IMG/VR virus record: IMGVR_UViG_3300023174_000105
Direction: 5' to 3' (one strand)
Length of the DNA stretch: 64,000 nucleotides
From: an uncultured virus (IMG/VR IMGVR_UViG_3300023174_000105)
Taxonomy: Duplodnaviria; Heunggongvirae; Uroviricota; Caudoviricetes
The notes below the pieces were generated by a model that was given only the letters and a program-made list of their open reading frames with translations, was not told the origin of the DNA and did not search any database. Shown here in pieces: positions 1-64,000 of this stretch. Made by a program: the position numbers and the translations under genes. Positions within the stretch are counted from its first letter, which is position 1. Every line of letters starts with the position of its first letter.

Positions 1-220
1 GGGTTTGCTTTTTGCTTGCGTATTCACGCGACCACATTTCACCGTTTTGTTTTGTTTTGTCATAAAAAAGATCCATTGCATCAAAATGATTGCGAACCAA
101 TACCGCGCATTTATTGTAAATGCGACCGTTACGATCACAAATAACAATTGCAAAATCTGCAACAGTATCATTGCAAGTGGTTTCAGTATCGAGAATTGCG
201 AAAAACTGTTTTTTGGCCAT
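1..220 (-). CDS. DEDD-family 3'-5' exonuclease-like protein (N-terminal part; truncated by window edge)
   Basis: Not in the ORF track; I translated it from ATG at 220: MAKKQFFAILDTETTCNDTVADFAIVICDRNGRIY... It is open to the window edge, has an Exo I-like motif (ILDTETT), and has a leftward promoter upstream. Confidence 0.65.
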   Translation of the reverse strand, partial: MAKKQFFAILDTETTCNDTVADFAIVICDRNGRIYNKCAVLVRNHFDAMDLFYDKTKQNGEMWSREYASKKQT

Positions 221-259
221 GATAGATAAAGGTTAGCCACGGCAAGACGCCGAGTTAAG

Positions 260-288
260 ATAATACCACGAAAAACGGCCAAGTGCCA
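260..288 (-). promoter_or_regulatory. Leftward sigma70-type promoter
   Basis: Minus strand TGGCAC-N17-TATTAT with a TG extension, ~40 nt upstream of the ATG at 220. Confidence 0.55.
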
Positions 289-292
289 GGAA

Positions 293-467
293 GTGCAAAA
301 ATACAACATAGGGGTTTTCCCCTATTGACAAAAAAATTTTTTGGTGGTAAAATTTTGGCGCGTCAAGCGTTGTATAAATACAACACAAATTTTTCAAATT
401 TTGCTTGACGCGGCCCAAAATTATATGGTATAATTTTGGCGCCATGTGTTGTAAAAATACAACACAT
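293..467. repeat. Promoter/palindrome repeat unit 1 (double unit)
   Basis: ATAGGGG-N4-CCCCTAT (308-325); TTGACA-N17-TAAAAT (325-353); GTTGTA-N4-TACAAC (369-384); TTGACG-N18-TATAAT (405-434); TGTTG-N8-CAACA (447-464). Colinear with 1689-1868. Confidence 0.9.
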
Positions 468-475
468 TTCGTTAT

Positions 476-688
476 TTATTTTAAATACACCCGGAATTCA
501 ACGCCCATTGCAGAGCGAAAATGCAATTCATCATATTCCTGGCTTAATTTATTGCAATCTTTAATGCTAAAATACGGGCCATTAATAATTTTAAAATCTA
601 GCCCATTAACCCAATCGTTCCAATTGGCCTTGCGGCCATAAGCACCACAACAATCTAAAATGTCATAATTTAAAAAATTCATGATCAA
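476..688 (-). CDS. Hypothetical phage protein (70 aa)
   Basis: ORF is tightly coupled to the upstream gene, on the same strand as its neighbours, and ends right at the repeat unit. Confidence 0.65.
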   Translation of the reverse strand: MIMNFLNYDILDCCGAYGRKANWNDWVNGLDFKIINGPYFSIKDCNKLSQEYDELHFRSAMGVEFRVYLK

Positions 689-690
689 TC

Positions 691-1050
691 CTAAAGTGTA
701 AGTGAACCGTAGGGAATACCCAATTCGAATTCTAGGAAACCAATATCACCATTAGTACCCATTTCTTGGTCGATATGATTAACGGCTTCGTTCCAATCAA
801 AACCATGCATTTCCTGCAATTGCTGAATTCGAGCCTTTACATTCTCGAATTCGGCCAATTCCTCGGCCATGCGTTGTGCATTAGCACGATCGGCAATAAT
901 ATACAATTGGTCAATTTCAGATTCAAATCGTTCCACAGTCCAAAGGCTATTATCAATACCACGCGGCCGCACGCCATATGCATCCTTGTATGCATCCCAA
1001 TAAGTGCAAGCCAATTGTTCCAATGGGGTTAATTCATTCCATGCTTTCAT
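691..1050 (-). CDS. Hypothetical phage protein (MKAWNELTPLEQLACTYWDAYKDAYGVRPR...)
   Basis: Start moved to ATG 1050, which overlaps the stop of the upstream mini-gene (TAATG). The DAYKDAYGVRPR motif is one I recognise from small early phage proteins. Confidence 0.7.
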   Translation of the reverse strand: MKAWNELTPLEQLACTYWDAYKDAYGVRPRGIDNSLWTVERFESEIDQLYIIADRANAQRMAEELAEFENVKARIQQLQEMHGFDWNEAVNHIDQEMGTNGDIGFLEFELGIPYGSLTL

Positions 1051-1145
1051 TATACCGCTCCGGTAAAGACAAGATAAGCAACCGCACAAACGCTGGCAAT
1101 CAGCGCATAAAAAACAATTTTGTCTGGATCGTTTCCGTTAGTCAT
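1050..1145 (-). CDS. 31-aa single-TM mini-protein MTNGNDPDKIVFYALIASVCAVAYLVFTGAV
   Basis: Below the ORF-track cut-off. AAGGA SD upstream; exactly fills the gap between its neighbours; TAATG coupling to the next gene. Confidence 0.6.
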   Translation of the reverse strand: MTNGNDPDKIVFYALIASVCAVAYLVFTGAV

Positions 1146-1146
1146 T

Positions 1147-1626
1147 TTAATGTCCTTGTTTGCTAGGAATATATTCACCGCGAATATTAAAATAATCGCA
1201 TACCGCTTTTAAATACTGCACGTTATCCTCATAGAAAACAACATCAGTCATCATTGCCAAGTTAATATTAGCAGTTTTGAAACATTCAATCAAACCGTTA
1301 ATCTTTAGCGTGGAACCTGATTGCTGATCATCACGAGTGCGCGATATAACATAATCTGGCATACCCAATTTAGTATTCAAAAATTCCCAATCGGGTTCAT
1401 TCATTACACGCGCAGTCGCAATAATTGTATAACATTCTGGATCGTCAAGATCATCCCAGAATTTATTAGCCAATGGCAATAGCCCATCCAACATTGCCAA
1501 ATGCTGATTGTCTCGCCAATAGCCAATATCAATGCGCTCGCCAGCATCGGTTAAAATAGTCCGGTAACGGTGGCTGGAATCCACGATAGTCCCGTCCATG
1601 TCATAAATTGCGATCCGTTTAATCAT
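1147..1626 (-). CDS. HAD-superfamily phosphatase (polynucleotide-kinase 3'-phosphatase-like)
   Basis: Motif I IYDMDGT, motif II TAR, conserved K, motif IV YEDN. Start is ATG 1626, or a leaderless ATG at 1650. The ORF-track extension to 1785 runs through promoter/repeat DNA. Confidence 0.8.
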   Translation of the reverse strand: MIKRIAIYDMDGTIVDSSHRYRTILTDAGERIDIGYWRDNQHLAMLDGLLPLANKFWDDLDDPECYTIIATARVMNEPDWEFLNTKLGMPDYVISRTRDDQQSGSTLKINGLIECFKTANINLAMMTDVVFYEDNVQYLKAVCDYFNIRGEYIPSKQGH

Positions 1627-1657
1627 CTTGTTTGCTTGCGTTGTGTCCATGTAGAGA

Positions 1658-1686
1658 ATTATACACGAAAAATCGGGTTGTGCCAG
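1658..1686 (-). promoter_or_regulatory. Leftward sigma70-type promoter
   Basis: Minus strand (C)TGGCAC-N16-TATAAT followed by TCTCTACATGGA. The CTACAT(G/C)GA start motif is shared with the promoters at 2445 and 3715. Confidence 0.65.
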
Positions 1687-1688
1687 GT

Positions 1689-1868
1689 TTTGCGAAAATA
1701 CAACATAGGGACAAACCCCTATTGACACGTGGGCCAGGCTGGTGTATAATTTTGGCGCGGTCAGCGTTGTAAAAATACAACACAAAAATTTTAAATTTTT
1801 GTTGACACGCGCCCAATTTTACTGGTAAAATTGGCGCCACGGGTGTTGTAAATTTACAACACCCTGGC
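1689..1868. repeat. Promoter/palindrome repeat unit 2 (double unit)
   Basis: ATAGGG-N6-CCCTAT (1705-1722); TTGACA-N17-TATAAT (1722-1750); CGTTG-N8-CAACA (1765-1782); ACAAAAATTT-T-AAATTTTTGT (1782-1802); TTGACA-N18-TAAAAT (1802-1831); GGGTGTTG-N8-CAACACCC (1841-1864). Confidence 0.9.
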
Positions 1869-1875
1869 TTGTTAT

Positions 1876-2061
1876 TTATTCAATAACGAATTCCAATTTA
1901 CGTTTAACAGTAATTGGCTCAATTTCAAACCATTCTAAATCATCAAAGTCATCGTCGGTCAATTCAAAACCGAATTGCAAGTCTTGCCAGACTTCCTCAA
2001 TTGAATTACCCATTGACATAATGGTTTCGTCATTAATGCTTTTAGCCATAAACATAGTCAT
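1876..2061 (-). CDS. Small acidic hypothetical protein (61 aa)
   Basis: AGGAGA SD; ATGA overlap with the upstream gene; acidic composition. Confidence 0.75.
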   Translation of the reverse strand: MTMFMAKSINDETIMSMGNSIEEVWQDLQFGFELTDDDFDDLEWFEIEPITVKRKLEFVIE

Positions 2062-2255
2062 TCTCCTTTGTTAAAAAATTGTGCAACGTCAACCAAGTGT
2101 TTAGCAGTACGCTCAATACGTTTTACTAGTGCCGGATAATCCAATTCCATCATCTCGTGCATTTTAACAGATTCTACAAAATAAATCAATTCGTCACGTT
2201 TTAATTGCGACGTTTCAAACCTTGCGGCCTGTTCAATCAAATTAAATTTATTCAC
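2058..2255 (-). CDS. Hypothetical protein (~65 aa)
   Basis: ORF 2058..2273; the likely start is GTG 2255, overlapping the end of the upstream gene. Confidence 0.6.
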   Translation of the reverse strand: MNKFNLIEQAARFETSQLKRDELIYFVESVKMHEMMELDYPALVKRIERTAKHLVDVAQFFNKGE

Positions 2256-2418
2256 CTTCAAACCCCCAACCATTAAACAGTTTAGCCAATTTGCTTTGTT
2301 TTTTATTTGGAATAACCTTTGGCTTAAATGGGCTATTCACAAATAGGGGCTTATGCGCCCGATTATCAGGTTTGCTGGCTTTTTTCATTGCCAGTGCCAA
2401 GTGTAGTTTAGTCGCCAT
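2248..2418 (-). CDS. Small basic hypothetical protein (MATKLHLALAMKK...)
   Basis: GGAG SD before ATG 2418; directly downstream of the promoter at 2445-2472. Confidence 0.65.
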   Translation of the reverse strand: MATKLHLALAMKKASKPDNRAHKPLFVNSPFKPKVIPNKKQSKLAKLFNGWGFEGE

Positions 2419-2444
2419 CGCTTTGTCTCCGATCCATGTAGACA

Positions 2445-2472
2445 ATTATACGCCGATTTTCAAAGAGTGCAA
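2445..2472 (-). promoter_or_regulatory. Leftward sigma70-type promoter
   Basis: Minus strand TTGCAC-N16-TATAAT-TGTCTACATGGA. Confidence 0.7.
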
Positions 2473-2482
2473 GCCCCCAGGG

Positions 2483-2601
2483 TGCGACACATTGACGCAG
2501 GGTTTCCCCTAGTGTGGTATTTTTGCACACCCCCTTGACACGCGCCCAAATTATATGCTATAATTTGGCGCCAGCGGTGTTGTTTTTTTGCAACACCTGG
2601 C
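2483..2601. repeat. Promoter/palindrome repeat unit 3
   Basis: TGCGACA-CAT-TGACGCA (2483-2499); AGGG-N4-CCCT (2499-2510); TTGACA-N18-TATAAT (2535-2564); GGTGTTG-N8-CAACACC (2576-2597). Confidence 0.9.
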
Positions 2602-2605
2602 CATA

Positions 2606-2812
2606 TTAAATTACATAACGAACAATGCCAATTATATTGGCAATTAAAAATGCCCCATTCAATACGCCTAATGCTTTATCTTTGCGCATAATGGCAATGA
2701 TTAACCATGATAGCGTTCCGGTAATAAAACAGATATAACCCCAATTCATTACACCAAATGCAACAAGGAATGATCCTGCTATGCTGGTAAGTGTGCCAAT
2801 CCATGCTAACAT
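2606..2812 (-). CDS. Small three-TM membrane protein (68 aa)
   Basis: Three hydrophobic segments; TAATG coupling to the SprT-like gene. Confidence 0.75.
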   Translation of the reverse strand: MLAWIGTLTSIAGSFLVAFGVMNWGYICFITGTLSWLIIAIMRKDKALGVLNGAFLIANIIGIVRYVI

Positions 2813-3174
2813 TAAACCACCATGTCGTGATAAGTTTCGGGATTAACTCCCAATTGCCGCATAATAGTTTGCCATGACTTACCATGCCAACGATTACCAA
2901 CAGGAGTACCATTAAGATTGTAATCAATTTGATGCGCAATCTCATGCGGTACGGTTTCCGCCATGATCTGATCATAGTGCGCTATTAAAAACTTAGTGCC
3001 AATTTCAATATGATTGGTTTGCATAAAACAGCGTCCTGCTGTTTTACTAAGTCTGCCATTTAATTCAATAGTGGGTTTAGCAAAGCGAATTAATTGGATA
3101 TTAATATCGCAATAAATACCCCAGACCTCATTGAGCCGGGCTTGCAGTGCTTGGGTTAGTTGTGCTTTATTCAT
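2812..3174 (-). CDS. SprT-like zinc metalloprotease
   Basis: RLSKTAG, HEIAH (HExxH) and HGKSWQTIM motifs, typical of the SprT family. Confidence 0.85.
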   Translation of the reverse strand: MNKAQLTQALQARLNEVWGIYCDINIQLIRFAKPTIELNGRLSKTAGRCFMQTNHIEIGTKFLIAHYDQIMAETVPHEIAHQIDYNLNGTPVGNRWHGKSWQTIMRQLGVNPETYHDMVV

Positions 3175-3208
3175 GGGGTTAGTATAGCATAGGATTCAGC
3201 GGCCAGGC

Positions 3209-3316
3209 CTAGGGGTTTTCCCTAGTGTTGTATTTTTGCAAATGCCCTTGACGCGGCCCAAAATTATATGCTATAATTTTGGCGCCCGCGCTGTTGTTTT
3301 TTCGCAACACCGCGGG
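3209..3316. repeat. Promoter/palindrome repeat unit 4
   Basis: CTAGGG-N5-CCCTAG (3209-3225); partial TGTTG site (3226); TTGACG-N18-TATAAT (3248-3277); CCCGCG-C-TGTTG-N8-CAACA-C-CGCGGG (3285-3316). Confidence 0.9.
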
Positions 3317-3328
3317 TCGTTATAAGAT

Positions 3329-3354
3329 AAATAAAGGGCTTTCGCCCTTTATTT
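3329..3354 (-). terminator. Intrinsic terminator after the A2-like gene
   Basis: AAATAAAGGGC-GAAA-GCCCTTTATTT on the minus strand, at the stop codon. Confidence 0.75.
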
Positions 3355-3679
3355 AAATCGGCTTGGAATTAGCCAATGCGTCAAAGATTGCCTTAAGAGC
3401 GCTCTTATTCGCTTTGGTAAGTGATTCAATGTCATTCTCAGGCAAGCGCAAGATTGCGCCAATTGCATCAGCATGAGCATCCTTTTTGACCACGGGTTCG
3501 CCCGTTTTAGTCTTGTATGCTTTCTTCTGATATACGCCTTCGCGTGACAGTTTGGCAACAATGCTACGAACGGATTTACCCATTGCCAATGCCAATGCTT
3601 CAACGCTAACACCCGATTGATAATCGGCGATTACCTGAGCGGTTTGCTCAGGGCTATAGTTTACGGCTTTTTCTGCCAT
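3353..3679 (-). CDS. T5 A2-like DNA-binding protein (second-step DNA transfer)
   Basis: HTH-like LALAMGKSVRSIVAKLSREGVYQK and a C-terminal ESLTKANK resemble T5 A2 as I recall it; GGGAGAG SD; own promoter and terminator. Confidence 0.65.
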   Translation of the reverse strand: MAEKAVNYSPEQTAQVIADYQSGVSVEALALAMGKSVRSIVAKLSREGVYQKKAYKTKTGEPVVKKDAHADAIGAILRLPENDIESLTKANKSALKAIFDALANSKPI

Positions 3680-3714
3680 TTTGCTCTCCCTTTGAGTGCT
3701 GTTTCGATGTAGTA

Positions 3715-3743
3715 ATTATAGGCTAGTCAACCACACAATGCAA
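3715..3743 (-). promoter_or_regulatory. Leftward sigma70 promoter of the A2-like gene
   Basis: Minus strand TTGCAT-N17-TATAAT-TACTACATCGA. Confidence 0.75.
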
Positions 3744-3753
3744 GCGCAAATTC

Positions 3754-3834
3754 TGCGACATTTTGTCGCAGGGTTTATCCCTATGTTGTTTTTTGCCCAG
3801 GGGGTTGACGCGGGCCGATTTTTTATGCTATAAC
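3754..3834. repeat. Promoter/palindrome repeat unit 5 (degenerate)
   Basis: TGCGACA-TTT-TGTCGCA (3754-3770); AGGG-N5-CCCT (3770-3782); TGTTG half-site (3784); TTGACG-N18-TATAAC (3805-3834). Confidence 0.8.
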
Positions 3835-3962
3835 AAGTTGATTATATAGTTATAGAATTTATAATAACTAGGGGGGTTATTAGACGTTATGAATAGTATA
3901 ACTATATGGGCCCTCCCACACGGCCAACTTTAAGAAAATTTCCACAAAACTTTCGGTGCCAA

Positions 3963-4112
3963 CTACCAGTGATGCACAACTCCACACACAATCACCACAT
4001 TTGTCACTAAATAGCACAAAACTATCAAGGTCCTAATTCCGCAAACCACATCAGCCTCCTTGTCAGTCAAACCATACTTATCACCTAAAGCCTTAGCCCA
4101 CAGCCGCCACAT
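3963..4112 (-). CDS. 49-aa small phage membrane protein MWRLWAKALGDKYGLTDKEADVVCGIRTLIVLCYLVTNVVIVCGVVHHW
   Basis: Not in the ORF track. GGGAG SD and own promoter; I recognise the MWRLWAKALG...EAD...IRT...TN pattern from aquatic phage hypothetical proteins. Confidence 0.8.
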   Translation of the reverse strand: MWRLWAKALGDKYGLTDKEADVVCGIRTLIVLCYLVTNVVIVCGVVHHW

Positions 4113-4132
4113 ACGATTCTCCCAAAAATAAT

Positions 4133-4161
4133 ATTATACACTAAAAGACAGCAAAATTCAA
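4133..4161 (-). promoter_or_regulatory. Leftward sigma70 promoter
   Basis: Minus strand TTGAAT-N17-TATAAT with an A/T tract upstream. Confidence 0.75.
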
Positions 4162-4196
4162 GAAAATTTTTTCAGACACCACAGAATTTTTCATAG

Positions 4197-4225
4197 TTGA
4201 CAACACTGCCCTAAAGTGTTATACT
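4197..4225 (+). promoter_or_regulatory. Rightward sigma70 promoter of the plcP-agt-terminase operon
   Basis: TTGACA-N17-TATACT with a TG extension and upstream A/T tract; divergent from 4133-4161. Confidence 0.85.
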
Positions 4226-4248
4226 CTAGTGAACTGGAGGTTAACGCC

Positions 4249-4401
4249 ATGGAAATTATCGAACTCATGCTAAAAGCTTGGCCAGTATTCGTGGCCTTTA
4301 TTATGATTGTAGTCCTATTCGCCAAGGCAGATATGCGCCTAGGTGTGCTGGAAGAAAAGGTAAAAACCTTATTTGACCTGTATAATAAGCAGGGCAAATA
4401 A
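4249..4401 (+). CDS. Small single-TM protein (50 aa)
   Basis: GGAGG SD at 4236-4240 places the start at ATG 4249; one TM helix and a short basic tail. Confidence 0.75.
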   Translation: MEIIELMLKAWPVFVAFIMIVVLFAKADMRLGVLEEKVKTLFDLYNKQGK

Positions 4402-4403
4402 CT

Positions 4404-5174
4404 GTGGCTCACTATCGCGCTATTTTTATCAGTGACGTGCACTTAGGTACCAAGGCTTCAAAAGCAGAGTATTTGAGTAATTTTTTAAAAAGCAATACTT
4501 GTGATGAACTTTACCTGGTCGGCGATATTATTGATGGTTGGAAGGTCAAGCAAAATAAATTACGCTGGGCAAACTCACATACCAATGTGGTGCGCCATGT
4601 TTTAGCCAAAGCCAATCGTGAAAAGACCCGAGTCATATACGTAGCCGGCAATCACGACGAGTTCCTTAGACCACTAATCACCTATGGCCTACAATTTGGT
4701 CGCATAGAGGTGGTAAATCAGTGTGAGTACCTAGACCTACAAGGTCGTCGCTGGTTAGTTACACACGGCGATATGTTTGATGGCATTACCAGACTAGCCC
4801 CCTGGTTAGCTTGGCTAGGCGACAGTGCTTACGACTTCGTTTTAGGCTTAAATACTAACTTTAACCAATTACGACATCGTCTAGGATTTGGCTACTGGAG
4901 TCTATCACAGTGGTTAAAGCACAAAGTAAAACGTGCTACCAATTTTATATTCAAATTTGAAGAAACTATTACTAAATATGCCAGCAAGCGTAACTTTCAA
5001 GGCGTAATTTGCGGGCATATTCACCAAGCTGAAATTAAACTGGTAGATAACATAGGCTATATGAATTCCGGCGATTGGGTTGAGTCGTGTACTGCACTAG
5101 TGGAAAATATGGACGGTCAGTGGGAAATTATCAGGTATAAACAAAATGAAAACAATCTTAGTAGTAACGGATAA
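4404..5174 (+). CDS. plcP: PlcP-like phospholipase C (LpxH2-type metallophosphoesterase)
   Basis: Motifs SDVHLG, LVGDIIDGW, GNHDEFLR, THGDMFD, GVICGHIH, YMNSGDWVESCTAL. GNHD rather than the GNRD of true LpxH; adjacent GT4 gene. Confidence 0.75.
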   Translation: MAHYRAIFISDVHLGTKASKAEYLSNFLKSNTCDELYLVGDIIDGWKVKQNKLRWANSHTNVVRHVLAKANREKTRVIYVAGNHDEFLRPLITYGLQFGRIEVVNQCEYLDLQGRRWLVTHGDMFDGITRLAPWLAWLGDSAYDFVLGLNTNFNQLRHRLGFGYWSLSQWLKHKVKRATNFIFKFEETITKYASKRNFQGVICGHIHQAEIKLVDNIGYMNSGDWVESCTALVENMDGQWEIIRYKQNENNLSSNG

Positions 5175-6144
5175 TGAGCCCCAGCAAATTAACGGCGTGG
5201 TTACAACGTTCAACAACTTGGAACAACAGGCAAATAGCCACGGCTATGATATTGTATACTGTGATCCCCGGCAGTTCCCTAATTGTGGTGCTCCTGGCTA
5301 TGGCGATATTAGGTTATCATGGCCTCGTGGCATTGGCAAGATCCTGGAGAGGGTAAACCCGGACTATGTGCATATTGCAACTGAAGGCCCACTAGGGTTG
5401 GCAGCGCGTTGCTGGATGGACCGGCACGGTTGGCGGTATAATACCAGCTACCACACTAAACTACCAGAAGCAATTAAGCGTTACTATGCAATACCTGAGT
5501 CTTGGACTTACCGGTATTTACGCTGGTTTCACAAGCATAGTGGCAAAGTGTTAGCTACAACGGTCAGCATGGTTGATGAACTTAAGCAACACGGATTTTG
5601 TGGCCAAATTGTGCCCTGGACCCGTGGTGTAGATCGCAGTCAGTTTTATCCACTGGAAGTGGGTCGCAAAACACCTTATCCTACACTCTTATGGGTTGGC
5701 CGTGTTGCCCCAGAAAAGTCATGTGAAGATTTTTGTAAATTAGATTACTTGGGTGCTAAGAAGATTGTGGTTGGTGATGGGCCGCAACGTAATTATTTGC
5801 AGCAAAAGTACCCAGAAGTCGAATTTGTGGGTATGAAGGTGGGTAAGGAACTGGCCCAATATTACCAACAAGCGGATTGCTTGGTCTTTACCAGCCGCTG
5901 GGATACTTTTGGTATTGTAATGCTAGAGGCTATGGCGTGTGGTACACCTGTGGCAGCCTATCCAGTTTGTGGTCCACAAGATGTAATAGAGCTGGACAGA
6001 ACCGGCTATACTAGTCCAGATCTTAAACTGGCTGTGGTACGTGCACTAGCAATTCCCAGACACGTAGTGGTAGTGGCTAGCTATCGCTGGTCATGGGAAA
6101 AATGCTGGCAGATATTTGAGTATAACCTTGTAAGGAGATTATAA
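5146..6144 (+). CDS. GT4 glycosyltransferase, Agt-like (glycosyl-diacylglycerol synthase)
   Basis: VTD..PQINGVVTT, HIATEGPLG, WTRGVD, VGRVAPEK, VGDGP, DTFGIVMLEAMACGTPVAAYPV; overlaps plcP. Confidence 0.85.
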   Translation: MKTILVVTDNEPQQINGVVTTFNNLEQQANSHGYDIVYCDPRQFPNCGAPGYGDIRLSWPRGIGKILERVNPDYVHIATEGPLGLAARCWMDRHGWRYNTSYHTKLPEAIKRYYAIPESWTYRYLRWFHKHSGKVLATTVSMVDELKQHGFCGQIVPWTRGVDRSQFYPLEVGRKTPYPTLLWVGRVAPEKSCEDFCKLDYLGAKKIVVGDGPQRNYLQQKYPEVEFVGMKVGKELAQYYQQADCLVFTSRWDTFGIVMLEAMACGTPVAAYPVCGPQDVIELDRTGYTSPDLKLAVVRALAIPRHVVVVASYRWSWEKCWQIFEYNLVRRL

Positions 6145-6464
6145 TGAGTGATGAAAAGCTGCAAGAAGCACATGCCAAAGGCCAGCTAATTGAAAAGATT
6201 AGCTTTGCCCTTTTACCACTATTATTTACCTGCGTAGTCTACTTAATGACTGCCTTGCAAAACCTACAACATGACGTTACCATCTTAAACGGTAAAATTA
6301 GCTTAGTGGTAACCAGCGACAACAAGCAAGCTACTAATAGTGGAGCTGAGTTGGCACGTGAAAAACTGCGCCAGGATTTGGAACGCGAAATTCAAACAAA
6401 TCGTGACATGATTCATCAAAATCATGAACACATTAGTATACTAGAAGAAAAGTTAAAGAAATGA
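6144..6464 (+). CDS. Single-TM, coiled-coil hypothetical protein
   Basis: TM at residues ~19-37 and a C-terminal heptad pattern; translationally coupled on both sides. Confidence 0.7.
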   Translation: MSDEKLQEAHAKGQLIEKISFALLPLLFTCVVYLMTALQNLQHDVTILNGKISLVVTSDNKQATNSGAELAREKLRQDLEREIQTNRDMIHQNHEHISILEEKLKK

Positions 6465-6943
6465 ACCTGACCCCAACCACAGCACCTGCCGAGGTGCTAG
6501 CCATTTCACCAGAGGCATTGGAAGTGGCTAACTGCTACCTGCAATGCCAAGACGCTAGAGCTGTGGCTGATAACTTAGGATTGCCCGTGGAGTCGGTATC
6601 GGGTATACTAGCCAGACGAGAAGTAAAGTCGTATATTAATCAAGTTTTCTTTGACCTAGGCTTTAACAACCGTTTCAAGATGCGGTCGGCAATGGATGCC
6701 GTCCTTAAACGCAAGTTTCAGGAAATGGAGGAGGCAGACGTAGGCAGCAATAAAGACATTGCTGAGTTACTTGCCTTATCACATAAAATGTCAATGGAAC
6801 TACTAGATCGTGAAATACAACTGGAAAAGTTGCGAGCAGAGCGTACAGGACCTAAATCGCAAGTAAACGTGCAGATTAATGAGGGCGGTGATGGTACCAA
6901 GTACGGAGCCTTGATCTCCAAGTTGCTGGGAGATAAACTATAA
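6461..6943 (+). CDS. Terminase small subunit (T5-like)
   Basis: 160 aa with an N-terminal HTH, directly upstream of terL; resembles the T5 small subunit. Confidence 0.75.
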   Translation: MNLTPTTAPAEVLAISPEALEVANCYLQCQDARAVADNLGLPVESVSGILARREVKSYINQVFFDLGFNNRFKMRSAMDAVLKRKFQEMEEADVGSNKDIAELLALSHKMSMELLDREIQLEKLRAERTGPKSQVNVQINEGGDGTKYGALISKLLGDKL

Positions 6944-8232
6944 TGCTTAAAGTTAGCAGACCCGATGTAGACTGCGATGAAATCACAGAGTTTCCACTAG
7001 AAAGCAGGTTTATCAAACTGCCAATCACCAACTACTTAAAGCTATTAGGTGCTTGGGATACCATGAATCGCCCACAGATTGCACTTATCAATGCCATTAA
7101 CGATCCCAAGTATAGATTTGTATGCGCTGCATTAGCCAGACGACTAGGTAAAACTTATATTGCTAACATTATTGCACAACTAGTTTCATTAGTTCCTAAA
7201 TGCAATGTATTAATTATTTCGCCTAATTATAACTTGAGTTCGATCTCATTTGAACTGCAGCGCAAGTTTATACGTCACTTTGACCTAGAAGTAGAACGTG
7301 ATAACTTAAAGGACAAAGTAGTAGAATTAAGCAACGGTAGTACAATACGCATGGGCTCGTTGAGCACAGTAGATTCGACAGTTGGACGCAGCTATCAAAT
7401 TATCTTATTTGACGAGGCCGCGCTGGGTGATGACGGTGAAAGTGCATTTAACGTACAGTTGCGACCTACACTAGACCGCCCCAATAGTAAGGCTATTTTT
7501 ATTAGTACACCCCGCGGTCAGCAAAACTGGTTTTCAAAGTTTTATCAGCGTGGTTATAGCGACGAATATCCAGAGTGGTGCAGTATCCAAGCAGACTACA
7601 CTGAGAATTCGCGCATGGCAGAGTCGGATGTGCAAGAAGCACGTAGATCGATGTCAAAAGCAGAATTTGAACAAGAATACTTGGCTAGCTTTAATGTGTT
7701 TGAGGGTCAGATTTACAACTTTAATCGTGAGGCAAGTGTTTGTGAATACCAACACCAAGATGGTTGTGAATACATTGCTGGGTGCGATCCCGGCTATCGC
7801 GATGCTACTGCTTTCGTGGTTATTAGTTATAATCCTGTTAGTGACCAGTTTCATATCGTAGATGAGTATTTGCGTAGTGAGGCTACCACAGACAAGCATG
7901 CCCTAGCATTTCGTGAATACTTAGATCGCTGGGGCGTGGAAGTGGTGTTTATAGATTCGGCAGCAGCACAATTTGCTGGCGACCTTGCCTATACCTATAA
8001 CATTTCAACTACTAAAGCTAAAAAAGATATACTACCCGGTATTGCCTATGTGCAAACACTAGTAGAAACCGGCAAACTTAAAATAGCACCACATTGCACA
8101 AATGTCTTAGATGTAATGGACCAGTACCGTTGGGATCGTCGTGAAAATTTACAGCGCGAACGTCCAGTACACGATAAGTACTCACACATGGCTGATGCTA
8201 TTCGCTATGCACTTTACACCTACACCATCTAG
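6943..8232 (+). CDS. terL: Terminase large subunit
   Basis: Walker A RRLGKT, Walker B ILFDEAA, ISTP coupling motif, nuclease DPG...D and HMADAIRY. Confidence 0.95.
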   Translation: MLKVSRPDVDCDEITEFPLESRFIKLPITNYLKLLGAWDTMNRPQIALINAINDPKYRFVCAALARRLGKTYIANIIAQLVSLVPKCNVLIISPNYNLSSISFELQRKFIRHFDLEVERDNLKDKVVELSNGSTIRMGSLSTVDSTVGRSYQIILFDEAALGDDGESAFNVQLRPTLDRPNSKAIFISTPRGQQNWFSKFYQRGYSDEYPEWCSIQADYTENSRMAESDVQEARRSMSKAEFEQEYLASFNVFEGQIYNFNREASVCEYQHQDGCEYIAGCDPGYRDATAFVVISYNPVSDQFHIVDEYLRSEATTDKHALAFREYLDRWGVEVVFIDSAAAQFAGDLAYTYNISTTKAKKDILPGIAYVQTLVETGKLKIAPHCTNVLDVMDQYRWDRRENLQRERPVHDKYSHMADAIRYALYTYTI

Positions 8233-8250
8233 GTACATAAAATTTTTATG

Positions 8251-8279
8251 TTGACTTGTTGGTGCTTTAGGTGTACAAT
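8251..8279 (+). promoter_or_regulatory. Sigma70 promoter of the dps-head operon
   Basis: TTGACT-N17-TACAAT preceded by an AAAATTTTT tract. Confidence 0.8.
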
Positions 8280-8311
8280 GGCTATATTATAAAAATTTAC
8301 TGAGCAAAACA

Positions 8312-8752
8312 ATGGACAGAACAGAATATTACCTAGAACTTAAGCGCGTTTTTGCCAGTGAGTTTAGCTTTTACTTAAAAGCAGCAAACTTTCACTGGAA
8401 TGTAGAAGGCGAACCTTTTTACCAATTACACTTAATGTTAGAGCGTATTTATAATGAAGTTTTAGAGTCCATTGATATCTATGCTGAAGAACTGCGTGCA
8501 CTACAAATTGTCACGCCTGCTAGTCTATCACAGTTTTCACAGCTAACTTATATTGAAGACGAAAATGCTCCAGGCGACTGGAAAGGTTTGCTACAAGAGC
8601 TACTCCTAGATTCAGACATGATGGCAATGAAATTTCAACAGTTATTTATGGTTGCAGAAGAATTTGGCGATCATGGATTATCGAACTTTTTAGCAGATCG
8701 TCAAGATGCACACAAAAAGCATTCATGGATGCTTCGCAGTTCACTAAAGTAA
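8312..8752 (+). CDS. dps: Dps-family mini-ferritin
   Basis: FHWNVEG.PFYQLHLMLE, D.YAEELR and HKKHSWMLRS signatures; 146 aa. Confidence 0.9.
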   Translation: MDRTEYYLELKRVFASEFSFYLKAANFHWNVEGEPFYQLHLMLERIYNEVLESIDIYAEELRALQIVTPASLSQFSQLTYIEDENAPGDWKGLLQELLLDSDMMAMKFQQLFMVAEEFGDHGLSNFLADRQDAHKKHSWMLRSSLK

Positions 8753-9184
8753 ATGGCAAAAAACACAAACAAGCGTATACCCGTTAAACACGTTAGAGAT
8801 AAAGCCAAGTCGGCTTATGAAAAGCAAGATCATTGCTATATCTGCAATACAAGTCAGGACTTGGAGTTACATCATCTACATAGCGTTACCCTACTCCTAG
8901 AAAGCTGGGCTCAACGTAAAGGTTATGATATTTCAACTGATGAAGGGATCTTAGCTGTTAGGGATGAGTTTATTAGTGAGCATCATAGTGAGTTATATGA
9001 ACAGGTTTACACCCTATGTAATCCTCATCACATAGCGCTTCATGGTGTGTACGGTAAAACTCCTCAGCCTGGCAGTGAGCCCAAACAAGCGCGTTGGATT
9101 CAAATTCAACGTGATAAAATTGCTGGTGGCAATCCTGCGGTTCCTAAGAAAAGCTACGGCAGCTTCTTTAGCGAATTTTGTTAG
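8753..9184 (+). CDS. HNH-type nicking endonuclease (T5 SciA-like)
   Basis: CYIC...LELHH...TLC..HH..LH; lies between terL and portal, as in T5. Confidence 0.8.
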   Translation: MAKNTNKRIPVKHVRDKAKSAYEKQDHCYICNTSQDLELHHLHSVTLLLESWAQRKGYDISTDEGILAVRDEFISEHHSELYEQVYTLCNPHHIALHGVYGKTPQPGSEPKQARWIQIQRDKIAGGNPAVPKKSYGSFFSEFC

Positions 9185-9193
9185 GAAAAAAAC

Positions 9194-10372
9194 ATGGGTC
9201 GTTTTACAGATTGGATTCGTGAAAAGCTGAATCCTGCACAAGAAAGAATTGCACAGTATGAGGGTACACATATCCCCTCGACTACTAAACTTACTTATCA
9301 ACTCGCATTTAGAAACATAGAAGTTGTAAATCGCGGTGTAAACATGGTAGTATCGGCGGCTAGTTCCCTAGACTACGATGTAAAAGATAAAGTAAATGAG
9401 GGCAGCGTTACTGGCATTAGGCAAAAGCAATTAATGAATTTGCTTAATTTTAAGCCAAATCCCTACCAAAGCGTACAAGAATTTCGTCAGGCCATTTTTA
9501 CTGACCTGATCCTAGAAGGCAATGTGTTTATACACTTTGATGGTGCATTTATGTATCACTTGCCAGCGCAGTATACAGAAATCTTAACAGACACCAAAAC
9601 TTTTATTCGTGGATACCGTTATACCGGTTATATTGACTTTGAAGAAAAAGACGTATTTCACTTTCGTGATTTAAGTTCACAAAGTATTTACCGCGGCGCT
9701 AGTAGACTAGAAGCAGCACAACATAGTATTGACTTGCTTAATAGTATGTATCAATTTCAAACACAGTTTTTTGAAAATGGGGCTACCTTTGGATTTGTGT
9801 TAACCAGCGACAATACATTGTCACAAGTTGCTAAAGAAAAAACTGTTCAATATTGGTTACAACGATACAGTAATAAAACTGGCGGTAAACGACCAGTTAT
9901 TTTAGACAGCGGTTTAAAGCCACATAGTATTAGTAATAATAGCTACAAAGACCTAGACTTTGATCAAGCAGTTAAAACTCACAACGATATATTGCTACAA
10001 GTAATTGGTGTGCCACCTATTCTACTAAACGGCGGTAATAACGCTAACATTAGCCCTAACTTGCGACTGTTTTACCTAGAAACAGTAATGCCAGTAATTA
10101 GAAAATTTGTTAGTGCACTAGAACGCTACTATGGATATGATGTGGACGCAATTACTAGCAATGTAAGCGCCCTGCAACCCGAACTAAAAGATATTGCAAC
10201 CTATCATCAAACACTCGTAAATGGCGGTATTATTACTCCTAACGAGGCACGCGTAGAGCTGCGATATGAAAAAATGCCAGGCCACGATGAATTGCGTGTT
10301 CCTGCTAATATTGCTGGCAGTGCTGTAAATCCAGCACAAGGTGGTCGTCCCGCTACTGCCCCTAAAGAATAA
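9194..10372 (+). CDS. Portal protein (HK97 family, T5-like)
   Basis: LLNFKPNPYQ, DLILEGN, FFENGA, IGVPP.LL, GIITPNEAR motifs. Confidence 0.93.
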   Translation: MGRFTDWIREKLNPAQERIAQYEGTHIPSTTKLTYQLAFRNIEVVNRGVNMVVSAASSLDYDVKDKVNEGSVTGIRQKQLMNLLNFKPNPYQSVQEFRQAIFTDLILEGNVFIHFDGAFMYHLPAQYTEILTDTKTFIRGYRYTGYIDFEEKDVFHFRDLSSQSIYRGASRLEAAQHSIDLLNSMYQFQTQFFENGATFGFVLTSDNTLSQVAKEKTVQYWLQRYSNKTGGKRPVILDSGLKPHSISNNSYKDLDFDQAVKTHNDILLQVIGVPPILLNGGNNANISPNLRLFYLETVMPVIRKFVSALERYYGYDVDAITSNVSALQPELKDIATYHQTLVNGGIITPNEARVELRYEKMPGHDELRVPANIAGSAVNPAQGGRPATAPKE

Positions 10373-10384
10373 CAGGGAGAACAT

Positions 10385-12331
10385 ATGGTAGATAAAAACA
10401 AGGTAATTACCTTAACCAGTACATTTACTAAAAGTGTTCTACCTACCAAAGACATGAGCATTGATTCAATCATGATCGAAGGTTACGCAAGTACAGTCGA
10501 TACTGATCGTCAAGGCGATATTGTACCTAGTACAGTATGGAAAAGCGGTGTGCAAAATTACTTGAAAAATCCAGTAATTTTAGCGTATCATGACCATAGT
10601 GAGCCTATTGGTAGAATGGTAGATCATAGAATTGACAGTAAAGGTTTGTGGATTAAAGCACGGATTTCTGCAGCAGCAGGTGAAGTGTTTAATCTTATAA
10701 AAGACGGAGTACTTACTGCGTTTAGTATTGGGTTTCGTATCGCTGATGCGGAATATAATGCAGCTAATGAGCTGTTTGTTGTAAAAGAACTGGAACTACA
10801 TGAAATTTCAGTAGTGTCCGTACCTGCTAATCAAAATACATTATTTAGTTTGTCTAAGTCGTTTAACAGCGACGAAGAAGTTAAATTTTTCAAACTGCAA
10901 TTTGCGCCCAAGTTGGAATCAGCTAAAGGGCTAGAGTCCCCCGTGGAAGCAAATGGCGACACTACAAAGGAATGGAACATGGATCCTAAAGATTTGGAAA
11001 AATTGCTAGCTGACACAGCTAAGCAAGCTGCTGCTGAAACAGCAAAAGCTATCGCTGAGCAACAAGCTCAGGCTGCTGTAGAAAAAGCAGCACAAGAGCG
11101 TGCACAGGCCGATCTTGACGCTAAAATCAAAGCCGCTGTTGCACAAGTGCAAACAGTTGACACAGGTGCTGAGCGCCTACTTGCAGAAGTAGAAAAGCGT
11201 GTTGCTGAACAAGAGCAAACACACAAGTCTGCTATTGCTAGTCTACAAGCTACACTAGCAGAAAAAGCTGCTGAACTCGAGGCCGTTCAAAAATCACGTA
11301 TGCAATTTGCTGCTGATGGTACATCAGCCACAATGAGCTATGCTGACAAAGAAAAGGCTGTTTTACTTGCTCGTATGGCTAACAAAGGTGTTGAAGACAC
11401 CAAGTTTGGTCGTGAAATGGTTCAAAAGTACGGTGCTCACGTACCCAGCGCTACTTGGGAACTTGAAGTTTCACTAAATATGGAAGCTGAGGTTCGTCGT
11501 CGCCTAGTCGTCGCACCGCTATTCCGTCAGATCGCTATGCAAACTAACGTAATGAAGATCCCCGTTAATCCAGAAGCAGGTACTGCTCAGTGGATTGACA
11601 ACTCTTCATTTGGTAGCTCAACAAGTGCTGGTAATAATGCCACACATGCGCTCAAAGAGATCACACTCAGCGCATACAAAGTTGCTACCAACGAGTACAC
11701 AGCTTACGAAGAAGAAGAAGATAGTCTTATCGCTATTATGCCTGTAATTCGTGACGGTATGATTCGTCGTATCGCTCGTGCAGTTGACAAGGCTCTACTC
11801 CGCGGTGCTGATACTACAGGCGATCCTATTAAGGGTCTAGCTAGTGCAGCTGGTAGTTCAACACAAACTGGTATTACTAATACTACCACAGCTGTTACAG
11901 TTGCTAACTTACGTAATATGCGTAAGCAATTAGGTGTTTGGGGTCTAGATCCAGCAGATGTAGTTTACATTGTTAACAGCAGCGTTTACTACAATCTACT
12001 TGAGGACACAGTCTTCCAGACAATGAACCAAGTTGGTCCACAAGCTACACTACTTACTGGCCAAATTGGTCAGATCGGCAACTCACCAGTACTAGTTTCT
12101 GGCGAGCTTGGTGATCCTAGCGCAACAGCCGGTACTACATTTGCTAACGTTGGTGCAATTTGCGTTGCTCCTGGCAACTTCGTTGTTGGTAACCAGCGTG
12201 GTCTACGTATCGACACACAAGAATTGGTTGAAACACAGCGTCGCGTTATGGTTGCTAGCCTACGTACAGGTTTTGTACAGGTTACAAGCAACTACGGTGC
12301 AGGTGTAACTCGTCTAATTTACTCCGCCTAA
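10385..12331 (+). CDS. Fused prohead protease + scaffold (delta) domain + HK97-fold major capsid protein
   Basis: N-terminal IEGYAST..DRQGD, H, FSIGF, EISVVSVPANQ (HK97-type protease), then an Ala/Gln/Glu coiled coil from ~aa 199, then a capsid domain; one ORF. Confidence 0.92.
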   Translation: MVDKNKVITLTSTFTKSVLPTKDMSIDSIMIEGYASTVDTDRQGDIVPSTVWKSGVQNYLKNPVILAYHDHSEPIGRMVDHRIDSKGLWIKARISAAAGEVFNLIKDGVLTAFSIGFRIADAEYNAANELFVVKELELHEISVVSVPANQNTLFSLSKSFNSDEEVKFFKLQFAPKLESAKGLESPVEANGDTTKEWNMDPKDLEKLLADTAKQAAAETAKAIAEQQAQAAVEKAAQERAQADLDAKIKAAVAQVQTVDTGAERLLAEVEKRVAEQEQTHKSAIASLQATLAEKAAELEAVQKSRMQFAADGTSATMSYADKEKAVLLARMANKGVEDTKFGREMVQKYGAHVPSATWELEVSLNMEAEVRRRLVVAPLFRQIAMQTNVMKIPVNPEAGTAQWIDNSSFGSSTSAGNNATHALKEITLSAYKVATNEYTAYEEEEDSLIAIMPVIRDGMIRRIARAVDKALLRGADTTGDPIKGLASAAGSSTQTGITNTTTAVTVANLRNMRKQLGVWGLDPADVVYIVNSSVYYNLLEDTVFQTMNQVGPQATLLTGQIGQIGNSPVLVSGELGDPSATAGTTFANVGAICVAPGNFVVGNQRGLRIDTQELVETQRRVMVASLRTGFVQVTSNYGAGVTRLIYSA

Positions 12332-12347
12332 TCTTTAGATTAGTACT

Positions 12348-12373
12348 GACAGGGCTGAAAGGCCCTGTCTTTT
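12348..12373 (+). terminator. Intrinsic terminator after the capsid gene
   Basis: GACAGGGCT-GAAA-GGCCCTGTC-TTTT. Confidence 0.8.
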
Positions 12374-12418
12374 ATATGGGTTTCTAGGAATCCATATAAA
12401 AGACAATAGAGGAATACA

Positions 12419-13015
12419 ATGGCATTAAATTTAATTACCCTAGTAGAATATAAAACTTATGCCGGAATCAAGAGTAACAACTATGATGCAGAAGTTACTG
12501 CACTTATTCCTCGCGTAAGCCAGTTTGTTAAAAACTATTGTGGCAGGACTTTTGTAGACTATGTTGATAGTGACAAAGTCGAGTATTTTAATGGCGGTGT
12601 AAGCAAATTCTTACTAGCTGAAAGTCCTGTTATTAGTGTTGCTAGTGTTGGCTATAGCATAGACTTTGGTCAAACCTACACTAATCTTGTACAGTACAAA
12701 GACTGGATCTTAGACGGCAATCAAATACAAAGCTTAAATACTAATGCAGTTAATAGTCTAATTACAGTTAATCGAGGATTTCCTGAAGTAATCCGCGGAT
12801 ACCGTGTAACCTATCGTGCAGGATACGATGATGTGCCTAGTGATGTTGCACTAGCTATTATGGATATGGTAACTTACTATCGTAAAAGCGATATGAGTAT
12901 TCATAGCTCAAAAGCACCTGGAACTAATAGTGTGCAGATTGAGTATATTTCGACTACAAGTCTACCAGCACATATTAAACGTATATTAGATATGTACAGG
13001 TCGGACTATACATGA
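12419..13015 (+). CDS. Head completion / head-tail adaptor protein
   Basis: LITLVEYK.Y, V.NYCGR.F, VTYRAGY..VP.D, P.HIKRILD.YR; position after the capsid gene. Confidence 0.85.
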   Translation: MALNLITLVEYKTYAGIKSNNYDAEVTALIPRVSQFVKNYCGRTFVDYVDSDKVEYFNGGVSKFLLAESPVISVASVGYSIDFGQTYTNLVQYKDWILDGNQIQSLNTNAVNSLITVNRGFPEVIRGYRVTYRAGYDDVPSDVALAIMDMVTYYRKSDMSIHSSKAPGTNSVQIEYISTTSLPAHIKRILDMYRSDYT

Positions 13016-14478
13016 GTGCAAAAGCTTTTAGAGAAATAATGAAAAATATACCTGAACTTAAATCTTGGGCAGAAGGCAGACAAGACACTAGTTCAGTATT
13101 ACAGCAAACACGCGGATCTAGTAAACAAGAGATTAAAAGTTCTATAGTTGATTTTGTATTACCTATAGCTGACTTAGAAAAGGTAGTTGGTAATAAGCAA
13201 TTAGCAAATCAAATTTTTAATTTAATTAAACTTGATATTACTGCTAGTGGCACAGAGTTTGTTGAAATATTTACTCCCAGCAATGGCACACAGTCTATTG
13301 TATTTAAAAATATTAGATTTGATACCTTAAATCAAAAGATAGCTAGTATATTAGAAGAGTACAGTGGTGTACAAGGTTTATCTGTAGGTATTGAACAAAA
13401 TATACAAAACGCCAGCTATGACAAAGGTCACGTATATGGTTGGGCCAATACTCTAGTAGAAAGAACAAAACAAAGTATTGGTAAAACCTTAACTTTAGCA
13501 GATAGACGTGATCCTAAAACGAATGAACCTATTAAACCAGAACAAGTACAAAAAGAATTAGATGGTTTAAATAAGTTTATTGATAGCTTACTAGATGCTT
13601 TAGAAGAATTAGATGAAGCCGCTAGTAGCCTTGGTCAAGATTTAAAAGCACCAATTTTTGCTAAATATAAAAAAACTGATCGTAATTGGTTAATACAATG
13701 GCAAGGATCCGCAGCACAGCAAAAAGCGGGTAGCGGAGTCGGTACCGTAGTTGGTAAGAGTAGCAACACAGGTATACGAGGATTTTTAAATAGTGTAGGT
13801 TATCAAAGTGGCGATAACTTACTAGAAAAAGCTATGCAAGGCATGATAAAAGGCTTTGTAGATCAAGGCTTATCAAATAGCAATTTAGTTAATTTAGAAT
13901 CTTCACCACCTCTTATTAAACTAGTAGAAGACACTTTAGTAAGTACAATTATTGGTGAACCAAAAAAATATGCTGAAAAATATACTGGCAATATTGATGC
14001 TGTAGATTTAAAATTGCAGTCAGTATCAGGAGTTGCTCAAGCAAAGTCAAGTATTGCCAAAGCCAAAGCCAAACTAAAAAGTACAAAATCTGATATTGCA
14101 AAAACTAAAACTAAAGTTAGAACTCAATTAAAAACACAGGATAATCAATCCTATAGTTTAGTTAGTTTACAGCAATTAATTAATACTTTATTAGCAAAAA
14201 CTATTAAAGAAAATATGGGTACAGGTAGTCGTCGTGATATCTTAAACCTACGTACCGGTAGATTTGCTGAAAGTGCAAAAGTAGAGCGAATGACTCAAAG
14301 CCGAGAAGGTATGATTACTGCATTTTATAGTTACATGCGCAACCCATATGGCACATTTAGTGATGGTGGGCGTCAAGAATCTCCAAAAAGCCGAGACCCT
14401 AAATTGTTAATAAGTAAATCAATCAGGCAAATTGCTGAGCTTCAAGTACGGAATAGATTAAGGGCGGTGTTAGTATGA
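13012..14478 (+). CDS. Tail completion protein (T5 p143-like C-terminus) with a long N-terminal region
   Basis: C-terminal LRTGRFAES...YMRNPY..F...RDP..LI..SIR.IA; synteny. Confidence 0.65.
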   Translation: MSAKAFREIMKNIPELKSWAEGRQDTSSVLQQTRGSSKQEIKSSIVDFVLPIADLEKVVGNKQLANQIFNLIKLDITASGTEFVEIFTPSNGTQSIVFKNIRFDTLNQKIASILEEYSGVQGLSVGIEQNIQNASYDKGHVYGWANTLVERTKQSIGKTLTLADRRDPKTNEPIKPEQVQKELDGLNKFIDSLLDALEELDEAASSLGQDLKAPIFAKYKKTDRNWLIQWQGSAAQQKAGSGVGTVVGKSSNTGIRGFLNSVGYQSGDNLLEKAMQGMIKGFVDQGLSNSNLVNLESSPPLIKLVEDTLVSTIIGEPKKYAEKYTGNIDAVDLKLQSVSGVAQAKSSIAKAKAKLKSTKSDIAKTKTKVRTQLKTQDNQSYSLVSLQQLINTLLAKTIKENMGTGSRRDILNLRTGRFAESAKVERMTQSREGMITAFYSYMRNPYGTFSDGGRQESPKSRDPKLLISKSIRQIAELQVRNRLRAVLV

Positions 14479-14912
14479 GTGCAAGAACACAAATTGTAAA
14501 AGCCCTAACTGGTAAAATAGCCTTGATCAATGGCAAAGACCCGTACAAGATTAATATTTTTAAAAATGCGTATGCTAAGCTAAAGTTCTGGGATGAAGTA
14601 GATGATTTTCCTAGTGTTTTCTTAATGCCTGGCACAGAAACTCGTGAATATCATCCAGCAGGATTTGCTTGGGGTTATTTAGGCGTTTGTATTAAAGTAT
14701 ATTGTCATGGCGAATCTAGTAGTGAACAACTAGAATCCTTATTAACTGATATAGAAACTTGTATTGATGCTAATAGAGCAATAGTATACAATTCGGTAAA
14801 CAACCACTCTACAACTGAGATCCTAGTTCAGTCAATTACTACTGATGAAGGATTACTAGCGCCTTATGCGGTTGGAGAAATCAATCTACAAGTAAGGTAT
14901 CAAGTCTCGTAA
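14475..14912 (+). CDS. Tail terminator protein (T5 p142-like)
   Basis: KFWDEVDDFP...G.ETREY...SITTDEGLLAPY..GE; synteny. Confidence 0.8.
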   Translation: MSARTQIVKALTGKIALINGKDPYKINIFKNAYAKLKFWDEVDDFPSVFLMPGTETREYHPAGFAWGYLGVCIKVYCHGESSSEQLESLLTDIETCIDANRAIVYNSVNNHSTTEILVQSITTDEGLLAPYAVGEINLQVRYQVS

Positions 14913-14988
14913 CTAAATATGCTAATAGTGCTAAAAACAGATAAATGTCTAGTTTATGCAGCTATAGCATTAACAAAAAGGAAATGAC

Positions 14989-16506
14989 ATGGGCGTCAAT
15001 TTACTCCGTAATGCCAGGGTATTCTTTACTACTAACGTAAATGCAGACACTGGTAAAATTAACACAACTGCTTCTAGTGGTACTAATGCTAATACTTTTG
15101 AAATCCAAGTTCTGGATGGATTTAGTTTTAGTCAGGGAACTACTGCTGAAACAGTTACCCTTAATGAAGCAGGTTCTGCACCTGTTCGTGGACAACGTAG
15201 TTTCAATACTGCACTAAATCCAGTAGAATTTAGTTTTTCAACTTACCTCCGTCCTTGTGATAGTAATGATACTGCTAGTGCTCCTGTTACTGGCGGATTT
15301 GTTACTTCTGAAGAGCGTTGCTTATGGAACGCAATGTTTAGTAACAAAGCAATTGGTACTACAGGCGCTGCTTGGTTAGAGCGTGGTGCTACTTCTGCCG
15401 CAACTTTTACTATTGATACTGCTGGTACTGGATATATTGGTGCAGCAAGTACTGGAACAACCTATTATTCAGTACCGTTAACTTGGTCAAGTGGTGGCAC
15501 TGTAGGTGATATTACTGAATATCCAATTGCTGATATTACTGTAAGCCCTGCTGGAGTTGTTACGGCTGTTAGTATTGTTGATGCTGGTGTAGGTATTACA
15601 TCAGCTATGAAATTTACAGCTTCTAATAGTAACTTAGGTGGAGCAGGTTCCGGTTTAGTAATTGGTGTAACTGTTGTTACTACTAGTAGTTCACCAGCTA
15701 AAGTAGTCACTAATAATAGTCAAGTTCACCAGCTACAAAAATTTGGTATGATTGTTGTATTTGACGACACAACTTTCTTTATTGAAAATTGTACCCTAGA
15801 TACAGCAACTATTGATTTTGGACTTGATGCAATTGCTACTATTGCTTGGACTGGCAAAGCAACTGCTTTGACTACACCAAGTACTACAATTACTTTTGGC
15901 GGTACTGCCAGCAGTACTACTGGCGGAACAATGGCTGGTGGATATAGCGCAGCATCATTTAAACCAAAAATTACTTATGCACCGTATATTGCTAATAAGC
16001 TAAGTACAATGACCCTAAAGTCGGGAATCAATGCTGAAGGTACTTCTACTACTTATACACTAGCACTAACAGGCGGCAATATTACAATTAGCAATAATGT
16101 TACCTATTTAACACCAGCAAACTTGGGTATTGTTAATCAACCTTGTACATACTTTACAGGTACACGTAGTGTTACTGGTAATGTAACAGCTTATTTACGT
16201 GGTGGTAGTGGAGCAAATTATACCGCTACACTATTAGCCGATATGCTTAGTAGCACAAATATTACAAATGTAAATCCTGCATTTGAATTAGTTATTGCTA
16301 TGGGTGGTGCCGCAAATGCTACTCGTGTAGAATTTGATCTTAGTGCTGCCGTGGTACAAATTCCTACTATTGCAACAGAACAAGTTATTAGCACAACTAT
16401 TAACTTTACTGCTCAAGGTTATACACCGGTTAGTAATGCTACAGATACATTTGATATTACAGCCAGTAACGAACTTGAAGTTAGATACTACGCACCTATT
16501 GCATAA
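14989..16506 (+). CDS. Major tail tube protein (T5 pb6-like)
   Basis: NLLRNARVF, EIQVLDGFSFSQ, TLNEAG..P.RG...FN.ALNP..FSFSTY, NN.TYLTP..L...N.P...FTG. Confidence 0.88.
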   Translation: MGVNLLRNARVFFTTNVNADTGKINTTASSGTNANTFEIQVLDGFSFSQGTTAETVTLNEAGSAPVRGQRSFNTALNPVEFSFSTYLRPCDSNDTASAPVTGGFVTSEERCLWNAMFSNKAIGTTGAAWLERGATSAATFTIDTAGTGYIGAASTGTTYYSVPLTWSSGGTVGDITEYPIADITVSPAGVVTAVSIVDAGVGITSAMKFTASNSNLGGAGSGLVIGVTVVTTSSSPAKVVTNNSQVHQLQKFGMIVVFDDTTFFIENCTLDTATIDFGLDAIATIAWTGKATALTTPSTTITFGGTASSTTGGTMAGGYSAASFKPKITYAPYIANKLSTMTLKSGINAEGTSTTYTLALTGGNITISNNVTYLTPANLGIVNQPCTYFTGTRSVTGNVTAYLRGGSGANYTATLLADMLSSTNITNVNPAFELVIAMGGAANATRVEFDLSAAVVQIPTIATEQVISTTINFTAQGYTPVSNATDTFDITASNELEVRYYAPIA

Positions 16507-16521
16507 ATTTAATTAAGTACC

Positions 16522-16544
16522 GGGCCAGACTTTATGTCTGGCCC
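16522..16544 (+). other. GC-rich hairpin between the tail tube and chaperone genes
   Basis: GGGCCAGAC-TTTAT-GTCTGGCCC; no U tract, so more likely an mRNA-stability element than a terminator. Confidence 0.5.
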
Positions 16545-16567
16545 ACCCCAACCAACCAAGGTGACTA

Positions 16568-16987
16568 ATGTCCACACTTTCTCTTAAATCACTACTAGTT
16601 CCTTCCAAGTCAGTAGAAACAGAATATCCTGGTATGCCAGGTTTTAAACTACAGCTTAGTTTCTTGTCCCGGGAAATCTTGCTTAACGTTCGCAAAAAAT
16701 CTACAAAAACCACTTTTAAAAATCGCAAACCTGAAGAAGAATTTAATGAAGATCTTTTCTTGCAACTATATACAGAAAATGCAATTAAAGGTTGGTCAGG
16801 ATTTAAACTTAAGTACCTAGAACAACTAGCTCCAGTTGATTTAACTGGTCAAGACTTAGAAGATTACTTAGAGTTTACAAATGAAAATGCACTGTATTTG
16901 ATGAAAAACTCAAGCAATTTTGATGCATTTATTAGTGAACAGGTAAGTGATCTGGCAAATTTTTCGAATGGCAGCTTGCAGAAGTAA
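16568..16987 (+). CDS. Tail assembly chaperone (gpG-like)
   Basis: Between tail tube and tape measure; slippery A-AAT-TTT at 16957-16963 near its end. Confidence 0.85.
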   Translation: MSTLSLKSLLVPSKSVETEYPGMPGFKLQLSFLSREILLNVRKKSTKTTFKNRKPEEEFNEDLFLQLYTENAIKGWSGFKLKYLEQLAPVDLTGQDLEDYLEFTNENALYLMKNSSNFDAFISEQVSDLANFSNGSLQK

Positions 16988-17343
16988 ACAGGCTGCTTAA
17001 AAACTATTTTCAAAATAGCGAAGTTAGTATGACTAAGGCGGCCTATTTTGAAATGTGTGAACAACTGGGTAATGAACCCATTGAAGAAGAAATTCCAGTT
17101 GAATTTGATGACTTCTATTATGAAGTGCAACAGGCTTTTATTGTGTACAGAATGTTGCGTGATGAGTGGGAAGGCATGAATGGTATTTATTTAGGTAAAT
17201 CCCTAGTTGGAATCAAAGAAATATTTAGTGTATGTGAAATTGATCCACAAGATTACAAAATTATTTTGACACTTGTGCAAACAATTGATAGAATCAGACA
17301 AGACGAAATTAATACTAAACACCAAAGCAAAAAACCCGCTTAG
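16957..17343 (+). CDS. Tail assembly chaperone extension (gpT-like), reached by -1 frameshift
   Basis: The -1 frame is open from the slippery site (FEWQLAEVNRLLKNYFQNSEVS) into ORF 17029..17343. Confidence 0.8.
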   Translation, partial: KFFEWQLAEVNRLLKNYFQNSEVSMTKAAYFEMCEQLGNEPIEEEIPVEFDDFYYEVQQAFIVYRMLRDEWEGMNGIYLGKSLVGIKEIFSVCEIDPQDYKIILTLVQTIDRIRQDEINTKHQSKKPA

Positions 17344-17367
17344 CCCAGCAGTTAAGCGGGTTTTTTT
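17329..17367 (+). terminator. Intrinsic terminator (possibly bidirectional)
   Basis: A-tract, CCCGCTTA...TAAGCGGG, T7 tract. Confidence 0.85.
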
Positions 17368-17390
17368 GTGTTGTTTGAAAATTTTTTGTG

Positions 17391-17419
17391 TTGACACCTA
17401 TTTGCCTATATGGTATAAT
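17391..17419 (+). promoter_or_regulatory. Consensus sigma70 promoter of the tape-measure/tail-tip operon
   Basis: TTGACA-N17-TATAAT with a TG extension and upstream A/T tract. Confidence 0.9.
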
Positions 17420-17478
17420 TGGTATACATAAAAATGTGCAACCAATTTACTGGTTGCTAAAGACTACCTGGAGATACT

Positions 17479-20400
17479 ATGGCAGGTCAAAACATAAACA
17501 TTAACCTAAGTGTTGAAGATCAGCAGGGTACTATGCGTAAGCGCACGGATGAAGGTCGTGCGTATAATAGGGAACTTGAGCGATCAAAACAATTACTTCG
17601 CGAATCTGCCGCAACTGGGCCTAGTGCGTCCAGTACTATGCAGTATGGTCGTGCTCGTGGTGCCAGTGGTTTAACAGGTGCTAGTGCCCGAGATTTTGCT
17701 AATGAGCAACAAGGTCTTGGTGGATTAGTCAGACTATACGCTACAGTTGCGGCCAATACATATGCTGCAGCTACTGCTTTTAAAGCACTAAGTGACGCCA
17801 TGAATTTTAATAACATGATTGCTGGTTTAGATGCGCTAGGGGCAGTAAGTGGTAAAAGTTTGGGCGGATTAAGTAAGCGAATATCAGACTTAACAAATGG
17901 TGCTGTTTCAATGCAAGATGCAATGAAAATAGTAGCACAAACAAGTACTGCTGGTATTAGTAGTCGAGATATTGAGCGATTAACCGTAGTAGCCAAAAAT
18001 GCTAGTTTAGCATTAGGCTTATCTATGCCTGATGCATTAAGTAGATTAAGTCGCGGTGTAGTTAAACTAGAACCTGAATTGCTAGACGAACTTGGTTTAT
18101 TTACTAAAATTGGGCCTGCTACTGAAACCTATGCAAGATCATTGGGCAAAACTACGGCTAGTTTAACTGATTTTGAAAAACGTCAAGCTTTTTTAAATGC
18201 TATTGTTAAAGAAGGTGAAACTTCTTTTTCTGCGCTAGGAGACTTGGCTACAAATCCTTATGAGAAGCTTGCTGCTACTCTTAAAAATCTTTCACAAGAG
18301 GGTTTAGGCTTTGTTAATAAAGTATTAGTACCTATTGTAGAGTTTTTATCTAGTAGTCCAACGGCATTAGCTACTGCACTAGGAGCTGTAGGAATTGCAC
18401 TCGTAAAACAAGCTTTACCAGCTCTGGGTGAGTTTAAATCAGGTTTGGCAAGAAGTGCAACAACTGCTGCAGATTTAGCTGCAAAAAAAGCTCAAGATGC
18501 TAAATTAGCTACTGCTGCTGTTGACAAACAAATTTTAGACAGAGCTGAAAAAGATGCTGAGGCACACCTAAACAAAATTACTCAAGCTGAAGAAAATTTA
18601 AGCAAACTAAAGAAAGAAAAGTTTAAAAAGGACGCTGAAGCACAAAAAATATTGGCAAAAGCAACACAAGATATTAATGCACAAGATTTAGCCTATTTAG
18701 ATAAAAAAGCTTTAATGGCTAAAAGCGATAAAGGAAAGCAGTATTGGAATGATATTAAACAAGGTATACTAGATTCACAAGCAGCTGAAAAGAAATATAG
18801 TCAAGAAAAAGATGCAAGTATTATAAGACAAGAAAAAGCAGCCAAAGGCGGTACGTTTTTAGGAATACCTACTAGTATATATGGTGCAACATTACAAGCT
18901 TCACAAGCTGCACAAGATGCTGCAACTAAAAAGGGCATAATTTCTAATGCCGCTTATAATGGTAGCCTAATTGGTCTTACAGGTTCTTGGAAACTAATGA
19001 ATGCAGAAATTGAAAAAAATCTGCCAAATCTAAGTAATTGGGAAAAGAATATTGTAAAGGCTCGCGGAGCTGCAGCAATATTTGCCGGAGCATTAGGTAC
19101 AGTTACAGGAGTACTTAATGGATTTCTTGGAGCAATAGGTATTGCTACAGGATTATTTGCAGTATTTGATTACCTTTTTAGTAATAATAAAAAAGAAGCT
19201 GCTGCTTTTTCTTCAGCAATTAATATTGCTCAAGACTCAGTGCTTAATATGAATCGCGTGTTAGGTTTATTAGACAAGCAGGGCGGATTTAGTTATAAAA
19301 CTATTGCAGGAATTAATGCAGTATCTAATGCGTTAGGTGAAGTAGCTAATAGTGCTGAAACCGCAGTTGCAGCAATGAGAGCCAGCGCTGACAAAATGAC
19401 TGGATTTTGGGATAAAACTAAGGACAGCATACTTAGTGTAATTGGTAAAAGCGAACAGCAAGAGTTATCCAAAACTTTGGCTGTTCAAGTTAAAGCAGCT
19501 TTAGAAGGCTTAAATAAGGCAGGTATACCTGATGCCGGCATTAAATTACGCGGATTAGTAGGTTTAGATAAAAACAGTTTAGTAGATGTAAAAAGTTTAG
19601 CTGAATATTTAGAAACATTAAGCAATACAAAATTAGATCAAGTTGTAGAGGCACTTAAGAAAATAGCTGATCAAACTAATCAAAGTAATCAAAGACTTCA
19701 AGCCTTTAAAAATTCTACTGAAGCACTTAAAAAAGCTTATGATGAATTTATTCAATCTACAGCTAGTTCAAACCCACTTTTTAAAGTAGGTGCTGCAATT
19801 GAAAAAGTAATCACAGACATGACACAATTACAACGTGGCGGTCCTGGTAGTATTGATGAAATAAAAGCTGCATTACTTGATTTAGCACAATCTCCTGAAA
19901 AAGCAATGTTATTTGGTCCGGAATTTACTACCGGACTATTAAATATTCGCACAGGTTTTTTAGAACAAACAAAAGCTATTGAAACTGCTAAAAATGAATT
20001 AGTTAGTTATGATCAACAAATTGGTGATACTGAAAACACTATAGCTGATTTAAATAAACAGTTACTTGCTAGTAAAACTCGCGTTGGGTTTGGAAGCGGC
20101 GGTATGTTAATGGGCGGTGATGCTACCAAAGAATTAGACGCACAACTTGCCAAGGCACAATTACAACGAGATTATCTAAGAGGTAAAAAAGACGAAATAA
20201 AGATTAAATTTGATGCGTTGCCAACAGATAAAATCGAAGCAGCAAGTAAAATATTTACTACTGGTTTGGAGTATGCTTTTAAAGAAGGCTCTAGATTAAT
20301 TGATGTAGCTTTAGGTCAAGCAAGTGAAAAAGCAGCCTTAACAATTGCAAAAGCAAAATTAGGTGGATTAACTGGCGAAGAGCGAGCCATTGCTGAACAA

Positions 20401-22647
20401 AAGATAGCGCTTCAAGAACTTGATATTAGAAAACGAGCAGCTCAGACAAGTATAGACTTAATACTTTCTAATGAAAAATTAACTGCAAGTATTAATGAGA
20501 GTAATGCCTTAGAAAATTACGCTATTACTGAAGGAAAAGTTAAAGCAGGCACAGCTACACAAAGAGAACTAGATATTGCAGCTAGTGGAGTAATTATAGC
20601 TAGAGCTGTTAATGAAGCTTTTAACAATTTAGGCAAAGGTTCAAAATTAGTAATACCAACATCAGTTAAAGATATTACTGGTGAAACTGTTGCGTTAGAT
20701 AAAGATCAACTTGCGCGTGCGCAAGGAAACACTCTTCGCGCAAAGCAACAAGTAGCTGCACAAAAAGCAGTTATAACAGAAATAGGTGGAGAAGTAAGTG
20801 CTGTTAATATTAACGCTCAAAGAGCCAAAGAAACTGGACGTTTAGATACAGTACAAAAACTACTCCAAGCTCAACAAAATATAAATGCTGCTGAACTAAC
20901 TCAATTATCAACACTAAATAGTATTATTGGTTATAGTACTCAAGAACTTGCTGTTTCACAAAATGAATTAGAAACTAAACAATTAACACTTAAGCAATTG
21001 CAACAGCTAGATGCAGCTCAAACTGCCATTAATAATACTGAAGAAGGAAGTAATAGTAGAATACTAGCTATAAAACTTAAGGAAAGTTTAGTAGACGTTC
21101 ATAAACTCGAAACTCAAAATCAAGGATTGGTTAGTCAGAAAAAGCTTATAGATACTCAAATTCAAGAAGATCAGCGTCGTAGAGCTGTATTAGATAAAGC
21201 TTATAGTTTAGCTGAAGAATATTTAGGTTTACAAAAACAAACTATTGACCTACAATCTAAAGGGTTAATATACCTAAGCGATTCAGCCATACAGCAAAGA
21301 AATTTAAATGAAACACAATCATTAGCTATTACTCAAACAAAACGTAGAAATACTTTAGAAGGTGAATTATCAGACTTACGTAAACAAGAAGCCGGTACTG
21401 ATAATCCTATGGCATTAGCTCAGTTTACAGAACGTATAAGACTTAAACAAGGAGAACTTGATACTGTTAAGGATATACAAACTGAAGAACAAAGATTATT
21501 ACAAATTCGTCAGCGCCAAGCAGAAAGCGAAAATAAATTTGCTAAAGAAGCTTTTAGTCGTGAAATTGATTATGCTGCAAAAGAACAAAATCTTGTCTAT
21601 CGTCAACAAGAAACACAACTTGCTAGCGAAATGCTAGGAATCGAAACTCAGATTAATTTGTTGCTACCAGATGAAATTGCTCAACGTGAAAAGTTACTTA
21701 AACTAAGAGAACTAGAAGAGAGTACTGAGCAAAAACTACTTCAAGCTACAAAAACCCGCGATAATGAATTAGCAAAACTGCAAAAAGATCAAAGAGATGC
21801 AGCTTATGGTCAAGAATTTGGCATATTATCACCAGAAGATGAGGCACAGTTTAATTTACGCAAAAAATACATTGAAGATACATATAACAATGAAAAGAAA
21901 CTAATTGATCGCAATAACCAAGCAAAAATGCAAGCTATAGATTTGCAGTATTCTATGACTGATCGCATGAAAGCTTATGATCAAACCTTTCAACAAGCAT
22001 TTAGTAACATGGCTGATGCCCTTATAGAGTTTACTAAAACTGGTAAATTAAACTTTAAAGGTTTAATTGATAGCATGCTTACGGATTTGATTAGATATGA
22101 ATTAAAACTGCAAATGATGGAAACCTATAAAACTTTTAGACCTGGGTTAATGAGTGGAATTTCTGCATTTTTTGGTGGTAGTAATCCTATAGGTCCTGGT
22201 GCTGCCAGTGATATGGGTACATTTAATGCGCTAATGGCAGCAGGCGGACTAGCAAAAGGCGGAGCATTTGATCAAGGTTATCCAGTTCATAAATTTGCAA
22301 TGGGTGGAGCATTTACTAATCAAGTAGTAAATAGCCCAACATTATTTAAATTTGCTAGTGGAACTGGTTTAATGGGCGAAGCAGGACCCGAAGCCATTAT
22401 GCCCCTAAAGCGTGATAGCAGTGGTAATCTGGGAGTACGTTCACAACCTAGTAACGTTAATGTTGTGGTTAATAATCACAGTGGTCAACCAGCAGAAACT
22501 CGTGAAACCATGGATAGTCGTGGTAATCGTACAATTGAAGTAATTGTGGGTAATGTAGTTGCGCAACAAATTGCAACTAAGGGTAGCCCAGTACAACAGT
22601 CCATGTCTAATACATACGGCAGCAGGCCTACACTTGCTAGGAGGTAA
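17479..22647 (+). CDS. Tape measure protein (1722 aa)
   Basis: T5-like N-terminus (LSRG..KLEPELLDELG), long Ala/Lys/Gln helical body, C-terminal GLMGEAGPEAIMPLKR. Confidence 0.92.
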   Translation: MAGQNININLSVEDQQGTMRKRTDEGRAYNRELERSKQLLRESAATGPSASSTMQYGRARGASGLTGASARDFANEQQGLGGLVRLYATVAANTYAAATAFKALSDAMNFNNMIAGLDALGAVSGKSLGGLSKRISDLTNGAVSMQDAMKIVAQTSTAGISSRDIERLTVVAKNASLALGLSMPDALSRLSRGVVKLEPELLDELGLFTKIGPATETYARSLGKTTASLTDFEKRQAFLNAIVKEGETSFSALGDLATNPYEKLAATLKNLSQEGLGFVNKVLVPIVEFLSSSPTALATALGAVGIALVKQALPALGEFKSGLARSATTAADLAAKKAQDAKLATAAVDKQILDRAEKDAEAHLNKITQAEENLSKLKKEKFKKDAEAQKILAKATQDINAQDLAYLDKKALMAKSDKGKQYWNDIKQGILDSQAAEKKYSQEKDASIIRQEKAAKGGTFLGIPTSIYGATLQASQAAQDAATKKGIISNAAYNGSLIGLTGSWKLMNAEIEKNLPNLSNWEKNIVKARGAAAIFAGALGTVTGVLNGFLGAIGIATGLFAVFDYLFSNNKKEAAAFSSAINIAQDSVLNMNRVLGLLDKQGGFSYKTIAGINAVSNALGEVANSAETAVAAMRASADKMTGFWDKTKDSILSVIGKSEQQELSKTLAVQVKAALEGLNKAGIPDAGIKLRGLVGLDKNSLVDVKSLAEYLETLSNTKLDQVVEALKKIADQTNQSNQRLQAFKNSTEALKKAYDEFIQSTASSNPLFKVGAAIEKVITDMTQLQRGGPGSIDEIKAALLDLAQSPEKAMLFGPEFTTGLLNIRTGFLEQTKAIETAKNELVSYDQQIGDTENTIADLNKQLLASKTRVGFGSGGMLMGGDATKELDAQLAKAQLQRDYLRGKKDEIKIKFDALPTDKIEAASKIFTTGLEYAFKEGSRLIDVALGQASEKAALTIAKAKLGGLTGEERAIAEQKIALQELDIRKRAAQTSIDLILSNEKLTASINESNALENYAITEGKVKAGTATQRELDIAASGVIIARAVNEAFNNLGKGSKLVIPTSVKDITGETVALDKDQLARAQGNTLRAKQQVAAQKAVITEIGGEVSAVNINAQRAKETGRLDTVQKLLQAQQNINAAELTQLSTLNSIIGYSTQELAVSQNELETKQLTLKQLQQLDAAQTAINNTEEGSNSRILAIKLKESLVDVHKLETQNQGLVSQKKLIDTQIQEDQRRRAVLDKAYSLAEEYLGLQKQTIDLQSKGLIYLSDSAIQQRNLNETQSLAITQTKRRNTLEGELSDLRKQEAGTDNPMALAQFTERIRLKQGELDTVKDIQTEEQRLLQIRQRQAESENKFAKEAFSREIDYAAKEQNLVYRQQETQLASEMLGIETQINLLLPDEIAQREKLLKLRELEESTEQKLLQATKTRDNELAKLQKDQRDAAYGQEFGILSPEDEAQFNLRKKYIEDTYNNEKKLIDRNNQAKMQAIDLQYSMTDRMKAYDQTFQQAFSNMADALIEFTKTGKLNFKGLIDSMLTDLIRYELKLQMMETYKTFRPGLMSGISAFFGGSNPIGPGAASDMGTFNALMAAGGLAKGGAFDQGYPVHKFAMGGAFTNQVVNSPTLFKFASGTGLMGEAGPEAIMPLKRDSSGNLGVRSQPSNVNVVVNNHSGQPAETRETMDSRGNRTIEVIVGNVVAQQIATKGSPVQQSMSNTYGSRPTLARR

Positions 22648-22650
22648 TCG

Positions 22651-23016
22651 ATGAGTATTCAATGGCCTATTGCTTATAACTTTCCACAAGTACCGCAAAA
22701 AGGTTTTACTGAGTCCGTGGGAGTTAACGTTATACGTTCTCCCATGGACACAGGTCCTGCTAAAATGCGTAGACGTGGTGCTAGACCTAGCGTGCTTAAT
22801 GTAGCTTTTATACTTACTAATGATCAAGCTCAAGAACTAGAAAGATTTATTAAAAGCGATTTATTAGGCACTAGACGATTTAATTTTAAACATCCACGTA
22901 CTGGTAGTACTGTGGAAGTTAGAATTGTACCGCAAGGCGATAGTGAGTTCTACAAATTAACTTACCTAGCACCGGGTTATTGGCAAACAGACTTAGTATT
23001 TGAAGTATTACCATGA
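22651..23016 (+). CDS. Distal tail protein (lambda gpM-like)
   Basis: IRSPMDTGPAKMRRR...F.F.HPRTG; directly follows the tape measure gene. Confidence 0.75.
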   Translation: MSIQWPIAYNFPQVPQKGFTESVGVNVIRSPMDTGPAKMRRRGARPSVLNVAFILTNDQAQELERFIKSDLLGTRRFNFKHPRTGSTVEVRIVPQGDSEFYKLTYLAPGYWQTDLVFEVLP

Positions 23017-23543
23017 GCAGATTAAGTATACTTAGTGCAGCGGCTATTCGTGCAATGTTTTCATCAGAAACAGAACAAGCAATTGTTATGTTGGTGACTA
23101 TTTACGATCTTGCTGGTGCACCACTCTTACGTTTATCGGATAATTTTAATAAACGTATTAGCGAAACTGATGCCGATATTGTATATGGAGTAAGATGCCT
23201 AGGTAATAACTTTATGTTTTTACCTATGGAAATTTCACTGCCTAGTGAGACTGATGATGGCAACAGCAATTGTAGCATTAGGTTTAATTTTGTTACGCCA
23301 GAAGCTATACAAATTATTCGTGAACAGCTAACTGGACCAGTTAAAGTTTTACTAGAACTTGCGCTTACTGATGGTACTAGTGCAGATTTAGCTGGTATAG
23401 AAGCTACCTTTTCAGGATTTTACATTACCAGTGCTAATTACAATGCTGAAAGCATTACCCTAAATCTAGGTATGATTAACTACAACACAGAACCATTTCC
23501 TGCTTATAACTTTACTCCTAAAAACTTTCCAGGACTATTCTAA
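23013..23543 (+). CDS. Minor tail-tip protein (DUF1833 / gpL-like)
   Basis: F...PM.I.LP...EPFP..NFTP..FPGLF C-terminus; synteny. Confidence 0.75.
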   Translation: MSRLSILSAAAIRAMFSSETEQAIVMLVTIYDLAGAPLLRLSDNFNKRISETDADIVYGVRCLGNNFMFLPMEISLPSETDDGNSNCSIRFNFVTPEAIQIIREQLTGPVKVLLELALTDGTSADLAGIEATFSGFYITSANYNAESITLNLGMINYNTEPFPAYNFTPKNFPGLF

Positions 23544-26500
23544 TGTGGTATAATAAATATATTGGACTACCCTACAAGGACAACGGCAGAACTACAGCTG
23601 GAATTGATTGCTGGGGATTAGCTTGTCTGGTATATCGTGAACACTTTGATATTGAACTACCCACATTAGATGATTGCTATCATGGTGCCCAAGACTTAGC
23701 AGTTCGGGAATTGGTTAATAGCACCAAAGAATCCTGGATTTTAACTACCGAGCCTAAAGCCGGTGATATTTGTGTATTTAATATTCTAGGTGAACCTACA
23801 CACGTAGGCATTTATATTGGTGATCGTAAGTTTTTACATGCACGTGCTGGTCAAGACAGTGTTATTGAATCGCTAGATAGTGTTGGCTGGAGTCGTAGAC
23901 TAGAAGGCGTCTATGAATATAATCATGGCACAATTCAATTAACCGGCGCACCACATCCACTGCAGCTACAAAATGTAGTTACTGATTGGGCAGTGGCAGG
24001 TACCAGTATTGGTCAACTTACTAAATATATTCAAGAAAAGTATCGTGTAAGCGCAAGATTACTAGAACGAATTGTAGTTGTAGTAGATGGTGTTCCCATA
24101 GCACAAGAAAACTGGCAAACTACTAAGTTATTGCCAGGGCAAACTGTTGCCTATAGAGTTATTGCTGCTGGCGGTGGCGGGGGCAATAATCCTCTTAAAA
24201 CTCTACTTACTCTTGCAGTAATTATTGCTGTTGCTATTTATGCTCCACAAATAGGCACAGCTTTAGCAGGTACTGGAGCTAGTGCAGGAACTATTGCTGC
24301 TTATACTGCTGCCACTAGTATTGCTCTTAATATGGCAGGCATGGCATTAATCAATGCTATTGCTCCTATTAAAACACCTAAACCAGAGCCTGCTGGCACA
24401 AGTCTAAACTTATTTAATGGTAGTAGCAATCAGATTAATCGTTTTGGCGCCGTACCCGTTGTGCTAGGACGTGTGCGCATGACTGGTGTACATGGTGCTA
24501 CACCCTATATTCAAGGCTTACGAGATACCAGTGTTATTAGCATGGCACTAATCTGGGGATTTGGCCCACTGCAGGTTAGTGATATCCAAATAGGCCTAGT
24601 ACCTATAGAACAGTTTTATGGGGTTAATGCTACTAATGCAACTGATGAAGTCGTACCTGTAACACTAGCTGGTTATTCTTATGAGAATACACTTCCCTTT
24701 GATCAAATATACGGTCAAGATGTAACACAGCAAATTGTTAACACAGATTTAACAAATGACTACTATTTAGGTGGAAGTAGTACTAATCCAGTAGAAAGCA
24801 CTACTAATCCAAAGTATCCTAATCCAGAAAATGAATCTCAGCTTATAACAGGTGGTGCATGGAAAGAAGTTGCACTAACTGAACCATGTACTAGAATTGA
24901 GCTTACATTTACTTTTCCGCAAGGATTACGCAGTTTAAAAGCACCAAATGAAGTTGCCACAGCAACAGCAATGGTAGAGATTCAGTATAAAACTGACGGT
25001 GAATCTTGGGGTGGTGATCCAATTTTTACTAATAATCAAACTATTAGTGTTACTAGCAGCGGCACTACTACTAGTAATTGGAGCACAGTACTTAGTCATC
25101 CCAAAGCTAATGTAGTAGATAGTAGAACATATGATAATGATGTTATAACGGGTAGTATCAGTTATAACCAAACTTATCAATGGCATATAATTACACTACA
25201 AAGTGGCGGCGGTATTAATGTATTTAGCGGCACTCCTACCGAAAGTCCTTTTAGCGTACCAAGTACCTCAATTATAGATAGCTATAGTAGTACTCAATAT
25301 AATTCATTAGCACTATCAACTGAAGGTCTTTCCGCAAAATATAATAATATTCCGGATATTCCTTCTGGACATATTCAACTGTATCGTATATGCTTAAGAA
25401 GCGCTGTTGGTACTGGTCAAAGTATTTTCTTTACACAAGTTGATTTGCGTAGTTCATACGGTACTGTAACTGGACTAGCTCTTACTAAAACAGAAAATAC
25501 AACAGACGGTACTTTAACAATTCAAATTAGTCCTGGCAGTGTTATTAATACTGCTCAAACTCCGGCCGCAAGCCTTGTAGTACAAGAAAAATTTAGTACA
25601 AAAGATTTTGTAACTAATACACTTCACTTTCCAATATCTCCTACAGGCGAAAGTAATTGGTCCGATTTTTTAACCGAATATGGACGCTGGGCTACTTATC
25701 GCCTAGCCGGTTTTCTTGGTATAGGCGGTAAATATAAAATTGCTACTTTGGGTAATACTAACTGGCAAGCTTTTGGAGCACCAGCAAATGCCGCAGTAGG
25801 AACTATATTTACTGCTACTGCAGATGCAAATTATGGTAATAGTAACATAGGTAATTCTCCCGGTACTGTTTACTATGATGGACTTAGTATGTCTCAAGTA
25901 TGGGTAGTTTCGACCAGTGACGCAGGATTTTATACTGTGTATGTTAGTTCTAATACTTCTGGACAGATACAACTTGATAGCACTACAATACTTAGTTTTA
26001 AGGATGATTCTTATAACACAGAATTTAGTAACACTGTGTATGTTGAAGCGGGAACACATCAAGTACAAATTTACGCTTATAATCAAGACTTTAAAGTACT
26101 TAATCCTGCTGTAGCTTTACGATTTAGTATTACTAAAGACGGGTTAAATAGTCCAAACGTTTCGGCTAATACAATACAATCTTGGGGTGCCGAGGGTACA
26201 CCTTACCAGTATTGGAAAGATGCCTTTAATGCTACTTATAGTATTAATGATTTACCACCAGCACTTTATACAGTACGAGTACGTAGACGTAATTTTTCAT
26301 ATGGTGGTCAAGTACCTGGTGATGAAGTGTGGAGTAGATATGATAAATCTACACTATATACTGTAACAGGATATAGTAATAATAAACCTATTACTAATCC
26401 ACCAGGATGTTATTTAGCTAAAACAGCTATTAGATTACAGAGTACAAACAAAGTAAATGGTACCGTTGATGGAATTAATGCATTAGTGCAAACTCTTGGA

Positions 26501-28309
26501 TATGATGTAATTAATGGTACATGGACCCCAAATCTGCCTATCAACAATCCCGCTAGTTTGTTTAGGTATGTATTACAACATCCAGCTAATATGTACGCTG
26601 TACTTGATAGCGAAATTGATTTAGTAAAATTAGCAGATTGGCATAGTTTTTGCTCAATTAAAAAGTTTACGTATAATAATGTTATTACTAGCACACAAAG
26701 CATAATGGATACACTACGCGAAATTTGTGCAGCTGGTTTAGCTAGTCCTACACTTATAAATGGTAAATGGTCTGTGGTTGTTGATAAGCCACGCGACTAT
26801 GTAACGCAACATTTTACACCACATAATAGCTGGGGTTTTGAATCTACTAAAGCGCTACCAAAAATTCCAGATGCTTTTAGGGTAACTATTAATAATGAAA
26901 GCAAAGCATTTCAACCCGACGAATTTTTTGTTTTTAGAGACGGTGTTACGGCTAACAGTGCCAAAATTTACGAACAACTTAGTCTACCGGGCGTAACTAA
27001 TAAAACTCAAGCTACTTTTTTAGCTAAATGGCATTTTGCTCAGCTAAAGCTGCGTCCAGAAATTTATAAGCTAAATGTTGATTTTGAATACCTAGTATGT
27101 ACTCGTGGCGATTTAGTTAGAGTATCACACGATATTCCACAGTGGGGTACTGCAAGTGGCAGGATTACTGGCATTACCTATGGTACAAATACCACTATTA
27201 CACTAAGTGAGGATGTTTATTTAGACAGTACCAAAAACTACTGTATTAGGTTTAGAACTATTAGTAAAACATTTTATAGTCTAGGTATTAAAAACTTAAA
27301 AGCCAATAGTTATACTACTGGATATACTAACACTGTAACAATTGGTGAAAATTTAAGTGGTGCAGGATTATTAGTAGATAACTTATTTATGCTTGGTGAA
27401 TTAGTGGGTACTAGTGCAAAAGATTCGCAAGAATTAGTTGTCCTATCTATTGAACCTACTAGCAATACTAGTGCAGTATTAACCCTAACAGACTATTCAT
27501 CACAAATATATGCCGAAGGATTTACAAATTTAGTATATGATCCAGGAATTACTGGCAGCAATAATGATGTAATTGTAAATTCAATTACAGACGCACCATT
27601 TATTCAAGATGCTACTAGTGACAGTGCTTTTGCTGAATTAATTTCTCCGGGTATTTATACTAATATCTTAACTCTTTCTATAGCTCATCCTAATACCTTA
27701 ACTCAAACTGCTCAAAAAGTAGAAGTACAGTATGTAGAAGCTACAGCAAGTTTAGATAATGATAGTTTAGGTGCAAATATAATTGTAGATAAAACTGCAA
27801 GTGCTGGCATTGAAATTCGTGGATTAGTATCAGGCAAAGGTTATAAGTTTAGGGCCAGGTATTTAAATAATACAGGCACAATTCGTGGTCCTTGGTCAAC
27901 GCCACCCTTTAATGCTGTGGTTGTAGGTAAGCGCACTAATAGTTTAGTTCCTCCGGCCATAACAGTGGATTTAGATGGATATTGGCTAGTAATTACTCCT
28001 AGTGATAGTACTGTGGCAAAAGACGATATATTTAGTACTTTTGAGTACAGAGCATATAAGAGTTCTGGAACTACTACAGATGATTTCTGGGATCTAGGAA
28101 CTACTTTGAGTACTATTAAATTTGTACAAAGTCGTGGTGCAAGCAGAATAGACTTACGAATTTTTGATCAACCAAGAATTTCTGAAGCTGGCGTACAGTA
28201 TAGAATAGCTTGCAGAGTTTTAGATACTAACAACAACTATAGTAGCACTAGTACTCTTACTAGTTTTACCCTAAAAACAATTGTGGAAGAGGATCCAGAG
28301 GATACTTAA
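23543..28309 (+). CDS. Fused NlpC/P60 + gpI-like + gpJ-like tail-tip/central fibre protein (1588 aa)
   Basis: YIGLPY...GR...GIDCWGL...HVGIY...FLH (NlpC/P60); VPVVLG, NNPA, GDLVRVSHD and FN3-like segments typical of tip attachment protein J. Confidence 0.85.
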   Translation: MWYNKYIGLPYKDNGRTTAGIDCWGLACLVYREHFDIELPTLDDCYHGAQDLAVRELVNSTKESWILTTEPKAGDICVFNILGEPTHVGIYIGDRKFLHARAGQDSVIESLDSVGWSRRLEGVYEYNHGTIQLTGAPHPLQLQNVVTDWAVAGTSIGQLTKYIQEKYRVSARLLERIVVVVDGVPIAQENWQTTKLLPGQTVAYRVIAAGGGGGNNPLKTLLTLAVIIAVAIYAPQIGTALAGTGASAGTIAAYTAATSIALNMAGMALINAIAPIKTPKPEPAGTSLNLFNGSSNQINRFGAVPVVLGRVRMTGVHGATPYIQGLRDTSVISMALIWGFGPLQVSDIQIGLVPIEQFYGVNATNATDEVVPVTLAGYSYENTLPFDQIYGQDVTQQIVNTDLTNDYYLGGSSTNPVESTTNPKYPNPENESQLITGGAWKEVALTEPCTRIELTFTFPQGLRSLKAPNEVATATAMVEIQYKTDGESWGGDPIFTNNQTISVTSSGTTTSNWSTVLSHPKANVVDSRTYDNDVITGSISYNQTYQWHIITLQSGGGINVFSGTPTESPFSVPSTSIIDSYSSTQYNSLALSTEGLSAKYNNIPDIPSGHIQLYRICLRSAVGTGQSIFFTQVDLRSSYGTVTGLALTKTENTTDGTLTIQISPGSVINTAQTPAASLVVQEKFSTKDFVTNTLHFPISPTGESNWSDFLTEYGRWATYRLAGFLGIGGKYKIATLGNTNWQAFGAPANAAVGTIFTATADANYGNSNIGNSPGTVYYDGLSMSQVWVVSTSDAGFYTVYVSSNTSGQIQLDSTTILSFKDDSYNTEFSNTVYVEAGTHQVQIYAYNQDFKVLNPAVALRFSITKDGLNSPNVSANTIQSWGAEGTPYQYWKDAFNATYSINDLPPALYTVRVRRRNFSYGGQVPGDEVWSRYDKSTLYTVTGYSNNKPITNPPGCYLAKTAIRLQSTNKVNGTVDGINALVQTLGYDVINGTWTPNLPINNPASLFRYVLQHPANMYAVLDSEIDLVKLADWHSFCSIKKFTYNNVITSTQSIMDTLREICAAGLASPTLINGKWSVVVDKPRDYVTQHFTPHNSWGFESTKALPKIPDAFRVTINNESKAFQPDEFFVFRDGVTANSAKIYEQLSLPGVTNKTQATFLAKWHFAQLKLRPEIYKLNVDFEYLVCTRGDLVRVSHDIPQWGTASGRITGITYGTNTTITLSEDVYLDSTKNYCIRFRTISKTFYSLGIKNLKANSYTTGYTNTVTIGENLSGAGLLVDNLFMLGELVGTSAKDSQELVVLSIEPTSNTSAVLTLTDYSSQIYAEGFTNLVYDPGITGSNNDVIVNSITDAPFIQDATSDSAFAELISPGIYTNILTLSIAHPNTLTQTAQKVEVQYVEATASLDNDSLGANIIVDKTASAGIEIRGLVSGKGYKFRARYLNNTGTIRGPWSTPPFNAVVVGKRTNSLVPPAITVDLDGYWLVITPSDSTVAKDDIFSTFEYRAYKSSGTTTDDFWDLGTTLSTIKFVQSRGASRIDLRIFDQPRISEAGVQYRIACRVLDTNNNYSSTSTLTSFTLKTIVEEDPEDT

Positions 28310-28310
28310 T

Positions 28311-31300
28311 ATGTCAAATACTTTAGCTGATTTAAGTGCTGGAACTAAGTCCTTAATATTAACATTAAAAACACCTACTGATTGGAATAATACTAAGCCC
28401 AGAAATGATCTTAGTACTATTAGAGTCTGGCTATCTACTACGCAAGGGTTCACTCCTAGTGATTCTACACTAGCATTTAGCGGCCCTTTTAGTTCATCTA
28501 TTACTTTAACAAGCCTACTTGCAAATACTACGTACTATGTTAGATATGCTTTTATATCTGCTATTGACCCAACAGTATATACCTACTCAAAACAGTATAG
28601 TCAAACTACACTAAGTGATGCAGTAGGTATTATAGGTGTTTTAAGTAATGAAAGTGCTACAATACCTGCTGATAGTACGGGATATGTTCTTAGCTATGCT
28701 AATGCTAGCACTACGATGTATGTATATAAAAATGGAATAGATGACACTAGTAACTGGACATTTACTAATACTAAAAGTAATGTTACTTGCGGAGAAGCTA
28801 CTACTAGCAATACTCAAACAATAGCTAGTATTATCGCAGATAGTGGTTATGTCGATATTACTGCTAGTCGTAGTGGATATTCTAATATTACTAAGCGATT
28901 TGATATTACTAAAGCAAAGGGCGGACTTAATGCTACTGCATACTGGTTAACAGTTAGTGTTGCAGCTATACAAAAAAATATTATTGGAGTATTTAATCCT
29001 ACCACTATAACTGCTTATGGATATAGTGCTACAGGAATTAGTGCTCCTGCATTATATAGTGGTAGATTTAAAATCTATGAAAATAACAACATCACTGCTA
29101 TCTATACAAGTAGTGTTAATCAAAATACAGTAACTTATACCCCTAGCAGTTCTAGTGTTACTAGTATTAAGATTGAATTTTATTTAGCAGATGGCACAAC
29201 GGCTAAATTAGATGAACAAACAATTCCTGTAGTAAGTGATGGTAACACTGGTGCTAACGCAATTAGTGGAAGTCTTACTAACCCTGCTTATACTGTTGCT
29301 TCAGACTATCAAGGAACTGTAGTTAGTTATAGTATTGCTGGTGGAACTTTTAAAGTTTATAACGGTACTGAAGATATAACTACTGGAAATGGTGTAACCT
29401 ATACTAAATTTCAAGTTAGTTCAGGATTAGATATTGCTATAGATTCTAGTACTGGCGTATATACAATTAATAGTTTAAGTGTAGATACAGGATATGCAAC
29501 TCTACGAGCCACATATGGTACATTTATTATAGATAAAATCTATAGTATTGCTAAAAGTAAAACAGGTCAACAAGGTAATAGTATTACTGGTGCCGCAGGC
29601 TCCGCTAGTTTTTTAATTACTCGTACTGATAATATTTCTAGTGCACCTACTACTGGAAATACTAGTTCTGAAATATACGCAGCTATACAAAGAATTAATC
29701 CAGTACAAGGTGATCTTGCTACTATTAGTTATAATAATAGACAAAATACCATTGCATATAAATACAATGGTACTATTTGGGAAACTCAAGCAGCTTGGAT
29801 TACTGGCGACTTAATTGTAAGTGGTGGAATTACTGCAGATAAAATTAAAGCAGGTACTATTACTTCTACCGACAGTAATTTTAGTGTTATTGTTGGTAAA
29901 GCAAATAGTTCATATGTTGCTGAATCAGGATATGTTACTACCGGAATATTAATTAATAGAAATAATACCGCTAGTAATAATATATCGGTTCCTAATACTA
30001 CTCTTGAAGCAAATTATTGGTATGAAGTAGTTGCTTGGGGTTCTGGTATTAATTGGCAGTCTTTAGGTTGTCCTGATCTTTCATATCAAGGACAAGATAC
30101 AATTGGTACTTATTTTAAAGCATCAGGTGGAACTTCTAGTGGTACAGGCGGTATAGTTAGAAAAATTCCTGGAGGTGCTTTAGCTATTTCTGATATTACT
30201 AGATTTGGTGGCGGATATGGATTTCTTAGTAAATTTTTTCCATCATTGGATATATATTCTAAATATGGTACTACTGCACGATTTTATAGTGATGCTGCTG
30301 TAAATAGTATTTCAGACACAAGTGTTGTTAATATTACTGGTTCAGCAAGCGTAGGACTAGATATAACATCTTTAAGTAATAGATTTGCAACTACAGCACT
30401 AAATATATCAAATCCAGGATATTCAACTGCAATTTTTACTGGTGGCGGTAATAATGCCGTAGTAACAATTAATAGTACATCAAATGCTTATGGTACAGCT
30501 TATGGTACAGGAAATGGTTATGGTATAGGAAATGGTATTAAAGTCAATGCTGGTAGTAGTATATATGCATCGATAGATATTGCTAATCCTAGCGGATCTA
30601 GTGGTATTGCTATTAATGCAGTAGGAAGTATAGAAACTAACAGTAAATTTATATCTACTGCAAATATTGCTTCTACAAGTACAACTTCAGGCTCATTACT
30701 TGTTATAGGGGGTGCAGGTATTAGTGGTGCTGTATATGCAGGTAGTTTATATGATAGTGGAAATAGAGTTTTAACTACAGCTAATGCATATTCTTTGCCA
30801 ACAGCCAGTACTTCAACATTAGGTGGAGTCAAAGTAGATGGAAGTACAATTACTATTAATGGCAGTGGAGTTATTAGTTCTTCCGCAACTTCTTCTTCGT
30901 TTAATGGTGGCAGTATATCAGGAACATTAACATTAACAAATACCACAGCTAGTAGTTCTACAATTACAGGAGCATTAATAGTTGCTGGTGGAATGGGTAT
31001 TACTGGTAAAATATACGCCGCTGACAATATTACCAGTTATGCAAATATTACAGCAAATGTATTTTATGCTGATAATAATTATTATTGGCAAGTTATAAGT
31101 GGAAACCCTTATTTAGTATTTGATAGCTCAGACTATATTTCGTATGATAGATCTAATAATCAATTAAATACCATTATTGCAGGTAGTGGTATTTTAGCTT
31201 TAAATACTACGGCTGTTCAAGCATATAAGCCTTTACGTATTTATGGAACAAGTTCTGGTTATGTAGGTTTTAATGTGCAGGCCAGTGCTGGCAGTACTAC

Positions 31301-32426
31301 CTATACATGGCCTGCCTCTCCAACTAGTAATTACTTTTTACAAACTGATGGATCTGGAAATTTAAGCTGGGCCGCTGCTAGCGGTGGTGGTGGTACTACA
31401 TATTCAGAAGCTACTCCAACTACATTAGGTTTAGTATACGGAAGAGTCGGAACATCGGTATCTCAACGTAATAATTCAAGTACTGCACTTGGTTATCAAG
31501 CACTTGCCTATGTACCTCCTATTCCACAATTTGGAAGTTATAATTGTACAGCAATTGGTATACAAGCATTATATAGCAATACAAACGGTATTAATAATGT
31601 TGCAGTAGGAGCAGTAGCTTTATATAATAATACTGGTGGTTTAAGTAATGTTGCAGTAGGATCTACTGCTGGCATTAATCAAACATATGCTATTTATAAC
31701 ACTTATATAGGTACTGGTGCTGGGTATCAAGTTACAACTGGTAATTATAATACTTTTATAGGTGGTGGTGCTGGATATGGAGTAACTACGCAAGATAGTA
31801 ATACTGCATTAGGAAATGACTCCGGATATAATATAGCATATACTAATTATACTTGTTTAGGTGCAAATAGTTTAGTTACAGGCAATAATCAACTTCAACT
31901 TGGAGATTCTTCTACAACTTCATATGCCTACGGATCTATTCAAAATCGTTCGGACATTCGCGATAAAGCAGATATTCGGGACACACAACTTGGTCTTGAA
32001 TTTATTAATGCTTTACGTCCTGTAGATTATAAATGGGATTTGCGAGAAGACTATAAACCAACAAAATTAAATATACCTTTACCTATACCTCCAATTGACC
32101 CTACACCAGAGCAAACAGCAGAATATAATACTGCTTTAGAAACTTATAACTCTGCTATGACCGCTTGGCGTGAATCAGCTAAAATGTCTAATTTAGTGCA
32201 TGACGGCAGTAAAAAGCGAAATCGTTATCATCATGGTTTGATTGCTCAGGAGGTTAAAGCTGTTCTTGATGCACAAGGTATTGATTTTGGTGGCTATCAA
32301 GATCATAAAATCAAAGATGGTGAAGATGTACTATCTATTGGCTATGAAGAATTGATTGCTCCACTTATTAAAGCTGTTCAACAATTAACTGCTCGTGTTC
32401 AAGAACTCGAAGCTAAAAATATTTAA
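28311..32426 (+). CDS. Long tail fibre with C-terminal intramolecular chaperone (peptidase S74)
   Basis: Ser/Thr/Gly-rich beta repeats, N(T/V)A(I/V)G..A repeats, then SDIRDK..I...GLEFIN.LRPV.Y.W...GLIAQEV...YEELIAPLIKAVQQL. Start likely ATG 28311. Confidence 0.88.
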   Translation: MSNTLADLSAGTKSLILTLKTPTDWNNTKPRNDLSTIRVWLSTTQGFTPSDSTLAFSGPFSSSITLTSLLANTTYYVRYAFISAIDPTVYTYSKQYSQTTLSDAVGIIGVLSNESATIPADSTGYVLSYANASTTMYVYKNGIDDTSNWTFTNTKSNVTCGEATTSNTQTIASIIADSGYVDITASRSGYSNITKRFDITKAKGGLNATAYWLTVSVAAIQKNIIGVFNPTTITAYGYSATGISAPALYSGRFKIYENNNITAIYTSSVNQNTVTYTPSSSSVTSIKIEFYLADGTTAKLDEQTIPVVSDGNTGANAISGSLTNPAYTVASDYQGTVVSYSIAGGTFKVYNGTEDITTGNGVTYTKFQVSSGLDIAIDSSTGVYTINSLSVDTGYATLRATYGTFIIDKIYSIAKSKTGQQGNSITGAAGSASFLITRTDNISSAPTTGNTSSEIYAAIQRINPVQGDLATISYNNRQNTIAYKYNGTIWETQAAWITGDLIVSGGITADKIKAGTITSTDSNFSVIVGKANSSYVAESGYVTTGILINRNNTASNNISVPNTTLEANYWYEVVAWGSGINWQSLGCPDLSYQGQDTIGTYFKASGGTSSGTGGIVRKIPGGALAISDITRFGGGYGFLSKFFPSLDIYSKYGTTARFYSDAAVNSISDTSVVNITGSASVGLDITSLSNRFATTALNISNPGYSTAIFTGGGNNAVVTINSTSNAYGTAYGTGNGYGIGNGIKVNAGSSIYASIDIANPSGSSGIAINAVGSIETNSKFISTANIASTSTTSGSLLVIGGAGISGAVYAGSLYDSGNRVLTTANAYSLPTASTSTLGGVKVDGSTITINGSGVISSSATSSSFNGGSISGTLTLTNTTASSSTITGALIVAGGMGITGKIYAADNITSYANITANVFYADNNYYWQVISGNPYLVFDSSDYISYDRSNNQLNTIIAGSGILALNTTAVQAYKPLRIYGTSSGYVGFNVQASAGSTTYTWPASPTSNYFLQTDGSGNLSWAAASGGGGTTYSEATPTTLGLVYGRVGTSVSQRNNSSTALGYQALAYVPPIPQFGSYNCTAIGIQALYSNTNGINNVAVGAVALYNNTGGLSNVAVGSTAGINQTYAIYNTYIGTGAGYQVTTGNYNTFIGGGAGYGVTTQDSNTALGNDSGYNIAYTNYTCLGANSLVTGNNQLQLGDSSTTSYAYGSIQNRSDIRDKADIRDTQLGLEFINALRPVDYKWDLREDYKPTKLNIPLPIPPIDPTPEQTAEYNTALETYNSAMTAWRESAKMSNLVHDGSKKRNRYHHGLIAQEVKAVLDAQGIDFGGYQDHKIKDGEDVLSIGYEELIAPLIKAVQQLTARVQELEAKNI

Positions 32427-32438
32427 TAGGAATTTTAA

Positions 32439-32801
32439 ATGCCTAACTATAATCAAACAACAGGATCTGCAACTTCATGGACTAGATCCAATCGAGTAAT
32501 GATCCTAAATCCGCTTGAAGCAGATATACCAAAGCAAATTTTATTTTTTGAAGAAAAAGTAGTACAAGTAGATAGCAATACGTTTAAGTCTGATAGTGGA
32601 TACGTTACCACAAATTTTTTATCTGATCAAGTTATTGAATTGCGAAATCCTCAAACAGGTGAAAAAACTGGCGAAACTATTCAGCAAAGCAAAGTTTATC
32701 AAGCAATTTACTCACTGTACTTAAGCACAGCTGAGGCTAGAGATGCACAGGAACAGGCTTTAGCAGAACAAAGCCCTAGACCACAACCACCTTCGCCATA
32801 A
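32439..32801 (+). CDS. Hypothetical protein, possibly fibre-associated
   Basis: AGGA SD; last gene before the terminator. Confidence 0.7.
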   Translation: MPNYNQTTGSATSWTRSNRVMILNPLEADIPKQILFFEEKVVQVDSNTFKSDSGYVTTNFLSDQVIELRNPQTGEKTGETIQQSKVYQAIYSLYLSTAEARDAQEQALAEQSPRPQPPSP

Positions 32802-32820
32802 TTACTGTATCTATATAAAC

Positions 32821-32858
32821 AAAAAATACCTACTCCTAAAGGGGTAGGTATTTTTTTA
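32821..32858 (+). terminator. Intrinsic terminator (possibly bidirectional)
   Basis: AAAAAATACCTACTCC-TAAA-GGGGTAGGTATTTTTT. Confidence 0.88.
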
Positions 32859-32860
32859 TA

Positions 32861-32889
32861 TTGACACAAATATGCTGGCGTGATATAAT
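32861..32889 (+). promoter_or_regulatory. Consensus sigma70 promoter of the accessory fibre/lysis operon
   Basis: TTGACA-N17-TATAAT with a TG extension. Confidence 0.9.
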
Positions 32890-32949
32890 ATAACAAAATT
32901 ATTATGCTAAACCTTTTTCCATAGTAATAAATTTTAAAGAGTAGACCCT

Positions 32950-33312
32950 ATGAATCCAGATGAAACATACTCGGTCGCACACATATTAGGCGGCGGCTTT
33001 GCTAGTTTATTAGTAGTAGGATTTTTACTTCAAAAATTCTTTACTGGTTTTAAGCGAGAAAGTACAGAAAATTCAATACTCACTATGATGCACCAAGAGC
33101 TAGAACGTATGAGCGAACAAAATACAAAGCTCAGTGTAGAACTTGGCAAGCTACAAGAAGAAGTTATTGAATTAAATCAACAAATCAGAAACTTAACTAC
33201 TGAAAATCAGCGATTGCATGCCGAGATTTCTGAACTAACCAAAGAGATCAGCAAGCTCAAAGATCTTAGTATTATTAGGCACAAGGAGACAACATGGCAC
33301 GATCAAGACTAA
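32950..33312 (+). CDS. Single-TM coiled-coil protein (holin-like candidate)
   Basis: N-terminal TM and long heptad repeat; function is inferred only. Confidence 0.6.
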   Translation: MNPDETYSVAHILGGGFASLLVVGFLLQKFFTGFKRESTENSILTMMHQELERMSEQNTKLSVELGKLQEEVIELNQQIRNLTTENQRLHAEISELTKEISKLKDLSIIRHKETTWHDQD

Positions 33313-33917
33313 CTGATCCTACCCTAGACCTAGTAACAGATGCTGGTGCTGTGCTCTGGTCAATGGTTAAAGGCGAGCAAATGGAGTTTCCAATTACCCT
33401 AAACTTTATTAGTGATGCAAGCGTTAAAAGCAGTGGTAATTATGTGTATGAAGCAGTAGTTGTAGAGGCTAAAAATGTGGCTGGACAGGAAGATAAACCT
33501 ACACTAGTACAACCCAGTGGGGTAACTACCAGGTTATTTGTTAGACTTCCTAGATATATTGGTGTATGGACTGCAACACAAGTTTATAACAAAGAAGAAG
33601 TTGTACTTTACAATGGGCTTTACTATAAATTACTAAGTGGTGTTGCCAGGGTAAGCGCAATTACCCCAGACTTAGATGCAAAGTGGGAAGTAACCACACT
33701 AAATAAAATTTACGTTCAATTTCCTAGTACTTTAGGTACTGGTTGGGCGGTACAGCCGTTAGCAGACAGTGCAACTTATGGATTTTTTGAGCTGCGTGTA
33801 ACTGAACCTACTGATGCAGTTTTTACGCGTACTTTTAAACCTGTACGTGGAATGGTAGAAATTTTATTTAGCCCTACTGATGATACCAGCGATCAACTAA
33901 ATCAAACCACCTATTAA
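33294..33917 (+). CDS. Putative virion protein with a small carbohydrate-binding-like insert
   Basis: W...VY....VVLYNG..Y.........P.....W resembles CBM5/12-type modules; AGGAG SD. Confidence 0.55.
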   Translation: MARSRLTDPTLDLVTDAGAVLWSMVKGEQMEFPITLNFISDASVKSSGNYVYEAVVVEAKNVAGQEDKPTLVQPSGVTTRLFVRLPRYIGVWTATQVYNKEEVVLYNGLYYKLLSGVARVSAITPDLDAKWEVTTLNKIYVQFPSTLGTGWAVQPLADSATYGFFELRVTEPTDAVFTRTFKPVRGMVEILFSPTDDTSDQLNQTTY

Positions 33918-33929
33918 TAGGGGTGCAGT

Positions 33930-36900
33930 ATGGCTATAGAATTAAATGTAGTAGTTACTACTCCTGAACTTGAAACAACTGTAGTTGTGCCTGATTTAAC
34001 TACAAGTGTAAAAATTCCTGGTGTAGCTCCTGACACAACAGGTTTAGTTGCAGGAATAACTACAAATAGTATAACTACAGCCACTACTATTACAGGTTTA
34101 TCTGCCGCAGTTAGTGAAAATGCTTTTACAGCACTAGTGCCAGGAACTGTGGGATCTGAATCTACGCCTGCACTATTTGTTCGCGGGCTAGAAGAACTTA
34201 ATCTTTCTAATCCTATTTATATTAAGGTTCAACGACCGCTTGTAGAAACTATTAGGATTATAGAAACATTTACTGCACTGCTAACCTATAACAGAAGTTT
34301 TACAGAACTTGTTAGTACCAGTCAAATATTTAGTATTCGTGCCGGTAAACCTCTTCAAGAAGTTGTAACAGCAAGTTTAATAGAATATAAGTTAGTACAA
34401 AAATTAGTACTTAATCCAGCCGCAACACAAGATATTCAATTTTTACAAGTTACTAAACGTGCAGTAGATCAAACAGTTAATACTAGTACAAATACTCTAG
34501 TAATTACTAAGCCACTTACAGAAGCATTAACTAATAGTGAATATAAACAGTTTAATATTACTAAATTGTTTCAAGACAGTGTAGATGCTACAGATGATTA
34601 TTTGGGTGCTGCTAATCTTGATGATGATCAGTATGCGTATTTTGGCAAAACCATAGTAGACTATTTAGCCACTAGTGATTTACAAATTTATGTGGTAGGT
34701 AATAGGCAACAAGATACTGTAATTACTGCAGATCAAAAATATGCTGCATTTACCAGAATAGTCACAGATACTACGCAAAATGCTGAAGATATCAGTGCGT
34801 ACTTTAGCAATGTAACTTTACAAACTGTTGGTGTACAAGAGACTGCTAGATTAACTACTAGTTTGATTAAATCTGACAAGTTTAATTTTTCAGATGAATT
34901 TAATATACTAGTAAACTATCGCAGAAGTTTTACAGATCAAGCACAAGCTAGTGATACTAGTATATTTAATATTAGTGTTGTAAAATCAGATGCAATAGCT
35001 AATAGTGATAATTTTAGTTTTGCAGCAATATTTAATAGAACTATTACTGATACTACTAGTTTTACAGAATCAAATGTATTTAATGTAAGCAAAGTATTAT
35101 TAGACATTAATAGAATAAGTGAAACTAGTAGTTTAAATACTGGAAAGTATGTTGCAGATTTAAGTAGCTTTGCAGATACTTTTACACGTCAAGTTAATTA
35201 TTTACGTAGTTTTGAAGATGCTGTAGATGCTACTGATGACTATTATGGTACTGCTACAGTTGGCGACGATGAATACGCACAGTTTAATAAAGTAGTTGCA
35301 GATAGCACAGCATTTACAGAAACTAATATATTTGCTACTAGCAAAATATTAGCAGATACCAATGCTATTAATGAACAAAAAAGTCTTAATGTAACAAAAC
35401 CTATTACTGATTTAAGTAATACTGCTGAAAGATTACAAGTTGTAATTAGCAAAATCCTTAATGATAGTTTTGCTAAAACAGATATTACATATTTAAATGC
35501 TAAAATAGTTAAATCTAACAGTTTTAGTAGTCGTGATAATTTAACTACACTTATACTTTGGGATAGAAATTTTAGTGATCAGTTAACTGGTGTAACAGAT
35601 ACTAAAACAGTTAACATTAGTTTAATTAAACGCGATATTGTTAATACTAGTGATGTACTTAATACCACGGTTTCATTTAATAGAAACTTTACAGATGTGG
35701 TAACAAATACTGAATATAAGTATTTTAATATTAATACATTAATATTAGATATTGGTAATATTGCAGAAGCCAAGGCAGCTAATTTTACCAGACCATTAAC
35801 AGATAGCATTACGGGCAGTGAGTTATTAACAAAACAAGTTAATTATCAAAGAACCTTACTAGATACAGTAGATGCAACTGATGATTATTATGGTGCAGCT
35901 ACAGTTGGTGATGATGAATACTTTAGTTTTAATAAAGGTTTAGTAGAAACTGTACTAACTACAGAGTCTACATACTTTAGTAACAGTAATCAATTAACTG
36001 ATACTGCTACAAATAGCAGCACAAGTTATTATACATTTACTAAACCTAATAGTGAACAAGTTGTTAATAGTGAACAAATACGCAAACAATCAAATATATT
36101 ACTACTAGATGTTAATATTACTAGTGAAACAAAATATTTTAATGCTAGCCTAGTAAAATTAGATACTGCAACTACTGGTGAAATTTTTAGCAGAACTGCT
36201 GACTACACAAGAAGTTTTAGTGATATTAGTATTATTGCAGATACTGCTAAATTAACTAATCAATTACGCAAACAGGACACAGTTACTATAAGTTCTGCAG
36301 ATGTATTTAGTAGTTTAGTTAACTACGTTAAAAATTACTTAGATACTAGTAATACTAGTGAAAACCTAAGTAAAGTAATTGGCAAGTTTTTAACAGACGT
36401 TGGCCAAACTGCAGAAACTAAGTATTTACAATTTCAAAAGTACCTTACCGATAGTGTTAGCAAAAACGATACTATTACTACTGCTACTAATTATTTACGT
36501 AGTTTTCAAGATATGGTAGACGCAACTGATGATTATTACGGAGCTGCTACAGTTGGTGATGATGAATATGCCCAATTTAATAAAGTAGTTGTAGATAGTA
36601 TAATAACTAGTGAAACTAGATATGTTTATGCAACCAAAATACTAAGCGATCAGTTCACCAGTGTAGATAGCAAAGCTGCCGCAGTTGCCAAAACTTTAGC
36701 GGACACCTTAAGTATTACCGCTGTTGATTATATTACTCGTGGCCCTAGCAAAGGTTTACAGGATACTACTACAATTAATGAAACCAAAATTTTTGGTATT
36801 GGTAAATACTTAGTAGACCTAACCTACACTAGTGAAAACAAATACTTTAATGTTGCTAAATATTTAGCAGATATTGCCAGTACTAGCGAACAACTTACTA

Positions 36901-37202
36901 GAGCTGTAAATAAAGCATTACTAGACAGTACTACAAGCATTCCAGAATCAGCAAGTTTTGTTGTTGGTAAATATTCCGCAGACACTATTAATAAAGCCGA
37001 CACTCAACAATCCTCAATACAACCTAAACAATTTGATACAGTTCACTTTATGGATGTGTTAACATTCCTGAAAAGTGGCGGATATATTTTCACAGACTCA
37101 ATTCACTCAACAGATTCTGGAACTATTAATAACCAGAATTACTTTGCCAGTAGTTATGTTACACCAGGATATGCCGGTACTAATGTAACCTTTGGTACTT
37201 AA
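33930..37202 (+). CDS. 1090-aa repetitive Thr/Ser/Asp-rich virion fibre or scaffold protein
   Basis: ~19-23 aa sub-repeats and four DATDDY(Y/L)G(A/T)A...DD(E/Q)Y motifs. Confidence 0.7.
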   Translation: MAIELNVVVTTPELETTVVVPDLTTSVKIPGVAPDTTGLVAGITTNSITTATTITGLSAAVSENAFTALVPGTVGSESTPALFVRGLEELNLSNPIYIKVQRPLVETIRIIETFTALLTYNRSFTELVSTSQIFSIRAGKPLQEVVTASLIEYKLVQKLVLNPAATQDIQFLQVTKRAVDQTVNTSTNTLVITKPLTEALTNSEYKQFNITKLFQDSVDATDDYLGAANLDDDQYAYFGKTIVDYLATSDLQIYVVGNRQQDTVITADQKYAAFTRIVTDTTQNAEDISAYFSNVTLQTVGVQETARLTTSLIKSDKFNFSDEFNILVNYRRSFTDQAQASDTSIFNISVVKSDAIANSDNFSFAAIFNRTITDTTSFTESNVFNVSKVLLDINRISETSSLNTGKYVADLSSFADTFTRQVNYLRSFEDAVDATDDYYGTATVGDDEYAQFNKVVADSTAFTETNIFATSKILADTNAINEQKSLNVTKPITDLSNTAERLQVVISKILNDSFAKTDITYLNAKIVKSNSFSSRDNLTTLILWDRNFSDQLTGVTDTKTVNISLIKRDIVNTSDVLNTTVSFNRNFTDVVTNTEYKYFNINTLILDIGNIAEAKAANFTRPLTDSITGSELLTKQVNYQRTLLDTVDATDDYYGAATVGDDEYFSFNKGLVETVLTTESTYFSNSNQLTDTATNSSTSYYTFTKPNSEQVVNSEQIRKQSNILLLDVNITSETKYFNASLVKLDTATTGEIFSRTADYTRSFSDISIIADTAKLTNQLRKQDTVTISSADVFSSLVNYVKNYLDTSNTSENLSKVIGKFLTDVGQTAETKYLQFQKYLTDSVSKNDTITTATNYLRSFQDMVDATDDYYGAATVGDDEYAQFNKVVVDSIITSETRYVYATKILSDQFTSVDSKAAAVAKTLADTLSITAVDYITRGPSKGLQDTTTINETKIFGIGKYLVDLTYTSENKYFNVAKYLADIASTSEQLTRAVNKALLDSTTSIPESASFVVGKYSADTINKADTQQSSIQPKQFDTVHFMDVLTFLKSGGYIFTDSIHSTDSGTINNQNYFASSYVTPGYAGTNVTFGT

Positions 37203-37221
37203 ATTTTAAAGGAAACTTATC

Positions 37222-37677
37222 ATGTTAGATGATTCATTAAAAACCAAAGGCCTGGTAGAAGTACTCTTACTGGATGCCGATGGTAATATCAAAGAACGCC
37301 GCGAATTTGCTAATTTAGTGGTTAATAGTGGTTTAGCATATATTGCTAGTCGTATGAAAGATGCTACTGCTACAACAATGAGCCATATGGCGGTTGGTAG
37401 TGGTAGTGTTGCTGCAGCTGCAGCCGATACAGCACTTGGCACACAATTAGCACGAGTCGCCCTAGACTCTACTAGTTTAACTACAACTACAGCAACAAAT
37501 GATGCTGTGCAGTATGTGGCTACTTTTGCAGCTGGTACAGGTACTGGTGCAATTACTGAAGCTGGTATTTTTAATGCTAGTAGTGCTGGCACAATGCTTT
37601 GCCGCACAGTGTTTTCTGTAATTAACAAAGGTGCACTTGATACACTAGTTATTACTTGGAAAGTTACTGTAGCTTGA
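37222..37677 (+). CDS. Fibre-attachment/baseplate-like protein
   Basis: NLVVNSG, HMAVGSG......DTAL..QL.R, GAITEAGIF motifs, as in tail-fibre N-terminal anchor domains. Confidence 0.65.
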   Translation: MLDDSLKTKGLVEVLLLDADGNIKERREFANLVVNSGLAYIASRMKDATATTMSHMAVGSGSVAAAAADTALGTQLARVALDSTSLTTTTATNDAVQYVATFAAGTGTGAITEAGIFNASSAGTMLCRTVFSVINKGALDTLVITWKVTVA

Positions 37678-37703
37678 TTTAATGCTAGGTTTAAGGGACT
37701 AAT

Positions 37704-38558
37704 ATGGCAACTATTGTCACACGAGATACTGGGGCGACTGCCGTAAACCGTCCCTTAACCAACACAGAGCTAGACAATAACTTTATTAATTTAAATACTG
37801 ATATTGCTACTCGATTGACTCAAAACCAGTCAATATCAATAACTGGAGATATTACTGGTACGGGTACAACTAGTATTACAGGAACATTAGCTACAGTAAA
37901 TAGCAATGTTGGAACATTTGGTAATGCTAGTAATATTCCAGTTATAACGGTTAATGCAAAAGGTTTGGTAACTGGTGTTACCCTAACCTCGATTTCAATA
38001 CCTTCCAGTTCAATTACTTTTACAGGTGATGTAACTGGTAGTGGCACAACAGGTAGTTCAACTACTCTTACTCTAGCAAATACAGCAGTTACTGCCGGCA
38101 GTTATACTAGTGCAAATATTACTGTAGACAGCAAGGGCAGAGTTACGGCTGCTAGCAATGGCAGTGGTGGCGGAGGCGGTGGAGTTAGTTTTAGTGCGTA
38201 TACTCGCACAACTTTTACAGCTACCGCAGGTCAAACAAGTTTTACAGCTACCTATACACCAGGATATTTAGAAGTTTACTTAAACGGGGTAATGTTAGGC
38301 ACAGCAGACTATACGGCTACAAGCGGAACTGCTGTAGTGTTAAGTGTTGCAGCCATTTCTGGTGATTTAGTAGAAATTATAGCTTTTACAGTAGGTGCTA
38401 CAACTGGTGGCGGTATTACTATAAATAGTCAAACTATTAGTACAAGCACTACGGTAGGTACAGGTTATAATGGTATTACATTCGGAACAATTTCAATAGC
38501 TCCTGGTGCAGTAGTTACTGTTAATCCAGGCTCAACATGGGCTATACGCTATGTATAA
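37704..38558 (+). CDS. Short fibre protein
   Basis: PLTNTELDNNF N-terminus; G.Y...ITV.(S/A)KG.VT repeats; ATAGQTSF...VYLNGV domain. Confidence 0.7.
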   Translation: MATIVTRDTGATAVNRPLTNTELDNNFINLNTDIATRLTQNQSISITGDITGTGTTSITGTLATVNSNVGTFGNASNIPVITVNAKGLVTGVTLTSISIPSSSITFTGDVTGSGTTGSSTTLTLANTAVTAGSYTSANITVDSKGRVTAASNGSGGGGGGVSFSAYTRTTFTATAGQTSFTATYTPGYLEVYLNGVMLGTADYTATSGTAVVLSVAAISGDLVEIIAFTVGATTGGGITINSQTISTSTTVGTGYNGITFGTISIAPGAVVTVNPGSTWAIRYV

Positions 38559-38614
38559 GCAAAACTTATGGAATATATACATTTTAGCCTGTACTTACTG
38601 CAGGAGTTATCCAA

Positions 38615-39340
38615 ATGACAACTAAAATTAATGCAACGGTTACTACTGGCATAACTATTAGTCCAGATAATACTGGTATTTTAGAACTTCAAACTGGTAA
38701 CATTAATGGTTTAACTATTAATGCTACACAAGCACTAGGTGTAGGCAGCACACCAAGTTATGGTACTTCAGGCCAAGTATTAATTTCAGGTGGTAGTGGC
38801 AGCGCACCAAGTTGGGGTACTGCATTATCGCTGAGTAGTCTTACCGTGACCGGTAACTTGACCGTAAACGGTACTACAACCACAATTAATACTACTACGC
38901 TAGACGTAACAGACACCAACATTACTGTAGCCAAAGGTGCTGCTAATGCAGCAGCAGCTAACGGTGCTGGATTAACTGTAGAAGGTGCTGGCGCTACTTT
39001 TACATACAGCAATAGTGATGATCGCTGGAACTTAAACAAAAACTTAAATGTTAGCACAGTATACGGTGCACTTAGTGGTACGGCCAGTACTGCAACCGCA
39101 TTAGCTACGGCACGTACTATTTCACTAACCGGCGATGTAACTTGGACCAGTGGCAATTTTGACGGCACTGCAAATATTAGTGCTGCAGCTACACTGGCAA
39201 ATACTGCAGTTACTCCGGGTAGTTATACTAGCGCAAATATTACTGTAGACAGCAAGGGCAGAGTTACAGCTGCAAGTAATGGAGCTGGTGGCGTTACAAC
39301 TGGAAAAGCCATTGCAATGGCAATGATTTTTGGATTTTAA
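38615..39340 (+). CDS. Short fibre protein
   Basis: GNLTVNGTTTTINTT.L.V.D, LATARTI.L.GDV, ITVDSKGRVTAASNG and a terminal GKAIAMAMIFG. Confidence 0.7.
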   Translation: MTTKINATVTTGITISPDNTGILELQTGNINGLTINATQALGVGSTPSYGTSGQVLISGGSGSAPSWGTALSLSSLTVTGNLTVNGTTTTINTTTLDVTDTNITVAKGAANAAAANGAGLTVEGAGATFTYSNSDDRWNLNKNLNVSTVYGALSGTASTATALATARTISLTGDVTWTSGNFDGTANISAAATLANTAVTPGSYTSANITVDSKGRVTAASNGAGGVTTGKAIAMAMIFGF

Positions 39341-39349
39341 GGAACAAAA

Positions 39350-39724
39350 ATGGCAAACCCAAATATAGTCGGCGTAACGTCAATTTACGGTACTACAGTT
39401 TATCTTATTCCAAGTAGTGCTAATACTGCTACTACTTGGACTGCACTGACGCCCGCCACCAATGTAATTAATAAAATTGATAGTATTACAGCTACTAACG
39501 TTACTAGTAGTGCTGTAACTGTAACTGTATCAATTAACAGTGCAGTTAGCGGTGGTGGTACTGCTTACAGATTATGCTATAATATTGCAGTGCCACCCAA
39601 TGCTTCGCTAATTATAGTAGATAAAACCACCGCTTTTTATGTTAGCGAATCACAAAGTGTAGTAGTTACCAGTAATGTGGCTAATGGGCTAGAATTTGTA
39701 GCTACTTACGAAGCCATTGCTTAA
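39350..39724 (+). CDS. Small beta-rich virion-associated protein
   Basis: MANPNIV...IYG...VP.NASL; AGGA SD; operon context. Confidence 0.65.
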   Translation: MANPNIVGVTSIYGTTVYLIPSSANTATTWTALTPATNVINKIDSITATNVTSSAVTVTVSINSAVSGGGTAYRLCYNIAVPPNASLIIVDKTTAFYVSESQSVVVTSNVANGLEFVATYEAIA

Positions 39725-39735
39725 TAGGGGGCATT

Positions 39736-40635
39736 ATGTCCCTTAAAAATATAGGCAACTTACAGGCCTTAGGTACTACTGGTTTAAGTTATCCAGTTAG
39801 CACTGTAGAATATTTGGTAGTTGCTGGTGGCGGTAATGGCGGTGCAGGTCCTGGTGGCATTCTTGGTGGCGGTGGCGGTGCTGGAGGGTTATTAACCGGA
39901 ACTGGTTATCCTGTAAGCGTTGGTATTACTTATGTAATAACAGTAGGTGCTGGTAATGCTGGTAATACTTATCCTGGTAGAGGTGGAACATCATCATTTG
40001 ATAATATATCTACAGTTGGTGGAGGCAATGCTGCTACTGGTGGTGCAATTTATGGTAATGGAACTGGTAATGGTGGAAGTGGTTGCGGTGGTTATTACGA
40101 TACTACTGATTATGGTCGTGGAACTCCCGGACAAGGAAATAATGGTGCCCCCGGTAGCGGCACTGGTGCAGGCGGAACTTATTATGTAGGTGGTGGAGGC
40201 GGTGGTGCCGGCAGTGTTGGCGAAACTGGAATACACACTACTGGACGTCCAGGAGCAGGTGGAACTGGTATTATTTCTACAATTACTGGTTTACCTATAA
40301 TGTATGCCGGTGGTGGAGGTGGAGGTATTTATTATCCTCCAAATAATAGTCAACCAGCTTTAGGTGGTGGAGGTGTAGGAGGCAATGGTAATGGTACAAC
40401 AAATGCTGGTGCCGCTATTCGAGCAACTGACGGTTTGGCTAATACTGGTAGCGGTGGCGGTGGAACCTATAATGTGTATACTCCAAATGCTGGTGCAGGT
40501 GGTAGTGGCATTGTAGTTATTCGTTACCCTAGCTATCTAGCCCCAGCTACTCAAACCACTGGTAGCCCACAAACTTACATAGCTGGTGCATGGCGGGTGT
40601 ATGTATTTACCAGCAGTGGTACAATAAAATTTTAG
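39736..40635 (+). CDS. Glycine-rich domain protein
   Basis: VEYLVVAGGG...GGGGAGGLL...GGSGIVVIRYP module. Confidence 0.75.
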   Translation: MSLKNIGNLQALGTTGLSYPVSTVEYLVVAGGGNGGAGPGGILGGGGGAGGLLTGTGYPVSVGITYVITVGAGNAGNTYPGRGGTSSFDNISTVGGGNAATGGAIYGNGTGNGGSGCGGYYDTTDYGRGTPGQGNNGAPGSGTGAGGTYYVGGGGGGAGSVGETGIHTTGRPGAGGTGIISTITGLPIMYAGGGGGGIYYPPNNSQPALGGGGVGGNGNGTTNAGAAIRATDGLANTGSGGGGTYNVYTPNAGAGGSGIVVIRYPSYLAPATQTTGSPQTYIAGAWRVYVFTSSGTIKF

Positions 40636-40644
40636 GATAAGTAA

Positions 40645-42768
40645 ATGGCACAGGGAATTTTTACACCAAAGCAGCATATACAAGGCCTACAACAAAAGTC
40701 ATGGAATACTGCATTTGGCAGTACCTATGCTGCTTATTTAAAGGGTGATCAAAGCGGTCAATATTTAACAGGCCCAACAACTAGTGTATTAAATTTTAGC
40801 ACTGGAAATTTTACGCTTGAATTTTGGATACATTTATACGCAGTTCCTAGTGGTCTTGCACTTATATTTTCTGCATCAAATGCTGGTGCTGATTTTCAAG
40901 TTGGATATAGTACAGGCAATAATGTATACTGGCATAATACCGGAATTCAAATAACAAGTGCAAGTTCTTCACTTGCATTAGGACGTTGGGTTCATATTGC
41001 ATTAATACGATCTGGATCAACTGTAGGATTGTTTTGTAACGGCGTTAGAGTTGGATCAACAAGTAATTCTGCTGCAATAAATTTAACTAATTTTAATATT
41101 GGTTCCTATTGGGTATCTCCAGTATCTTATATGGTTAATGGTCTAGTTTCAAACCTTAGAATTACCAACACTGCTGTTTATGATCCTACTCAAACTAGTA
41201 TTGGACTTCCTACAAGTGTATTAACCAAAATTTCTGGCACTCAACTACTTACCTTGCAAAATTCTACACTTGTGGACAACAGCGATAATGCATTGAGCAT
41301 TACTAATAATGGTTCTATAGGTATTCAAGCAGTTAGTCCATTTGGTATACAACTTCAAACTCCAACAGTAGAATATTTAGTAGTTGCAGGTGGAGGTGGT
41401 GGAGATGCTGGTGGAGGTGGTGCTGGCGGTTTATTACAAGGTCATTTACCAATTGTTACAGGTTCTAGTATTCCTATAACAATTGGTGGTGGTGGCAGTG
41501 GGGGCTATCCAGGTTCAAGTGGTTCAAATTCTGTTTTTAGTTCTATTATTGCTATAGGTGGTGGAAAAGGCAGTATGGGAATTAATAATTATAACTCTGA
41601 CGTATCTGGTGGTGCTTATTCTGGTGGCAGTGGTGGTGGTGCTTTTCAAAATTCAATTGCTGGAAATGGAACACTTGGACAAGGAAATAATGGGGCTAAT
41701 TCAGTTAATTACGCAGGATCTTGTGCAGGCGGTGGTGGCGGTGCTGGAAGTAGTGCATATTATGCAACTGTAAATTATTACGGTGGTAATGGTGGTTCGG
41801 GAATAGCAAGTGCAATTACTGGAACAGTAACCACATATGCTGGTGGCGGTGCTGGTGGAGGTTATTATAGTAATGCTAGTGGTGGTGTAGGTGGTGGTGG
41901 TAATGTTATAACAGCTGGGGCTATTAACACAGGTGGTGGTGGTGGTGGATATACTGGTTCAACAAGTGGAGCAGCAGGCGGTAGTGGCATTGTTGTTATA
42001 AGTTATCCAGATGTTTACGCAGCTGCAACTGTTGTAACTGGTAGTCCTATAATTAGCACTAGTGGATCTGGCAGTTTAACAGGAAATTCACTAACTGCAT
42101 CAACTGGCAGATTTAATTACGCAGGACAAACACCATTTTCGTTTGGAACTGGCGATTTTACTATTGAATTTTGGGCATATTTTACAAATACTTCTGCAGC
42201 AGCAAATTATTTAATTGATTTTAGGGGATCAAGTGCGCCTACTGGATCTGTATTTGGTATATACCAAAACAGTAGTGGATTGCGATATTTTTCTAGTTCT
42301 GTTGGTGATTATGGTTTTATAGGGGTACCGGCTCAAAATACGTGGTATAGTATTGCCGCTACTAGAGTTAGCGGCACAGTTAGATTATTTGTCAATGGTG
42401 ATTTAAAAACCACTTTTATAGATACATACAGTTATTCTGTAGGAAATACTGGCCCTTCCATAATGAGTTCAAGTTATTATAATGATTATGGATTTAATGG
42501 ATATGTTTCTAATTTTAGAATCATAAAAGGAACAGGACTATATACAGCATCTTATACACCCTCTACTGTGCCATTAACAGCTGTATCAGGAACTTCACTA
42601 TTATTAAACACAGTTTCTGGTGCTTATTTAACAGATAGTTCCATTAATGCTCATACTCCTAGTGTAACTAATACAATGGCATGGAACCAAGCCAGCCCAT
42701 TTGCAACCGGTTTAGGATACAAAAATCGGGTGTATACTTGGACTCAAAATGGCACAGTAACCTTCTAA
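40645..42768 (+). CDS. LamG/concanavalin-like + glycine-rich + LamG protein
   Basis: Two F.TG(N/D)FT.EFW...W..IA..R.....LF.NG...G.VSN.RI domains flank a Gly-rich module. Confidence 0.75.
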   Translation: MAQGIFTPKQHIQGLQQKSWNTAFGSTYAAYLKGDQSGQYLTGPTTSVLNFSTGNFTLEFWIHLYAVPSGLALIFSASNAGADFQVGYSTGNNVYWHNTGIQITSASSSLALGRWVHIALIRSGSTVGLFCNGVRVGSTSNSAAINLTNFNIGSYWVSPVSYMVNGLVSNLRITNTAVYDPTQTSIGLPTSVLTKISGTQLLTLQNSTLVDNSDNALSITNNGSIGIQAVSPFGIQLQTPTVEYLVVAGGGGGDAGGGGAGGLLQGHLPIVTGSSIPITIGGGGSGGYPGSSGSNSVFSSIIAIGGGKGSMGINNYNSDVSGGAYSGGSGGGAFQNSIAGNGTLGQGNNGANSVNYAGSCAGGGGGAGSSAYYATVNYYGGNGGSGIASAITGTVTTYAGGGAGGGYYSNASGGVGGGGNVITAGAINTGGGGGGYTGSTSGAAGGSGIVVISYPDVYAAATVVTGSPIISTSGSGSLTGNSLTASTGRFNYAGQTPFSFGTGDFTIEFWAYFTNTSAAANYLIDFRGSSAPTGSVFGIYQNSSGLRYFSSSVGDYGFIGVPAQNTWYSIAATRVSGTVRLFVNGDLKTTFIDTYSYSVGNTGPSIMSSSYYNDYGFNGYVSNFRIIKGTGLYTASYTPSTVPLTAVSGTSLLLNTVSGAYLTDSSINAHTPSVTNTMAWNQASPFATGLGYKNRVYTWTQNGTVTF

Positions 42769-42778
42769 GGAATTAAAG

Positions 42779-43669
42779 ATGAGTCAATATTTAGGAGGTT
42801 TTTTAGCCACTAACTTTAATCCACTACGGGATCAAAAAACTAACACGGTTGAATACCTTGTGGTAGCTGGTGGAGGCGGTGGTGCTGGTGGATTTAATTC
42901 AACAGTAATTGGCAATGGTGGCGGTGGAGCTGGCGGATTATTAACAGCTACAAACTATGCTATTACTACAGGCTTAACTATTACAGTTACGGTAGGTAGT
43001 GGTGGTGCAGGAGGTTCACCTGCTGATAATACAACCAGCAAAGGCGTTCAAGGCAGTCCTTCAGTATTTGGTGCAATTATTTCTACTGGTGGTGGATACG
43101 GTGCTGGCAGCGGTGGTCAAGGCGGTCCCGGTGGCAGTGGCGGTGGAAATGGAGGTAATAATTATTGGGGCGTAGATAATGGTGGACCAGCAGTTGCTGG
43201 CCAAGGAAACAAAGGCGGATCTAATTACTTCGGCCAAGGTAGTGGCGGTGGTGGAGCAGGCAGTGTTGGATTACCACCTCAAATGAATAATGGTTCTTCA
43301 TTTGGCGGTACGGGGTTATGTTCTAATATAACTGGTCAACGTCAATTTTACGCTGGCGGCGGTGGTGGCGGAAATTACGTAAGTGGTGCTGATTACGGTA
43401 TTTCATATGGCGGTGCTGGTGGTGGTGGTAATGGAAGTTACTATAGTAACGGATATATTTTGCCAACTAATGGTGCTGTTAACACAGGTGGTGGTGGTGG
43501 TGGTGCTTCATTTAATAACCCTGGTGCTAATGGTGGTAGCGGCATAGTTATTATTCGTTATCCAGAAAATTTAGCACCCCCGGTTAGCACAACAGGCACT
43601 CCACAAGTTTTATACAATTCAGGTTATCAGATTTATGTCTGGATTAGTTCTGGCTCTATAACCTTTTAA
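42779..43669 (+). CDS. Glycine-rich domain protein
   Basis: Paralogue of 39736..40635. Confidence 0.75.
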   Translation: MSQYLGGFLATNFNPLRDQKTNTVEYLVVAGGGGGAGGFNSTVIGNGGGGAGGLLTATNYAITTGLTITVTVGSGGAGGSPADNTTSKGVQGSPSVFGAIISTGGGYGAGSGGQGGPGGSGGGNGGNNYWGVDNGGPAVAGQGNKGGSNYFGQGSGGGGAGSVGLPPQMNNGSSFGGTGLCSNITGQRQFYAGGGGGGNYVSGADYGISYGGAGGGGNGSYYSNGYILPTNGAVNTGGGGGGASFNNPGANGGSGIVIIRYPENLAPPVSTTGTPQVLYNSGYQIYVWISSGSITF

Positions 43670-43679
43670 GGAGAATAAG

Positions 43680-44072
43680 ATGGCACATTTTGCAAAAGTT
43701 GAAGATGGTATTGTTACACAAGTAATTGTAATTGATCAAGAAACACTTAATTTGGGTTATTGGGGCGATCCTAAACAGTGGGTTCAAACCAGTTATAATA
43801 CTCAAGGGGGTAAACATACACAGGGTGGCACACCCTTACGTAAAAATTATGCAGGCATTGGTTATACTTATGATAGTGTGCGCGATGCATTTATTCCACC
43901 TAAACCTTATGCAAGTTGGGTATTAGACGAAGAAACTTGCTTGTGGAATGCACCAATACAACAACCCACAGATGGTAAGCTGTATCAGTGGGATGAAGCA
44001 ACAACTAGTTGGAAAGAATTTGCCTTACCTATGCCACCTGTTGAACCTATAGCAACACCTGCCCAGGAGTAA
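43680..44072 (+). CDS. Phage protein typically found beside Gly-rich fibre genes (chaperone-like)
   Basis: MAHFAK...V..VIV...W.QTSYN...RKNYAGIGYTYD...DAFIPPKP..SW.LDE; AGGAG SD. Confidence 0.7.
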   Translation: MAHFAKVEDGIVTQVIVIDQETLNLGYWGDPKQWVQTSYNTQGGKHTQGGTPLRKNYAGIGYTYDSVRDAFIPPKPYASWVLDEETCLWNAPIQQPTDGKLYQWDEATTSWKEFALPMPPVEPIATPAQE

Positions 44073-47000
44073 ATGATGCCTAAATACAGTGGAATCTGGA
44101 CCCTTGGTCAGGCTGCTCAAGCAATTAAAAATCAAGACTGGGCCGGCGTGCCACCCACTGTTGTAGAATACTTGGTAGTTGCTGGTGGTGGTAGTAGTGG
44201 TGGATCTAGTGGCAGTGGATCTGCGTGTGGTGGCGGTGGTGCGGGTGGATTACTTCAAGGATTTGCAGGAATTCAACCTAATACGTTATATTATATTACT
44301 GTAGGAGCTGGTGGTAATGGACCAACTCCTTCAAGTTATTATCAAGTTGGTAATAATGGTAGTAATTCTGTATTTAATGCTGCAAGTAGTGATGCTAGTA
44401 CTGGACAAATTATTGCTATAGGTGGTGGTGGTGGTGGTACAGGTGCTGGTGGTTATCCAGGAAGTAACGGCGGATCTGGTGGTGGTGGTGGATATGTAAA
44501 TACTTCTACTGGCGGAGCTGGAATCGCAGGCCAAGGTAATGCTGGCGCAACCGGACCAGTTGGTGGTGGTGGCGGACATGCAGGTGGTGGCGGTGGAGCG
44601 GGTACAATAGGTTTTATTGGCATTGAAAATAATACAGGCGGCAAAGGTGGGGATGGAATTGCTAGTGATATTATAGGAATAAGAACTACATATGCTGGTG
44701 GTGGTGGTGGAGCGGGATACTATGGTATTGGTTTAGGTGGTGCTGGCGGTGGCGGTGCCGGAGCAAAAAATCCTTATGGTACTTTAGGAATTGCTGGTAC
44801 TCCAAATACTGGCGGTGGTGGTGGTGGCTCTTTGACTGCTAGCGGATCCAATGGTGGTTCGGGCATAGTAGTCATCCGTTATCCAGGCAACACACAGTAC
44901 TTTACCGGCGGCACCCTAAACTACAGCAACGGACATATTGTACACACTTTTTATAGTAGTGGTGTATTAGCGCCAACGGCACCAAGATTATTTGCCACAC
45001 CAGATTATCAAATTCAACGCTCAATAAGATTTAATAGCCCAGACGGTACTATTGTAGATCGTGCAGGTGGCGCTGGTGGAAATCGCCAAACTTGGACTTG
45101 GAGCGGTTGGGTAAAACGCTCAAAACTTAACACGGGCAATAACAATGTTCCTTTTGTTTTTGGTGCTAGTGATAGAGTAAGCGGATCAGCATACTTACAG
45201 TTTGGACGATATGGATCTGACAGTGATATAGATTGTTTAAATTTTAATGAACAATCGGGTGGTGCTTATAATATAACTACTGAAGCCAAGTTTAGGGATA
45301 TGTCTGCGTGGTATCACATAGTTTGTGCATACAATACCACACAATCTGTAGCTAGTGATAGAGTAAAAATTTATGTAAATGGTGTTCTACAAACAATTAC
45401 TAGTGGATCAACATATCCACCACAAAATACCAATGGATATGTTAACTATTCTGCATTTCCCGACTTAATAGGTGCATACACTACTAGTGATCTCAACATC
45501 ACTCTCAATGGCTACATGACTGAGATAAACTTTGTCGATGGTCAACAACTAACACCCGCGTCATTTGGATATACAGAGCCTAGCACCGGAGTTTGGACTC
45601 CACTACAATATACTGGTAGTTATGGTACTAGAGGATACTATGTAAACTTTGCTGACAATTCAAATACCACTGCTGCTACACTAGGCAAAGACTTGTCTGG
45701 TAATGCAAATAATTTTACACCAACTAACTTTAGTGTCACGGCTGGTGTAGGCAATGATAGTTTTGTAGACTCACCAACAAATTATGGTACAGACACTGGT
45801 GCTGGTGGTGAGGTGCGTGGTAATTATTGTACTTGGAGTCCATTAGCCAATTTAGGTTTAACTTTAACAAATGGAAATTTAAGTAATTCCTATACAACCG
45901 CTTCGTGGACAGGAACAACTGGCACGATGGCAATGGATAGTGGCACTTGGTACTTTGAATATACAGTTTCTGCAACGGCAACATATACACAGATTGGCGT
46001 AATAGGAACTGGCAGACCTTTACCAACTGGTGGCACTCAACTTGCAAATGGTACTGCTTACGCATGGTTATATCAAACTTATGGTCAACTAGCAAATAAC
46101 TCGACATATATTACATCTGGAATTTCCTCTGCTACAACCAGCGATATTATTATGGTTGCTGTAGATGTTTCTAATGGAAAAATATGGTTTGGCAAAAATG
46201 GCACATGGTTTAATAGCGGTTCTCCATCTACAGGCGCAAATGCGGCATATACAAATTTATCAGGGTCAATGATTCCTGCAATTTATTCGTATGGAACTGA
46301 ATCTGGCAACATTAACTTTGGCCAACGTGCCTTTTCCTATACTGCACCCAGTGGATACAAAGCACTGTGCACACAAAACTTGCCGGAGTCTGGGGCAGGT
46401 AAGTTGCCAGGCAAATATTTTGGTGTTGCCAATTACTCAGCTGATGGTGGTAATCAGCGGCCAATTGTTACCGGTGTTGATATGACTACTTATGGTGGTC
46501 TTGCCTGGTTTAAATCACGAAATGTTGCTGCTATTAGTTACTTAATAGACACTGTTCGTGGGTTGACAAAGTATTCTATCCCAAATAACAATACTGCTGA
46601 AGATACTTATGATAGCGGTTCTGTTGTAAAACCATATGGTTTAGATATTAATAGTGGCTCGGTTGCGGTAAACCAACCTAGCCAAGGTTATAATTATGTT
46701 ATGTGGAACTGGGCAGCTGGTGGTACTGCAGTAACTAATACTGCTGGTTCAATTACTAGTAGTGTAAGTGCTAATTCCGCTGCTGGATTTAGTATTGTAA
46801 CTTATACTGGTGGGGCTGCTAATGCTACAGTGGGACATGGGTTAGGTAATGCGCCAAAAATGGTGATTTACAAAGCAAGAAGCACAACAGGAGGTTGGTT
46901 TACTTATCACACATCTGTTGGGCCAACAAAAGAACTTGAATTGAATTCAAGTCATGCTGAGTATCCAATTGATTTATGGCAAAACACAAATCCAAGTTCA

Positions 47001-47420
47001 ACTGTGTTTTATTTATCAAACAATATTTATGTAAACAACAGCGGAACAACTTATGTTGCCTATTGCTGGGCAGAGATCGCAGGATATAGCAAGTTTGGTA
47101 GTTATGTAGGCAATGGTTCCACTGATGGCGCTTTTATATATTGCGGATTTAGACCTGCTTTTATTTTAACAAAAGATATTACTACTGATTCTTTTTGGTG
47201 GGAAATGGTTGATTCTAAAAGGTCGGTATATAACCCATCTAATAAAACTTTATATGCTAATGTTAGTGACGCAGAATATACTTCAGATGGGTATAACAAA
47301 GATTTGTTATCAAATGGATTTAAAGTAAGAGGTGGTAACGGAGGTCAAAATAGTTCTGGAAGTACTTATATTTTTGCAGCCTTTGCAGAATCGCCCCTAA
47401 AATATGCTCGCGCTAGATAA
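44073..47420 (+). CDS. Gly-rich + LamG + SPRY-like adhesin (1115 aa)
   Basis: Gly-rich module; TWTWSGWVKR...WYH.V (LamG); G.WYFE...IGV...G.IWFG.NG.W (SPRY-like); ends AFAESPLKYARAR. Confidence 0.75.
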   Translation: MMPKYSGIWTLGQAAQAIKNQDWAGVPPTVVEYLVVAGGGSSGGSSGSGSACGGGGAGGLLQGFAGIQPNTLYYITVGAGGNGPTPSSYYQVGNNGSNSVFNAASSDASTGQIIAIGGGGGGTGAGGYPGSNGGSGGGGGYVNTSTGGAGIAGQGNAGATGPVGGGGGHAGGGGGAGTIGFIGIENNTGGKGGDGIASDIIGIRTTYAGGGGGAGYYGIGLGGAGGGGAGAKNPYGTLGIAGTPNTGGGGGGSLTASGSNGGSGIVVIRYPGNTQYFTGGTLNYSNGHIVHTFYSSGVLAPTAPRLFATPDYQIQRSIRFNSPDGTIVDRAGGAGGNRQTWTWSGWVKRSKLNTGNNNVPFVFGASDRVSGSAYLQFGRYGSDSDIDCLNFNEQSGGAYNITTEAKFRDMSAWYHIVCAYNTTQSVASDRVKIYVNGVLQTITSGSTYPPQNTNGYVNYSAFPDLIGAYTTSDLNITLNGYMTEINFVDGQQLTPASFGYTEPSTGVWTPLQYTGSYGTRGYYVNFADNSNTTAATLGKDLSGNANNFTPTNFSVTAGVGNDSFVDSPTNYGTDTGAGGEVRGNYCTWSPLANLGLTLTNGNLSNSYTTASWTGTTGTMAMDSGTWYFEYTVSATATYTQIGVIGTGRPLPTGGTQLANGTAYAWLYQTYGQLANNSTYITSGISSATTSDIIMVAVDVSNGKIWFGKNGTWFNSGSPSTGANAAYTNLSGSMIPAIYSYGTESGNINFGQRAFSYTAPSGYKALCTQNLPESGAGKLPGKYFGVANYSADGGNQRPIVTGVDMTTYGGLAWFKSRNVAAISYLIDTVRGLTKYSIPNNNTAEDTYDSGSVVKPYGLDINSGSVAVNQPSQGYNYVMWNWAAGGTAVTNTAGSITSSVSANSAAGFSIVTYTGGAANATVGHGLGNAPKMVIYKARSTTGGWFTYHTSVGPTKELELNSSHAEYPIDLWQNTNPSSTVFYLSNNIYVNNSGTTYVAYCWAEIAGYSKFGSYVGNGSTDGAFIYCGFRPAFILTKDITTDSFWWEMVDSKRSVYNPSNKTLYANVSDAEYTSDGYNKDLLSNGFKVRGGNGGQNSSGSTYIFAAFAESPLKYARAR

Positions 47421-47429
47421 GGAACTAAC

Positions 47430-48065
47430 ATGACTATTGCTCGTAACTTATCGATTTTAGCAGACTACTTAAACTCTGCGGGTACACTAAACACTGGTGG
47501 CGGGGGTACTGCCAGTACCCTTACCGCCACTCAGGGTGGCATAGCATACGGCGACGGCACTAAATTGCTATTTACTACTGCAGGTAGTAGTGGTCAGTAC
47601 CTGCAAAGTAACGGTACCGGTGCTCCTAGTTGGACTACTATTAATGCACTGCCTACACAAACTGGTAATAGTGGCAAGTACTTAACTACAGACGGTACAG
47701 CGGCTAGCTGGGCTACTGTTAACTCACTGCCTACACAAACTGGTAATAATGGCAAGTACTTAACTACTGATGGTACGGCGGCTAGTTGGGCAGTAGTGCC
47801 CACCACCATTATTAGCAGCACAGCGCCTAGCACACCTAGTGCTGGTACTAAGTGGGTTAATACTACTAGTGGTGTAGAGTATACTTACTATGTAGACGTA
47901 GACAGTTCACAGTGGATTGAAACTGGTCCAGTGAGCACAATTAGTGGTTTAAATGTATTACCTGTATACTTAAATTCTGGAACTACTACAAACATAAGTG
48001 TTGCTCAAGGCTATTTTACAGTATTAAGCAACACTGGCAGTTATACTAGCGTAGCAATAACATAA
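47430..48065 (+). CDS. Short fibre/adaptor protein with 25-aa repeats
   Basis: LPTQTGN(S/N)GKYLTTDGTAASW twice; GTKW.NTT.GVEYTYYVD.DSSQWIE module. Confidence 0.7.
   Translation: MTIARNLSILADYLNSAGTLNTGGGGTASTLTATQGGIAYGDGTKLLFTTAGSSGQYLQSNGTGAPSWTTINALPTQTGNSGKYLTTDGTAASWATVNSLPTQTGNNGKYLTTDGTAASWAVVPTTIISSTAPSTPSAGTKWVNTTSGVEYTYYVDVDSSQWIETGPVSTISGLNVLPVYLNSGTTTNISVAQGYFTVLSNTGSYTSVAIT
47647..47791 (+). repeat. 75-bp tandem repeat (2 copies); related pair at ~49557-49703
   Basis: cactgcctacacaaactggtaata(g/a)tggcaagtacttaactac repeated at 75-nt spacing. Confidence 0.85.
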
Positions 48066-48076
48066 TAGGAGTTGCA

Positions 48077-48802
48077 ATGGCAACACGATATCCTTTAGTA
48101 ATTTCTGGAACACAAATTCAGGAATTACAAACCGGCGACACCTTATTAGGCTCTGTTGCAAATATAACTGGTGGCAGTGCTGGTCAATTGCCTTATCAAA
48201 GTGGGGCAAATACTACTGGTTTTACTAGTGCTGGTACTAGCGGTCAGTACCTACAAAGCACAGGTGCTGGTGCACCTACTTGGGCTACGCCTTCTGGCGG
48301 GGCTCTGGTTTTTCTAAGTTCGCAGACGGTGTCTAGCGCAGTAGCCAGCGTGAATTTTAATGGACTAACTGGATACGATAAGTATCGCGTAATAATTCAA
48401 AACGTAGTGGCCAGTACCGCTACAAGTATGTTTATAAGGATTGGAACTGGCAGTTCGCCATCGTACATTAATCCAATATCTTATATGTACATGGCAAACA
48501 ATCAATCCGGTACTGTTAGTAGCGGAGGAAACACGGGTTCTTATGATCGGTGTGATTTGACACAACAGGCTTGGTCTTCCTCTTTGATGGCTGATATTAC
48601 AATTGCTGGTTTTACAAGCGCCTCCCGTGTTTTTGGAGTGGCTCTTAGCCATTACAAATGGGACGGAGGAGGACAACTGAGCCAACAGTTTTCTTCTTTT
48701 AACGCTTCCACAGGATCGGTTTGCACCGCCATCCAATTTATTCCGCAATCTGGGACAATTAACAGCGGTTCGTTTTTTCTTTATGGGATTACGTCATCAT
48801 GA
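48077..48802 (+). CDS. Short fibre protein with variable tip domain
   Basis: G.AGQLPYQSG..TT.F...GTSGQYL.S.G.GAPTW stalk, then a ...SG.F.LYG tip. Confidence 0.7.
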   Translation: MATRYPLVISGTQIQELQTGDTLLGSVANITGGSAGQLPYQSGANTTGFTSAGTSGQYLQSTGAGAPTWATPSGGALVFLSSQTVSSAVASVNFNGLTGYDKYRVIIQNVVASTATSMFIRIGTGSSPSYINPISYMYMANNQSGTVSSGGNTGSYDRCDLTQQAWSSSLMADITIAGFTSASRVFGVALSHYKWDGGGQLSQQFSSFNASTGSVCTAIQFIPQSGTINSGSFFLYGITSS

Positions 48803-49053
48803 GTGAACCAATTTACAAAATGGTAAACGGTGAAGTCATTGAGATCACCGGGGATGAACTAACGATTTATCACGCTGACATTGCCTTTTTCCAAGAAGAA
48901 AAACGTAAAAGCGGCTACATCATCAAACGCCAGTCCGAATACCCACCAATGTCTGACTACTTAGACGGCATAGTTAAAGGTGATCAAACCCAAGTGCAAG
49001 CGTACATTGATGCCTGCTTAGCTGTTAAGGCTAAATATCCTAAAGGTGGGTAA
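48799..49053 (+). CDS. Tail fibre assembly-like chaperone
   Basis: R..EYP....YLD...AVKAKYPK; follows a fibre gene. Confidence 0.65.
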   Translation: MSEPIYKMVNGEVIEITGDELTIYHADIAFFQEEKRKSGYIIKRQSEYPPMSDYLDGIVKGDQTQVQAYIDACLAVKAKYPKGG

Positions 49054-49139
49054 ATATGAATTTTCCCAGTAATCCCACCCTAAATCAGACCTATACCTAC
49101 GCAAACAAAACTTGGCGTTGGAATGGCACTGCCTGGAAC
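49021..49139 (+). repeat. Gene-junction direct repeat, copy 1 (copy 2 at 50377-50496)
   Basis: gctgttaaRgctaaatatcctaaaggtgggtaa..tatgaattttcc...aatcccaccct..atcagacctatac. Confidence 0.85.
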
Positions 49140-49391
49140 ATAGTACCACTAGTACAAGCACCTGCAATTTTTACTAGTTCAATTGCACCTAATTATCCAG
49201 TTAGTGGTACCAAGTGGATTAATACTACAAATGGTGTAGAATACACTTATTATGTGGATGCGGATAGTTCGCAGTGGATTGAACTATCCTATCCCAGTGA
49301 CAATCTATATATCGCATTTGGAAACATAGACGGCGGAACTCCTACCAGTAATTATGGTGGAACCCCTGCAATTATTGGAGGCACGCCATAA
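49056..49391 (+). CDS. Small fibre adaptor protein
   Basis: MNFP.NPTL.QTYTY...TW.W.GT.W N-terminus shared with 50413; second module shared with 47430. Confidence 0.7.
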   Translation: MNFPSNPTLNQTYTYANKTWRWNGTAWNIVPLVQAPAIFTSSIAPNYPVSGTKWINTTNGVEYTYYVDADSSQWIELSYPSDNLYIAFGNIDGGTPTSNYGGTPAIIGGTP

Positions 49392-50137
49392 TGGCTCAAC
49401 AAATTCAATTACGTAATGGCACAGCAGCACAGTGGACTAGTGCTAATCCTACATTGGCAGTTGGTGAGCTGGGTGTAGAAACTGATACTAGTAAATTTAA
49501 AATAGGTACAGGTGCTGCGGCCTGGACTTCATTATCATATGTTGTTGGTATTGGTTCACTACCATCACAAACTAGTAATAGTGGTAAGTACTTGACTACT
49601 GATGGCACAAATACTAGTTGGGGTACTATTAATGCCCTACCCACACAGACTAGTAATAGTGGTAAATACTTGACTACTGACGGTACTTCAGCTAGTTGGG
49701 GTACTGTTAGTGCTGGTAAAGTTTTGCAAGTAGTGCAAGGTACAAAAACCGGCAATGCTTATACAACAAGTGGTTCATTTGTAACGACTAATTTATTTGC
49801 AACTATTACTCCTGCATCTACTTCTAGTAGGATTATGGTTATTGCAACAAGTAGTAATGTTTATAATAATGGTGGTGGTGGACTACAAGTTGCTATTTAC
49901 AGAGGTACTAGTGGAAATGGTAGTGGAACTAACATTGCAACAGTTGGAACATCAGGTGTTGGAGCATTCAGTGGATTTTTAATAGGTGGCACAATTAACT
50001 GGTTAGATTCACCAGCATCAACAAGTGCATTAACTTACACAATTATGAACCTTAGTGTAAATGGGGGCTCATTGGTTGGGTTTCTTGGTGAATTAAGCGG
50101 TACATCATCAATAATTCTTATGGAGATTGCGGCATGA
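49391..50137 (+). CDS. Fibre protein with an Mtd-N/hyaluronidase-like N-terminal domain
   Basis: IQLRNGTAAQW...NP.LA.GE.G.ETDT.KFKIG.G; 25-aa repeats; GKVLQVV...S.I.LMEIAA tip. Confidence 0.75.
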   Translation: MAQQIQLRNGTAAQWTSANPTLAVGELGVETDTSKFKIGTGAAAWTSLSYVVGIGSLPSQTSNSGKYLTTDGTNTSWGTINALPTQTSNSGKYLTTDGTSASWGTVSAGKVLQVVQGTKTGNAYTTSGSFVTTNLFATITPASTSSRIMVIATSSNVYNNGGGGLQVAIYRGTSGNGSGTNIATVGTSGVGAFSGFLIGGTINWLDSPASTSALTYTIMNLSVNGGSLVGFLGELSGTSSIILMEIAA

Positions 50138-50409
50138 ACGTAGAGTTTGCAAAACAACTAATTGCCTTATATCCCGCTGTTGTAAATATAGATGGCAGCA
50201 ATGCTTTTGATGCAACTGGTAATAAGGTTGAATATGACACCTCCTTAGTACAAGCTAAAGTAGATGCTAATTCCTATATCACCAAACGTGCTGCTGAATA
50301 CCCAGCAATTGGTGATCAATTAGACGCACTATTTCATGCTGGTGTGTTTCCCAGTGAAATGGCTGATTTAATTGCGGCTGTTAAAGCTAAATATCCTAAA
50401 GGTGGGTAA
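50134..50409 (+). CDS. Tail fibre assembly-like chaperone
   Basis: Y...RAAEYP.IGDQLDAL...AVKAKYPK; paralogous to 48799. Confidence 0.65.
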   Translation: MNVEFAKQLIALYPAVVNIDGSNAFDATGNKVEYDTSLVQAKVDANSYITKRAAEYPAIGDQLDALFHAGVFPSEMADLIAAVKAKYPKGG

Positions 50410-50412
50410 CCT

Positions 50413-53400
50413 ATGAATTTTCCAGCAAATCCCACCCTCGATCAGACCTATACGTATGGTACCAGAACCTGGAAGTGGGACGGCACTACTTGGAACCTTC
50501 AGCGTGGTGCCACAGCCTTAGCTACTGTGGCTACGACGGGTAGTTTTACAGACTTGGTCAATAAACCTACTACCATTGCTGGTTATGGTATTACAGACGC
50601 TACTGCGGCAATACCCAAAATCACCAGTATTGTGGTTACGGACAGCAGCTATAATAATTTAGACGATACTGCGGTTAGCACTGCTGGTGGTTATATTAAA
50701 ATCTTAGGCACTGGTTTTACTACTGGCAGTCAGGTTTTAATTAATACTACTAGTGCTAGCAGTGTTAGTTTTGTAAACAGCACTGAGCTGCGTGCACAAC
50801 TACCAGCTACTAGTGCAGGTACTTATGTGGTGTATGTAGTGGCTGCGGACGGTTCAGTAGCTATTCGAGTTAATGGCATTACTTTTAGTGCTACACCAAC
50901 TTGGACTACTAGCAGCACATTGCCCGAAAGTCTAGCTAATAATGCTATTAGTATCCAACTTGCAGCTACTAGTAATTCAACAGTAAGTTATTCACTAGCC
51001 AGTGGCAGTACACTGCCTACAGGTTTAAGTTTAAGTAGTAGCGGTGTGTTATCTGGCACTATTACTGGTGTTACTGTAGCCACTACTTATAATTTTACTA
51101 TTAATGCTATAGATCAGGAACTGCAAGATAGCCCACGTGCTTTTAGTATTAGTATAAGTGTGGTAGTACAAATTGCTCGTAGTTTGAGATTTAATAATGC
51201 TGACTCTGCTTATTTAAATCGTACTCCTGGTAGTGCAGGAAACCGTCGCACATGGACATGGAGTGGTTGGGTAAAGCGTGGCTTAATAGATTTAAATTAT
51301 CGTTCTTTCTTTGCAAATGGCACTTCTGTTGATTCCATAATGTTCTGGAACGATACCTCACTTGCAGTCAGAAACTATAATGGATCATCTTATGATGTAA
51401 GAACAACACAATTATTTCGTGACCCGTCTGCTTGGTATCACTTGGTTGTTGCGATGAATACAACACAATCAACAGCAAGTGACCGAATAAAAATTTATGT
51501 AAACGGTGTCCAAGTAACTACTTTTGCAGTCGCAACTTACCCTTCTCAAAATTACGATACTGGGTTTAATACAACAACCGCACAATATCTTGGTTATAAC
51601 GAATACAACTACTTTGATGGCTACATGACCGAAGTAAACTTTGTAGACGGTCAAGCGCTTACACCCGCAAGTTTTGGTGAGGCAGATCCAGATACTGGTG
51701 TATGGCGGCCAAAATATTATACGGGCACTTATGGCACTAATGGATTTTACTTAAACTTTTCCGATAATAGTGCAACTACTGCCACCACCTTAGGCAAAGA
51801 CTATTCTGGTAACAGCAACAATTGGACTCCCAATAACTTTAGTGTTAGTGCAGGTGCGGGCAATGATAGTCTAGTAGACTCGCCTACCAGTTATGGCACA
51901 GACACTGGTGTAGGTGGTGAAGTACGTGGTAATTATTGTACTTGGAACCCACTTGATACAAATACATCAACAGTATTTTTAACTAATGGCAATTTACAGT
52001 CTCAAACTTCTTCTAATAGTTGGGCAAATTCAAGAGGAACATTTGCTCCTACAACAGGAAAATGGTATTTTGAGAGTACTCTTACAAATGCTGCAGATTA
52101 TAGCGAAATAGGCGTAATAGCAATGGGACGAGCAATTCCTGCTAGTTATCCTGGTGGAGAATCATATGCTTGGATTTATGGTAATAATGGATATTTGTAT
52201 AACAGTGGAGGTATAACAGGATTTCCTGGCAGTGGTTTATCAAATGGCGATGTAATGATGATTGCCTATGATAATGATGCAGGAAAAGTATGGTTTGGTA
52301 GAAACGGTACTTGGTATAATAGTGGAAATCCTGCTGCAGGTACTAATGCTTCATTTCCAACGTATACAATAATGCAACCAATTATTGGTATGTGGGGAAG
52401 TACAGCAATAGTAAATACTAACTTTGGTCAACGCCCATTTGCCTATACCGCGCCTAGTGGATTTAAAACACTGTGCTCACAAAATTTACCCACACCCGCA
52501 ATAGGTGCAACTAGTACTACACAGGCTAATAAGTATTTTAATGCTGTAACATATACTGGTAATGGTAGTACACAATCGGTAACAGGTGTTGAATTTCAAC
52601 CTGATTTAGTGTGGACTAAATCTAGATCTGCAAGCGGATTTAATATTTTACGAGATAGTATTAGAGGATCTGGAGTACGTTTAATAAGTGATGCTAGTTA
52701 TAGCGAACTAGATGACGCTACTTATGGAACATTTACATCTGATGGATTTAATCTTGGATCTAACACTAATATTAATACTAGTGGAACTACATATGTTGCT
52801 TGGAACTGGAAAGCTGGTAATAGTACTGTAACTAATACTGCTGGATCACTTACAAGTCAAGTTCGTGCAAACACTACTGCCGGATTTAGTATTGTAAGTT
52901 ATAGTGCAGGAGCTACTAATGCTACAGTAGGTCATGGTTTAGGTGTTGCGCCTGCTATGATAATTGTTAAATGTAGAACTAATGCTAGCGCACCTTGGGT
53001 TATATATCATAAATTATTGTCTAATCAAAAAGATTATACTTTAGTTTTTGGTACGGATGCTCAAATTAATATAGGTAATTATTGGGGTACTAGCGGTCCT
53101 AATAGCACAACTTTTGGAACGTCTTATAACGGTTATGCAAATAATATAGAGAATTTAATTGCATATTGTTGGGCCGAAATAGAAGGTTATAGTAGATTTG
53201 GCAGTTATGTAGGCAATGGTAGTGCGGACGGACCTTTTGTGTATTGCGGGTTTAGACCTCGTTGGGTTATGATCAAAGCAATAAGTTCAACTTCTGATTG
53301 GTGGATTACTGATACTGCAAGAAATCCCAATAATGTTACTAATTATGGATTAAGAGCAAATACAAGTGGGTATGAAGTAACCGATGTTGGACAAGATATA

Positions 53401-53514
53401 TTATCAAATGGTTTTAAATACAGAAACGATATTGGAGCACCAAATACAAATGGTGTAACCTACATTTTTGCAGCTTTTGCAGAAACACCTTTTAAATACG
53501 CCAGAGCCAGATAA
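50413..53514 (+). CDS. IPT/Ig + LamG + SPRY-like adhesin (1033 aa)
   Basis: IPT/TIG-like I.GTGF...V.FVNSTEL, Ig-like LPTGLSLSSSG.LSGT; C-terminal ~780 aa paralogous to 44073..47420. Confidence 0.75.
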   Translation: MNFPANPTLDQTYTYGTRTWKWDGTTWNLQRGATALATVATTGSFTDLVNKPTTIAGYGITDATAAIPKITSIVVTDSSYNNLDDTAVSTAGGYIKILGTGFTTGSQVLINTTSASSVSFVNSTELRAQLPATSAGTYVVYVVAADGSVAIRVNGITFSATPTWTTSSTLPESLANNAISIQLAATSNSTVSYSLASGSTLPTGLSLSSSGVLSGTITGVTVATTYNFTINAIDQELQDSPRAFSISISVVVQIARSLRFNNADSAYLNRTPGSAGNRRTWTWSGWVKRGLIDLNYRSFFANGTSVDSIMFWNDTSLAVRNYNGSSYDVRTTQLFRDPSAWYHLVVAMNTTQSTASDRIKIYVNGVQVTTFAVATYPSQNYDTGFNTTTAQYLGYNEYNYFDGYMTEVNFVDGQALTPASFGEADPDTGVWRPKYYTGTYGTNGFYLNFSDNSATTATTLGKDYSGNSNNWTPNNFSVSAGAGNDSLVDSPTSYGTDTGVGGEVRGNYCTWNPLDTNTSTVFLTNGNLQSQTSSNSWANSRGTFAPTTGKWYFESTLTNAADYSEIGVIAMGRAIPASYPGGESYAWIYGNNGYLYNSGGITGFPGSGLSNGDVMMIAYDNDAGKVWFGRNGTWYNSGNPAAGTNASFPTYTIMQPIIGMWGSTAIVNTNFGQRPFAYTAPSGFKTLCSQNLPTPAIGATSTTQANKYFNAVTYTGNGSTQSVTGVEFQPDLVWTKSRSASGFNILRDSIRGSGVRLISDASYSELDDATYGTFTSDGFNLGSNTNINTSGTTYVAWNWKAGNSTVTNTAGSLTSQVRANTTAGFSIVSYSAGATNATVGHGLGVAPAMIIVKCRTNASAPWVIYHKLLSNQKDYTLVFGTDAQINIGNYWGTSGPNSTTFGTSYNGYANNIENLIAYCWAEIEGYSRFGSYVGNGSADGPFVYCGFRPRWVMIKAISSTSDWWITDTARNPNNVTNYGLRANTSGYEVTDVGQDILSNGFKYRNDIGAPNTNGVTYIFAAFAETPFKYARAR

Positions 53515-53876
53515 TGTTAAACGACATAAAAATAATTATTACTATTGCCATAGTTATAGGCCTAGGCGTATTAGGTATGTTTGCCTATAACAAAGTCTAC
53601 AATCGTGGTTATGAGCAGGCACACTTAGAGTGTGTGGAAGCCAAGCAAAAATATGAACAGGAGCTGCAAGATAAAATTACGCAGTTAGAGAGTAGTTTAA
53701 CTAATACTCAACAATCGGCTAATAAAAAGCAACAACGATTAAATCGTCAAATTGTAACAATTACTGAACAATTAAAAACTGAGCCGGTTACTATTGTAAA
53801 AAACGGTGAGTGTTTACCATCACCCAGTTTTGTAGATAGTATCAGCGAGGCAATTATGCGAGCCAACGAAAAATGA
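53514..53876 (+). CDS. i-spanin (Rz-like)
   Basis: N-terminal TM, periplasmic coiled coil, C-terminal Cys; precedes a lipoprotein gene. Confidence 0.75.
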   Translation: MLNDIKIIITIAIVIGLGVLGMFAYNKVYNRGYEQAHLECVEAKQKYEQELQDKITQLESSLTNTQQSANKKQQRLNRQIVTITEQLKTEPVTIVKNGECLPSPSFVDSISEAIMRANEK

Positions 53877-54166
53877 AAATCAATACAATATTCAGCTTTT
53901 GCCTTGTTGCCGCGCTTACTGGATGCGGAATTTTTTCCAAAAAATCAACTGAAACACCAGTAGTCGCGGCAACACAAAAACGTGTGGTAGTAGAACCTGA
54001 GTTATTAACGGGCTGTGAACTACTACCACCACTAACTAAAAATCCTACATATGACGACATAGCCCAGCACTATATTCAAGTTATTGGTCTATACGGCACG
54101 TGTGCACTTAAACAAGCGGCTGGCATTGAAGCTATTCGCAAACTTTCCAATTTGGACAAACCATGA
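53873..54166 (+). CDS. o-spanin (Rz1-like lipoprotein)
   Basis: Lipobox LTGC; Pro- and Cys-containing mature part. Confidence 0.75.
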   Translation: MKINTIFSFCLVAALTGCGIFSKKSTETPVVAATQKRVVVEPELLTGCELLPPLTKNPTYDDIAQHYIQVIGLYGTCALKQAAGIEAIRKLSNLDKP

Positions 54167-54582
54167 AAGAACACCTACGCTTCCGCAACGTCTTTATGAT
54201 TGGCGGTACCATTATTGTTATGCTGTATCTTTTTATCAGCGACCCTAATGGCGGTAACATGACTATCCCATTCTTAGCTAAACTAGCCACGCCCATTGTA
54301 GCTGTATGGTTTGCACATCTTGCACGCCGTGCCTTATTTGACTACGCAGACATGGAACAGTTAATGAAAAAAGCACGTGAAACCGCCACTGGCGCAGGCT
54401 TAACTTTTTTAGGACTTTGCCTAATTATCTACGGTTTGCTCTCACTATTCGGCTCACAGGTATATGCACAACCAGTCAGTACTTATATTCCCCAGCAGGC
54501 ACAAGAACACCTAAGCACAGTTCAAGTAGAAAAAGATAAGCTTTGGGCCACACACCCAAAGCTGCATACCTTGGTAGTTTAA
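54163..54582 (+). CDS. Three-TM membrane protein (holin-like); N-terminal part of a frameshift fusion with the endolysin
   Basis: Three hydrophobic helices and a VYA-Q signal-peptidase-like site; slippery C-CCA-AAG at 54555-54561. Confidence 0.7.
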   Translation: MKEHLRFRNVFMIGGTIIVMLYLFISDPNGGNMTIPFLAKLATPIVAVWFAHLARRALFDYADMEQLMKKARETATGAGLTFLGLCLIIYGLLSLFGSQVYAQPVSTYIPQQAQEHLSTVQVEKDKLWATHPKLHTLVV

Positions 54583-55118
54583 TAGAGCTCGAATCCTGCA
54601 TACACTTAAAGCATCCACGTTGTTGGAATCCTAAGTCTAGACTTAAGAGTGCTCGTGAAGAAGGTGCAGGACTTGGACAGATTACCCGGGCGTTTAAAGC
54701 AGATGGTACCATTAGGTTTGATGCTCTATCAGAACTAAAACATAAGTATCCTAGAGAATTAGCAGAATTGTCGTGGCAAGTAGTTTATGACCGACCAGAT
54801 CTACAAATCCGTACATTAGCCCTAATGATGCGAGATAACTACCAGTATTTTAATAAATATGTAAAAGATCCTTATCACGCATATGCTTTTGCAGATGCTG
54901 CCTACAACGGCGGAGTGGGCGGTGTAGATCATGAACGCAGAGCTTGTAAATTAGCTACGTGGTGTGATCCTAATCAGTGGTTTGATAATGTGGAGAAACT
55001 TTGTTTAAAATCCAAGGCGGCACTTTATGGTAATCGTAGTGCTTGTGATATTAACCGTGAACATGTAAGTAATGTAATTAACACACGCAGTGAAAAGTAC
55101 GCAAAGTATCTTCATTAA
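54555..55118 (+). CDS. Endolysin catalytic domain (lysozyme-like / lytic transglycosylase), in the -1 frame
   Basis: IELES (catalytic Glu), GLGQIT and AAYNGG motifs; no convincing independent start. Confidence 0.8.
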   Translation, partial: PKAAYLGSLIELESCIHLKHPRCWNPKSRLKSAREEGAGLGQITRAFKADGTIRFDALSELKHKYPRELAELSWQVVYDRPDLQIRTLALMMRDNYQYFNKYVKDPYHAYAFADAAYNGGVGGVDHERRACKLATWCDPNQWFDNVEKLCLKSKAALYGNRSACDINREHVSNVINTRSEKYAKYLH

Positions 55119-55137
55119 CCTATTGCAAGGTTTGTAT

Positions 55138-55827
55138 ATGGCTAATAATTCTGGTAAACAAGTTCGTAAAGCCCTACTTCTTGAACATCAAAATCCTATT
55201 GAAAATGGTTTCAAGGAAATTAAACCACTAAACGAAATTCAAAGTATCTACCTAGAGGCAATTAAACAAAATGATATTGTTTTTGGTATAGGTAGTGCTG
55301 GTACAGGTAAAACTTATGTAGCAGCTAGTTACGCCGCGGGTTTATTATTTCACAGAAAAATTTCAAAAATTATCCTAACCCGACCAAACGTAGAAACAGG
55401 TCGTGGCATGGGTTTTTTACCAGGCAAAATTGATGATAAATACGCACCGTACTTACAGCCATTTGACGCAGTGTTTACAAAAACCTTAGGTCGCGGATTT
55501 TACGAGTATGCAGTTAAAAGCAAAGATATTGACCCTAGGCCCATTGGATTTATGCGAGGTTCGAGTTTTGAGTATGCTATTGTACTAGTAGACGAAGCGC
55601 AAAATTTGACTAAAACTGAGTTTAAAATGTTGCTGAGCAGGATTGGCAAAGGTTGTAAGATTATTCTTAGCGGTGACCCTAAGCAGGTAGACATTCCGGA
55701 CAGTGGATTGGAGGATAGTGTACGTAGACTACAAGGCATTCCTGGTGTGGAGATTGTAAGATTCTTAGACGAAGACATTGTACGCAGTAAAATGTGTAAA
55801 CAGATTATCCTAGCCTACAACGATTAA
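55138..55827 (+). CDS. phoH: PhoH-family ATPase
   Basis: GSAGTGKT, LTRP, GFLPG, FMRG, VDEAQN, LSRIG, GDPKQ.D, DIVRS; start likely ATG 55138. Confidence 0.95.
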   Translation: MANNSGKQVRKALLLEHQNPIENGFKEIKPLNEIQSIYLEAIKQNDIVFGIGSAGTGKTYVAASYAAGLLFHRKISKIILTRPNVETGRGMGFLPGKIDDKYAPYLQPFDAVFTKTLGRGFYEYAVKSKDIDPRPIGFMRGSSFEYAIVLVDEAQNLTKTEFKMLLSRIGKGCKIILSGDPKQVDIPDSGLEDSVRRLQGIPGVEIVRFLDEDIVRSKMCKQIILAYND

Positions 55828-55828
55828 T

Positions 55829-55867
55829 AAAAAAGCCCCTAAGCATTGCTGCTTAGGGGCTTTTTTG
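55829..55867. terminator. Bidirectional terminator between the convergent late and replication arms
   Basis: AAAAAAGCCCCTAAGCA-TTGC-TGCTTAGGGGCTTTTTT. Confidence 0.92.
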
Positions 55868-55870
55868 TTT

Positions 55871-56062
55871 TTAACCTAACTGTTCAGTGGTTTGTACACT
55901 TTCATCAATGTTTTGATTAATTGTACGACCCGGCATTTGCTGTTTGGCTTGTTCAATTAATTTTTGACTAAGTGGATTGCACACTTTAGCAGGTAGTTCT
56001 TGTAGTCCTGCAAGGATTACGTTAGCTTCGTCTTCGGTTAGTTCAAATTGGAATGTTTTCAT
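55871..56062 (-). CDS. Small hypothetical protein (MKTFQFELTEDEANVILAGLQELPAK...)
   Basis: Start moved to ATG 56062, just after the nrdJ stop. Confidence 0.7.
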   Translation of the reverse strand: MKTFQFELTEDEANVILAGLQELPAKVCNPLSQKLIEQAKQQMPGRTINQNIDESVQTTEQLG

Positions 56063-56072
56063 ATTGTAAAAA

Positions 56073-58034
56073 TTAACGAATGGGACAGGCCCCGGTTGCA
56101 CACTCTGCATCTACAATTTCATCAAAACTATTAGCACCGTCTAATAGCACTGGACCCAATTGAGCTGCATAATCTTTATAAGTACGTTCGTCTACTACTT
56201 CTTGTGGTAAGTATAAATAGCCTAAGTCTTTGGCTGTTTTTGTAGGATCTGTACGGTAGATAAAACTTACGCCTACATAACAATCCCAGTTGTCTAGTAA
56301 CCAGCTAATAATGTGTGGGATCTCACTAGGATCATAGCTAATAGTTACCGACGTATTTTGTTGATTCCACGAAGTTTGCAGTAGTTTATAGCGTTCTAGC
56401 TGTGTAACTGCACTTTCCAAGTTGACTTCTTTGCCATCAACTTTATCAAACACTACACCGTCCCAGCATACTGGAAAGGTAACTAACACGCCGCTATCAT
56501 CTACTGGATGATTAATTACGTGATAGTTTGCTTCGCGTAGTTTTTCTACTACCGGATCGTGTTTTGAAAACTGTACATTGTTGAAAATGTACTTGCCCAA
56601 TGGCTTGTGAACACCCTCGGTAGTGTCCATAATCTTGCTTAGGGTACCAGAGGGCTTAACACAAGTTACATTTTTAGGACTAGGCAATCCTAATTCTTGA
56701 GCCATTCCCACTGCAGCGCTAGTTGCTGTGCGTTTTAAGTATTCGTAGTCATAACTACCCATATCTGGACGCATTGCAATACCTGTTAGGCCTACACCGC
56801 ATAAACGCAAGAAATAGTTGTTAAGGTGCCAACTTTCTTGTAGAATACCGTCTTGCAAGTCAACACAAGTTTGGCGATAGTTAGCACGTGCTGCTAGTCT
56901 GATAGCTGCATGTAGTCCAGCATTGTCGCCTTTAAATTTGGCTAGATCAGTTTCTGTTAAGTTACAAAAGCTCTTGTTGCCCAATAAGATTTCTACACAA
57001 GGATTAGCACCCTTAAACCAAGGTGCACGACGCAGTGCTTCCACAGCATTAATAAATCCTGGCTCACTACCGCCTGCTTCCTGCATTAGCTGAAAGATTT
57101 TTTCTAAATCTTCACGCTGTGGTTTTTCATTAAATACCAGTGAATTATTGCTCTGCGTACGATGCTCGTTGTTGTGTAACCACCAGTCTTTTTTAGCTAC
57201 TGCAAATTCTTCCCACTCAGGCTGACTATAGTCAAAAAGAGCGATTTCAGCACTTCTGCGACTACTAAGAATAGTCCCCAGGTGGTTAATAATGTCCAGA
57301 ATATCCATCCTAGTAAGTAGACTATCAGCACGACCATTAAGGATATTGGCAATAGCAGTATATGCAGCACTAATTGCAGTATCACCTGAAGAAATCCAAC
57401 CATAACCTTTTAACCTCTCACCTGCGGGACGTAACTGGCTAAAATCCAGAACCAGAGTATCAGCGGGATATTTACCAGCCATAAGTTTGCCAATACTTTT
57501 AGCCCATGCTTCTGCACTGTCGCCAATTTGTAGCGTCCAAGTTTTTGTTGTGGCGTCCCAAGTTTCTGTGTTGTACTCATTGCCGCCTTTTTCAGTGCGT
57601 GTGCTACGAACAGTTCGGATATTTTTAATTGGTTTTGAAAATCCATTAAGAGTACCCACAATAGGTTTAAATCCTACTCCGCAACCTTGCAACAACAGCC
57701 ATAACACATCTACTACATCGTATACAGTTTCTACATGAGTAAAGCTACAGTTAAATTGACTAGCCTCACGAGTTTTAGCTACCTGTGTACCACCAAGCCA
57801 TAGTGTACGACCGCTCATCAAAACCTTACGATCCAGCATTAGCTGCTCTAAGTCATACAATTCTGCGTATTCTACATCATTCAATTCACGATTGAGTGCA
57901 CGTTCCCACAACCATGCTTGATGGTCGATTACACGGGCAACTGTTTCTTGCCAAGTTTCAAATTGTTTTCCGTCGTCTGAAATCGGCCTGTTATAGGTAC
58001 GACGCGTAATTACTTGGGCTCTTGTACTAACCAT
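56073..58034 (-). CDS. nrdJ: Class II (adenosylcobalamin-dependent) ribonucleotide reductase, monomeric type
   Basis: RRTYNR, GRTLWLGG, FNCSF, GANPCVEI, FCNLTE, TCVKPSGT and C-terminal CATGACPIR; no beta-subunit gene adjacent. Confidence 0.9.
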   Translation of the reverse strand: MVSTRAQVITRRTYNRPISDDGKQFETWQETVARVIDHQAWLWERALNRELNDVEYAELYDLEQLMLDRKVLMSGRTLWLGGTQVAKTREASQFNCSFTHVETVYDVVDVLWLLLQGCGVGFKPIVGTLNGFSKPIKNIRTVRSTRTEKGGNEYNTETWDATTKTWTLQIGDSAEAWAKSIGKLMAGKYPADTLVLDFSQLRPAGERLKGYGWISSGDTAISAAYTAIANILNGRADSLLTRMDILDIINHLGTILSSRRSAEIALFDYSQPEWEEFAVAKKDWWLHNNEHRTQSNNSLVFNEKPQREDLEKIFQLMQEAGGSEPGFINAVEALRRAPWFKGANPCVEILLGNKSFCNLTETDLAKFKGDNAGLHAAIRLAARANYRQTCVDLQDGILQESWHLNNYFLRLCGVGLTGIAMRPDMGSYDYEYLKRTATSAAVGMAQELGLPSPKNVTCVKPSGTLSKIMDTTEGVHKPLGKYIFNNVQFSKHDPVVEKLREANYHVINHPVDDSGVLVTFPVCWDGVVFDKVDGKEVNLESAVTQLERYKLLQTSWNQQNTSVTISYDPSEIPHIISWLLDNWDCYVGVSFIYRTDPTKTAKDLGYLYLPQEVVDERTYKDYAAQLGPVLLDGANSFDEIVDAECATGACPIR

Positions 58035-58035
58035 A

Positions 58036-58881
58036 TCAATCCTTACAATAATCTTTTAAAATTTCATCTATTTGTTTGGTGTTTTCACCTAGTGCATCCT
58101 TGCAAAAGGTGACTAAGTCCATAAGTTGATAGTTGAGTAAAATTCTATCGCCACTCTGATTTAGTGTTTTAATATATTTTAGTTTACTTTGAATAGGCAA
58201 TTCTGCTACTATATCTAGTGCAGTACCATACTCACTAATTAATTGTTGAGCACGTTTTGGACCAATGCCCTCTACTCCTAATACATTATCTCCACTATCG
58301 CCCATTAAGCATTTTATAGAAATATAATGCTCGTGCGGAAAGTCATAGTGAGTATGCCAGTTATTAGCAGTAACTTCTTTGCGGGTTACATAGCTAAATC
58401 TACTTACTTTTTCACCTACTAGCAAGTCCCAGTCTTTATCACTTGAAATCATCCATACGTGATCAATAGGTAACAAATGATGAATACTAGCAATATATGC
58501 AACAATGTCGTCAGCCTCAGTTTGTTTAAATTGTATAACTGGATAGTTTGTAGTTGCGCGAATATTATCTAGGCTCGCCTGATAGTCCTCAAAAAACAAT
58601 TCAAAAGCAGCACGTTCAGCATCGGTTTGTTCAGCAAATTTATCTTTACGATTTTGCTTGTATTCAGGATAGATTGCTTTGCGATAGCTGCTTGATCCCT
58701 GATCTGCCGCAACGACAACCCACTTGGCTTTATAACTTTTCTTTAGACTTTCTATAGTGCGTTTGTAGTCTTCAGCAAAATCCGTAGCACCGCTATGTTT
58801 CCAGCGAAAAGCTAAGTTTAATGCATCTACTACCATTAAGCAGTTTTCTTGTTCTGTAACTTGTTGAAATGTTTTACTCAT
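58036..58881 (-). CDS. Flap endonuclease / 5'-3' exonuclease (T5 D15-like)
   Basis: VDALNLAFR, YRK.IYPEYKQNR, EADD, SSDKDWD, GDSGDNV.GV.GIGPKRA. Confidence 0.93.
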   Translation of the reverse strand: MSKTFQQVTEQENCLMVVDALNLAFRWKHSGATDFAEDYKRTIESLKKSYKAKWVVVAADQGSSSYRKAIYPEYKQNRKDKFAEQTDAERAAFELFFEDYQASLDNIRATTNYPVIQFKQTEADDIVAYIASIHHLLPIDHVWMISSDKDWDLLVGEKVSRFSYVTRKEVTANNWHTHYDFPHEHYISIKCLMGDSGDNVLGVEGIGPKRAQQLISEYGTALDIVAELPIQSKLKYIKTLNQSGDRILLNYQLMDLVTFCKDALGENTKQIDEILKDYCKD

Positions 58882-58882
58882 G

Positions 58883-59179
58883 TTATCCTGCGGTTAGTAG
58901 TCTTATAAAGCCAAATAGGTCAATGGAGACGAGCAATAAGTAGTTAGCAAGCATACCAAATGAACGACGAGACCAAGCACACCAGGCATAGATAGTACAA
59001 CCAGTAATCCAAGCGGGATAAAGAGCCACAAGTGGAGGGTTTGGTACTGTTCCAGCCATGATAATAGCACACCCAATACTAAGAGCCCAAGCAACCAGCT
59101 CCATAGTAAACCTGTAACGATTGGATTTATAATCATTGTATATCCAGTCTAGTGTTGGCTTTATTAAAATATTTTTCAT
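58883..59179 (-). CDS. Small three-TM membrane protein
   Basis: Hydrophobic helices; own promoter directly upstream. Confidence 0.75.
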   Translation of the reverse strand: MKNILIKPTLDWIYNDYKSNRYRFTMELVAWALSIGCAIIMAGTVPNPPLVALYPAWITGCTIYAWCAWSRRSFGMLANYLLLVSIDLFGFIRLLTAG

Positions 59180-59184
59180 CTAAT

Positions 59185-59213
59185 ATTATACTAAAATTCA
59201 GCGGTTAAGTCAA
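59185..59213 (-). promoter_or_regulatory. Leftward sigma70 promoter
   Basis: Minus strand TTGACT-N17-TATAAT; the ATG follows 5 nt after the -10 box. Confidence 0.75.
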
Positions 59214-59668
59214 GTGACAAATTGTGGCTGCTCAAAAGTCAACCAGTCTTCTAACAGTGCAACATAAAAACTATGTGGTTGTCTGTACACATAAAAGTGA
59301 TGATAGTTTTCTGGTATACAGTAGTCACTGCTAAATGCTACAAATATTTTACTGCGATCATGTTTAAAAGTTAACAGTGGTAGTTTATTAACTTGTTTAG
59401 CTTGACGAATAGTTTGTTGCCAAAATTCTAGTAATTGTGGAGTCTTAGATGATAATACCGCGCTAGTTAGGTGATCGTCTGCGTATCCTTTAGCTTCTAC
59501 ACAAAAAGTATTGCTATAGTTAGGAACGTAAAGATCGCCTTTTAATCCATGTTTTTCATCTAATGCACCTGAACCAGGAACCCTTTCCCACCCTAAACGG
59601 GTGTGTTTACGAAGAAGATCCCTGATTACTATTTCAGTTCTAGCGCCTTTAGCTCTAGAGTCAACCAT
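59210..59668 (-). CDS. T5 D14-like PD-(D/E)xK nuclease (Holliday-junction resolvase-like)
   Basis: DSRAKGAR.E...WERVPGSGA...KGDL...VEAK...WQQ. Confidence 0.85.
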   Translation of the reverse strand: MVDSRAKGARTEIVIRDLLRKHTRLGWERVPGSGALDEKHGLKGDLYVPNYSNTFCVEAKGYADDHLTSAVLSSKTPQLLEFWQQTIRQAKQVNKLPLLTFKHDRSKIFVAFSSDYCIPENYHHFYVYRQPHSFYVALLEDWLTFEQPQFVT

Positions 59669-59931
59669 TACTTAGTAGTTGTTGACTCTACAGATTTTGC
59701 AGCAGGTATAGAAACTTCAGCTGTTGAAGGCTGTGGTAAGTGTGCTTCAATATCTACTCCGCAAACTTCTCCAGTGCAATTTTGATCAATTCTATAGATC
59801 AATTTATCGCCATAGACTTTTAGCGTAGCCAACTGTTCCTCAGTAAGGTGATCGCCTACAAAAAGTTCTGTTTCCCTGCCATCAATAACTGCAGTAGCTT
59901 TGGCATTAATTACGTGTTCGATTTTATACAT
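59668..59931 (-). CDS. Hypothetical protein (MYKIEHVINAK...)
   Basis: Start moved to ATG 59931 (GAGG SD at the end of the D13-like gene); coupled to the D14-like gene. Confidence 0.65.
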   Translation of the reverse strand: MYKIEHVINAKATAVIDGRETELFVGDHLTEEQLATLKVYGDKLIYRIDQNCTGEVCGVDIEAHLPQPSTAEVSIPAAKSVESTTTK

Positions 59932-59935
59932 ATTA

Positions 59936-61732
59936 TTATCCCTCGATTGTTGAAATGTTGTTGCGTTTAACAACGTGTACCTTTTCCAATAGTGGGTGAC
60001 TGAATCCGTGACTAACGAGTATGGTATTGAGCGATTCTTCTTTGAGTAAGACTTCAATCAATTTCTCCTTACCGTCTACGTCTAGGGCTTCAATAGTTTC
60101 GTCCAAGATTAGCAAGTTAATTCTACTGTGACTTAAACTTTGCATTAGCTTTCTGATTGCTAATAGTGTTGCCACATTAACCCTGGCTCGTTCACCCCCG
60201 CTAAGAGCTAAGATATCAATATCTGTTCCATTATCGGTAATAACAACATTTAATTTGTCACTGCCGCTAATCTGAAAACTGATTTGAAATCTACCACCGC
60301 TCAATTCGCCTAGATATTCATTACTAATACCCTCTAGGTCTTTAACAAGATTTTCAATTTTATATGCTACTAAACCTGTAGTACTAAAAGTTTTTACTAG
60401 TGTATTTATAGTATTTAGTTTTGCAGTTAATTGATTAGCCTTTGCAGTCCATTCAGCAAGTTCCGTTTCCATTTCAACTATTTGTGATTTTATCAACTCT
60501 AGTCGATTGTTATGAATAGTAACTTCTTGATTATGTTTTTCTGCTGTAACAATATCTTGTTTTGTTTTTGCTATTTGCTGTTGCAAATCTTTTAATTGTT
60601 TTTGTAATATTGCCTCATCCAATAGATTTTCGGGTAGTTCTGTATCGATTAGCTGATGATATTTTTCCCAGTCTTCTTGATTGCGTTGTGCTGTATTCCA
60701 GTTGCTTAATTCTTCTTGATAAGTTTTAATTTTTGCAGTTTCGCGATCTACTTGTGCCTTAGCTACTAGGATAATTCCATCCTGTTCTGCAACTAAGTTT
60801 TTAGTTTTTTCACTGTCAATAGCCTGTAGGCAAGTAGGACAGTTGCCATGCAGGGCTGTCATCTTCTTTTTGAATAGGGTAGCGTCCTGAATAGTTTTAT
60901 CGTATTCAGCTTTTTTACTTACTGCTACGCTTATGTCACCATCAGGTTTGTTGGGCACTGGTAGTAGGTTGATTTTATCTTTTAGCTGCCTATAAGTATT
61001 ATTTTGCGTAATTTTTTTATTAGTTTTTTCTATATCTTGAATAGTAGTTGAAAGTCTACTAGCCTCTGCAACTAGACTATCATCTAAAACCGAAACCGGA
61101 GTATAACCTTTTGGCTCAAAATTTGTTTTGCTATATTTAGCAATCCACTGCTGAATAGTACCCAGTTTAGCTTGTGCTTCTGTAAGGTCTTTACCTACTT
61201 CCGCAGCCGCCTGTTTAAATACTTCTCCAGCTTGTGTGTACTTGCCTAAGTTAAGCAGTTCAATTAAAAACTTCTTTCTAGCAGTATCAGCACTGGTTAA
61301 AAACTCCAAGCTACCTGCGTGTGATTGATAAACAATCTGCGAAAAGGTTTTATGATCTATCCCAATAAGCTGTTCTATTAGTTTATAGGTAGTAGTAGCC
61401 GTATGCCCACTAACGTCTTCTAGACCTTTGTAAAGCTTTACTTGTTGTTGTGTACCACGTTTGCTTTCAATCCTATACTCGCAACCATCTTTGTCAAATA
61501 CTAATTCAATTTGATATTGCTTGTCTTTGATGTATCGGTTTAGGATATCGCCTTTTTTAATGCCTTTGCTGTTTTTGTTGAATAAAACTTCTTCTAGGAT
61601 TAGTGCAATGCTACTCTTACCATGACCGTTTTTACCCACAAGCTGAATAAGTGGACTAGTGGTAAAATCAATCTTGTTGCTTAAACCATAGCTAAAAGCA
61701 TTAGACCACGTTAATTGTTTTAGTATAATCAT
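59936..61732 (-). CDS. SbcC/Rad50-like ATPase (T5 D13-like)
   Basis: GKNGHGKS, zinc hook CPTC, LSGGE signature, LILDE Walker B, SH. Confidence 0.93.
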   Translation of the reverse strand: MIILKQLTWSNAFSYGLSNKIDFTTSPLIQLVGKNGHGKSSIALILEEVLFNKNSKGIKKGDILNRYIKDKQYQIELVFDKDGCEYRIESKRGTQQQVKLYKGLEDVSGHTATTTYKLIEQLIGIDHKTFSQIVYQSHAGSLEFLTSADTARKKFLIELLNLGKYTQAGEVFKQAAAEVGKDLTEAQAKLGTIQQWIAKYSKTNFEPKGYTPVSVLDDSLVAEASRLSTTIQDIEKTNKKITQNNTYRQLKDKINLLPVPNKPDGDISVAVSKKAEYDKTIQDATLFKKKMTALHGNCPTCLQAIDSEKTKNLVAEQDGIILVAKAQVDRETAKIKTYQEELSNWNTAQRNQEDWEKYHQLIDTELPENLLDEAILQKQLKDLQQQIAKTKQDIVTAEKHNQEVTIHNNRLELIKSQIVEMETELAEWTAKANQLTAKLNTINTLVKTFSTTGLVAYKIENLVKDLEGISNEYLGELSGGRFQISFQISGSDKLNVVITDNGTDIDILALSGGERARVNVATLLAIRKLMQSLSHSRINLLILDETIEALDVDGKEKLIEVLLKEESLNTILVSHGFSHPLLEKVHVVKRNNISTIEG

Positions 61733-62679
61733 TCTAGCTTATCCGCGTAATTGTAAAATTCTTTTAGTGTTTCAGTAACCGCGGATTCATTAAGTTGTAG
61801 AATATAGGTTAAGTACTCACGTACTTCTTCGCCTAGGCTAAGTTCTGGATCTAGGATTAGCTGAGTTTCCTGTGCACGTTTAACTACCTTTTTGTCGATT
61901 AAGTCGCTGTCTTCTAGCTGCCCTAATTCATGCAAGTCGCCTTCAATTTCATAAACAGTATGATGAAATAGGGTCTGCGGTTTAGGGTCATGTACACCTA
62001 CGGTTTGCTTAATAAGTTGTGGTAATTCAAAAGGCAACCACATATGCGTTAAACTATCACAATCTAGTAAAACAGCGCCCGTATCAACCCTGCTACGATG
62101 AAAGCTAGTAGTATAAGGGCTGCCTGGATATATAATATTTCTTTGTGAGTTCTCATAGCTGTGCAAATCTCCTGCTAATACCTTTTGCCAACGATCAAAT
62201 AATGTTAAGTCAATTTCCGGTTTAACGTGTGGTGGAATTTCCCCGCGAACATGAGTACAAAGAATCTTTTCTTGAAAAGTGTACTTTGTAGTTTCTAGTT
62301 CTTTTAGTTTATTGTAGGGCACAAAATCAATGCCATGTCTGGTATAAAAGTCATCTACAATAGTTACTAATGGATTGATTCTAGTAGTAGCACGTTTTAA
62401 ATAGCTTAAGAATGTAGTATCTTTTTTAAGCATTTCATGATTGCCAGGGTAGAGTATGCACTCTACATCAATACTAGCAATTAAGTCAAAGTATAACTCA
62501 ACCTCGTCCATAGTAGGTAAGCGGTCAAATATATCACCGCCTAAAACTACTAGGTCAGCATGCTGCTGCATCTTTTTAAATTGTTCTGTAAATAACTGAA
62601 ATCTATTTTTAGCCCAATCAATAGGCACATTTTTCTGACCCAGTTTTATATGTATATCTGCTGTGAATAATATTTGCAT
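61729..62679 (-). CDS. SbcD/Mre11-like nuclease (T5 D12-like)
   Basis: ADIH, GGDIFD, GNHE, THVRG, GDLH, YPGSP. Confidence 0.93.
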   Translation of the reverse strand: MQILFTADIHIKLGQKNVPIDWAKNRFQLFTEQFKKMQQHADLVVLGGDIFDRLPTMDEVELYFDLIASIDVECILYPGNHEMLKKDTTFLSYLKRATTRINPLVTIVDDFYTRHGIDFVPYNKLKELETTKYTFQEKILCTHVRGEIPPHVKPEIDLTLFDRWQKVLAGDLHSYENSQRNIIYPGSPYTTSFHRSRVDTGAVLLDCDSLTHMWLPFELPQLIKQTVGVHDPKPQTLFHHTVYEIEGDLHELGQLEDSDLIDKKVVKRAQETQLILDPELSLGEEVREYLTYILQLNESAVTETLKEFYNYADKLE

Positions 62680-62696
62680 TTTGCACCAGACAAAAT

Positions 62697-62727
62697 AGCC
62701 CGCTAAAGTATTAGCTTTAGCGGGCTT
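62697..62727 (-). terminator. Intrinsic terminator after the D11-like gene
   Basis: AGCCCGCTAAAG-N6-CTTTAGCGGGCT followed by ATTTT on the minus strand. Confidence 0.75.
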
Positions 62728-62732
62728 TGTGT

Positions 62733-63368
62733 TTAACCTAGCTCTTTTACAGCTTCTTGATCGTTTTGAGACTGCTCTTCTTCTACGCCAGCTTGTAGTT
62801 TTTCAAGTAGTGCTTTAATTTCATCAGGATTTGCACGAGGATATTTTTCGTCAATAGGCAGTGCTTTTTCTGCTAGTTCAAGTTCTTGAGCATTAAGAGC
62901 ACGCTGTTTGCAACGTAGTACTTGTAGTGTGTATTCTACGTTATATGCTAGTGGACCAGTTTTTACTCTGCGAAATACTACGTCCCAACCAGTTTCTGGA
63001 TCAGTAGGATCACCCAAGTCTTCTGCTGCTGTAAGAATCTGTTCAAATAGTTTCTTTTTAAGATTAAGTACCTTTACTTTACCTTCTTTAGGGTCAATGC
63101 AGTTAACTGCATAACTCCAGCTGCAACGAAGATCTTGATGAAATTCAGGAACCCAATCTTTTTCTAGATTGTCAAATTTCTCTTTGTCACGACTAAAAGC
63201 AAGACACTCAATAGGAATGTCCTTATTATTAGTACCTTTGACCCAGTAGACATAGCGTGGTAATACCCCGCCAATTAAGCGAACAGTATTTTCACCGTCT
63301 TTGTACTCGTAGCTTTCAACTGAGCTTTTTTGTGCGCGACCTTTGGTTTGCTTAAAGGTTAGTGCCAT
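62733..63368 (-). CDS. T5 D11-like single-stranded DNA-binding protein
   Basis: G.N.VRL.G.VLPRYVYW...ECL.F...LKKKLFEQI...DPTD..TGWD..F...KTGP..NVEY; acidic tail; synteny. Confidence 0.82.
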   Translation of the reverse strand: MALTFKQTKGRAQKSSVESYEYKDGENTVRLIGGVLPRYVYWVKGTNNKDIPIECLAFSRDKEKFDNLEKDWVPEFHQDLRCSWSYAVNCIDPKEGKVKVLNLKKKLFEQILTAAEDLGDPTDPETGWDVVFRRVKTGPLAYNVEYTLQVLRCKQRALNAQELELAEKALPIDEKYPRANPDEIKALLEKLQAGVEEEQSQNDQEAVKELG

Positions 63369-63370
63369 TT

Positions 63371-63757
63371 TTAAGTTTCCTCGTGTATAAATTTAATTTG
63401 TTTGTTTGCAATAATTAAAAGCGGGTTTGATTTTATGTTGTTTAAATCAACGTCAGGATATAGTGTTAAGTCTACAGATTTAATCTGATAGGTTTTATAT
63501 AAACCGTAATTTCTTAATGCAGCTAATCTAATGTACTGTGCTCTATATGCTGAGTCTATGCCCGTGTGTTTAAAAAACGGTTCAGGGTTTAGTAAAAAAC
63601 TACTGCCTGCCCGCAGTCTCCGCAGTGGCTTGTATTTTTCGTGTTTGTTTTTTGGTATAGTTACGCCTCGGTAAAATTTGTATAAGGCTTCAACCATGTA
63701 TTCAGAGTTACCTAGTGTATCCTGAAGCAAAACATCAAAGTTAAAAAATAAAGTCAT
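63371..63757 (-). CDS. T5-like hypothetical protein between helicase and D11
   Basis: G.SFLLN...Y..LA..RNY..Y pattern; synteny. Confidence 0.7.
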   Translation of the reverse strand: MTLFFNFDVLLQDTLGNSEYMVEALYKFYRGVTIPKNKHEKYKPLRRLRAGSSFLLNPEPFFKHTGIDSAYRAQYIRLAALRNYGLYKTYQIKSVDLTLYPDVDLNNIKSNPLLIIANKQIKFIHEET

Positions 63758-63776
63758 TATTAGGATTTAAGAATAT

Positions 63777-63805
63777 ATTATATCATAGTATGTATGGATT
63801 TACAA
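63777..63805 (-). promoter_or_regulatory. Leftward sigma70 promoter
   Basis: Minus strand TTGTAA-N17-TATAAT with a TG extension. Confidence 0.75.
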
Positions 63806-63815
63806 GTGTAAATTT

Positions 63816-64000
63816 TTATACCAGTTCAATGTCCCAGCCTTTACGCATATAAAATCCAAGCCTATCCCTGTTTTGTTTTTTATCCATAAAACCTGAAAAT
63901 TGCATATCTAAGACTACTGGTTGTAGTTTATCCTCATGTTGACGCTGAATTCTGCCAACAATCTGTTCTAGTAAGCTATCATTTGCAATAGGTACGGCTA
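63816..64000 (-). CDS. SF2 helicase C-terminus (T5 D10-like; truncated by window edge)
   Basis: Hand translation ...AVPIANDSLLEQIVGRIQR...RLGFYMRKGWDIELV*; motif VI QxxGRxxR. Confidence 0.8.
   Translation of the reverse strand, partial: AVPIANDSLLEQIVGRIQRQHEDKLQPVVLDMQFSGFMDKKQNRDRLGFYMRKGWDIELV

Follow-up and report, generated by a model that had tools for sequence, protein, structure and literature searches.

Well-established cases of programmed −1 frameshifting come from phage tail-chaperone genes, from capsid genes, from dnaX, and from insertion sequences. In lambda-like phages, a −1 shift at G GGA AAG yields the tail assembly chaperones G and GT in a fixed product ratio (Xu, Hendrix and Duda 2004). 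The lysis gene L of MS2 is reportedly expressed by way of erroneous frameshifts and re-initiation. Among endolysins, P1 Lyz and phage 21 R are SAR endolysins, and fOg44 Lys44 is a signal-peptide endolysin. A natural fusion of a TpeE-family holin with an endolysin has been described in Clostridium sporogenes, and that report calls it previously unrecognised (Microb Cell 2022, PMC9527704). A frameshifted holin-endolysin gene was not reported anywhere in the full-text literature that we searched on endolysin and holin frameshifting, and a 2016 recoding review (PMC5009743), in the portion covered, mentions neither endolysin nor holin. Here we describe a lysis locus of an uncultured freshwater phage, read directly from a 64,000-nucleotide stretch of DNA (the window), in which a single gene, by programmed −1 frameshifting, very probably gives rise to a holin-like membrane protein and to a less frequent version of it with an endolysin attached. 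The features of the lysis locus described below are all on the plus strand.

Anatomy of the lysis locus

The lysis cassette begins with an i-spanin gene (53514-53876; phrog_1152 Rz-like spanin, 5.1e-8), whose product has one N-terminal membrane helix (hydropathy segment at residues 5-23), followed by a gene for an o-spanin resembling the Rz1/LysC lipoproteins (53873-54166; phrog_456 Rz-like spanin, 2e-6; Pfam LysC PF23793 at 4.1e-5, which is below its curated cut-off). Together they form a two-component Rz/Rz1 spanin of separated architecture, and spanin genes adjoin the enzyme gene in split and unsplit relatives alike (see below). The o-spanin stop codon overlaps the ATG of the next gene, ORF A. 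Within the 64 kb, none of the 60 remaining ORFs matches a lysis PHROG at 1e-5, and there are no tRNA genes. We note that the window also contains a tail assembly chaperone pair with an in-phase A AAT TTT at 16957-16963.

ORF A (54163-54582; 0 frame) encodes the 139-aa unshifted product, in which direct reading, hydropathy, and an N-domain profile distinguish a three-helix membrane module, the first 31 residues of an enzyme domain, and 6 out-of-frame residues. Near its end the 0 frame reads CAC (54553), CCA (54556), AAG (54559), and CTG (54562), and it closes six sense codons after the AAG with the tandem stops TAA TAG (54580-54585, with TAA at 54580-54582). ORF B is the −1 frame of ORF A; a TAA at 54537-54539 closes this frame upstream, and its open stretch starts no earlier than 54540 and ends with the TAA at 55116-55118. 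The two ORFs overlap by 14 codons, and inside the overlap lies the heptamer C CCA AAG (54555-54561) in X XXY YYZ phase, on which the tRNAs of Pro132 and Lys133 would re-pair with CCC AAA; the predicted slip product has 133 + 185 = 318 aa. Gene callers instead start a 191-aa ORF at TTG 54543-54545, which sits on a conserved Trp codon (T TGG) of the 0 frame and lacks a Shine-Dalgarno sequence, since there is no GGA, GAG, or AGG in the 23 bases preceding it. Direct reading of the ORFs, coordinates, and heptamer confirms the observation of the initial annotation as a whole, which had described an ORF with three transmembrane segments and then VYA-Q that stops seven codons past the AAG, a correctly phased heptamer, a TTG start with no Shine-Dalgarno sequence, and a 318-aa shift product. 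CCCAAAG occurs five times in the window against 6.68 expected, and the heptamer by itself is not above chance; what exceeds chance is its phase, its position within the overlap, and its conservation together with the split in relatives.

The membrane module (residues 1-102; 54163-54468) ends in V-Y-A and has three hydropathy segments at residues 7-25, 33-51, and 78-96, corresponding to helices 7-26, 34-61, and 75-99 in an AlphaFold2 model of an unsplit relative, P0083. Ala102 is invariant in 39 full-length relatives and occupies the −1 position of a V/A-x-A cleavage-like site after helix 3, which suggests that cleavage releases the enzyme in the periplasm and that it does not stay tethered. 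Short relatives of the enzyme carry a plain signal peptide, whose place is taken here by helix 3; the arrangement is not that of a SAR endolysin, with its single, uncleaved, weakly hydrophobic N-terminal helix, as three helices and the Ala102 site precede the enzyme. As a small phage membrane protein encoded between the spanin genes and the enzyme, the module has the size and setting of a holin. It has no holin match in Pfam or NCBIfam, and phrog_8226 ('holin') matches 9 of 38 module sequences (best 2.4e-4), the window's own not among them; Atlas neighbours with Holin_2-3 (scores 0.82 and 0.81) are leads only. A holin role is thereby weakly supported. All 41 split loci have an N-domain profile match in their upstream 0-frame ORF, and among 133 unsplit loci the profile finds the module as a separate gene in 27, as an in-frame fusion in 70, and nothing in 36; in the 27, the module gene lies just upstream of a signal-peptide form of the enzyme. 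The presence of the module as a separate gene points to an independent function, most likely that of a holin or of some other control over the enzyme.

The enzyme domain is divided by the heptamer into a 0-frame part (residues 103-133; 54469-54561) and a −1-frame part of 185 residues, a lytic-transglycosylase-like domain running from GCT at 54561 through the TAA at 55116-55118 (54561-55118). P0083, which is 63% identical to the window's enzyme part, was modelled with a pLDDT of 89.4 and a pTM of 0.74, and has a lysozyme-like alpha-helical fold. It aligns structurally with MltF (Z 17.9, rmsd 2.7, 174 residues aligned), Slt70 (Z 16.1), MltE (Z 15.5), and g-type lysozyme (Z 11.9); these clear Z-scores come from a second structural aligner, Foldseek giving a best value of only E = 2.5e-3 with the whole model. 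The alignments to MltF, MltE, and Slt70 begin at P0083 residues 101-103, upstream of the shift-equivalent residues 132-133, and a helix at 111-127 (pLDDT 97-98) is the first of the enzyme fold; because the lytic transglycosylase matches begin at about residue 101, the fold starts upstream of the slip site. Stand-alone lysozymes such as lambda R and T4 E usually have their catalytic Glu about 17 residues from the start. The argument in the initial annotation that an ES motif only some 10 codons on from the slip site is too close for a stand-alone gene is weak when taken alone; the structural comparison does place the first helix of the fold upstream of the split.

By sequence, the enzyme part matches phrog_669, an endolysin family (1.1e-12), as its only PHROG, and has no match among Pfam, NCBIfam, and PDB profiles, including curated SLT-type profiles; the enzyme is therefore filed as a structural relative of that group and not as a member of the sequence family. 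A Glu followed by a Ser stands at the end of an early helix, encoded by GAA TCC at 54591-54596 within an E-L-E-S (54585-54596). The E and S of this E-x-E-S motif are invariant in 32 and in 39 relatives in two alignments, and the domain has six invariant Cys. The presumed catalytic Glu is assigned by analogy with the E-S motif of family 1 lytic transglycosylases. The protein is a predicted lytic-transglycosylase-type endolysin.

Conservation of the split and alternative readings

The set comprised 295 fetched loci together with the window. The E-x-E-S...CW motif served as anchor in 273 of them, of which 178 were distinct and 174 (including the window) usable. Loci were classed as split when the Trp is in the 0 frame, a stop lies ahead of the motif, and there is a long upstream ORF. 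On this basis 41 are split and 133 unsplit, and an in-phase X XXY YYZ is present in the overlap of 40 of the 41 but at the equivalent place in only 1 of the 133 (Fisher p = 4e-37, a value that ignores relatedness). Five versions of the heptamer occur, C CCA AAG (28 loci), C CCA AAA (8), C CCU UUU (2), C CCA AAC (1), and A AAA AAG (1), the last sitting one codon downstream of the usual place; the remaining split locus, L246, has only CCT TTT C. The loci with CCCTTTT, A AAA AAG, CCCAAAC, and CCT TTT C came from a metagenome scan, and rarer protein variants at the P-K position among homologues are P-F, S-K-K, and S-Y. Because ancestry is shared, the 41 split loci are not 41 independent events, and the five heptamer versions are the better count. 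An apparent 'split +1' class of 18 GC-rich unsplit loci and several 'split −1' assignments were rejected, as other frames are open there by chance.

Nucleotide identity over the junction region is 54-94% for the 40 distinct split relatives, and dS between the window and its closer relatives is about 0.7-1.1; at this distance, 38-41 of the 41 loci keep the heptamer positions, and the third codon positions next to them change without constraint. The 0-frame stop lies 5 nt before E-x-E-S in 30 of the 39 tabulated split loci, the window included. The median dN/dS of 207 pairs is 0.12 in the enzyme part and that of 215 pairs is 0.08 in the N part, and both halves thus evolve under purifying selection. 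In the unsplit relatives P0083, P0115, and P0117 (319-328 aa) the sequence is W-x-D-H-P-K/R/S-x-x-x-L...E-x-E-S, with a Trp-to-Glu spacing of 14 that is the same as in the predicted shift product. A blastn search of 53500-55900 against 50,697 phage records gave nothing beyond a PhoH match of 59 bases to two Acinetobacter phage records.

The comparison proposed by the initial annotation, whether homologues keep the split and heptamer or are contiguous, comes out in favour of its interpretation as a frameshift-controlled lysis gene. The split is retained in every one of the 40 distinct split relatives, and an in-phase heptamer, in five versions, in 39. The unsplit relatives, bar the one in 133, do without the heptamer and show the junction that a shift would produce. 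By comparative sequence and the model, the split, the in-phase heptamer, and both coding halves are conserved together, the fold spans the shift site, and the unsplit relatives are colinear with the predicted product. The locus has the overlapping −1 ORFs, the in-phase heptamer, and the conservation with purifying selection of a frameshift site; a stimulator, which is usual but not obligatory, was not found (see below).

The alternative that fares best, although we regard it as improbable, is that of two ordinary overlapping genes: a 139-aa three-helix holin, and a cytoplasmic 191-aa endolysin, translated from TTG 54543 either through initiation of its own or through ribosomes re-initiating once they have met the nearby 0-frame stop, and released through holin holes. 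A holin gene followed by an endolysin gene is the commonest lysis layout, this is the model of the gene callers (89 among the 120 database homologues listed have their called start at the TTG-equivalent position), and an ATG, GTG, or TTG is present at the Trp position in 24 of 39 split loci, the window included, so that some independent initiation is possible there. The remaining 15 have no such codon at least 6 codons before the motif, the position being CTG or missing, and for 16 among the 120 homologues listed the called start is only 2 or 6 residues before the motif. Across split loci, the −1 frame opens at anything from −30 to −237 nt relative to E-x-E-S, and in five of them (L021, L024, L028, L030, and L222) a −1-frame stop lies directly at the heptamer. 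The second residue of the called enzyme starts always comes from a codon starting with G. A separate start for the enzyme is not conserved, and the TTG is a by-product of the conserved 0-frame Trp codon, with no Shine-Dalgarno sequence ahead of it in the window. A 191-aa product would moreover lack the first helix of the fold, and the 31 residues of ORF A past helix 3 are conserved like enzyme sequence and unlike a holin tail. Two independent genes also leave the association of five heptamer versions with the split unexplained.

Slippage by RNA polymerase, adding a base to some transcripts such that the fusion is encoded, would give the same protein as a programmed shift on the ribosome, and one relative, L282, has a run of six A. 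We nonetheless consider it very improbable. Bacterial transcriptional slippage needs long homopolymer runs, and at the usual site neither the C run nor the A run exceeds three bases; in addition, what is conserved is a codon-phased X XXY YYZ, a pattern relevant to tRNAs and not to a polymerase. Slippage of the long-run kind is discussed for Thermus dnaX in the recoding review (PMC5009743). Least credible of all is a broken gene, in which a one-base deletion or sequencing error (the missing A of the initial annotation's caveat, now excluded) would have disrupted a once-fused gene whose enzyme is no longer made: fused unsplit relatives exist and one base would restore the frame, but contigs of four runs (X1, X2, X3, and X6, two of them from an independent study) have no indel at the site, 40 distinct and diverged relatives are split alike, and downstream of the break dN/dS is 0.12 with the catalytic Glu-Ser and the six Cys invariant.

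Expression model and slip efficiency

In the programmed-frameshift reading, one recoded lysis gene would follow the spanin genes and close the late operon. Translation from the ATG at 54163 would yield the three-helix inner-membrane module, with its N-terminus inside and helix 3 pointing out, and then, still in the 0 frame, the initial 31 residues of a periplasmic endolysin of lytic-transglycosylase type. At C CCA AAG the majority of ribosomes would keep frame and stop seven codons on, giving the 139-aa membrane protein; a minority would slip −1, tRNA-Pro moving from CCA to CCC and tRNA-Lys from AAG to AAA, and translate 185 more codons to give the 318-aa protein, in which the complete enzyme would hang on the outer side of helix 3. 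The enzyme would presumably be exported by Sec, with helix 3 as an internal signal sequence, and probably be freed by signal peptidase after the invariant Ala102. We infer that an abundant 139-aa protein and a rarer fusion would in this way be held at a fixed ratio, with the enzyme low relative to the membrane protein. The one metatranscriptome run listed contains 0.04 of the sampled sequence words.

No RNA element was found that would obviously promote slipping. The 99 nt after the heptamer in the window fold at −14 kcal/mol, which is worse than shuffled sequences (z = +1.59) and agrees with the initial annotation, which saw no strong stimulatory hairpin; for 129 alignment columns of the 41 split loci, the consensus structure has an energy of −0.05 kcal/mol. 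An upstream Shine-Dalgarno-like stimulator is absent from the window (−2.4 kcal/mol). Across split loci such pairing averages −4.3 kcal/mol against a background of −2.1, and reaches −6 kcal/mol or better in 24% of them as compared with 8.7% of background windows; it is weak and not conserved. An inverted repeat at 54539-54563, AGCTTTGGG / CCCAAAGCT (9 bp with a 7-nt loop), pairs the Trp-codon context with the heptamer, and its 34-nt stretch folds at −13.8 kcal/mol. This hairpin, considered as a possible regulator, is strong in the window, L219, and L006 and absent in the CCCUUUU and AAAAAAG loci; it is not kept in all split loci and largely follows from the conserved Trp codon and CCCA.

With no RNA stimulator found, the heptamer itself probably accounts for the efficiency, and the nascent chain may assist. 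In a study by Sharma et al. (2014, PMC4066793), C_CC.A_AA.G is the best heptamer in Escherichia coli reporters, reaching 54% with a pseudoknot, and the most efficient classes are V_VV.A_AA.R and H_HH.U_UU.Y; these classes take in the three commonest heptamer versions found here and A AAA AAG. The same study (PMC4066793) puts heptamers without a stimulator, in E. coli reporters, at only 2-10 times a background of about 0.05%, and the enzyme might therefore be made at well under 1%.

A tentative suggestion, which we think is more probably wrong than right, is that the −1 slip is driven not by RNA structure but by tension on the nascent chain as helix 3 enters the Sec translocon. About 37 codons separate the end of helix 3 from the slip codons. 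The TMD-slip signal of alphaviruses likewise has a heptamer tens of codons past a membrane helix and needs no RNA structure (bioRxiv 2025, PMC12776465), but the evidence for it comes from eukaryotic systems, in which 45 codons was the optimum, and in the present family the spacing is also fixed by the protein fold. If true, such a drive would be the first natural bacterial or phage frameshift signal of the membrane-helix plus slippery site type, and it would tie the amount of endolysin to the host membrane-insertion machinery as a built-in gauge of lysis timing.

Comparison with known systems

If the frameshift is real, it would be a third way, next to separate genes and dual-start holins, to set the dose of holin to endolysin. 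The two modules are found apart as genes of their own, fused in frame, or coupled by a frameshift, and this natural series of arrangements opens the effect of stoichiometry on lysis timing to direct test. In practical terms, the 191-aa enzyme of the gene callers has neither an export signal nor the first helix of the fold, and enzyme miners would therefore express a truncated protein. The enzyme shares its fold (Z 17.9-11.9) and Glu-Ser motif with the family 1 lytic transglycosylases (MltF, MltC, MltE, and Slt70) and goose-type lysozymes, and differs in having no sequence-profile match to Pfam, NCBIfam, or PDB profiles and in its six invariant Cys.

As in MS2 gene L, a lysis function would depend on frameshifting in an overlapping upstream gene, but MS2 is an RNA phage in which the shifts arise as errors, re-initiation follows, and the outcome is not a fusion protein. 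The C. sporogenes fusion similarly joins a holin-type membrane protein to an endolysin, and can be compared with the 70 in-frame fused relatives; it differs in being from a Gram-positive organism, with a one-helix holin, an unrelated enzyme, and no frameshift. Sec-exported endolysins, both the SAR type (P1 Lyz and phage 21 R) and the signal-peptide type (fOg44 Lys44), resemble the present one in relying on their own N-terminal hydrophobic segment and not on holin holes. They have one helix in place of three, however, and here the module also exists as a separate gene and a frameshift is needed. The shifts in E. coli dnaX (A AAA AAG) and in the IS3 and IS911 transposase genes belong to the same class of mechanism and use heptamers of the same family; those sites have an upstream Shine-Dalgarno-like element and a downstream hairpin or pseudoknot, neither of which was found here, and the dnaX shift truncates its product whereas the present one extends it. 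The parallel with the lambda-type G/GT chaperones lies in slipping back one base on a heptamer of the X XXA AAG type, close to where the upstream ORF ends, yielding a short product and a rarer extended one, and in an arrangement that is positionally conserved across diverged phages. G/GT, however, serves virion assembly and its extension is a second domain, whereas here the gene is a lysis gene, the upstream part is a membrane module, and the shift site cuts a single enzyme fold.

A split endolysin gene at the end of the late operon

The window comes from an uncultured tailed phage. Its + strand carries the genes for terminase, portal, head, tail tube, tape measure and tail fibers, its - strand those for replication, and the stretch is present in lake and wastewater metagenome runs. 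Among the structural genes, a single 648-aa open reading frame (ORF) at 10385-12328 matches both a head maturation protease (phrog_80, residues 28-331) and the major head protein (phrog_617 and phrog_267), and looks like a protease-capsid fusion. The late operon ends with a lysis cassette, in which an Rz-like i-spanin gene (53514-53876), an Rz1/LysC-like o-spanin gene (53873-54166), a membrane ORF of 139 aa (ORF A; 54163-54582) and a -1-frame enzyme ORF ending at 55118 follow one another on the + strand, ahead of phoH. The sole match of the enzyme ORF is PHROG 669 'endolysin' (E = 1.1e-12), and none of the 60 other ORFs in the window matches a lysis-category PHROG at 1e-5. In a relative with the same split gene (L029), the o-spanin gene and the three-helix ORF are separated by an extra ORF of 119 aa (2284-2640) that has a single membrane helix at its C-terminus. 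This ORF matches no PHROG and might encode a further lysis component that the window lacks.

The 0-frame codons of ORF A read CAC CCA AAG CTG, placing C CCA AAG at 54555-54561 in the X XXY YYZ phase, with a stop at 54580, six sense codons past the heptamer. The -1 frame is closed on its upstream side by TAA (54537-54539) and is open from there to 55118, such that a -1 slip would yield 133 + 185 = 318 residues. ORF A has hydrophobic segments at residues 7-25, 33-51 and 78-96, followed by V-Y-A/Q, and no Shine-Dalgarno (SD) sequence precedes the TTG (54543) of the 191-aa enzyme ORF. The initial annotation had reported the phased heptamer, the 318-residue product, the three membrane segments, the cleavage-like site and the lack of an SD, and the sequence bears them out. 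As a bare word, the heptamer occurs five times in the window (6.7 expected), and because this is not unusual the case for frameshifting rests on comparison.

Conservation of the split and of the slippery heptamer

An assembly error, raised in the initial annotation as a single missing A, is rejected, as no base is gained or lost at the site in contigs from four metagenome runs (X1, the probable source run, X2, X3 and X6, the last from a further study); the X2 and X3 contigs, from an independent wastewater study, span the whole stretch with 25 substitutions and no gap. Nor is the locus the wreck of a gene, given the low dN/dS in both parts: a median of 0.12 (maximum 0.23; 207 pairs with 0.05 < dS < 1.5) in the -1-frame enzyme part, and 0.08 (215 pairs, ungapped comparison) in the 0-frame part.

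We fetched 295 related loci from viral contigs, genomes and metagenomes and added the window; 273 were anchored on the E-x-E-S motif, which holds the presumed catalytic Glu (23 were not), 178 of these are distinct, and 174 have sufficient upstream sequence. In 41 the gene is split, the 0 frame stopping before the motif with the enzyme in the -1 frame (39 by rule, plus L219 and L243, where the 0-frame stop comes slightly later); 133 are unsplit. As the initial annotation had asked of homologues, the split and the heptamer are kept together: 40 of the 41 split loci have an in-phase slippery heptamer in the overlap, which is CCCAAAG in 28, CCCAAAA in eight, CCCTTTT in two (L222 and L249), CCCAAAC in one (L226), and A AAA AAG, one codon downstream, in one (L282). 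The remaining split locus, L246 (junction about 1500-1545), has no X XXY YYZ heptamer; its 0 frame reads CCT TTT CAA TAG, so that only the U-run immediately ahead of the stop, two codons beyond the usual position, would be available for a shift. An in-phase heptamer is found at the equivalent place in one of the 133 unsplit loci (against 40 of 41 split, Fisher p = 4e-37, a value that ignores shared ancestry); three of the 133 have one at some point within the 60 nt that precede the motif. More telling than this value is that one slippery heptamer has given way to four different ones at this position. The heptamer positions are conserved in 38 to 41 of the 41 split loci while adjacent third codon positions vary freely, and this is so even though most of the closer relatives differ from the window by a dS of 0.7-1.1. 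The one unsplit exception (L269:208-1137) is an in-frame fusion, yet has C CCA AAC in phase, and could represent a step linking the fused form with the frameshift-coupled one.

The named genome matches are mostly Betaproteobacteria, such as Duganella, Ideonella and Parazoarcus. A locus binned as Pirellulales (L173) has the split form with an enzyme 79% identical to that of the window, and one binned as a Woesearchaeota archaeon (L193) has nearly the same N-terminal sequence as a Pseudoduganella record (L190); in both cases a phage or prophage contig seems to have been assigned to the wrong bin.

Comparison speaks against a start codon of its own for the enzyme ORF. Of 1923 candidate database homologues of the 191-aa ORF, 1827 reach E <= 0.001, and in 89 of the best 120 of these the called start lies exactly 14 residues before E-x-E-S. 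In those 89, residue 2 is always G, A, V, E or D, and thus from a codon starting with G, so the called start merely reflects a Trp codon conserved in the 0 frame (N-TGG-G read as NTG G..); P-K occupies positions 5-6 in 83 of these. Another 16 of the best 120 start just two or six residues before the motif and cannot be working enzymes. The same 120 include three contiguous proteins of 319-328 aa and several 228-235-aa forms with a plain signal peptide. Contiguous homologues read W-A-D-H-P-K-A-S-Y-L into E-x-E-S, and the window's 0-frame L-W-A-T-H-P-K and -1-frame A-A-Y-L-G-S align to them, with a Trp-to-Glu spacing of 14 in both. Among the split loci, the -1 frame opens at at least nine different distances, from -30 to -237 nt; a stop directly precedes the heptamer in five (TGA in L021, L024, L028 and L030; TAG in L222), and 15 of 39 have no ATG, GTG or TTG six or more codons ahead of the motif. 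The comparison shows a conserved, putative -1 recoding signal linking the two frames. The feature is real and conserved, and we regard it as highly probable that it is a programmed -1 frameshift.

The membrane module and the enzyme fold

Searching every locus with a profile of residues 1-100 (E-values scaled to 10^6 sequences) finds the membrane module in the 0-frame ORF of all 41 split loci. Among the 133 unsplit loci it is fused in frame in 70, forms a gene of its own (E = 3e-20 to 2e-4) whose end immediately precedes a signal-peptide form of the enzyme in 27, and is absent in 36 by this search. The two parts are thus found in three states: separate genes, a single fused gene, and a pair coupled by frameshifting. 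This marks the module as a unit of its own, and spanin genes adjoin all three arrangements. The module is a candidate holin. Neither module nor enzyme has a Pfam or NCBIfam match, including any Pfam holin; PHROG 8226 'holin' is matched by nine of 38 module sequences, the window's own not among them, and protein-atlas neighbors with Holin_2-3 members score just 0.82 and 0.81.

An enzyme profile found no match among solved structures. An AlphaFold model of an unsplit relative, P0083 (39 full-length sequences; pLDDT 89.4, pTM 0.74), has helices at 7-26, 34-61 and 75-99, a short linker, a helix at 111-127 (pLDDT 97-98) and the E-x-E-S helix at 135-145. Foldseek matches to the whole model are weak (E = 2.5e-3), the best all being family 1 lytic transglycosylases; a second aligner gives MltF (Z 17.9, rmsd 2.7, 174 aligned), Slt70 (Z 16.1), MltC (Z 16.1), MltE (Z 15.5) and goose-type lysozyme (Z 11.9). 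The aligned ranges begin at residues 101-103, and in the model the predicted enzyme fold starts right after invariant Ala102, so that some 30 of its residues are encoded upstream of the shift. The initial annotation had judged the motif too close to the TTG for a stand-alone gene; this is sound in the form that the -1 ORF lacks those roughly 30 residues of the fold. Six invariant Cys would fit a periplasmic enzyme.

Expression of the two products and comparison with known frameshifts

The N-terminus and the segment following helix 2 contain basic residues, which by the positive-inside rule would place the N-terminus in and the C-terminus out. Helix 3 may act as an internal signal sequence, as its alignment to the signal peptides of short forms suggests, with probable cleavage by signal peptidase after V-Y-A. 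Ribosomes that do not shift would then yield the membrane fragment and a short peptide, and shifting ribosomes the same membrane fragment and the complete enzyme.

In the E. coli reporters described in PMC4066793, C_CC.A_AA.G is the most efficient heptamer (54% with a pseudoknot), and heptamers without a stimulator exceed the background of about 0.05% no more than 2- to 10-fold. The initial annotation saw no strong stimulatory hairpin, and we concur: the downstream 99 nt in the window fold less stably than shuffled sequence (z = +1.59), the consensus fold of the 41 split loci is just -0.05 kcal/mol, and SD-like pairing upstream is weak in the split loci and absent in the window. A perfect 9-bp inverted repeat at 54539-54563 (AGCTTTGGG ... 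CCCAAAGCT), its 3' arm being the heptamer, pairs the Trp-codon context with the slip site (-13.8 kcal/mol); this hairpin is strong in the window but is not conserved, with similar stems in many split relatives and not all, and it cannot form with a ribosome on the site. A scan tool also scored it as a terminator-like site on the - strand. A 2025 preprint describes nascent membrane-helix translocation as sufficient for a -1 shift at a heptamer 45 codons downstream (PMC12776465); about 37 codons separate the end of helix 3 from the slip codons here, and we speculate by analogy that the nascent chain could be the stimulator.

At 16565-17343 the window also has a tail assembly chaperone pair (phrog_313 and phrog_3914), the second ORF lying in the -1 frame and overlapping the end of the first, with A AAT TTT in phase at 16957-16963. 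Judged by its sequence this is a classical G/GT-type frameshift, and the phage would therefore use -1 recoding twice. Judging from titles and the openings of abstracts, the literature searched holds no report of a frameshift in a holin-endolysin gene; two papers in that literature place the frameshift in tail genes, and the part of a 2016 recoding review that was covered has no mention of endolysin or of holin. From Clostridium sporogenes, a holin-endolysin fusion that occurs naturally and involves no frameshift was reported in 2022 (PMC9527704). Within the literature searched, this gene class is new for programmed -1 frameshifting; the mechanism proposed for the lysis gene is of the same class as those of lambda G/GT, dnaX and IS3.
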